Assembly (NCBI GenBank): GCA_033763455.1
Contig: JANRKO010000042.1
Span: 1-24,512 of the forward strand
DNA length: 24,512 bases
Direction of reading: 5' to 3'
Source: Polyangiaceae bacterium
GTDB taxonomy: Bacteria > Myxococcota_A > Polyangia > Polyangiales > Polyangiaceae
Shown here: positions 1-24,512 of the stretch, piece by piece
How positions within the stretch are numbered: position 1 is the first letter of the stretch
Layout of the letters: the number at the start of each line of letters is the position of its first letter
Notes under the pieces: model-generated
What the model was told of the DNA's origin: nothing
Seen by the model: the letters and a program-made list of their open reading frames with translations, nothing else
Databases searched by the model: none
Translations under genes and position numbers: made by a program

Positions 1-80
1 ACTTTGCAGAGCCGAACTGCCCCGGCTCTGAACTCCGGCGTGAACACTCGCCGTTTCCTTCGTTGATGTTTCTTGACCAT
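1..80 (-). CDS. IS3-family transposase OrfA, N-terminal part (HTH_Tnp_1-like); not in the ORF track
   Basis: Manual translation from the ATG at 80 gives MVKKHQRRKRRVFTPEFRAGAVRLCK, matching the typical OrfA start RR.FT.EF+..AV.L. AGGAG lies just upstream. Confidence 0.85.
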   Translation of the reverse strand, partial: MVKKHQRRKRRVFTPEFRAGAVRLCK

Positions 81-140
81 GGATCACTCCTGGCGCATTC
101 TCGCGCTTTCTTGGGTGTCCACCAACTCGGGGGATCTTCA
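1..140 (-). mobile_element. Left end of an IS3-family insertion sequence (partial, runs off the window)
   Basis: The minus strand from 140 reads TGAAGATCCCCCGAGTTGGTGGACAC, a TG-starting terminus resembling IS3-family IRs such as IS6110 (TGAACCGCCCCGG...). It is followed by an AGGAG RBS and an OrfA-like ORF. GH3 coding sequence (LAVNWADEH) starts at 141. Confidence 0.85.
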
Positions 141-800
141 CTCGCCGTCAATTGGGCAGATGAGCACGTGGGCGCCATCCTTCAAGCTTTCTATCCCGGG
201 CAGGCTACTGGCACGGCTCTCGCCGATGTCTTGTTTGGTGATTACAATCCCGCCGGGCGTTTACCGATAACCTATCCGCGCTCGCTTGCGGATATTCCTG
301 AATTTACGGATTATTCGCTCATTGGGCGCACCTACCGGTACCTTTCTGCCCCTCCGCTCTATCCGTTTGGATATGGGCTCAGCTACACCACGTTTGAATA
401 CTCCGAGCTCGAGCTCAGCCAGGCCCGCATCTCTACGAGCGACACTCTCGACGTGAGCGTGCGCGTTAGAAATACAGGAACTTCGGCGGGTGAAGAAGTG
501 GTGCAGCTCTACGTGAGTGATGTGGAGGCTTCGGTGAGGGTTCCACATCGGGAGCTTCGGGGCTTTGCGCGAATCTATTTGGCACCGGGTGAAGAGCGCT
601 TCTTAAAATTCAGGGTAACACCCAAGATGCTGGCTTTGGTGGATGAGTTTGGTGCGCACGTGCTTGAGCCTGGGGAGTTCTTGCTCAGCGTTGGCGGCTC
701 ACAGCCGGACGAGCGGAGCTTGGAGCTTACTGGTGCCCCACCGCAGAAGGCTCGCTTCGCGGTGGTAGGCCAAACGCGGAAATTTGTAGACAAGGCGTAA
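141..800 (+). pseudogene. 3' fragment of a GH3 beta-glucosidase/beta-xylosidase (end of GH3_C plus Fn3-like domain), interrupted by IS3
   Basis: Motifs AILQAFYPGQ..G.ALADVLFGDYNPAGRLPIT, YPFGYGLSYTTFEY, NTG...GEEVVQLYV and ELRGFARI.L.PGE. The first ~26 codons of ORF 63..800 are antisense IS DNA. Confidence 0.88.
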
Positions 801-954
801 ATTCGCAAAAGTGCTCGCTTGGTTCACGGCGGTACCAGCGCGCGTGAGCCGTGTTTTCTGGGGGCGGGCACTTTGCCTTTTTCAACCACATGAGGCACCT
901 CATCGCGGTGCCAGATCGCACAGCTCAACTGTAGAGCGCCTTAGGCTGAAGAAC

Positions 955-2460
955 ATGCTACAACCTAGCCCTCAAATGTGGAGACGGCTTGCTTCTTTGA
1001 GCCTAGCTATTGCTGCTGGGCTCTTCCTGCTTCTTACGCCACTTGCGGTTCACGCTCGCGCGGGAGGGATAGCGGCGGGTAGTTGTGCGGGTTGTCACGG
1101 GGGAAGCGGCGACGCCAAAGTGACGATAGAGCCGAGCTCCCTTGATGTGGCGTTCGGTCAGACTATTCAGCTCAAGGTATCCGTGGAGACGCCTCGCGTC
1201 GCAGGAATGTATCTCTACACGTCTATTGCGTGTGCTGCCGATGGCGACCCATCGACGCCCGATCCGGGCACGTATCAAGTGTTGAATGGCCAGCAAACCA
1301 TCGCGATCTCAGGTAGCGGAGAAGGTCCCACGGGGACGTCAGTGGAGCACAGCTCGCCTAAGTCTGCTCAAAATGGGGTCACCACCTTTCTAGTGAATTG
1401 GACAGCACCCCAGAAGTCGTGTGGCGTAATGTTTACGGCGAACGTTCTGGCCGCCAATGGTGATGGGGGGCGCGGCGGGGACAACAATGGGACGGCGCAA
1501 GCCTCGGTGTCCGTGGGTTGCATGGGGCCAGGTACCGTATTTTTCCGGGACTTCGATGGGGATGGCCACGGCGTGAGTGGTCCTAGCAGCCTGAGAGCAT
1601 GCACACCGCCCAAATATTATTCGGCTGTGAACGATGATTGCGACGACAACGACGAGCGCAATTTCCCAGGGAATACGGAGAAGTGTGATCTGCGGGACAA
1701 CAACTGCAACAGTATGGTGGATGACGGCCTCGCCAACGAAACCCTCTACGAAGATGGCGACAAAGATGGGTACGGCAAATTCGGAGGCATGACGCACGTC
1801 GGCTGCACTGGTATGGCCGGCTGGGGCGTGGGCCAGGACGACTGTGATGACACCAATCCCACGGTTCATCCGAACGCTACAGAAACCTGCAACGGCCTCG
1901 ATGACGACTGTGACACACGCGTTGATGATGGCGTGCTGCCGGAGTGTGGCCTCGGTTGGTGCCGCCGCTTGGCCTACTCCTGCGGTGGGGTATGCACGGT
2001 GGGCCAGCCGCGTGCAGAAACGTGCAACTATTTTGATGACGACTGTGACGGCCTCATTGACGAAGAGCCGGACTTGTGTCCCCCGGGGCAGGGCTGCCAG
2101 CTGGGTGTCTGCGTGGTGGGGGCCAGCGTCCCACCTCCTCCTCCGCCCCCTCCCGAGACAGGCGGGAACGGCCCTGTCTTGTCGAGCGGTGGTGGGCCTG
2201 CCATGTCGAGCGGTGGTGCTCCTCCGGTATCGAGCACGCCGGTTGGGAGCGGGAGTACTGTCCCAAAGCCCCCTACAACCGGCACGAGCGGCGGGGCGAA
2301 GGCATTGGCGCCAGCGACTGACTCAAATGAAAATGTCTCGGGTTGCAGCATCGGTGGCACTTCTTCGGGAGCTGGCCACTCACTCTTAACGCTTGGGCTC
2401 ATCATTGCGGCGGGTTCTCGTTTTCGCAGGCAGCGGATAATCCCTCACCTCCGCCCGTGA
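955..2460 (+). CDS. Secreted/surface protein: reeler-like (choice-of-anchor V-like) domain with CxxCH, Asp/Cys-rich MopE-like metal-binding repeats, Pro/Ser linker and MYXO-CTERM-like tail
   Basis: Signal peptide ending PLAVHA; CAGCH; repeats DCDDND...PG..E.CD..DNNC and DCDDTNP...P.A.E.CNGLDDDCD; DxDGDG motifs; poly-Pro; C-terminal GCSIGG, hydrophobic segment, RFRRQR. Start is ATG 955 or 976 rather than GTG 811. Confidence 0.8.
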   Translation: MLQPSPQMWRRLASLSLAIAAGLFLLLTPLAVHARAGGIAAGSCAGCHGGSGDAKVTIEPSSLDVAFGQTIQLKVSVETPRVAGMYLYTSIACAADGDPSTPDPGTYQVLNGQQTIAISGSGEGPTGTSVEHSSPKSAQNGVTTFLVNWTAPQKSCGVMFTANVLAANGDGGRGGDNNGTAQASVSVGCMGPGTVFFRDFDGDGHGVSGPSSLRACTPPKYYSAVNDDCDDNDERNFPGNTEKCDLRDNNCNSMVDDGLANETLYEDGDKDGYGKFGGMTHVGCTGMAGWGVGQDDCDDTNPTVHPNATETCNGLDDDCDTRVDDGVLPECGLGWCRRLAYSCGGVCTVGQPRAETCNYFDDDCDGLIDEEPDLCPPGQGCQLGVCVVGASVPPPPPPPPETGGNGPVLSSGGGPAMSSGGAPPVSSTPVGSGSTVPKPPTTGTSGGAKALAPATDSNENVSGCSIGGTSSGAGHSLLTLGLIIAAGSRFRRQRIIPHLRP

Positions 2461-2541
2461 GTTGGTTCGCTCGGCGTAGACGCCCGTGCTAGGTGCCGCC
2501 ACGGAGATAATCCCTCACCTCCGCCCGTGAGTTGGTTCGCT
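2436..2541. repeat. Exact 36-bp direct repeat (2436-2471, 2506-2541) separated by 34 bp
   Basis: GATAATCCCTCACCTCCGCCCGTGAGTTGGTTCGCT occurs twice and has an internal CTCAC/GTGAG inverted pair. Confidence 0.95.
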
Positions 2542-2547
2542 AGCCCC

Positions 2548-3678
2548 TCAGAGCGAGGCGTTCCTGCGGAACTTCATCGGTGTAAGACCAGTTGCTTTGC
2601 GGATAGCAGCGGCCACTTGGCGGCCATCCCCGAGGCCTGTGTGGCTAGCAATGGCTTCTACCGTGAGATCCGTATCGGCGAGAAGCCGCTGGGCTTCCTC
2701 GACACGAAAACGCGCCCAGGTTTGAGCGGGTGTCATGCCGATGCAGGCATGAAAGCGGCGTTCTAGGCTGCGACGCGAGCATTTAAGCTTGGAGCAAACA
2801 TCCTCGATGCTCAAGCCTTTCCCTAGGTTGTCACGCATTAACGTCATAGCAAACCCCACCAAACGATCGGAAGCTGCCACGGCGTCCGTTGAGCGGCGAT
2901 TCACGATGCGCACGGGTGGAACCATCAATATTTGGCGCCCAAGCTTAGGGGATGCGAGCACTCGCTCAAGGAGCGCCGCGGCTTCGTAGCCGATACGTTC
3001 CGCCGCAGTTTGAATACTGCTGAGTGGGGGATTGCAAAGCAGGCATTGTGCTAACTGGTTGTCTACACCTAGCACCGCAACATCCGCAGGAACCTTGATG
3101 CCTGCACGAAGGCACTCTTCGGCCACAACCCACGCTTGGTAGTCGAACATGCAAAATACAGCGACAGGCTTTGCCAAAGCTTTGAGCCACTCTGCGAGTG
3201 AGTCGTCGTCTTCCACTAGAGAAACAGCTGGATTGCTGCCACGCGTGCCGGCATAGACGCTGCACTCAGCGCCTACTGTTCCGAGGTGTGCGCTGAACGC
3301 ATCTAACCGAGCATCCGGGTGCGTGCCTGTGCGTGCTACATACGCAAACCGCTTGTAGCCGCGTGTGATGAAGTGTTTTGCTGCGAGCACGCCTATCAGC
3401 TGTTCGTCATTGCCAACTTGGTGCACTTGGCGCGGGCTGGGTGCCCCCGTGTTGACGGCGGGGATCCCTGAGCGCTCAACGCGTGCTAGCACTTCGTCGT
3501 CGGAGGTTCCTAGCAGAAGGCCGTCTGGCTTCAGAGCGATAAGCTGCTCTATGCCTTCGAGCGTTGGCGCCAAAAGATCGAAAGTCCACGGACGATTAGG
3601 TCGCGCAAAACTCGCAATGCCCTTTAAATTGGCTTCGGACCAGCCTGCGTGGTTAAAGAATCCCAATCCGACGCGCAT
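2548..3678 (-). CDS. XylR-like transcriptional regulator (LacI-type sensor plus C-terminal AraC HTH)
   Basis: KPVAVFC..D..A, VP.DVAVLGVDN, PPLSSI, IGYEAA.LL, RRSTD, then AraC HTH SRRSLERRF...G.TP and LL..TDLTVEAIA..TG. Confidence 0.9.
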   Translation of the reverse strand: MRVGLGFFNHAGWSEANLKGIASFARPNRPWTFDLLAPTLEGIEQLIALKPDGLLLGTSDDEVLARVERSGIPAVNTGAPSPRQVHQVGNDEQLIGVLAAKHFITRGYKRFAYVARTGTHPDARLDAFSAHLGTVGAECSVYAGTRGSNPAVSLVEDDDSLAEWLKALAKPVAVFCMFDYQAWVVAEECLRAGIKVPADVAVLGVDNQLAQCLLCNPPLSSIQTAAERIGYEAAALLERVLASPKLGRQILMVPPVRIVNRRSTDAVAASDRLVGFAMTLMRDNLGKGLSIEDVCSKLKCSRRSLERRFHACIGMTPAQTWARFRVEEAQRLLADTDLTVEAIASHTGLGDGRQVAAAIRKATGLTPMKFRRNASL

Positions 3679-3919
3679 TCGCTATCTTCCTTCAGCTGGC
3701 CAAGTCTTGGACTCTGCAAACCAACGGGCGCCCAGGGAATAGCCGCAAATCTGTCGCGCGCTGTCGCAAGGATGACTGGCGTAGGCTAGATTGCAGCGGT
3801 AATCTAAGCATAAGGATTCGGTCTAATAACCGTAGAGCAGCCGAAGCCGATGTGGCGCGGTTGCCAATCCTCACTTGTAGCCGCCAGCAGTCGCAGGTTG
3901 AGGCACGGAGGTTCATCGT

Positions 3920-4804
3920 ATGACCCACGATATCACACACGAGTCGGCTCTAGGAGCCCAGCGTCTTATGTTGCTTCCGAGTGTCCGGGTAATTGCCGCA
4001 AAGCCGTTGAAGAGCGCAGATCTGGTGCTGGTAGTGGCGGGCAACGCGCGGTGTTTAGTGGAGGGGCAAGCGGTCCGGTTGAGCGCAGGTGATGTTTTTT
4101 TGGTTTCTCCCGAGTCGCCTGTTTCAGGTCTGGATGATCCGAATTTGAATCTCATTCGCGTCCGTTTCGACGCTCAACACGCCCTAAAGTTCACGTCGGG
4201 CCTTGGTGAAATTCCGGGGTGCAGAGCATTTTTTGAATTCGAGCCAAGGCTGCGCACACGGCACGGGCTTGACGCGCGCCTTAGGCTCATGCCGGATGTT
4301 TTGCCTCGCATTGTTGAGATGCTTTCGCGCCTGGAACGAGAACTTGAAGACAAGGAGCCCGGGTTTGAGGCTCTAAGTGAAAGCTTATTCGCCGCGCTCG
4401 TGGTGGACTTAGCGCGCCTCTATGCCAAACAAGCGTCGCCCTTGTGTGAGTCTTTGGTGAGGATTTCGCCTGTGCTCGCGTGGCTCGATGAGCACTTTGA
4501 GGGGCCCGTGGCCCTGGAAGACATCGTAGCGGTTTCGGAGATGTCGCAGAGTACGATGCAGCGTTGCTTCAGGCGTTGTTTTGGAATGTCACCGTTTAGC
4601 TACCTCTTGCATCTTCGCATGACAAAAGCACAGGTGCTGTTACGCGACACAGAAGCCAAGGTAAAAGAGATCGCGCCATCGGTTGGGATATTGGACGCCA
4701 ACTATTTCGCTCGACGTTTCCGCCAGCACGCTGGGGTGGAGCCCACGGAGTATCGCGCGCGTTTTCGTCGCAGCTTGGCGCCTTCGTTAGCTGGCTCCCT
4801 CTGA
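3920..4804 (+). CDS. AraC-family regulator (RhaS/RhaR-like)
   Basis: Cupin-like N-terminus (LSAGDVFLV); C-terminal MSQSTMQRCFRRCFGMSP..YL..LR and DANYFARRFR...G..P.EYR. Confidence 0.9.
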   Translation: MTHDITHESALGAQRLMLLPSVRVIAAKPLKSADLVLVVAGNARCLVEGQAVRLSAGDVFLVSPESPVSGLDDPNLNLIRVRFDAQHALKFTSGLGEIPGCRAFFEFEPRLRTRHGLDARLRLMPDVLPRIVEMLSRLERELEDKEPGFEALSESLFAALVVDLARLYAKQASPLCESLVRISPVLAWLDEHFEGPVALEDIVAVSEMSQSTMQRCFRRCFGMSPFSYLLHLRMTKAQVLLRDTEAKVKEIAPSVGILDANYFARRFRQHAGVEPTEYRARFRRSLAPSLAGSL

Positions 4805-4851
4805 GTTTTGCGGCCTGCAAAGCTTGCGTTTTGCGGAGCCTGCAAAGTTGC
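4805..4851. repeat. Near-tandem duplicated palindrome GTTTTGCGG(AG)CCTGCAAAG(C)TTGC right after the AraC stop
   Basis: Copies at 4805-4827 and 4828-4851, each with TTTGC...GCAAA dyad symmetry. Confidence 0.7.
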
Positions 4852-5131
4852 ACGGTGGGGTCCCTCCTGGAACATCCGAGTGTCAGTAACTCCAGGCTTG
4901 CGCGACGCGGTGACGGTGAGCGTGCCGTCGTTCAGGAGCCAAAATACCCCACCTTGGCCAACCTCTTCCTGAGAACTTGTAGACACCGTCCGTTCGTGAT
5001 CATTCCAGTCCAAGCGCGATCTCACAGCACAATTGTTGCGCTAAATCAGTGATTGGCGGCCTAGAGCGGGGGCACCATACTATTCGGGTCAGCGTTTCGT
5101 ACCACCAACGCACGCCATTCCTGGAGATCTG

Positions 5132-6610
5132 ATGCCCACCAAACTTACGCGTCGAACCGTTCTGAGAGGCGGCGCAGGCTGCATGATTGGCTTGCCCTTG
5201 CTTGAGGGTATGCGCGTTGCGAAAGCGCAGGCTGCAGCGCCTGCTCGCTTCATCACCTACCATCAACCCTTTTCGATGTTTGCGGACGCGTTCTGGCCGC
5301 CGGAGCCCGGCAAATCGCAATATGACGTCAACTCCGGGAAGATCGATCTTTGGCCTCGCTCGGGTGACGGATTTCTGGACAACCCTGACCCTCAGCTTTC
5401 GGCGATTCTGAAGAAGCTTGAACCGATCAAAAAAGAAATCCTGATTCTCGAAGGGCTGCAAAACGCCGGCAACAACCATGACGGCTATTGCTCCATTCTG
5501 AACGGCTATGAGCCAGTCGAACAGTCGTCCACGGAGCAGACGGGCGGCGGCATTTCGCTCGATCACTACATGGCGCAGAAACTGGGCTTCGACAAAACGA
5601 TGCGTTACCCCAACCTGCAAGTGGGGGTGATGAATAACTTCACCGGGAGCAAGGGGGCTGTCTCTTGGACCGCAAAAGGCCAGGCAGCACCTGCGGAGGA
5701 TAACCCGAGGAACCTCTTCAACAAGCTTTTTCCCAATGGGGCCTCCACGCAGCCTGGGGCCATGAACCCCATGAGTGCTGAGATGCTGCACGCACAGCAA
5801 AAGTCCGTGTTGGATGCGGCGATTGGGCAAGCCACCGCGCTTCGCACGCAGCTGAGTCGGCTCGATCAAGAAAAGCTCGACCAATACCTCACCGCATTTC
5901 GTAGCGTTGAAGAGCGAATTTCTGTTTCCGCGGCTCCCACCATCGGCTGCATGACGCCCTCCGGGCTGAAGCTCGATTACTCCGTCAATCCCGATTCAGG
6001 GAACAACGACTCGTATCTAGCTGAGCAACCGAACATGACCAAAGATATGATCGAGTTGATGGCTATGGCGTTTGCCTGTGACCTCACCCGCATCATCACA
6101 TTCCAGATGTGCACGGAGGGCAATAACCTGGTGTTCACATGGTTGCCCAATCAGCGCGGGCGCTGGCACGATCTTTCCCACATTTGGTTGGAGCCTGGGC
6201 AGGCGCCTTACCAGGCGGATCCTATGGACCCCACGTCTATGAGCTGGACGGAAGACGTGAACAATTTCATTGCCATGTGCGATTGGAACACCGAGCAGGT
6301 TTTCAATCTGCAGGACGCTCTGAAGCGCCACGGAGTGTTTGACAACACACTACTGCTCTGGACCACCAACATGTCCCAAGGGAACTATCATGCCAGCATT
6401 AACATTCCCTTGGTGTTAATTGGTAACGTGAACAAGTACTTTAGGATGGGCCGGCACCTTCGCCTGGATAACGGCGCCAACTTCGACGGCGGCTCTTACC
6501 GCGTGATCAATGATTTGCTGGTTACCCTGCTCAACGCGTACGGTGTGCCAGACACAACGTTTGGTGATCCGATGTTGTGTCGTGGTGCGCTAAAAGACAT
6601 TGTCGCGTAA
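5132..6610 (+). CDS. DUF1552 (HXXSHH-family) protein with twin-arginine-like leader
   Basis: N-terminus LTRRTVLRG....IGLPLLEGM; SLDH..AQ; KSVLD; D..KLDQYL...R.VE.RI; AFACDLTR; WHDLSH; DNTLL; H...NIPLVL.G. GGAG RBS upstream. Confidence 0.88.
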   Translation: MPTKLTRRTVLRGGAGCMIGLPLLEGMRVAKAQAAAPARFITYHQPFSMFADAFWPPEPGKSQYDVNSGKIDLWPRSGDGFLDNPDPQLSAILKKLEPIKKEILILEGLQNAGNNHDGYCSILNGYEPVEQSSTEQTGGGISLDHYMAQKLGFDKTMRYPNLQVGVMNNFTGSKGAVSWTAKGQAAPAEDNPRNLFNKLFPNGASTQPGAMNPMSAEMLHAQQKSVLDAAIGQATALRTQLSRLDQEKLDQYLTAFRSVEERISVSAAPTIGCMTPSGLKLDYSVNPDSGNNDSYLAEQPNMTKDMIELMAMAFACDLTRIITFQMCTEGNNLVFTWLPNQRGRWHDLSHIWLEPGQAPYQADPMDPTSMSWTEDVNNFIAMCDWNTEQVFNLQDALKRHGVFDNTLLLWTTNMSQGNYHASINIPLVLIGNVNKYFRMGRHLRLDNGANFDGGSYRVINDLLVTLLNAYGVPDTTFGDPMLCRGALKDIVA

Positions 6611-6611
6611 A

Positions 6612-6631
6612 CGCAGCGTGCTTACGTTGCG
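6612..6631 (+). terminator. Hairpin after the DUF1552 stop
   Basis: CGCAGCGT-GCTT-ACGTTGCG, an 8-bp stem with one G-U pair; no clear U-tract. Confidence 0.35.
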
Positions 6632-6700
6632 AGTCCGGAGCGTGAATAACCGGCAGGGAGTTTCCCGTTCCACACCGAAGCCTAGCGAGAGCTGGCTTGT

Positions 6701-6760
6701 CCCTGTCGGTTGAACCCAACAATATGCTGAGGGTGATTACTATGGGATGAACCGACAGGG
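6701..6760. repeat. Long imperfect inverted repeat between convergent genes
   Basis: CCCTGTCGGTT (6701-6711) and AACCGACAGGG (6750-6760) form perfect 11-bp arms; inner CCCA/TGGG pairing. Confidence 0.75.
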
Positions 6761-6784
6761 TTGATTCCGCGGGCTACGAAGCAA

Positions 6785-7531
6785 TCACGGCCAGGGGCGG
6801 CCGATCTTCTCGCGCGTTTCCTCAGGGGTCACCATGGGGCAGGTGTCGATCCAGCGAGGCCCGTCGGGGGCGGCCCATTTGGCGGCGTTCAGGAGGACCT
6901 GCTGAACACCGGGGTGGTGGAACGTGGGGAACGTTTCGTGACCCGGCCGAAAGTAAAAAATCTTGCCGGCGCCGCGCCGGAAGCAGCAACCCGATCGGAA
7001 CACTTCACCACCTTCGAACCACGAGATGAAGACTTCCTCGTCCGGCGTCGGGATGCCAAACGGCTCTCCGTACATTTCCTCTTTTTCGATTTCGATGAAT
7101 CGCTCAATTCCACGAGCGATTGGGTGACCCGGGTTAACCACCCACAGCCGCTCCCGCTCATCGGCCACGCGCCAGATAATGGAACAGCTCGTTCCGAGCA
7201 GCCGCTTGAAGATCTTGGCATAATGCGAGCTGTGTAGCGGGATGAGACCCATGCCCTCGAGCACGCGTTTCTGCACTCGATCGACGATTGCGTCCTCAAC
7301 TTTGTCGTGAGCTCCGTGGCTCCACCAGAACAGAACATCCGTATTTTCAAGCACTTCCTCGGTCAGCCCGTGTTCGGGCTGTTCGAGCGTTGCGGTACGC
7401 ACCTGAAGGCCAGGATCCCGCCGCAACGACTCAGCGATGCAGCCGTGAATGCCGGTGGGGTATATCTCTCGAACCTCAGGCATCTCTTGTTCGTGTACAT
7501 TTTCGTTCCAGACTGTGACTCGAATAGGCAT
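6785..7531 (-). CDS. thuA: Trehalose utilization protein ThuA family
   Basis: [76 protein letters not shown]. Confidence 0.93.
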
Positions 7532-7665
7532 GGCTCGTAAGCTCCTGGTGGATGTTTGACGGAAAGTGGGGCGGGGGCCCGCTGACAGAACGGCGCCCCT
7601 GAATACCGGACACGGACGTGCTCAGCAAACCATTCTCGCGGCTCCTGTGCTAAGCTTGGATTCCG

Positions 7666-8544
7666 ATGCCTTCATGGGAGTTCCACCATGCTAGCCTTGT
7701 GGGTTTTCCGCTAACGGCTTTCCCCGTTCGGCAGGAGCCCATAGAGCTCCACCAACACTGGGGATACGCCGAATTGGTGATCATCACCGGGGGTAAGGGC
7801 AAGCACCTCTTGGAGGGTGAGTGCTTCGAGGTGACGCGGGGTGATGTTTTTGTCATCCCCAAAAATCGTCTCCACGGCTACTCGGATTGCGAAGCCTTGG
7901 AGCTTATCAACGTGTTGTTTGATCCAGAGCGCCTGCTGCTTCCCGAACATCAGCTGCGGCAGATGCCAGGGTATCACGCGCTGTTTGCACTTGAGCCCGA
8001 GGTTCGGGCAAGGCACGATTTTGAGAGTCGCCTGCGTTTGGATGAAGCGCCGCTTAGGCGCGTGGAGCACGCCTCCACGGAGATACATTCCGAGGTGGTG
8101 GGGAAGAAGCCTGGGTTCGAAGTGGCGATTACCGGTCTGTTCTTTGGAATGCTAGTGGAGCTTTCTCGCGCCTACAGCCGCATGAGTTCACCTTCGTCGC
8201 AAGCGCTGCTTCGTCTTTCACGCTTGTTGGAATGGATAGATCGGCATTTCACCGAGCCCCTCACGGTGGTTGAGCTCGCGCGCCGTGCGCACATGTCGCA
8301 AAGTACGCTCGGGCGCTGTTTTCACGAGTGTTTTGGAGTGTCCCCGCTCAATTACGTGATTGATTTGCGGTTGAAGAAGGCCTCGCAAGTGCTCCGCGAT
8401 ACAGAGGTGCCCGTCAAAGAGGTCGCCTCAATGGTGGGTATTGATGATCCCAACTACTTTGCGCGCCTCTACAGGCGGCACACAGGGGTTGAGCCCAGCG
8501 CCTACCGCGCCCAGCACCGCCCGCCAAAGCAAGCGTCGCTCTAA
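7666..8544 (+). CDS. AraC-family regulator (RhaR/RhaS-like), paralog of 3920..4804
   Basis: Cupin H.H...ELVII..G.G.H...GDVFVI....HGY; PGY.ALF.LEP; HTH MSQSTL.R.F...FG.SP and DDPNYFAR. Confidence 0.92.
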   Translation: MPSWEFHHASLVGFPLTAFPVRQEPIELHQHWGYAELVIITGGKGKHLLEGECFEVTRGDVFVIPKNRLHGYSDCEALELINVLFDPERLLLPEHQLRQMPGYHALFALEPEVRARHDFESRLRLDEAPLRRVEHASTEIHSEVVGKKPGFEVAITGLFFGMLVELSRAYSRMSSPSSQALLRLSRLLEWIDRHFTEPLTVVELARRAHMSQSTLGRCFHECFGVSPLNYVIDLRLKKASQVLRDTEVPVKEVASMVGIDDPNYFARLYRRHTGVEPSAYRAQHRPPKQASL

Positions 8545-8565
8545 AGCTAGGTGGCGTCCACTCGC

Positions 8566-10239
8566 TTACGAGCTGCACGAAAGCATGGAGCAACCCGGCT
8601 GGTGCCGTGCCCATTCGGGCCGCTTGGCGGCGAGCCGAGTGCCTTCGTGTTCCGCGGCATAGGGTGTAGTGAGCGCGGAAGCGAGTGCATGAAGCTCGGT
8701 GAAATCACCCGTCTCCGCAGCTCGGATGGCCTCCTGTGCGAGGTAGTTGCGGGGGATAATGCTCGGGTTCACCGCGTTCATCGTGGCAATTTGTTCGGCA
8801 CGTGAGCTAGGTGCGTTTCGGCAGAGGTTTTCATAGCGTAGGAGCCAGTGGCTCAGCTTGCGGACGTACTCTGGCGGGAGAGCGTCTGGGGCGTAAAATG
8901 CCTTGAGGATGGGCCGCAATAGGCCTTCCGGCGATGCCGAATCGGAAGGGGAAGTGAGGGAGATTGTTCGGCCCGAAGCGGGAAGAACCGCTGCCAGTGA
9001 GCGGAAGAACAGCGTGTGGTCGGTTTCGACCTCCAGAAGTAGCTCTTGCAGCTCTACGAGGAGCTGCTCAAGCTCGGTGTCGTCGGCGTCCGAGTTGGCG
9101 AAAGCAAGCCCCAATTTCTTTGCCTGCATACTTGGATATTCGCGGTTGAACGTGTCAGCGTATGCAGAGACCGCGTGGTTTAGGTCTTCGCTGGGCAAGC
9201 CAAGCTTTTCGAGTGCATTGGCGAGCCGCACGAGGTTCCAAAGGGCCACGCGCGGCTGGTTCTCAAAGCGATATCTACGACCTTGAGAGTCGGTGGTGTT
9301 GGGCGTAAAAGCAGGATTGTACTCATCGAGCCAACCGTACGGCCCATAATCAATCGTGAGCCCGAGGATGGACATGTTGTCCGTATTCATCACGCCATGC
9401 ACGAAGCCCACGCGCATCCAATGTACGACAAGCCGAGCGGTGCGTTCTGCGATAGCCGTAAGCCAAGCGATGCAGGCTTCGGGCGTTGGCGGGCCGAGCT
9501 CGGGAAAATCACGCTGTATCGCGAAATCTACCCATTGCTTGAGGAGGGCCACATCGTTGCGGTGTGCGGGGAGCTCGAAATTTCCAAAACGCAGGAACGA
9601 AGGCGAAGTGCGGCAAACAATGGCGCCCGGCTCCACGCGCGGGTGGCCGTCGTAGAACATATCACGCTCAACACCTTCTCCGGTTAACACTAGAGAGAGG
9701 GCTCGCGTGGTCGGAATGCCGAGGTGGTGCATGGCCTCGCTGCACAAGAACTCGCGCAAGCTTGAACGTAACACAGCTCGGCCATCGCCCTTTCGAGAGT
9801 AAGGGGTTGGGCCCGCACCTTTTAATTGAAGCTCCCAGCGTTCACCGTCAGCGTTCACCACCTCCCCTAGGCTTATGGCTCGGCCATCTCCCAGTTGCCC
9901 TGCCCAACTGCCAAATTGGTGCCCGCCGTAGCAAGCTGCGTGCGGGGCCATCGGGGGCAAGGTTTCGTTTCCGGAGAAGACCTTTAGAAACTGCTCTGAG
10001 GCACACTCGGCAGGGCTCAAGCCGAGGCGCCGAGCCATGTCTTTGGAATAAGCTACGAGGCTTGGAGCGCGAACAGACGTGGGCTCCACGCGCGAATAAC
10101 ACGCCCCGTAAACGGCGCGGCGTGTGTTTTGGGGATTGGGATCAGCCGGAAGGCGATTTACAAGACAATTGTCAAAACGGAGCGCAAGAAGACTGCCGGG
10201 TGCAGCATCAGGGGCGGGGCCCGTAGATCTTGAGAGCAT
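8566..10239 (-). CDS. selO: Protein adenylyltransferase SelO (YdiU family)
   Basis: YGGHQFG..AGQLGDGRA, LQLKGAG.TPYSR..DGRAVLRSS.RE, HGVMNTDN, IDYGP, VNP..IPRNY, C-terminal LSCSS. Confidence 0.95.
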   Translation of the reverse strand: MLSRSTGPAPDAAPGSLLALRFDNCLVNRLPADPNPQNTRRAVYGACYSRVEPTSVRAPSLVAYSKDMARRLGLSPAECASEQFLKVFSGNETLPPMAPHAACYGGHQFGSWAGQLGDGRAISLGEVVNADGERWELQLKGAGPTPYSRKGDGRAVLRSSLREFLCSEAMHHLGIPTTRALSLVLTGEGVERDMFYDGHPRVEPGAIVCRTSPSFLRFGNFELPAHRNDVALLKQWVDFAIQRDFPELGPPTPEACIAWLTAIAERTARLVVHWMRVGFVHGVMNTDNMSILGLTIDYGPYGWLDEYNPAFTPNTTDSQGRRYRFENQPRVALWNLVRLANALEKLGLPSEDLNHAVSAYADTFNREYPSMQAKKLGLAFANSDADDTELEQLLVELQELLLEVETDHTLFFRSLAAVLPASGRTISLTSPSDSASPEGLLRPILKAFYAPDALPPEYVRKLSHWLLRYENLCRNAPSSRAEQIATMNAVNPSIIPRNYLAQEAIRAAETGDFTELHALASALTTPYAAEHEGTRLAAKRPEWARHQPGCSMLSCSS

Positions 10240-11284
10240 TGTCGTTCATTACCTTGTTCCGCGCCTCCTCGCCCTTGTCTTTGAGAAAGGCTTCCAAGAC
10301 CAAGATCTGCGTTTGGAAATCCCCGGCCACCTTGCTTACCGGCCAATTCGAGCCGAACATCAGGCGATCTTCCCCAAAAGCGCTCCATGCTGCTTCAAAT
10401 ACGGGTGCATAGTCCGCCGGATCTGCGGAGCTCGGGTACGGTGTACTCCAACCGTCCTTGCGGTTGCCCTGATTCAAGCGGCCTGTGTCAGAGAGCTTCA
10501 GGTAAACGTTGGGCTGCGCTGCCGCAGCGGCGAGGTTCGCCTTCCAATCATTGGGGACGTCAAAGTCGTAAGATTTTTGAGCCAAATGGTCGATCACGAA
10601 GCGTAGCGTGGGCACAGCCTTGGCGAGCTGCGCCACCTGGGTGCCGCTGGTGTCGAGCGTGTCCACCATCATGCCGCGTGCTCCGAGCTCGGTGAGGTTG
10701 GCCAGGGCATTGGCCTTTATTTGTCCGCGTGTGATCAGATCCCCTCCGCCGATGCGCAGGCCAACGAAATGCTTGTCCACAGCCAACGCGTCCAGCTGCG
10801 TCTTGAATGCAGCGGGTGCCTGCAAAACATCCAGACCACCAACTACCGAAAGTAGCTTGGGCTCAGCTTGTACTTGGTCCAGCATCCATTGATTGGCAGA
10901 AATCATTTTTGATGGTGGCACGCCCACCACCGCTTCAATCACAACCATGCTATCGACCCATGCTCCCCCGGCGCTACTCTCGTAATCGGGGACCATTGAG
11001 GTCATGGACAACCACGACGGAGAACTTCCCGGAAAGGTTCCGTTATCACTCATTGGAGGCTGGCTACGCGGCAGCGTGAACAGGTGAATGTGAGTATCGG
11101 TGATGGGGCCAACTTTGGTTGGCGGCGGAGGCCCCTCGGGAGTTGTCGGCGCTGCGCTGGCAACGGCTGCGTTATCGTCCGGAGTTGCGGTGGAAGGGAC
11201 TTTGCTTTGCATCTTGAGTTCTTCGCGTCCGCAACCAAAACTCAAACAACCGAGCAATGCGGCACCAAGCCAGGCCTTTTTCAT
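10208..11284 (-). CDS. Amidohydrolase_2-family protein (sugar lactonase-like) with lipoprotein signal peptide
   Basis: MKK, hydrophobic segment and LSFGC lipobox; DTHIH; FVGLR; VIDHL; PNVYLKLS; AFGEDRLMFGSNWPV; NALKIY. Confidence 0.85.
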   Translation of the reverse strand: MKKAWLGAALLGCLSFGCGREELKMQSKVPSTATPDDNAAVASAAPTTPEGPPPPTKVGPITDTHIHLFTLPRSQPPMSDNGTFPGSSPSWLSMTSMVPDYESSAGGAWVDSMVVIEAVVGVPPSKMISANQWMLDQVQAEPKLLSVVGGLDVLQAPAAFKTQLDALAVDKHFVGLRIGGGDLITRGQIKANALANLTELGARGMMVDTLDTSGTQVAQLAKAVPTLRFVIDHLAQKSYDFDVPNDWKANLAAAAAQPNVYLKLSDTGRLNQGNRKDGWSTPYPSSADPADYAPVFEAAWSAFGEDRLMFGSNWPVSKVAGDFQTQILVLEAFLKDKGEEARNKVMNDNALKIYGPRP

Positions 11285-11358
11285 GGCCTGGAGTATGCTC
11301 TGCTACTGGGCTTTCGGCTAGCGAAGGTGCGCCATGCAAGTGACCGTGGGGAGTTGCC

Positions 11359-11907
11359 TCAGAGTGTGGTTTTCCTGGGTGGTAGTGTCCCAGCTCCGGC
11401 ACTGCCCGGGTCCAAGTCGGGTCCAAAGGTCGCCCTGGGCGCACCCATTTGCACCCAATCAAGCAAGATCTTCTTCTCATTTTCCGTCAAGCGTTCCACA
11501 GGCGGATCGAGTGGGATTCGGTACGGCATGAAGCCGGATTTTACAGTGGACCCTATGAACTTCCAGATAGGACTCTGGTAGCGGAGCTTCTGAGTATCTT
11601 CCCACGTGAGGAGGGGGAAAGGAGCGCCGTTAGCCGGTGGGGTTGTGTGGCAACGCCGGCACTTGTGTTTGAGCACTACGTCCACGTCGGGGGGCAACTG
11701 GGAGTTGGGCACCTCTAGCGGCCCAGGGGGCGCCTTGGGGCGAGGTCTCGGCAAGGGCGCCGTTGGCATAGCGCCGCTGACTACTTTGGCTTCCGAAGGT
11801 GGCCGCTGTTGTTCGCAACCGGAAGCTGGCAGTAGCAGCCAAAACGTTAATATGAATGGAGCATCAACGAGTCTGGGCGTGGGTCGGCTGAACGTGGGAG
11901 TCAACAT
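11359..11907 (-). CDS. Small exported (probable lipo)protein with one CxxCH motif, cytochrome c-like
   Basis: Hydrophobic segment ending ASGC; Pro-rich linker; KCRRCH..PP..GAPFPL, G.MP and LT..EK..LLDW...GAP. Start ATG 11907 preferred over TTG 11943. Confidence 0.7.
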   Translation of the reverse strand: MLTPTFSRPTPRLVDAPFILTFWLLLPASGCEQQRPPSEAKVVSGAMPTAPLPRPRPKAPPGPLEVPNSQLPPDVDVVLKHKCRRCHTTPPANGAPFPLLTWEDTQKLRYQSPIWKFIGSTVKSGFMPYRIPLDPPVERLTENEKKILLDWVQMGAPRATFGPDLDPGSAGAGTLPPRKTTL

Positions 11908-12139
11908 GGGCGGGGCGGTGGCAAAGGTGTGGCAACTTAGCAAAGGCAGGGCGCGATGCCCGAAGAGTGCAGGTTCCGCGGCGAAACAGGCGTTCAGCCC
12001 AGGTGAGTTGCGAGGTATGGCCGGGGCGGCCTCCCGAGGTCCGCTTTGTTTCGGCTACATTGCGGAATGGATTCGCATGAAGAAACAAGCACTATCTGCT
12101 TGCTTGTGCCAAGCGATAGGCGGAGATTAGCTTCTGGCT

Positions 12140-12889
12140 ATGACCACGAAAACGTTAGCTTCTCTCAATGCCGAGTCCGGCACTCGTGGGCAAGATTCAG
12201 GCGTACGCCAGGTTGGCTTTGATGCGAAGCTCAAGCACGTTACGCTCCCTGATCTGATCCAGATGGAGTGTTTGGCAGGATCAGCACGCTCGCTAAGGAT
12301 TGTTTCCGGTAAGAATTCTGGATACCTAATGTTTTCCGGCGGGCAGGTGGTGCACGCTATGACGCGCGCGCTTCGCGGAGAAGCAGCAGCGCTCGAGATT
12401 TTGAGTTGGCAGTACGGCTCGGTGGAGCCTTGCAGCTTGCGCCTTTCCGACCAACGCACCATTGCGAAGAAGTGGCAGGAATTGTTGATGCTTGCGGCTC
12501 AGAGGTCTGACGAAGGTGCAAGCGAGGGATCAAACGTGACAGAGCTCGACGATGCTGAGTTTCTAAGCGCCGATGAACCGGAAATGCTCGCCGTGGCCGA
12601 GCGCAAACGCCAAAAGGTCATTCGTGCCACGCGTCTGAACGCTCGGGGCGAAGTTGTGGTGGCGCGTGGTGAAGAAGATCCAGAAGGGTTTGCAGAGGCT
12701 TCCGCGTATGCGGCGCGCATGGCGCATGTCATCGGAGATCTTTTGGGGATGGATGGGTTCCGTGGGCTCGAGTGGACGCTCCCTGATCGAGCGGGGATCC
12801 TCTACTTAGAGGAGAATGGCGGTATGGCCGCACTTGAGGCGCTTCCGCAGGCAGATCTTACTGGCTTGCGCCGGCGGGTGGGGCTCTAG
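12140..12889 (+). CDS. DUF4388 (PatA N-terminal-like) domain protein
   Basis: L..VTLPDLIQM, G.L.F.GGQVVHA, GE.AALEILSW..G, I...WQELLM.AA...DE; GGAG RBS. Confidence 0.82.
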   Translation: MTTKTLASLNAESGTRGQDSGVRQVGFDAKLKHVTLPDLIQMECLAGSARSLRIVSGKNSGYLMFSGGQVVHAMTRALRGEAAALEILSWQYGSVEPCSLRLSDQRTIAKKWQELLMLAAQRSDEGASEGSNVTELDDAEFLSADEPEMLAVAERKRQKVIRATRLNARGEVVVARGEEDPEGFAEASAYAARMAHVIGDLLGMDGFRGLEWTLPDRAGILYLEENGGMAALEALPQADLTGLRRRVGL

Positions 12890-13390
12890 ATGTCGAACTT
12901 CAGCGAAAGTTTGCACGGCTTGCGTGACGTGGAGGGGCTTGTTGGCAGCTTTGTACTTTCGGAAGATGGTGCTGTGCTGCTTCGGGACCTCCCCGCGATG
13001 TTCACCTCTGAAGGGCTAGCCGAGGTGGGTCCGCGGATTACGCGTCTGCGAGAGACGTTAAGCAGTGACGGTGCGTCCGCGAATGTAGTGATTCGCTACG
13101 CTGACCACAAACTCATTTTGAGGCCTTTGCCCGAGATATCCATCGTGGCCGTGGCCGAACACGCGATCAATATGGCGCAGCTGAAAATGGCTCTGAATCT
13201 TGCAGCCAAGGCGCTCGCGCGGGCCGACCTCTCCGGAGTTTTGGCGTCGGCTCCTGCCGTAGGAACCTCCGCGGGCCCTGCCACAGCGCGCAGCCTCACC
13301 GGGGAGGCTACACCGTCGGCCCAGAGCACTCTGGGGTCGAGTGTGCCTGTGCAAAGGTACTATCGCGGTAGGCCCGTTTCATCGGCGTAA
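12890..13390 (+). CDS. Roadblock/LC7 (MglB-like) domain protein with low-complexity tail
   Basis: L..LRDVEGL.GSFVL..DG.VL and N...L.MA.NL pattern; ATG directly follows the upstream TAG. Confidence 0.7.
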   Translation: MSNFSESLHGLRDVEGLVGSFVLSEDGAVLLRDLPAMFTSEGLAEVGPRITRLRETLSSDGASANVVIRYADHKLILRPLPEISIVAVAEHAINMAQLKMALNLAAKALARADLSGVLASAPAVGTSAGPATARSLTGEATPSAQSTLGSSVPVQRYYRGRPVSSA

Positions 13391-13491
13391 GCCCGCGCTC
13401 GCGTTCCTGCTTTCACCGTTAGATTGTGGAGGGCGCGTTTGGGATCTTGCAAACGTCCTATTCGGGAATGTGTGATCCGTTCCCAGATGAA

Positions 13492-13509
13492 AGCCTATTG
13501 AAATAGGCT
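13492..13509. promoter_or_regulatory. 8-2-8 palindrome upstream of amtB, candidate operator
   Basis: AGCCTATT-GA-AATAGGCT, 44 bp before the ATG; RBS GGAGGT at 13543-13548. Confidence 0.4.
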
Positions 13510-13553
13510 GGACACGCGCCGCCGAGTACACGAGCGTCTGCCGGAGGTAACTT

Positions 13554-14993
13554 ATGACAGATCCGCAGTTAACTGATATCGCTAAGCAATTAGCTGAACT
13601 TAAGACTAGTGTCGGAGACTTGGCGACGGCATCAAACATTGTTTGGACGCTCGTATGCGGATTTCTGGTGATGTTCATGCAGGCAGGGTTCGCGCTCGTT
13701 GAAACAGGCTTGTGCCGCAAAAAAAACGCAGCTCACGTGATGGCCATGAATTTCTTGGTCTACGCGATCGGCATTATTGGCTTTTGGGCCATTGGCGTTG
13801 GCTTGCAGATGGGCGGCGTGGGCGCTATGGCCACTTTCGGTGGCGACGCCACCTTGAACAATGAACTTACGATAGAGGTTGCCGGCAAAACGCTGGGTAT
13901 TCTTGGCTGGTCCGGGTTTTTCCTTCCGGTTGAAAGCTTCACGCCCGCGGTGGCCACCATGTTCCTGTTCCAGATGGTGTTCATGGATACCACCTGCACC
14001 ATCCCCACCGGTTCTATGGCTGAACGCTGGAAGTTCTCGTCCTTCGTATTATTCACACTCGTGATATCGACCATTATTTACCCTGTCTACGCCAACTGGG
14101 TTTGGGGCGGGGGGTGGTTGGCCACGTTGGGCAGCAACTTTGGCCTTGGACACGGGCACGTGGATTTCGCGGGCTCCTCAGTGGTGCACCTAACAGGCGG
14201 CGTTGCCGCTCTCGTGGGCGCAAAGATGCTTGGCCCGCGCATTGGGAAATTCAACAAAGATGGGTCGCCGAACGCCATTCCTGGCCACAACATCCCCATG
14301 GCCCTGCTTGGAACCTTCGTGCTCGCTTTTGGTTGGTTCGGGTTCAACTCTGGCTCAACCTTGGCGGGGACGGATACCCGCATCGCAGTGGTGGCAGTGA
14401 ACACGATGCTTGCGTCGGCCTCAGGCGCTGCAGCAGCTGGAGCGTACGTGTGGTTTCGCTATGGCCGCCCCGACCCCACTTGGCTTGCCAATGGGATGTT
14501 AGCCGGGCTCGTGGCGATTACGGCGCCTTGTGCCTTCGTGAGTGCTAGTTCGGCGTTGATTATCGGCGCTATTGCGGGCGTCCTGGTGGTGGTGGCGGCG
14601 TTGTTTATCGAACAAACGCTCAAGATTGACGATCCGGTAGGCGCCGGAGCGGTCCACGGCGTAAACGGCGCCTGGGGCATCATCGCACTCGGTCTTTTCT
14701 CGAATGGAACCTACGGCGATGGCCTCAATGGCGTGCCAGGGAAAGTAACCGGGCTCTTCTATGGTGATTCAGGTCAGCTGGTGGCCGAGCTCATCGGTAT
14801 TTTTGTGAACGTTCTCTACGTGGGTGCTTTAACGGCCGGAGCGTTCTTCGTCATTGGCAAGATTATAGGAAACCGCGTTTCCGCTGAAGATGAGATTGGC
14901 GGCTTGGATATTCCTGAGATGGGCGTGCTGGCGTACCCGGAAGACGCGGTGGCACACCTACCCAAGAACATGGAGGCCGCGGCCGCCGAGTAG
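13554..14993 (+). CDS. amtB: Ammonium transporter (Amt family)
   Basis: FMQAGFAL.E.G, LFQ..F, G..AER, DFAG..VVH, GWFGFN.GS, NG.LAGLVAIT, DDP.GA..VHG (both pore His), E..GLD. Confidence 0.96.
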   Translation: MTDPQLTDIAKQLAELKTSVGDLATASNIVWTLVCGFLVMFMQAGFALVETGLCRKKNAAHVMAMNFLVYAIGIIGFWAIGVGLQMGGVGAMATFGGDATLNNELTIEVAGKTLGILGWSGFFLPVESFTPAVATMFLFQMVFMDTTCTIPTGSMAERWKFSSFVLFTLVISTIIYPVYANWVWGGGWLATLGSNFGLGHGHVDFAGSSVVHLTGGVAALVGAKMLGPRIGKFNKDGSPNAIPGHNIPMALLGTFVLAFGWFGFNSGSTLAGTDTRIAVVAVNTMLASASGAAAAGAYVWFRYGRPDPTWLANGMLAGLVAITAPCAFVSASSALIIGAIAGVLVVVAALFIEQTLKIDDPVGAGAVHGVNGAWGIIALGLFSNGTYGDGLNGVPGKVTGLFYGDSGQLVAELIGIFVNVLYVGALTAGAFFVIGKIIGNRVSAEDEIGGLDIPEMGVLAYPEDAVAHLPKNMEAAAAE

Positions 14994-15007
14994 TTAGGCG
15001 GGTGGAA

Positions 15008-15077
15008 GATGGCGCGCTCTTTTTGGAGTGCGCCATCGAACCAAGGTAACGAAAGGCACCCACTTCGAGTGCCTTTT
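15008..15077. terminator. Two hairpins between convergent amtB and CBS genes
   Basis: GATGGCGCGCTCT-TTTT-GGAGTGCGCCATC (15008-15037) and AAAGGCAC...GTGCCTTT(T) (15052-15077). Confidence 0.7.
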
Positions 15078-15086
15078 GGCTATTTG

Positions 15087-15497
15087 CTATTTAGAGAGGC
15101 GAGTGTGAAGGAGTTCCGCAAAGGCCGTACACACGTCCACGGTGGTGAAGATGCCCACCACTTTGTGATTCTGGGCCACGATGGCGCAGCCATACTTCTG
15201 AGCCGCCATTGTCGTCACCACCTCATCGAGCGGTGTTTCGGGAGAAACACAATAAGGCTCTTGAGTCATCGCGTCCTCCACCAGCACCGTATTCGGGTCA
15301 ACGTCGGCAAGCGTCTCCACTAAATGAAGGTCCCCCGCTGACACAATTCCCACGATGCGCCCGCCCGAGAGCACAGGGAGGTGTCGAATGTGGTGACGGC
15401 GCATCATGTTGTGCGCTTCGCTCATCGGTTGATCCACCCCGATCGTGTGGGGGCTCGTGGTCATATATTTCTGAATCGTCGGGATGGGTTTGGTCAT
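15087..15497 (-). CDS. CBS-domain pair protein
   Basis: YMTTSPHTI, M...HIRHLPVL..GR.VGIVS..D, V..AMT..P, KVVGIFT..D. Start at ATG 15497 (MTKPIP); the extension to 15779 looks spurious. Confidence 0.9.
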   Translation of the reverse strand: MTKPIPTIQKYMTTSPHTIGVDQPMSEAHNMMRRHHIRHLPVLSGGRIVGIVSAGDLHLVETLADVDPNTVLVEDAMTQEPYCVSPETPLDEVVTTMAAQKYGCAIVAQNHKVVGIFTTVDVCTAFAELLHTRLSK

Positions 15498-15768
15498 GGC
15501 GCACGGTGGTGCAGGGTGTGTGCCAGGTGAGTTTTTTGCGTTCACGGGCAATTGGTTGCGCAATACTTGCGGCGGGAAGCGAAGCGGCGCAAAGTTTGCG
15601 TGCCTGTGGGGTGGATCACGAACACCGGGCTGGCGCGGGTGCGAGGCGGTGGTGCTTACCGCCGGGCCGAACGTGCTGTGCGTTACGGCCCGTGGACATC
15701 CTGGCTGCCCATAAAGTCGTAGCAAACCAAGGGTTCTCAACCGAAAGCCAACGCTGTAAGTCAACTGC

Positions 15769-16179
15769 ATGAAGGGCAAATGGTGGATTGGGTTGGGCGG
15801 GTTGCTGCTGCTTGGGTGTGCACGGCAGGGCCTCGTGAAGTTGGGTGAGGGGCACTACCAGACGACGTGCACGAGCAGCCAGAGTCGCCGGGATGCAGAG
15901 CAAACGGTCGCAGTAACGGCGTATACCCAGTGCCAGAAGAAGGCTGAGGAGCTGTGCGGGGGCCCGTACGACCTAAAGCAGCTTCGCCGCGAATGGATCA
16001 CAGGAAGCACGGGCTGGATAAGTCGCGAGCGCTACGACATCGTGTGTCGCCCTGAAGCGCCGATGGCTCCTCCTGCCAAGCCGGCTGCACTCAGTGAGCC
16101 CGCTCCGCAGGCGGATCCTAGTCAGCCCAATTGGGATGAAGAATCCACCGTCGCGGCTGCGGGTGCTCCCTCGGAATAG
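15769..16179 (+). CDS. Hypothetical lipoprotein
   Basis: MKGK, hydrophobic segment and LLGC lipobox; C.KKA.ELC motif; four further Cys; Pro/Ala tail. Confidence 0.7.
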   Translation: MKGKWWIGLGGLLLLGCARQGLVKLGEGHYQTTCTSSQSRRDAEQTVAVTAYTQCQKKAEELCGGPYDLKQLRREWITGSTGWISRERYDIVCRPEAPMAPPAKPAALSEPAPQADPSQPNWDEESTVAAAGAPSE

Positions 16180-16245
16180 AGTCTGAGTTCTCCAGCCTGC
16201 GAGCGGGGCGGTGGACTTCGGCGGCGTCCGTTGTATCAACCTTAG

Positions 16246-16590
16246 ATGACTGATCTCACCGCTCGCCGCTGCGTTCCTTGTGAGGGTGGAGTGCCCGCGC
16301 TATCTCCCGAGAAAGCACAAGAATTTTTGGCCCGCATACCCGGCTGGGAGCTCTCAGCGGACGGACACTGGATCTCCCGCCGCTTCGAATTCAACAACTA
16401 CTACGAAACGATGGCATTCGTGAACGCGATCGCGTGGGTAGCCCATCGAGAAGATCACCACCCCGATCTAGAGGTGGGGTTCAGCGCCTGCACTGTGCGC
16501 TACACCACGCACGCGGCCCGTGGCCTCACGGAGAATGATTTCATCTGCGCGGCCAAGGTCAATCAGCTATTGATTTACGGTCTGCGCTGA
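16246..16590 (+). CDS. phhB: Pterin-4-alpha-carbinolamine dehydratase
   Basis: CVPCEGG, F.F.NY....AFVN.IA..A..EDHHPDL, TH...GLTENDFICAAK. Confidence 0.93.
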   Translation: MTDLTARRCVPCEGGVPALSPEKAQEFLARIPGWELSADGHWISRRFEFNNYYETMAFVNAIAWVAHREDHHPDLEVGFSACTVRYTTHAARGLTENDFICAAKVNQLLIYGLR

Positions 16591-16630
16591 GGGGGTCCGG
16601 GGGGACCGCTCAATAGAGTGCACGAAAGAG

Positions 16631-17303
16631 TTATTCGCCAAGCCAGCGGGCGGATGCCGCGGTTAGCCAGCGCCCAGGCAAGCATCCCCCTGCACAGACC
16701 CACTCGGATGAGAGGGTGCCAACGCTCGCATCAAAAGCCCGGCGGCAAGCGAAGACCCAGTGTGACGATGTCGGGTGAACGGTAGCCAGGGGGTCGGCCT
16801 TAACTTCACCGCGGATGCGGATGAAGGTTGGGGTCTTCGGATCGATTCCCTTCAGGTAATCGCGCAGGTTGGGCGGCTGGAACGGCCGTACTCCAGTGGG
16901 GCGTGGGAAAGAACTCGTCCATCTGGAACGCGCCGCCCCAGAGATGAGCTCTAACATGGAGAGCCTTACGTGGCAAAGCCAGCAGGCTCTCCATCTGCGC
17001 ATCGGCCAATGTTTGACCCGCTAGCAAATTAGCCAATTTGCTAGCCGTCCTCTGAGCGCCCCTAACATCTGAGATCGCCAACTCATACTGAAGACGCTGA
17101 ATGGCCCAAGCTGGTATTGTTGCGCACTTCTCGGGCTGCCCTGAGTAAATCTGAAACAGCGAAGCAATGTCGCCGGTGGACTCGAGCCGACCGACTATTT
17201 CGCGAGGAACGGCGCATTGGTCCAATTGCTGCGCCTTCAACAAAGGAGCGAGTAACAAGAGAAGCCCAAGCAAGGCGCTAAGGCAGAACGCGGCGCGGCA
17301 CAT
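16631..17303 (-). pseudogene. Probable frameshifted gene for a secreted hypothetical protein
   Basis: ORF 16806..17321 has a signal peptide (from MCRAAF at 17303). After the G4 run at 16898-16901, GC-rich third codon positions move to the frame of ORF 16631..17002 (TGVRPFQPPNLRDYLKGIDPK). Confidence 0.45.
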
Positions 17304-17318
17304 GGCGGAAGGATACAA

Positions 17319-17411
17319 CATCCGACTGTGTCAGCAGTGAACTACGATGTGCTGCTGGCAGGAACGGTAGCGCCGCAAGCTCAAACTTACTCCTCGAACT
17401 CTCCGGCCCTG
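17319..17411 (+). pseudogene. 93-bp remnant of the S8 protease gene (prodomain/mature junction)
   Basis: Translates HPTVSAVNYDVLLAGTVAPQAQTYSSNSPAL, versus HPAVSAVSYDMLLAETVAPPARTYPSNSPGL at 19125-19217. Confidence 0.85.
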
Positions 17412-17568
17412 CGCACCTACCTCACCGCGCACATTGGTACCGAGGGTCTGGGGAAAACCGGGAAAACCCTCGGGTTCGAAAGGCACGCTAAGGACGGGCG
17501 TGAAACGTTCGAGCGAAGTTGCGAAATGCGCGTTGCGCGAGGGCAAACAGTGATGCTAGGAAACGAGC
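17412..17568 (+). repeat. Conserved upstream segment of the lipoprotein cassette (also at 19470-19626 and, diverged, ~20862-20973)
   Basis: 17412-17528 is nearly identical to 19470-19587. GGGGAAAACC, GTTGCGAAATGC and GATGYTAGGAA (RBS) precede a GTG in all three copies. Confidence 0.9.
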
Positions 17569-18510
17569 GTGGTGGGATACAGGAAAGCTAGCGGGGTGAT
17601 GGCGAGCCGTATCGCAGTTCGGGCACGAACCTTCATTTGCAGCTCGCAAGTTTCGTTGATCTCACTTTTATCTTGCTCAACTCCTGTGAACTCCGGAAGC
17701 GCGGGAGCAGTTGTGCCGCAGGTACCCGCTCAGCCAATGCCCAAGCAAGCGCCCCCTGCACAGACTCGCTCGGACGAGAAGGTGCCGACCCCTGCATCAA
17801 AGGCCGCGGACGAATGTGTTGGTTTTGACCTTGGTATTTGCGCTGATGGGTCGTGCGTTGATGGGATTCGCTACCGGCGGCAGGTGACGGTGCGTTTCCC
17901 CCCGCAGATTGAAGCCTCAGTTGCGCTAGTGCCTGGTTGCGTGATCGCATTGGCCTGGTTCAAGGACCCAGAACTGTGGGCAAGCTGCAAATATGTGACA
18001 GAGCCAAAGGACCGAGCCCTGCGGCTGACCCAGTGTGGGGGCGACATGCGGTTGGGCGAGGAAAACACGGTAACGTCAAGTACCTTCGGGATTGGCACAG
18101 ACAACTGTCCCGTGGACCTTGCGATTAAGGTGCCCCTGGTAGACGTCAACTGTGGCGGTAAGGCGCCGCCGAAAATGCACCATTTTAGGGAGTTCAAGAG
18201 GGCCCATACCTACGGGCTTTCTCCAAAGAGTCCTGGCGCTAATGGGCAACCGTTCTTGGTCCGCGCTCAGGTTCGGTTCTGGGAGGGGACGACTGAGGAT
18301 GAGTACGCAGAAGTGCTGCGCATGGCTGCGCGGGCGGGCGGAAGGCCATTCGAGGGCGCCAACTTAGGCGTGGGAGGGAATGACGTCCATTTCGAGTTTC
18401 CTCCCACAATCACAGACGAGGGCTACGATAGAATCTACAGAGCCTTGTGGGCGCACCCCGCCGTCAGCGGCGTTCTTGGGGATGTGAAATTCACGAGGTT
18501 GGGTTGGTAA
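17569..18510 (+). CDS. Cassette lipoprotein copy A: 8-Cys central domain plus C-terminal subtilase-prodomain-like domain; putative protease inhibitor
   Basis: LLSC lipobox; clear paralog of 19627..20555 and 20974..21903; GTG start and TAGGAA are conserved in all three. The function is inferred. Confidence 0.8.
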   Translation: MVGYRKASGVMASRIAVRARTFICSSQVSLISLLSCSTPVNSGSAGAVVPQVPAQPMPKQAPPAQTRSDEKVPTPASKAADECVGFDLGICADGSCVDGIRYRRQVTVRFPPQIEASVALVPGCVIALAWFKDPELWASCKYVTEPKDRALRLTQCGGDMRLGEENTVTSSTFGIGTDNCPVDLAIKVPLVDVNCGGKAPPKMHHFREFKRAHTYGLSPKSPGANGQPFLVRAQVRFWEGTTEDEYAEVLRMAARAGGRPFEGANLGVGGNDVHFEFPPTITDEGYDRIYRALWAHPAVSGVLGDVKFTRLGW

Positions 18511-18588
18511 TCAAGGAATTCGCCTTCTGCCGCGTTGGCGCGTTTGATCGACTAGTTGAGAAATGAGAACGCTATGAGAAACCCACAG

Positions 18589-19457
18589 ACTGGATAACCT
18601 TGAGCTGGAAGAACCCCGCAGGAAGTGGAGCGCAGTGCCGATACAAGGGAGGGAGTAGCCAGGCGCATCCGGTCGGCGCGACGCAAACAGCGCTTGCAAA
18701 GAAGTATGTGTTCGAGAGTTGCACCAATGGCGCGCATCCCGGAGCGGAAATCATTGCAGACTTCGTCAAGCTTCGTGTTGATAATGGCGATAGCTATCAG
18801 CCGCGCACGAGGGTGCGCGCAGTGCTCGGGGAGGTATCTCCCTGTGCTAACCGCGGCCCATCCAGACGCATCCCGGCCCTACCCTTTCCTCAGTATGCAG
18901 GCACCGACTTTGCTCCACATCCGACTCTGGGCTTGGAGATTGGCAAGCGGCATCTTCTGCTTTCGTTAAAGGAAGGCGCCAATGTCGACGACATTGGCGC
19001 TCTGGAAGCGCTATCAGGCGGGCACCTCGTCGGGGCGATTCCCGAAGTGGCGTTGGTGATTCTGGAGTTCCCTTGGAGCGAGGATTTCCCCGCGTTGGAA
19101 GCAGCTCACGCAGGATTGAGCTCACATCCGGCCGTGTCCGCAGTGAGCTACGATATGCTGCTCGCAGAAACGGTAGCTCCGCCTGCTCGAACTTACCCCT
19201 CGAACTCGCCTGGCCTGCCCTGGCGCTGGGGGCGAGCAGATCCGCCCGGAACTGTTGGCAACTGGGGCCTCCGCTACGTTCGTGCGCCCTTGGCATGGAA
19301 CGCTAACGCGGCGCTCAGGAAGCGGGGAGCTTCCGTTCCTGTGATAGTCGTCGATGCTGGCTTTCAACGCCATGAGGATCTCCAAGGCATTCTCACTCTG
19401 GCAAAGCAGGTTACCTTCGACTCTTCAGGGAATTTGGTCGAAAGCAACGGAGTGTAT
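18589..19457 (+). pseudogene. Internal fragment of the S8 protease gene (N-domain, prodomain, catalytic Asp only)
   Basis: Collinear with ~22240-23108. It has no signal peptide or ATG (in-frame TGA at 18564) and breaks after GVY, before the HGT motif. The frame continues to 19598 through the cassette upstream segment. Confidence 0.9.
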
Positions 19458-19626
19458 GGGCACTCGACACGCACTTACCTCACCGCGAACATTGGCACCG
19501 AGAGCCTGGGGAAAACCGGGAAAACCCTCGGGTTCGAAAGGCACGCTAGGGACGGGCGTGAAACGTTCGAGCGAAGTTGCGAAATGCCAGTTGTGTGAGG
19601 GCGAGTTTCGATGTTAGGAACCAGCC

Positions 19627-20555
19627 GTGGCGGGTAGTTGGACAGCGAGAGGGACGCGAGCAGGCCGTTTGGCTTTTCTGGCGCGAATCTGCATTTGCGG
19701 CATACCGGTTTCGTTGGCCTCACTTTCGTCTTGCTCCACGCCGTCGAGCTCTGGGAATGGAGGCCCGGTGGTGCCACAGGCAGCGGTGCGGCCAGCGCCC
19801 AAGAAATGGCCCGCTCGGCAGACGTACTCGAACGAGAAGGTCCCGACGCCGGCTTCAAAGAGCGCGGACGAATGTGTTGGTTTTACCTAGGTACTTGCGC
19901 GGACAAGTCGTGCAGCGATCTGCTCCAATACCGACGCGAGGTGACGGTGCGCTTCCCCAACGAGATCGAAGCCTCGGTTGCACCAACGCCAGGCTGCGTG
20001 CTCACATTACCCTGGTTCAAGGACCCAGGACTGCGGGCACACTGTAAGTATGTTGCGGACCCGAGGGATCGGGCCCTGCGGCTGGCTGAGTGTGAGGGCG
20101 ACATGCAGCTGGGTGAGGGAAACACGGTAACGTCGAGTGCCTTTGGGATTAGCCGGAACGGGTGCCCAGAGGACTTCGAACCTCAGATCCGCCTCGTGGA
20201 CGTTAACTGTGGCGCCAACGAGCCGCCACGGATGCACCATTTTACGGAGTTCAGAAGAGAGCCTAGCTACGGGTTTTCACCGCGCAATCCAGGGGCGTAT
20301 GGGGAACCCTTTCTGGTGCGCGCTGACATTTGGTTTTGGGAGGGAACAACGGAGAATGAGTACGCGGAAGTGCTGGCGATTGCTGCGCGCGCCGGGGGGA
20401 AACCCTTGAGCGGCGGACGGGACAATGTCGTCGGGTTCGAATTTCCCCCAACGACAACTAACGATAGCTATGAAGAAGTTTGCCGGGCTCTCCGGGCCCA
20501 TCCGGCGGTGATCGGGGGTGGTGGTGACGTGCCTCTGCAGAGGGACGGTTGGTGA
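19627..20555 (+). pseudogene. Cassette lipoprotein copy B, 1-nt frameshift at ~19884
   Basis: ORF 19627..19890 matches the N-terminus of copy C and ORF 19638..20555 matches the rest. GGTTTTACCTAG here versus GGTTTTGACCTTG in copy A. Confidence 0.88.
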
Positions 20556-20613
20556 TGGCAAAGGGGCACATGGGTACACGCCTGGACCGCAGTTTTGGAA
20601 AGAATGGAAAGTC

Positions 20614-20854
20614 ATGGAAAATCAAGATTCAATGAAACAACGGGCTCTCACGCTTGCTATGGTGCTTGCGATGGGGTGCGGCTTCGGCTGCTCTCAGGCG
20701 CCTGAAGAGATGCTCGCGAAGCAATCAGCCTCGCTTCAAACAGCGGCTCCCTTGTGCGCCCCCGTTGAGCTCGTTGCCGAGAAGAGTTATTCACCCAGCT
20801 CCTGGGCGGACGCAACCGCGTGGCTCGACACTCAGCGGGCGTTCTTGCTGCCAG
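20614..20854 (+). pseudogene. 5' fragment (80 codons) of the S8 protease gene
   Basis: Near-identical to 21963-22203 (MENQ.SMKQ...WLDTQRAFLLP), then joined to the cassette upstream segment; the frame stays open to TAG 20964. Confidence 0.9.
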
Positions 20855-20973
20855 GTTGCAACTGGGGAAAACCCTTGGTGGCCAAAGGCGCAGGCGCGAC
20901 AGGCTTGAGACGTTCGGACGACGTTGCGAAATGCCAGTTGTGTGAGGGCGAGTTTCGATGTTAGGAACCAGGC

Positions 20974-21903
20974 GTGGCGGGAAGTTGGACCGAGAGAGGG
21001 ACGCAAGTGGGCCGTTTGGCTTTTCTGGCGCGAATCTGCATTTGCGGCTTACCGGTTTCGTTGGTCTCACTTTCGTCGTGCTCCACGCCCTCGAGCTCCG
21101 GGAATGGGGGCCCGGTGGTGCCACAGGCGGCGGTGCGGCCAGCGCCCAAGAAATGGCCGGATCGTCAGAAGTACTCGAACGAAAAGGTGCCAACGCCTGC
21201 ATCAAAGGCCGCGGACGAATGTGTTGGGTTTGACCTTGGTATTTGCGCTGATAAGTCGTGTCTTGATGGGATCAGATACCGGCGCGATGTGACGGTGCGT
21301 TTTCCGAAGGAGATTGAAGCCTCAGTTGCGCTAGTGCCAGGTTGCGTGATCACATTGGCCTGGTTCAAGGACCCAGAACTGTGGGCAAGCTGCAAGTATC
21401 TGGGAGAGCCAAGGGGCCGGGCTCTGCGGCTCACGCAGTGTGAGGGAGACATGCAGCTGGGTGAGGGAAACACTGTCACGTCGAGTGCCTTTGGGATTGG
21501 CGCGGACAACTGCCCCGTGCACCTTGAGACCAAGGTGCCCGTCAAGGACGTTAACTGTGGCGCCAAGGAGCCGCCACGGATGCATTATTTTACGGAGTTC
21601 AAAAGAGAGCATAGCTACGGGTTGTCGCCAAGAAGTCCTGGGGCCCACGGCAGGCCATTTCTGGCGACCACATACGTGTGGTTCTGGGACGGGACAACAG
21701 AGGACGAGTATGCAGAGGTGATGGGTATTGCGTTTCGGGCAGGGGGACGACCCCTGCAGGGGTGGGGAGGCAATGCCGTGACCTTTGAACTTCCGCCAAA
21801 CATAACGGATGAAGGCTACGAAAGCGTCAACCGGGAGCTGGAGACCCATCCGGCGGTAAAGACTGCTGCTGGTGACTTGCCCCTCCAGCGGGACGGTTGG
21901 TGA
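20974..21903 (+). CDS. Cassette lipoprotein copy C (intact), directly upstream of the catalytically complete protease; putative cognate inhibitor
   Basis: LSSC lipobox, 8 conserved Cys, C-terminal V.FW.GTTE.EY...AGGRP...FELP...HPAV...D.PLQRDGW. Confidence 0.82.
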   Translation: MAGSWTERGTQVGRLAFLARICICGLPVSLVSLSSCSTPSSSGNGGPVVPQAAVRPAPKKWPDRQKYSNEKVPTPASKAADECVGFDLGICADKSCLDGIRYRRDVTVRFPKEIEASVALVPGCVITLAWFKDPELWASCKYLGEPRGRALRLTQCEGDMQLGEGNTVTSSAFGIGADNCPVHLETKVPVKDVNCGAKEPPRMHYFTEFKREHSYGLSPRSPGAHGRPFLATTYVWFWDGTTEDEYAEVMGIAFRAGGRPLQGWGGNAVTFELPPNITDEGYESVNRELETHPAVKTAAGDLPLQRDGW

Positions 21904-21962
21904 TGACAAAGACGTCGATGGGTACGAGCCCTGTAGCGCAGCTTTGAAAAAAGGGGAAAGTC

Positions 21963-24413
21963 ATGGAAAATCAAAATTCAATGAAACAACTGGCTCTCGC
22001 GATTGCTGTGGTGCTTGCGATGGGGTGCGGCTTCGGCTGCTCTCAGGCGCCTGAAGAGATGCTCGGGAAGCAATCAGCCTCGCTTCAAACAGCGGCTCCC
22101 TTATGCGCCCCCGTTGAGCTCGTTGCCGAGAAGAGTTATTCGCCGAGCTCCTGGGCGGATGCAACCGAGTGGCTCGACACTCAGCGGGCGTTCTTGCTGC
22201 CAGCGAGTGTTGATGTGATTGAGGGCTTATCTGGCAATCACTGGGTAACCTTTACCTGGAAGAATCCCGCAGGCAGCGGGGGGCAGTGCCGGTACAAGGG
22301 GGCGAGCAGTCAAGCCCATCCAGTCGGCCCTACGCAGACAGCGCTTGCGCAGAAGTATGTTTTCGATAGCTGCACCAGTGGGGCACGTCCAGGCACGGAG
22401 ATCGTTGCGGATTTTGTTAAGCTGCATGTCGACAACGGAGATAGCTATCAGCCGCGTACGGAAGTTCGAGCCCAGCTCGAGGAGGTGTCCCCGTGCGTTA
22501 GCCGAGGTGTATCTAGGCGTATCCCGGCGTTGCCCTTTCCGTCGTATGGAGCATCGGAATTCGCTCCGCATCCGACTTTCGGGTTGGAAATCGGCAAACG
22601 GCATCTGCTGCTTTCGTTGAAAGATGACGCCAACATGGATGACATTAGGGCCATTGAGGGGCTGTCGGGGGGGCGGATAGTAGGTGCGATCTCCGAGGTA
22701 GCGCTGGTGGTTCTGGAGTTCCCTTGGGAGGAAGATTTCGCTGCGTTAGCAGAGGCTCAGGCTGCGATCGGTTCGCATCCAGCAGTTTCGGCGGTCAGCT
22801 ACGATATGCTTCTTCAAGAATCTGCAGTTCCGCGCCCCCGAACGTATCCCGCGCCCTCACCGGGCCTACCCTGGACGTGGGGCGGAGCGGACCGGCCTGG
22901 AACCACAGGCAATTGGGGCCTTCGCTATATTCGCGCGCCCTTGGCGTGGAACGCGAACGCTGCACTCAGGAAGCGGGCAGCATCCGTTCCAGTAATCGTG
23001 GTGGATTCCGGCTTTCAGCGCCACGAGGATCTCCAAGGAATTCTCACCCTCGCAAAACAAGTGACGTTCGATCAAGGCGGTAACTTGGTGGTAAGTCCCG
23101 GAGTGTACCAGGATAATGATCCTGTCGTTGCCGAGACCAGCCACGGGACGGCGACCGCCGGGATCATTGGGGCCAGATGGGGGAACGGGCGCTACATCGA
23201 TGGCGTGACGCCGTTCGCTACGATCACGGGGGCGGGCGTGATTTCTCAGCTGAAGCCGGTGCAACTCGCAGGAATGGTGGACACGATGGTTCGCGCCGCG
23301 CTGGACCCGCAATCGTCGAGTCGCGTGGTGAACATATCGCTCAGCCTCAATCTTGGTAAGCAATGCTTTGACTCCACGGGGGCGTTGACACGACCAGGCA
23401 ACATAGCAGGACAGTATCGCTGCGATCCGGGCTTGATCACCGAAACCGACGGCCCGCATCCGAGCAGCACCTGCGACGCGGCGGCTTTGCGTGCCAGCAT
23501 TGAAAAGGCTGGCAAAGCTTTTGCCGACGCGGTTGCCGCCCTTCAAACCTTCAACAAGAAACCTCGCCCGGTCCTCTTCGTCGTCGGCGCCGGCAACGAT
23601 TCCGGACCCGAAGAGCTTCAAGGCTGCATCGCCGGAACCCCCCGAGGAGGCTTGGGTGATTTCCCCGCACATTGGTCAAGTCCAATGGCCTACGCAGCGA
23701 TAAAGATACCTGCAGTGGCGCCTCACATGATCGTGGCCGAGTCCATTGGCCCCAAGAATGAACCCGGTATCAGCGTGCCCGTGCTCCGGCGTTCCAGCTT
23801 CAGCAATTTGGTCACTGTGCCTGGTCGCGGCCTGTTCGCTCCCGGAGAGAAGATCCAATCTTTGGCAGGGGGTGGCTCGCTTTCCACCGTGCAGGACGAA
23901 TCCGGTACCTCCTTTTCCGCACCAATGGTTGTCGGCGCGGCAGCCTTCATCGCTGCTGCTAAGCCCGAATTGACGAATCAGCAGGTTCGAAAAATCCTGG
24001 TCGACGAAGGCGCACCGTTTCCGAAACTTGTGGTGTCTTCGCAGACGGATCGAGCTCTCGATCTAGCGCGTTCACTGCGCGCAGTGGACAAGGTTGCTGG
24101 GGGAAACACGATTGGCCGCATGCTCGCGGACATGAACGATGCTACGCGAGATGGCTTTACGCGCGTTGCCTACGGCCCCGCTTTTTCCCACGTCACCGCT
24201 ACTGGCACCAAAGCAGATGTGGCGTCGTTCACCGAGGAATCAGATGGCATCGTCGATATGCGGGATTTTCGGCGTCTTCGCGATCTCTTGCTCGCGTCGA
24301 ATGGACGAACCATCATTCAGGACGTTACCAACCCTTCGACCAATCCGGCACTCGACCTCAATGGCGATGGTCTAATTAGTTCTCATCCAGAAACGGCAAG
24401 AGCTCGAAAATAA
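21963..24413 (+). CDS. S8 (subtilase) serine protease, predicted lipoprotein; possibly 3'-truncated
   Basis: GFGC lipobox; triad D348 (VIVVDSG), H394 (SHGTATAG), S650 (SGTSFSAP); oxyanion N545 (GAGND); VVNISL; prodomain at ~22602-22820; DGIVDMRD and DLNGDG Ca-binding-like motifs near the end. Confidence 0.93.
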   Translation: MENQNSMKQLALAIAVVLAMGCGFGCSQAPEEMLGKQSASLQTAAPLCAPVELVAEKSYSPSSWADATEWLDTQRAFLLPASVDVIEGLSGNHWVTFTWKNPAGSGGQCRYKGASSQAHPVGPTQTALAQKYVFDSCTSGARPGTEIVADFVKLHVDNGDSYQPRTEVRAQLEEVSPCVSRGVSRRIPALPFPSYGASEFAPHPTFGLEIGKRHLLLSLKDDANMDDIRAIEGLSGGRIVGAISEVALVVLEFPWEEDFAALAEAQAAIGSHPAVSAVSYDMLLQESAVPRPRTYPAPSPGLPWTWGGADRPGTTGNWGLRYIRAPLAWNANAALRKRAASVPVIVVDSGFQRHEDLQGILTLAKQVTFDQGGNLVVSPGVYQDNDPVVAETSHGTATAGIIGARWGNGRYIDGVTPFATITGAGVISQLKPVQLAGMVDTMVRAALDPQSSSRVVNISLSLNLGKQCFDSTGALTRPGNIAGQYRCDPGLITETDGPHPSSTCDAAALRASIEKAGKAFADAVAALQTFNKKPRPVLFVVGAGNDSGPEELQGCIAGTPRGGLGDFPAHWSSPMAYAAIKIPAVAPHMIVAESIGPKNEPGISVPVLRRSSFSNLVTVPGRGLFAPGEKIQSLAGGGSLSTVQDESGTSFSAPMVVGAAAFIAAAKPELTNQQVRKILVDEGAPFPKLVVSSQTDRALDLARSLRAVDKVAGGNTIGRMLADMNDATRDGFTRVAYGPAFSHVTATGTKADVASFTEESDGIVDMRDFRRLRDLLLASNGRTIIQDVTNPSTNPALDLNGDGLISSHPETARARK

Positions 24414-24446
24414 AGCTGTTCTTGATGGTTAATGATGGAAATAAAA

Positions 24447-24511
24447 GCATCGGAGTGCGTGTTTTCTCGGGGTTCCTCCAAGAACGCTCGAAAGAAACGG
24501 CACTCCGATGC
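24447..24511. repeat. Long hairpin at the window end
   Basis: GCATCGGAGTGC (24447-24458) and GCACTCCGATGC (24500-24511) form perfect 12-bp arms, with further imperfect pairing (TCG/CGA, GTTC/GAAC). Confidence 0.8.
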
Positions 24512-24512
24512 G

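Follow-up and report, generated by a model that had tools for sequence, protein, structure and literature searches.

The locus described here raises the question of why, in each unit of a tandem array, a lipoprotein gene should stand directly upstream of a subtilase gene and in the same orientation, and what the lipoprotein would do to the protease with which it has been co-duplicated. Our analysis of the window, the whole 24,512-nucleotide stretch of Polyangiaceae DNA that was analysed, revealed that positions 16641-24413 of the + strand hold four copies, decaying or intact, of a unit made of a leader, a lipoprotein gene and an S8 subtilase gene (Table 1). The order given in the earlier note, namely S8 remnant, lipoprotein A, S8 fragment, lipoprotein B, S8 fragment, lipoprotein C and intact S8, all on the + strand, was borne out. 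Ahead of it lies a decayed remnant of a fourth lipoprotein that was absent from that order, recognised by blastn (16665-16739 vs 17732-17805, 81%), by a profile match containing one TGA (E 0.005) and by a tblastn match containing a stop (E 2e-6); the array begins at a synteny break. Lipoprotein C and the intact S8 gene are spaced 59 bases apart, and lipoprotein and S8 genes would be co-transcribed.

Table 1. Features of the array in window coordinates.
Feature	Position	Strand	Evidence
Lipoprotein remnant (fourth copy), decayed, residues ~42-108, in-frame stops	16641..16835	+	blastn, profile, tblastn
S8 remnant 0, prodomain end only, S8 residues ~261-302	17277..17411	+	tblastn, blastn, prodomain HMM
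Leader A, conserved non-coding, 5' of lipoprotein A	17412..17568	+	DNA identity to other leaders
Lipoprotein A, intact, 313 aa from GTG	17569..18510	+	ORF; identity and dN/dS vs C
S8 fragment 1, S8 residues ~92-384	18585..19456	+	BLASTP, genome search, dN/dS
Leader B	19470..19626	+	DNA alignment with leaders A and C
Lipoprotein B, broken by 1-base deletion	19627..20555	+	three-unit DNA alignment
S8 fragment 2, first 81 codons only	20614..20856	+	90% aa identity to S8 residues 1-81
Leader C	20865..20973	+	DNA alignment with leaders A and B
Lipoprotein C, intact, 309 aa	20974..21903	+	ORF
Intact S8 subtilase, 816 aa	21963..24413	+	Pfam Peptidase_S8, triad alignment

Lipoproteins A and C are real genes under purifying selection, 69% identical to each other with an overall dN/dS of 0.27; across the lipoproteins, dN/dS by domain lies at 0.16-0.35, a range that the parts of B have in common. 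The expectation that every lipoprotein keeps its full length failed for one of the three: in B the three-unit DNA alignment shows one base missing after 19884. The shifted frame runs into a TAG at 19888-19890, the 222 codons past the lesion form an open +1 frame as far as 20555, and B gives two separate matches, one of them containing the TAG. The deletion site lies outside public-contig coverage and may therefore be an assembly error. Lipoprotein A probably starts not at the GTG of its open reading frame but at ATG 17599, since P0002, the one relative found beyond the window's own copies in all databases searched, is called from the matching Met. P0002 is a full-length 304-aa protein closest to A (78%) and sits on a 1585-nt contig. 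The lipoprotein family is extremely rare, and the database search that was to yield a table of gene neighbourhoods thus returned too little to fill one.

Lipoprotein A consists of a signal with the lipobox LLSC, a Pro/Ala-rich linker, an 8-Cys N-domain and a prodomain-like C-terminal domain, and lipoprotein C of a lipobox (LSSC), a linker, an 8-Cys N-domain (~80-215) and a prodomain-like C-domain (~230-309). The eight Cys of the N-domain are conserved in every copy that covers them. Linker and N-domain, two thirds of the lipoprotein, found no match in the feature search and were modelled with pLDDT below 50. Lipobox signals occur in the lipoproteins and in S8 alike, and predict export of both; for the lipoproteins the signal is a motif reading backed by conservation rather than by a dedicated predictor, and the gene caller's models of the A and C copies begin past the lipobox.

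The intact S8 is recognised by Pfam Peptidase_S8 (E 2.4e-22), its Asp348, His394 and Ser650 align with solved subtilases (mirolase, subtilisins), and its best sequence match of solved structure is mirolase (E 3.8e-7). The chain runs from a lipobox (AMGC) through an N-domain (~90-190), a prodomain (~200-290) and the catalytic domain to a weakly dockerin-like C-terminus (Dockerin_1, E 0.006, under the model cut-off), and P0006 and P0009 have the same architecture. Two S8 relatives come from Polyangiaceae and Myxococcales records, which fits the myxobacterial setting that had been supposed. The prodomain is conserved among the S8 relatives, and the Fervidolysin_NPro-like model matches weakly in one of four S8 prodomain sequences (E 0.045); with the Pfam prodomain models so nearly blank, residues 200-290 are read as a prodomain from position and conservation rather than from a solved relative. 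The S8 N-domain also occurs in the same genome on two further lipobox proteins with an HExxH motif.

A subtilase prodomain is the segment that inhibits and folds the enzyme. By profile comparison we show that the adjacent S8's prodomain has a homologue in the last ~60 residues of the lipoproteins. Alignment of four lipoprotein C-domains with four S8 prodomains by hhalign gave a probability of 92% and an E of 6.3e-7 over 55 columns, in register to a common HPAV...D-x-x-L motif, from hand-chosen regions and shallow alignments (4 sequences each, Neff ~1.6). Its score of 40.4 was reached by none of 200 column shuffles (mean 10.6, sd 2.0, maximum 18.4), the reversed alignment scored 10.4, and whole-protein profiles recovered the same stretch alone (E 1.8e-4). 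Within a small ORF set the HMMER matches were reciprocal: behind the true S8 prodomains, a prodomain HMM next ranked lipoproteins B (E 0.0026), C (E 0.0053) and A (E 0.031), with noise starting at 0.65, and a lipoprotein HMM ranked S8 prodomains (E 0.12, 0.13 and 0.29) next behind the lipoproteins. At an independent locus the top match of the lipoprotein HMM was the prodomain of P0006 (E 7.7e-4; next 0.38). All four lipoproteins, C among them, stop exactly 8 residues past an invariant Asp, whose counterpart in the aligned S8 prodomains is likewise an invariant Asp, and the chain would thus end about where a cleaved prodomain does.

Established prodomain models and structure comparison spoke less clearly. 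The Pfam models Inhibitor_I9 and Fervidolysin_NPro-like gave no match to the lipoproteins and no genome-wide match at E 0.01 or better. The AF2 model was confident only for residues 161-232 of the 240 modelled (pLDDT 63-80); Foldseek ranked unprocessed pro-subtilisin E first (3whi_B, E 0.018, 69 columns, 20% identity) and fold comparison placed the subtilisin inhibitor POIA1 at Z 6.5, but these matches are unspecific, with ACT, NikR and ribosomal S6 domains equal or better (Z 7-8.9; Foldseek E 0.02-0.06). As no more than a lead, a language-model search returned two clusters at 0.84-0.85, one of fervidolysin prodomains and one of I9-bearing lipoproteins.

The explanation that we favour, and to which we give an even chance, is that the lipoproteins mimic a prodomain, standing alone and anchored in the membrane, and bind the subtilase, itself a lipoprotein, to hold it in check. 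An exported lipid-anchored protein and a lipid-anchored S8 would constitute a two-gene cassette, the C-terminal domain of the former, which follows a long flexible linker and a disulfide-rich N-domain, having descended from the subtilase's own prodomain or from an ancestor common to both. From the homology we infer binding and inhibition of S8: the free-standing prodomain copy may dock on the mature protease as a cleaved prodomain does, its sheet packed on surface helices and its C-terminal tail in the substrate cleft, and could so leave the protease, bound at the membrane, inactive or under guard within the envelope of the producing cell. Help with folding in trans would work along the same lines. 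There is precedent for lipoprotein inhibitors whose gene directly precedes that of their protease, one of them for an S8 (PMC9890683). Counting against prodomain mimicry, S8 has its own prodomain, and the need for a second is not obvious; none of six loci with S8 relatives has a prodomain-like neighbour, and the linker and N-domain, two thirds of the lipoprotein, fall outside this explanation.

The history of the copies bears on how many of these genes still matter. Pairwise DNA similarities far exceed chance, with unit copies 75-82% identical (19518-20854 vs 20865-22203, 82% over 1340 nt; 17412-18343 vs 19470-20401, 75% over 935 nt; 18589-19456 vs 22240-23107, 75% over 873 nt). The tandem repeats are real, but the repeated duplication of one unit does not fit as simple serial duplication, since the units are mosaics whose pairwise similarity varies between parts, which fits recombination or gene conversion between copies. 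Leader A is 89% identical to 19470-19620 and 72% to 20865-20967; the 5' parts of leaders A and B are 91-98% identical, leader C has only its 3' two thirds in common with A and B, and a genome search found no leader sequence beyond the array's own copies. The cassette would have been amplified in tandem at least four times, with later recombination between copies.

Three of the four protease copies are truncated, as claimed, to N-terminal pieces (residues 261-302, 97-384 and 1-81), yet not all are decayed. S8 remnant 0 (tblastn E 6e-7; prodomain HMM E 4e-8) pairs 17318-17412 with 19124-19218 at 84% (blastn). Fragment 2 comprises the signal peptide, lipobox and mature-protein start, at 90% amino acid identity to the intact S8 and dS 0.075. 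Fragment 1 holds the N-domain, prodomain and catalytic Asp region without the signal peptide and the His/Ser part, and shows no visible decay: its open frame (18600-19598) continues into leader B, its identity to the intact S8 is 72% (BLASTP, E 1e-163), and its dN/dS is 0.09 (0.093) at dS 1.46 over 288 homologous codons, all open. Simulated neutral drift over its whole branch left the frame open in just 48 of 2000 runs; fragment 1 is either a recent loss or still in use. The three protease copies were probably cut down recently; lipoproteins A and C remain under purifying selection, and B carries its one lesion.

The surplus of inhibitor-like genes (A and C intact, B nearly so) over a single intact S8 recalls a bank of immunity genes, in which the S8 lipoprotein would be an effector passed between cells, for example with outer-membrane material, and A and B orphan immunities against relatives' proteases, their own protease partners lost. 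We consider this reading, unsupported by our results, unlikely. It supposes the same binding mechanism as prodomain mimicry, and all the prodomain homology of the C-domains applies to it. The C-domains are the most diverged part in every pair (47-80% DNA identity, dS saturated), with the parts outside them homogenised between copies; the S8 N-domain is a common N-terminal module with differing catalytic ends, as on the two HExxH proteins; and the locus starts at a synteny break. In M. xanthus, a Lys at position +2 or an Ala at position +7, behind the lipid-bearing Cys, is described as bearing on lipoprotein sorting, and outer-membrane lipoproteins as exchanged between cells (PMC5562445). S8 and the lipoproteins have neither residue, which by that rule predicts the outer membrane. 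Against such a bank, the candidate immunity genes lie upstream of the protease rather than downstream, the remnants are N-terminal protease pieces rather than displaced C-terminal toxin tips, selection on the C-domains is purifying (dN/dS 0.16-0.24) rather than diversifying, and a protease outside the cytoplasm does not obviously qualify as a toxin for kin discrimination. Searches found no delivery domain, delivery system or toxin-family domain, PADLOC returning a generic subtilase match only; a prodomain-like lipoprotein neighbour occurs at none of six loci of S8 relatives, and a single relative in all databases searched offers no strain-level polymorphism to compare. Thus the inhibitor part of the earlier proposal gains from the protease-binding look of the C-domain, and its framing as a polymorphic toxin with an orphan-immunity bank finds no support.

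The Treponema dentilisin S8 complex reportedly has lipoprotein partners, and the array lipoprotein could likewise be an accessory subunit needed to fold, anchor, sort or activate S8 at the membrane, with the extra copies as leftovers of former cassettes. Adjacency, co-duplication and a lipobox in both partners fit this equally well, the large N-domain and long linker exceed the needs of a minimal inhibitor, and subtilase prodomains are described as chaperoning folding besides inhibiting the enzyme (PMC6993865, PMC10580911). We nevertheless find it improbable: S8 keeps its own prodomain, conserved in relatives, so that folding help in trans seems redundant, the relatives lack such a partner at six of six loci, and lipoprotein A is under purifying selection despite its truncated protease.

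It is likewise doubtful that functional importance is confined to lipoprotein C and the intact S8, with A, B and the S8 pieces as recent, functionless wreckage of tandem duplications. B is frameshifted, three S8 copies are truncated, the fourth lipoprotein copy has already decayed, and a same-genus genome holds a truncated S8 ORF only, with the lipoprotein absent; the low dN/dS of fragment 1 shows that at this locus a sequence may look intact simply because its loss was recent. However, A is intact at dN/dS 0.19-0.27 vs C, with dS saturated in the C-domain, and the sole outside relative is full length and nearest to A. Finally, that a metagenome assembler stitched strain variants in tandem into a chimera is extremely improbable, for although the window is an entire 24.5-kb contig, ending 99 bases past S8, from a genome bin of 92 contigs, and public-contig depth is only ~3 with no contig covering a whole unit, the copies lie 18-25% apart, which makes a collapsed-repeat artefact impossible, they are cut at differing points with unique junctions, their nested deletions in register with a common leader are unexpected from strain variants, and short public contigs at 100% match, possibly from the window's own sample and so not independent support, bridge four junctions (16990-17474, 18509-18704, 19481-19631 and 20508-20658).

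Prodomain mimicry has several described counterparts. Stand-alone propeptide-like inhibitors include Pleurotus POIA1, yeast proteinase B inhibitor and Arabidopsis SPI-1 (MEROPS I9; PMC6993865), with Toxoplasma MIC5 and Plasmodium SUB1-ProM also listed, the gene of the latter adjoining subtilase genes (PMC6993865). The array lipoprotein resembles its neighbour's own prodomain, and its chain ends soon after the last strand, so that the C-terminal tail, being free, could reach into the cleft. The examples named in that source are all eukaryotic, small and single-domain (PMC6993865), whereas the array lipoprotein, a putative inhibitor outside the Pfam I9 model, is bacterial and lipid-anchored, with a long linker, an extra 8-Cys domain and several paralogues. 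The potempins of Tannerella forsythia are likewise lipobox lipoproteins encoded immediately upstream of secreted (KLIKK) peptidases, each specific for its linked peptidase, and the PotC/mirolase pair involves an S8 (PMC9890683), mirolase being also the best solved-structure match of the array protease. Potempins have 98-132 residues, PotA and PotC are beta-barrels and PotC is a standard-mechanism inhibitor, and their description in that source contains no tandem array with truncated proteases (PMC9890683); the array's mature lipoprotein has ~270 residues and a prodomain-like alpha/beta end, belongs to another phylum and faces a protease that is also a lipoprotein, the likeness being one of description rather than sequence.

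Nearer in phylogeny, PopC of Myxococcus xanthus is a subtilisin-like protease held by a dedicated complex-forming partner, PopD (PMC6434023). Since export signals of the lipoprotein type occur in both array partners, a complex between them would have to form beyond the cytoplasm, and the comparison is again by description, not by PopD sequence. With SitA/SitI and other polymorphic toxin loci that have orphan immunity genes (PMC5562445), the array would have in common that the proteins carry a lipobox and the genome is of myxobacterial type, that effector and cognate protective gene belong to one operon, that paralogous cassettes recur within a genome, and that protective genes outnumber effectors. 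In SitA, however, a conserved N-terminal region precedes a variable C-terminal toxin domain (nuclease, tRNase) and sitI lies downstream (PMC5562445), whereas in the array the putative effector is a protease, the candidate protector lies upstream and broken copies retain N-terminal rather than C-terminal parts. Taken by analogy, prodomain mimicry would unite traits of the I9-type inhibitors of eukaryotes with traits of the potempins of Tannerella, and the trimming of the proteases together with retention of the lipoproteins would leave this organism with one protease and two or three diverged inhibitor-like paralogues.

The window is an entire contig of a 6.56-Mb, 92-contig genome bin, and its G+C content is even along its length (0.56-0.62). 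Upstream of 16590, both strands carry genes for a glycoside hydrolase, AraC-type regulators, SelO, an ammonium transporter and a pterin-4a-carbinolamine dehydratase; from the dehydratase gene to the contig end all features of interest are on the plus strand. Synteny with two same-genus genomes (loci L052 and L053) ends at 16590/16591, directly after the dehydratase gene, and downstream of this break the two relatives are also unlike each other, which places the array in a variable region. The feature order, read from a self-comparison, ORFs and protein searches, confirms the order of lipoproteins and S8 (subtilase) pieces described in the earlier note, with each lipoprotein gene 5' of its S8 copy on the same strand. 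Spacers of 58-59 nt separate lipoprotein C from the intact S8 (21903 to 21963) and lipoprotein B from S8 fragment 2 (20555 to 20614), and 99 nt follow the stop codon of the intact S8 before the contig ends.

Features of the lipoprotein-S8 array in window coordinates
Feature	Position	Strand
Lipoprotein remnant, decayed	16641-16835	+
S8 remnant, end of prodomain	17277-17411	+
Leader A	17412-17568	+
Lipoprotein A, intact	17569-18510	+
S8 fragment 1, residues ~92-384	18585-19456	+
Leader B	19470-19626	+
Lipoprotein B, frameshifted	19627-20555	+
S8 fragment 2, residues 1-81	20614-20856	+
Leader C	20865-20973	+
Lipoprotein C, intact	20974-21903	+
Intact S8	21963-24413	+

Repeat pairs found by self-comparison of the window
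First copy	Second copy	Identity	Length (nt)
19518-20854	20865-22203	82%	1340
17412-18343	19470-20401	75%	935
17460-18342	20865-21747	76%	883
18589-19456	22240-23107	75%	873
17318-17412	19124-19218	84%	95
16665-16739	17732-17805	81%	75

The earlier description of the array is thus largely borne out in its order and repetition, with two amendments: the lipoproteins are not all intact, and a fourth lipoprotein copy has already decayed. Compared with A and C, lipoprotein B lacks one base after 19884, which brings a TAG into frame at 19888-19890; the remainder is open in the next frame, and this 1-base deletion is the sole lesion. Because the public contigs (depth ~3) miss this site, either a recent inactivation or an assembly slip is possible. 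Nor does the array look like the product of a clean series of duplications. The 5' leader is most alike between A and B (91-98% identical), the 3' leader, signal and linker between B and C (88-95%), and the lipoprotein N-domain between A and C (82-97%), a mosaic that indicates exchange between copies, while the C-terminal domain is the least alike part in all three lipoprotein pairs (47-80%).

The leader itself (17412-17535 versus 19470-19593, with a third copy at 20865-20973) is 89% identical overall between A and B against ~75% for the coding sequence that follows it, and copies are absent from the rest of the genome. Its conservation possibly reflects recent gene conversion or a regulatory element. 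Rfam returned no match up to E 1, the consensus fold showed compensatory change in 0 of 38 pairs, promoter-like sites numbered 2 against 2.0 expected with no promoter consensus found, terminator-like sites numbered 11 against 8.4 expected, and Tandem Repeats Finder reported no tandem repeats. An origin of the leader from downstream S8 sequence was considered and set aside, as the alignment is unconvincing.

Two further features of the flanking sequence were recorded. Beside the array, at 16789-17043, two short segments have close counterparts in the same-genus genome G003 (94-100% and 84% identity; L018:7569-7663 and L018:8351-8464), housekeeping genes of the two genomes being just 73-79% identical. 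In G003 the segments flank a ~690-nt insert and lie directly 5' of a truncated S8 ORF; in the window they overlap a minus-strand ORF (16806-17321, 171 aa) with a signal-like start and no family match. At the other end of the window, a perfect 36-nt direct repeat (2436-2471 and 2506-2541, starts 70 nt apart) spans the end of the gene for a MopE-motif protein (811-2460) and the gap between it and a minus-strand gene (2548-3678).

Lipoproteins A, B and C share a positively charged start, a hydrophobic stretch and a lipobox (LLSC or LSSC), a reading of motifs rather than the call of a dedicated predictor, followed by a Pro/Ala-rich linker of ~45 residues, an eight-Cys domain with conserved cysteines and the C-terminal domain. 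The gene caller models of A and C begin past the lipobox; the signal region is open and gap-free in frame in all copies, and P0002, a relative from outside the window that keeps the lipobox motif, has a gene model that starts at the matching Met. Identity between A and C is 69%, and their dN/dS (0.27 overall, 0.16-0.35 by domain) indicates real genes under constraint. The view that the family was an unrecognised one holds, as Pfam, NCBIfam and PADLOC gave no match, and a feature search with the lipoprotein N-domain (residues 78-218) gave no usable one. P0002 (304 aa, 78% to A) is the only relative beyond the window's own copies: a word search of 5.8 billion proteins returned four matches, three of them from the window; phmmer against 1.84 billion representatives returned the window's own cluster only; and 60 related genomes and two metagenome scans returned none. 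The P0002 cluster has a single member on one 1585-nt contig. All family members known so far come from a single genome bin and a single short contig.

By profile and catalytic motifs, the last gene of the array is a Peptidase S8 (subtilase) of 816 aa, matching Pfam PF00082 (Peptidase_S8) over residues 344-681 with a score of 80.1 bits (E 2.4e-22), where the cut-off is 21.8. Its Asp348 and His394 motifs align to mirolase, its His and Ser650 motifs align to subtilisins, and the catalytic Asp, His and Ser are invariant in two relatives, P0006 and P0009. The N-terminus carries a signal ending in a lipobox, and an N-domain (~90-190) and a segment at the position of a subtilase prodomain (~200-290) precede the catalytic domain; this segment is called a prodomain by its position and by one weak Pfam match in one of four sequences. 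P0006 has the same architecture at 39% identity over the pairwise alignment, as does P0009, a 2331-aa ORF of a same-order genome, and the prodomain segment is also seen in S8 ORFs from another four genomes of the class. Close relatives are few (3 of 61 related genomes, its own included, at E <=1e-20 with query residues 195-816), a profile of the S8 N-domain and prodomain matched in 16 of 301 genomes, a genome-contig scan with the single S8 protein gave no match, and PADLOC saw a generic subtilase only. Two relatives are named in their records as Polyangiaceae and Myxococcales, which makes a myxobacterial setting reasonable.

The N-domain of the S8 has a distribution of its own. Residues ~48-172 recur in two paralogous proteins of the same genome, 1253 and 1216 aa long and 49% identical (L054:1825-5586 (-) on contig C92 and L055:4237-7887 (+) on contig C50), which have an HExxH-type motif (HEYGH), lack a Pfam match and may be metalloproteases; one N-terminal module would thus sit on two protease classes, and large ORFs from other genomes in the class carry it as well. 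At the locus of P0006, the gene directly upstream on the same strand (L050:1647-2471 (+)) encodes P0010, a Cys-rich putative lipoprotein without a Pfam match, whose stop codon overlaps the S8 start codon. With an hhalign E of 0.14, P0010 was rejected as a homologue of the window lipoproteins; that position may be taken there by another small exported partner.

On the evidence of profile comparisons, the C-terminal domains of the lipoproteins are homologous to the prodomain of the neighbouring S8 family. BLASTP of lipoprotein against S8 fell short of significance (E 1.3), yet aligned exactly these two regions. Comparison of four C-domains with four S8 prodomains by hhalign gave a probability of 92% (E 6.3e-7, 55 columns) and a score of 40.4, which none of 200 column shuffles reached (10.6 +/- 2.0, maximum 18.4); the reversed alignment scored 10.4. 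With whole proteins, hhalign aligned the same stretch only (E 1.8e-4, probability 48%), and the whole lipoprotein against the N-terminal 300 residues of the S8 gave no similarity between the two N-domains. HMMER searches of a small ORF set were reciprocal: the prodomain HMM recovered true prodomains, then lipoproteins B, C and A (E 0.0026-0.031), with noise from 0.65, and the lipoprotein HMM recovered its own members, then S8 prodomains (E 0.12-0.29). At the independent locus L050, the best match of the lipoprotein HMM was the P0006 prodomain (E 7.7e-4; next 0.38). Lipoproteins and S8 prodomains each have an invariant Asp, and these two residues fall in the same alignment column, both with hydrophobic residues at +1 and +3; in four of four lipoproteins the chain ends exactly 8 residues past the Asp.

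This relationship lies outside the prodomain profiles now in Pfam. Searched up to E 10, the four C-domains matched neither I9 nor any prodomain family. PF05922 (Inhibitor_I9) and PF22148 gave nothing across the genome at a threshold of E 0.01, and PF22148 gave nothing across 61 related genomes at a threshold of E 1e-5, which places the lipoproteins outside the I9 and fervidolysin-prodomain models; with both families absent at these thresholds, an attempted bridge to canonical prodomains failed. PDB profile searches with the C-domain alignment (A5) and with A6 gave chance-level matches only (E 0.24 or worse). The AF2 model, built on a 4-sequence alignment, has a mean pLDDT of 42.5; residues ~161-232 of 240 reach 63-80 with a predicted strand-helix-strand-strand-helix-strand order, which is how PMC6993865 describes subtilisin propeptides and their mimics. 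Structure searches are compatible with a prodomain-like fold but not specific for it: Foldseek ranked unprocessed pro-subtilisin E first (E 0.018), tied with ACT, NikR and S6 domains, and in VIA-align POIA1 ranked 29th (Z 6.5) below ACT-type matches (Z 7-8.9).

In subtilisin BPN', as described in PMC6993865, a Glu and an Asp of the last prodomain strand cap two enzyme helices and the prodomain tail enters the active-site groove. By analogy, the lipoprotein C-domain would dock like a cleaved prodomain, held to the membrane by its linker, and would keep the membrane-bound S8 in check. A copy of the prodomain may have become the tail of a lipid-anchored protein, after which the inhibitor-protease cassette would have been amplified, the proteases pruned and the diverged inhibitors kept.

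The protease fragments differ in age and in content. S8 fragment 1 shares 72% protein identity with the intact S8, with dS 1.46, dN 0.136 and dN/dS 0.093 over 288 codons, and when neutral drift along the whole branch was simulated with substitutions only, 48 of 2000 runs kept its frame open. Without a signal peptide or the His/Ser half, it is most simply read as a full-length paralogue that was truncated recently. S8 fragment 2 duplicates the first 81 codons and is very young (dS 0.075). The comparison with orphan modules that carry C-terminal toxin pieces does not fit, as the remnants cover S8 residues 261-302, 92-384 and 1-81, and the His/Ser half of the catalytic domain is in none. G003 has a truncated S8 ORF of 293 aa (L018:8430-9311 (+), 33% identity, E 9e-38) that takes in some of the S8 N-domain, the prodomain and both the Asp and the His motif and stops soon after His; it has no signal peptide, its truncation is much like that of S8 fragment 1, and no lipoprotein was found in G003.

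The earlier note had interpreted the locus as a protease effector with a bank of immunity lipoproteins, and this interpretation proves half right: prodomain homology makes the lipoproteins inhibitor-like, while the toxin/immunity part is unproven and relies on the same binding step. The surplus of inhibitor-like genes, the concentration of divergence in the putative binding domain and lipoboxes that, by the rule quoted in PMC5562445, would be compatible with outer-membrane exchange all fit an immunity bank. The HExxH proteins that carry the S8 N-domain may resemble a common N-terminal region joined to varied C-terminal effectors. In a polymorphic toxin/immunity locus the immunity gene would lie downstream, and here the order is inverted, each lipoprotein gene preceding its S8 copy; moreover, the remnants are the wrong protease halves, selection is purifying and a known delivery link is lacking. 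An accessory or chaperone role of the lipoprotein is possible, as is simple decay of everything except the last cassette. An assembly artefact is unlikely, since the copies are 18-25% diverged and their junctions are unique.

For the gene arrangement, the nearest bacterial precedent is the potempin/KLIKK system, in which, according to PMC9890683, the gene of a lipoprotein inhibitor directly precedes that of its peptidase and is transcribed together with it, the S8 mirolase being one such peptidase. A lipobox and an upstream, same-strand position are common to potempins and the window lipoproteins; potempins are described as small beta-barrels, a fold apparently unlike the C-domain, whose confident model part is alpha/beta. 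The stand-alone prodomain-like inhibitors named in PMC6993865 are all eukaryotic. Read in this way, the locus would bring together a free-standing mimic of a prodomain and a lipoprotein inhibitor linked to its protease.

Reuse of a neighbouring protease's prodomain by a bacterial lipoprotein would unite eukaryotic-type mimics with linked lipoprotein inhibitors and would show a simple evolutionary route to a specific inhibitor; the array would record this route, its intact, nearly intact and decayed stages lying next to one another. We further propose, as a speculative and rather improbable extension, that free-standing inhibitors derived from the protease's own prodomain form a small bank of specificity variants guarding the envelope against the cell's own, and perhaps its neighbours', membrane-bound subtilases; if true, the lipoproteins would be, within the reach of the searches made, the first inhibitors of this prodomain-mimic type from a bacterium, and the array a protease-based analogue of toxin/immunity cassettes. 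Should the proposed binding hold, the lipoproteins would offer a handle on an otherwise uncharacterised clade of myxobacterial-type subtilases and a way to ask if surplus inhibitor paralogues protect the cell from itself or from its relatives.

Follow-up and report, generated by a model that had tools for sequence, protein, structure and literature searches.

A subtilase prodomain-like domain at the C-terminus of a lipoprotein encoded beside an S8 protease in a Polyangiaceae bacterium

The window analysed here, a 24,512-nucleotide stretch of a Polyangiaceae contig, carries three successive cassettes of a lipoprotein gene followed by a subtilase gene, all on the forward (+) strand, and the open reading frames and translations of the first-pass annotation agree with the window sequence on re-examination. 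Lipoprotein copy A (17569–18510) opens at a GTG, with a Met ten codons in as the likelier start, and has the lipobox L-L-S-C (read by eye); its prodomain-like C-terminal domain lies at 18250–18507 (86 aa, 9.3 bits to the independent prodomain HMM). A truncated protease paralogue follows (18600–19598), which corresponds to residues 92–412 of the full protease, lacks a signal peptide and retains an intact prodomain (frame residues 107–194, 75.5 bits to the independent prodomain HMM). Lipoprotein copy B (19627–20555) is broken by a frameshift, with signal peptide and linker in one frame, stopped by a TAG, and the remainder in the 19638–20555 frame, where the C-terminal domain occupies 20307–20552 (82 aa, 14.8 bits to the independent prodomain HMM). 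Next comes a second protease remnant (20614–20856), which matches residues 1–81 at 90% identity (dS 0.09) and is divergent beyond. Lipoprotein copy C (20974–21903, start codon uncertain, stop codon at 21901–21903) has its prodomain-like C-terminal domain at 21655–21900 (residues 228–309), closing with the tail ...LPLQRDGW. After a gap of 59 nt on the same strand, the ATG at 21963 opens the full-length S8 subtilase gene (21963–24413, 816 aa). Lipoprotein C from residue 228 onwards and this protease up to about residue 286 are covered by the interval 21655–22820.

With a frameshift in copy B and truncation of two of the three protease copies, the locus may be decaying. Copies A and C share 68% identity, and the paralogue at 18600–19598 has diverged from the full protease to a dS of 1.3–1.8 at a dN/dS of 0.07–0.13. 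The lipoprotein C-terminal domain (C-domain) is likewise under purifying selection (dN/dS 0.15–0.28). The two old cassettes differ from each other at dS >1, yet purifying selection persists.

In copy C the Cys of the lipobox L-S-S-C, also read by eye, is residue 36, followed by a linker to about residue 77 that is probably disordered, a Cys-rich N-domain of ~150 aa (residues ~78–227) and the prodomain-like domain, which makes up the C-terminal third of a mature lipoprotein of ~270 aa. The N-domain gave no match in Pfam and no usable one in the atlas, and no fold was assigned to it, as its pLDDT was <50 in an AF2 model of the lipoprotein built on four sequences (mean pLDDT 41). Derivation of this N-domain from the N-terminal domain of the protease was considered and found no support (hhalign probability 0.8%, score 16.7 vs 11.3 ± 1.8 for shuffles, maximum 16.2). 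A word-indexed search recovered one outside homologue of the lipoprotein, P0007, and none of 60 relatives had the family; the C-domain profile gave three weak matches (E ~0.008) across 400 genomes of the phylum. By these searches, the lipoprotein family is almost unique. Four DNA data sets were listed as containing the locus (shares 0.05–0.37), and no RNA data set.

The full-length protease begins with a signal peptide in which a lipobox may be present, followed by an N-terminal domain (22104–22478, residues ~48–172) that recurs in a trypsin-like 1162-aa protein and two frames of >1200 aa elsewhere in the genome. Its own prodomain (22569–22832, residues 203–290) scores 71.9 bits against the independent family HMM. 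The catalytic domain (22992–24005, residues 344–681) matches Pfam PF00082 and has the Asp-His-Ser triad and oxyanion Asn of family S8 (D348/H394/N545/S650), and a dockerin-like calcium-binding repeat (24240–24383, residues 760–807) is weak, at 17.1 bits vs a Pfam cut-off of 22.9. The earlier identification of a prodomain in the protease is borne out by structure prediction, in which residues ~206–290 model as a canonical docked subtilase prodomain with strands 209–219, 238–243, 248–252 and 275–286 and helices 225–235 and 259–270 (pLDDT 89–97). Unprocessed pro-forms (3whi_A, 2e1p, 1r6v, 8pol_A, 4tr2_B) align over the model from residue 6 or 18 to residue 506, and mature-only chains over residues 109–506.

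The first-pass annotation had proposed, from alignment by eye, that the lipoprotein C-domain is a free-standing copy of this propeptide. The motifs on which that proposal rested are present, with GG[RK], FE[FL]P and HPAV....D found in A, B and C and also in P0007, and their order and spacing in the last ~82 aa of A, B and C match protease residues 203–290, with EFP and HPAV 17 residues apart in the protease as in lipoprotein A. The domain does end at the free C-terminus, and after the conserved Asp comes a tail of exactly eight residues in all four sequences, with R, G and W invariant (...R-x-G-W-COOH). Pairwise similarity was not significant by BLASTP against the protease, where the top HSP of lipoprotein C lay in the register claimed, with an E of 3.5 and 23% identical residues across 100 columns, and lipoprotein A matched in the HPAV stretch only (E 1.5). 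Neither PF05922 (Inhibitor_I9) nor PF22148 was detected in the three C-domains or in the protease's own prodomain segment at E ≤ 10, and the isolated copy A domain gave a GDSL-lipase match (E 0.035) far under the cut-off of that model. PF22148 was found in four of the 34 protease relatives scanned (E ≤ 0.01), the 21-bit cut-off being exceeded in one of them (P0172, at 26.1 bits), and a feature search of the atlas returned a PF22148-bearing cluster set (score 0.90); because only protease relatives reach PF22148 (Fervidolysin_NPro-like), the link of the C-domain to it is transitive.

Both the C-domain and the prodomain are predicted to have the b-a-b-b-a-b order of elements, which in copy C are b 231–237, a 243–255, b 259–261, b 268–273, a 279–291 and b 295–300 (in the AF2 C-domain E159–165, H171–183, E187–189, E196–201, H207–219 and E223–228, pLDDT 62–83). 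The I9-type fold proposed earlier stands in this predicted topology; a direct Pfam Inhibitor_I9 match is lacking and the fold search was non-specific. A Foldseek comparison of the C-domain with the PDB returned nothing at E ≤ 0.001, and VIA-align returned generic ferredoxin-like matches in which ACT, NikR and S6 domains outscored I9 inhibitors. When the C-domain profile was searched against PDB sequences, six rows came back (best E 0.14), none of them a protease prodomain. As the fold is generic ferredoxin-like, a topology match is necessary for membership of the prodomain family, not sufficient.

These fold matches, mostly to ACT, NikR and S6 domains, could be taken to mean that the C-domain is a generic ferredoxin-like module with a convergent or fortuitous likeness to prodomains, and that the lipoprotein has a role unrelated to the protease. 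The HMMER results and the lack of a Pfam match also fit such a reading. The independent prodomain HMM gave the lipoproteins only 9.3–15.1 bits, and when it was run on the whole genome in six frames (57,626 frames of at least 60 aa) the protease and its fragment came first, followed by lipoproteins C (rank 3, E 0.075) and B (rank 4, E 0.09), with an unrelated frame on contig C6 nearly tied (E 0.1, 14.6 bits) and lipoprotein A absent at E ≤ 10.

Profile–profile comparison, however, argues against a fortuitous likeness. A four-sequence C-domain profile aligned with a two-sequence profile of the protease's own prodomain at an hhalign probability of 79.5% over 39 columns, and with a five-sequence profile including three distant proteases at 93.8% (score 41.0, 68 columns), where 100 column shuffles reached a mean of 10.2 (sd 2.1, maximum 16.6) and the reversed profile 7.3. 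The distant proteases by themselves gave a score of 30.7 over 67 columns. With a profile of 146 prodomain segments, all from other organisms and none from the window, the probability was 94.9% (E 4.8e-8, score 40.5, 70 columns; 60 shuffles, mean 9.1, sd 1.8, maximum 14.4). Across the full length of the domain, scores thus exceed those of column shuffles by 15 sd or more, also where the prodomain profile lacks window sequences. Furthermore, the best-matching prodomains belong to the neighbour's own subfamily, and the only genes of the genome with such a resemblance directly adjoin the only protease with this prodomain. We therefore regard the absence of any functional link as quite unlikely and conclude that, at the level of sequence profiles, the C-domain is homologous to the prodomain family of the neighbouring protease's clade.

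The proposal of a copy of the protease's own propeptide stands as far as this kinship to the prodomains of the clade by hhalign; it is not a recent copy. With a C-domain HMM the own prodomain came only 15th among 148, and the best matches were prodomains of other subfamily members (P0034, 22.6 bits). Tree building on 151 rows grouped the four C-domains as one clade (SH-aLRT 100), nested with the prodomains of P0037, P0011 and P0055 from the closest protease subfamily (SH-aLRT 97), and the own prodomain fell elsewhere. The C-domain is a diverged member of the prodomain lineage of this protease subfamily. As it ends a separate ORF and is not N-terminal to an S8 catalytic domain, we call it propeptide-like rather than a propeptide.

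Subtilase prodomains are described as intramolecular chaperones (PMC6993865), and the lipoprotein gene closely precedes that of the protease in the same orientation, hence the tethered domain might serve in trans as an intermolecular chaperone, assisting the exported catalytic domain in its folding. The protease, however, has a complete and conserved prodomain (71.9 bits) that is confidently modelled in the docked position, so that a chaperone in trans would be unneeded, and this prodomain and the lipoprotein domain have strongly diverged from one another. A role as foldase is very unlikely on these grounds. The same intact prodomain also counts against the explanation that we prefer, as a second prodomain is not obviously needed, and so do the non-significant pairwise similarity, the low HMMER scores, the near-uniqueness of the lipoprotein family and the signs of decay at the locus.

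On balance, and with moderate confidence, we favour the reading that the product of each cassette is exported and lipid-anchored, and that its C-domain would be a propeptide-like module, tethered in this way, which docks on or inhibits the neighbouring protease. The protease would remove its own N-terminal region, comprising anchor, N-domain and prodomain, and the lipoprotein C-domain would then bind the mature catalytic domain where the prodomain had been, with the conserved eight-residue tail sitting in or beside the substrate cleft. In the hhalign register the lipoprotein C-terminus falls one residue short of the near-invariant Pro290 of the family. The active enzyme would thereby be kept inhibited and/or be retained at the membrane. 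Such inhibition or retention is modelled, by analogy, on eukaryotic stand-alone propeptide-like inhibitors and on the potempins of Tannerella, which have other folds. Comparable layouts occur at two other loci: in L084 a secreted, 147-aa stand-alone PF22148 protein is encoded beside an S8 gene, and in L102 an ECF anti-sigma factor with a C-terminal PF22148 domain is encoded directly upstream of one.

The register of the tail also bears on a related possibility, in which the prodomain-like domain does not inhibit the protease but recruits it to the lipoprotein. The catalytic domain, once released, would be retained on the cell surface; alternatively, the tail or the Cys-rich N-domain would be offered up for processing, in which case the lipoprotein is a substrate or signal precursor. 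In the alignment register the tail runs about two residues beyond the end of strand b4 of the own prodomain, therefore it could span the scissile position. Homology and adjacency fit this possibility equally. The anti-sigma factor of L102 suggests that domains of this kind can be protease-recognition handles in signalling. In Myxococcus xanthus, PopD is described as forming a complex with the subtilase PopC and controlling its secretion (PMC6434023). Against this stand the facts that no cleavage site or processing was seen, that the N-domain has no assigned fold or relatives, hence nothing marks a signal, and that the propeptide-like proteins characterised in PMC6993865 are inhibitors. We consider docking or presentation in this sense doubtful.

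The preferred reading, a docking or inhibitory module acting on the neighbouring protease, has parallels in known systems. Stand-alone propeptide-like inhibitors of MEROPS I9 type, as presented in PMC6993865, have been characterised in eukaryotes and include POIA1 of Pleurotus, PBI2 of yeast, SPI-1 of Arabidopsis, TgMIC5 (MIC5) of Toxoplasma and SUB1-ProM of Plasmodium. In that account they are small single-domain proteins, whereas the bacterial protein described here is lipid-anchored and ~270 aa long, and carries an unrelated Cys-rich N-domain ahead of its prodomain-like end. Their inhibitory activity is proven (PMC6993865), whereas here inhibition is a proposal from sequence. They are also described there as being without significant sequence similarity to propeptides, in contrast to the profile-level homology of our C-domain to the prodomain subfamily of its neighbour. 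Compared with prodomains of the PF22148 and PF05922 families, the C-domain has the same predicted topology and profile-level homology; unlike them, it is neither N-terminal to a catalytic domain nor cleaved from a zymogen, and it falls below the Pfam models at E ≤ 10.

In bacteria, a similar gene arrangement is known from the potempins PotA–E of Tannerella forsythia, lipoprotein inhibitors encoded beside proteases, of which PotC inhibits the S8 peptidase mirolase (PMC9890683). As in that system, the gene of an outer-membrane-type lipoprotein lies immediately upstream of a secreted peptidase gene and there are several paralogous pairs. Potempins are, however, described in the same source as beta-barrels of 98–132 residues, OB or eight-stranded, whose loops enter the cleft and which are not prodomain-like, whereas the C-domain here is predicted to be alpha/beta and prodomain-related, not a beta-barrel. 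The PopD–PopC pair resembles our proposal in that a partner protein may restrain a subtilase, with PopD holding PopC in a complex until it is needed; in the account given in PMC6434023, PopC lacks a signal peptide and its secretion is the step on which PopD acts. A full-text literature search, which most subscription journals fall outside, found no characterised bacterial prodomain-like subtilase inhibitor.

What is new here is the fusion of a prodomain-like domain to a larger, orphan Cys-rich lipoprotein, in a cassette that is triplicated and partly decayed. Viewed together with the anti-sigma factor of L102 and the small secreted protein of L084, it raises the tentative idea, which we would not rate as probable, that subtilase prodomains have been captured time and again in bacteria, as C-terminal handles for protease docking on differing membrane-tethered proteins. 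If so, the envelope could be where a cognate S8 protease is retained, kept silent or sensed, and L102 would represent protease-gated transcription via a prodomain mimic. If the C-domain does bind its neighbour, reuse of the prodomain as a regulator in trans would extend to bacteria, grafting onto larger anchored proteins would be possible for it, and regulator–protease pairs would duplicate and diverge together. A C-terminal prodomain-like domain encoded beside an S8 gene would then be a genome signature for cognate regulators of secreted proteases.

The 3′ third of the window carries, on the + strand, a lipoprotein–protease cassette in tandem repeat, with three units. Cassette 1 pairs lipoprotein A (17569-18510, +) with a truncated protease paralogue downstream of it (18600-19598, +) that corresponds to residues 92-412; in cassette 2, lipoprotein B (19638-20555, +) precedes a short protease remnant (20614-20856, +) covering residues 1-81 at 90% identity. 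In cassette 3, lipoprotein C (20974-21903, +) lies 59 nt upstream of, and on the same strand as, the sole full-length protease (21963-24413, +; 816 aa). Surrounding genes were unremarkable (DUF4388, MopE-type motif, DUF1552, ammonium transporter and SelO). In lipoproteins A and C a lipobox (by eye, L-L-S-C in A and L-S-S-C in C) is followed by a low-complexity linker, then by about 150 aa of Cys-rich N-domain and finally by an 82–86-aa C-terminal domain. The lipoprotein B gene is interrupted: the signal peptide and linker are read in one frame (19627-19899), which closes with a TAG, and the remainder in another (19638-20555), reflecting either pseudogenisation or a fault in the assembly.

The protease belongs to Peptidase_S8 (PF00082, E 2.4e-22) and has catalytic residues D348, H394, N545 and S650; its signal peptide may include a lipobox, and a dockerin-like repeat is weakly recognisable towards the C-terminus. 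An AlphaFold2 model of residues 195-700, built on a 46-sequence alignment (pLDDT 87.4, pTM 0.92), places the elements b15-25, a31-41, b44-49, b54-58, a65-76 and b81-92 before the catalytic domain. Residues ~206-290 are modelled as a canonical, docked subtilase prodomain, since mature-only chains align only from model residue 109 on. This segment had no direct Pfam match; among 34 relatives scanned, PF22148 (Fervidolysin_NPro-like) was detected at E ≤ 0.01 in four, with one above the cut-off. A separate module, the N-terminal domain (~48-172; window 22104-22478), precedes the prodomain and matched no Pfam family. It also occurs, sometimes twice, in two frames of >1200 aa in the same genome (C50:91224-94883 and C92:61327-65097), and in a trypsin-like 1162-aa protein (P0010, residues 813-931).

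The first-pass annotation had drawn attention to GG[RK], FE[FL]P and HPAV....D motifs common to the lipoprotein C-domain and the protease prodomain, and these occur in each of the three window copies and also in P0007, the lone lipoprotein homologue outside the window; the equal EFP-to-HPAV spacing was also borne out (17 residues in lipoprotein A and in the protease). Pairwise BLASTP of lipoprotein against protease was not significant (E 3.5 for copy C, 1.5 for copy A), with the best copy C HSP falling in the proposed register. Comparison by hhalign of a 4-sequence C-domain profile with the two window prodomains gave 79.5% probability over 39 columns, rising to 93.8% (score 41.0, 68 columns) when three distant proteases, 30–34% identical to the window protease, were added, and 75.3% (score 30.7) against the distant proteases alone; 100 column shuffles scored 10.2 ± 2.1 (max 16.6) and the reversed profile 7.3. 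For an independent profile, protease residues 195-700 were used in an exhaustive search by phmmer, which gave 2965 proteins at E ≤ 0.001; among 170 of those relatives, 146 proteins carried the prodomain. With the window's own fragment taken out, the profile comprised 146 segments, none from the window. Against this profile the C-domain scored 40.5 (94.9% probability, E 4.8e-8, 70 columns), compared with 9.1 ± 1.8 (max 14.4) in 60 shuffles. Run as an ordinary HMM, this profile matched the four lipoproteins weakly (15.1, 14.8, 9.9 and 9.3 bits), and in a six-frame scan of the whole genome (57,626 ORFs) it found the protease and the fragment first, followed by lipoproteins C and B (E 0.075 and 0.09), with an unrelated frame on C6 just behind (E 0.1) and lipoprotein A absent at E ≤ 10. 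The resemblance is confirmed as real and more than chance because of the profile–profile comparison and the genomic position, not any single pairwise score, and the C-domain is likely homologous to the prodomain of this protease clade.

AlphaFold2 predicted a b-a-b-b-a-b C-domain at pLDDT 62–83, with the element order of the protease prodomain, and did not fold the N-domain (pLDDT <50), the alignment being just 4 sequences deep. Fold searches with the C-domain returned generic ferredoxin-like structures, with Pro-subtilisin E at Foldseek rank 3 (E 0.011), hence the predicted structure is compatible with a prodomain fold, not diagnostic of one. A language-model atlas placed a PF22148-bearing cluster set among the nearest to the lipoprotein (score 0.90), a lead only. 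In all four lipoprotein sequences the last strand's conserved Asp is followed by a tail of precisely 8 residues that closes with R-x-G-W, in which R, G and W do not vary. The hhalign register pairs copy C Q305 with protease Q285 and puts the lipoprotein C-terminus at V289, one residue before the near-invariant family Pro290; in the protease model, strand b4 of the prodomain reaches residue 286. The lipoprotein N-domain (21205-21654) was also compared with the protease N-domain (22095-22568), and a copy relationship is not supported at present (hhalign 0.8% probability; score 16.7, shuffle maximum 16.2), the likeness consisting of weak collinear W....C.Y.G and V.D.N.G stretches. A genuine relationship would make the lipoprotein a duplicate of everything that precedes the catalytic domain in the protease.

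The C-domain had been proposed to be a free-standing copy of the protease's own propeptide. Descent from the prodomain lineage of this protease clade is likely, a recent copy is not supported: in the C-domain HMM ranking the own prodomain was 15th of 148 (13.3 bits) and that of the fragment 21st, and the top scores went to prodomains of different proteases in the closest subfamily, P0034 (22.6 bits) followed by P0046, P0037 and P0011. In a quick, poorly resolved IQ-TREE phylogeny (151 rows, 94 columns) the four C-domains formed one clade (SH-aLRT 100) nested with the prodomains of the related proteases P0037, P0011 and P0055 (SH-aLRT 97), within an unsupported 34-row group that includes the own prodomain. 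Given this ranking and placement, the C-domain appears to be a prodomain of this protease lineage that was captured long ago and has since diverged, rather than a product of convergence or a fresh duplicate.

Purifying selection acts on the C-domain (dN/dS 0.15–0.28, dS at least 1). Between A and C (18250-18507 vs 21655-21900) its dN was 0.31 with dS saturated, against 0.12 and 0.55 in the N-domain, and this excess synonymous divergence suggests N-terminal gene conversion or a mosaic origin. The truncated protease of cassette 1 retains an intact prodomain, without a signal peptide; it is an old paralogue that was functional for most of its history, because it differs from the full-length protease at dS 1.3–1.8 with dN/dS 0.07–0.13. 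The 81-codon remnant of cassette 2 is recent (dS 0.09).

The lipoprotein family is nearly unique: a word-indexed search turned up one outside protein, and no member was found in 60 relatives, three of them congeneric. Across 400 genomes of the phylum, the C-domain profile matched three times (E about 0.008). Prodomain-like domains encoded in trans beside S8 genes do exist elsewhere. Of the 7,727 frames in 78 loci that surround related proteases, 44 matched the prodomain HMM (E ≤ 0.1) and nearly all of these also contained an S8 match. The exception, in a Desulfohalobiaceae MAG (L084:9893-10336(-), 147 aa), has a signal-peptide-like N-terminus and a stand-alone PF22148 (27.7 bits), and is convergent to an S8/TIG protease (7581-9815(+)) with its own PF22148 prodomain (47.5 bits). 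PF22148 matched 72 times in 300 genomes of the phylum, seven times in frames <400 aa, and all seven loci were inspected. One (L102, G151:C9, 2812-5633) is an apparent three-gene operon of ECF sigma factor, anti-sigma factor and S8 protease, where the anti-sigma factor combines zf-HC2, one predicted TM segment and a C-terminal PF22148 (31.6 bits); this prodomain mimic suggests protease-gated or protease-sensed signalling. The remaining short frames look like split or frameshifted protease genes. In L103 (G209:C63, 5239-7586), L104 (G080:C3, 4616-7151) and L101 (G279:C1, 5333-6454) the match breaks off at HMM position 65, close to where a 319–375-aa frame ends; the S8 domain goes on in an overlapping frame in L103 and L104 (two genomes, one genus), L101 has no S8 match at E ≤ 0.01, and in L105 (G282:C240, 489-5399) the prodomain frame abuts the S8 frame. 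Frameshifts, split genes or errors in assembly could account for these four arrangements. Separately, a 346-aa frame (L021, G278:C179, 2002-3039(-)) has an N-terminal hydrophobic segment, a TIG domain and, in its last ~80 residues, weak matches to the C-domain HMM (16.1 bits) and the independent prodomain HMM (11.8 bits); its 12.2-kb contig carries no S8 gene.

The stand-alone propeptide-like inhibitors named in one source are all eukaryotic (POIA1, yeast PBI2, Arabidopsis SPI-1, TgMIC5 and Plasmodium SUB1-ProM, the gene for the last sitting inside the SUB gene array; PMC6993865), and a full-text literature search found no characterised bacterial one. Bacterial parallels are the potempins of Tannerella, outer-membrane lipoproteins whose genes sit directly upstream of those for the cognate peptidases and of which PotC uses a beta-barrel scaffold to inhibit the S8 mirolase (PMC9890683), and PopD, which complexes with the subtilase PopC (PMC6434023). 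The C-domain could alternatively serve in docking or as a substrate, act as a foldase in trans, as the first-pass annotation had also considered, or have no functional link to the adjacent protease. We infer, as the best reading and one we favour slightly, that the lipoprotein may plausibly be a tethered, propeptide-like partner that inhibits or retains the adjacent protease. What is new here is the fusion of a prodomain-like module to a larger orphan lipoprotein, in duplicated, co-diverging and partly decayed cassettes.
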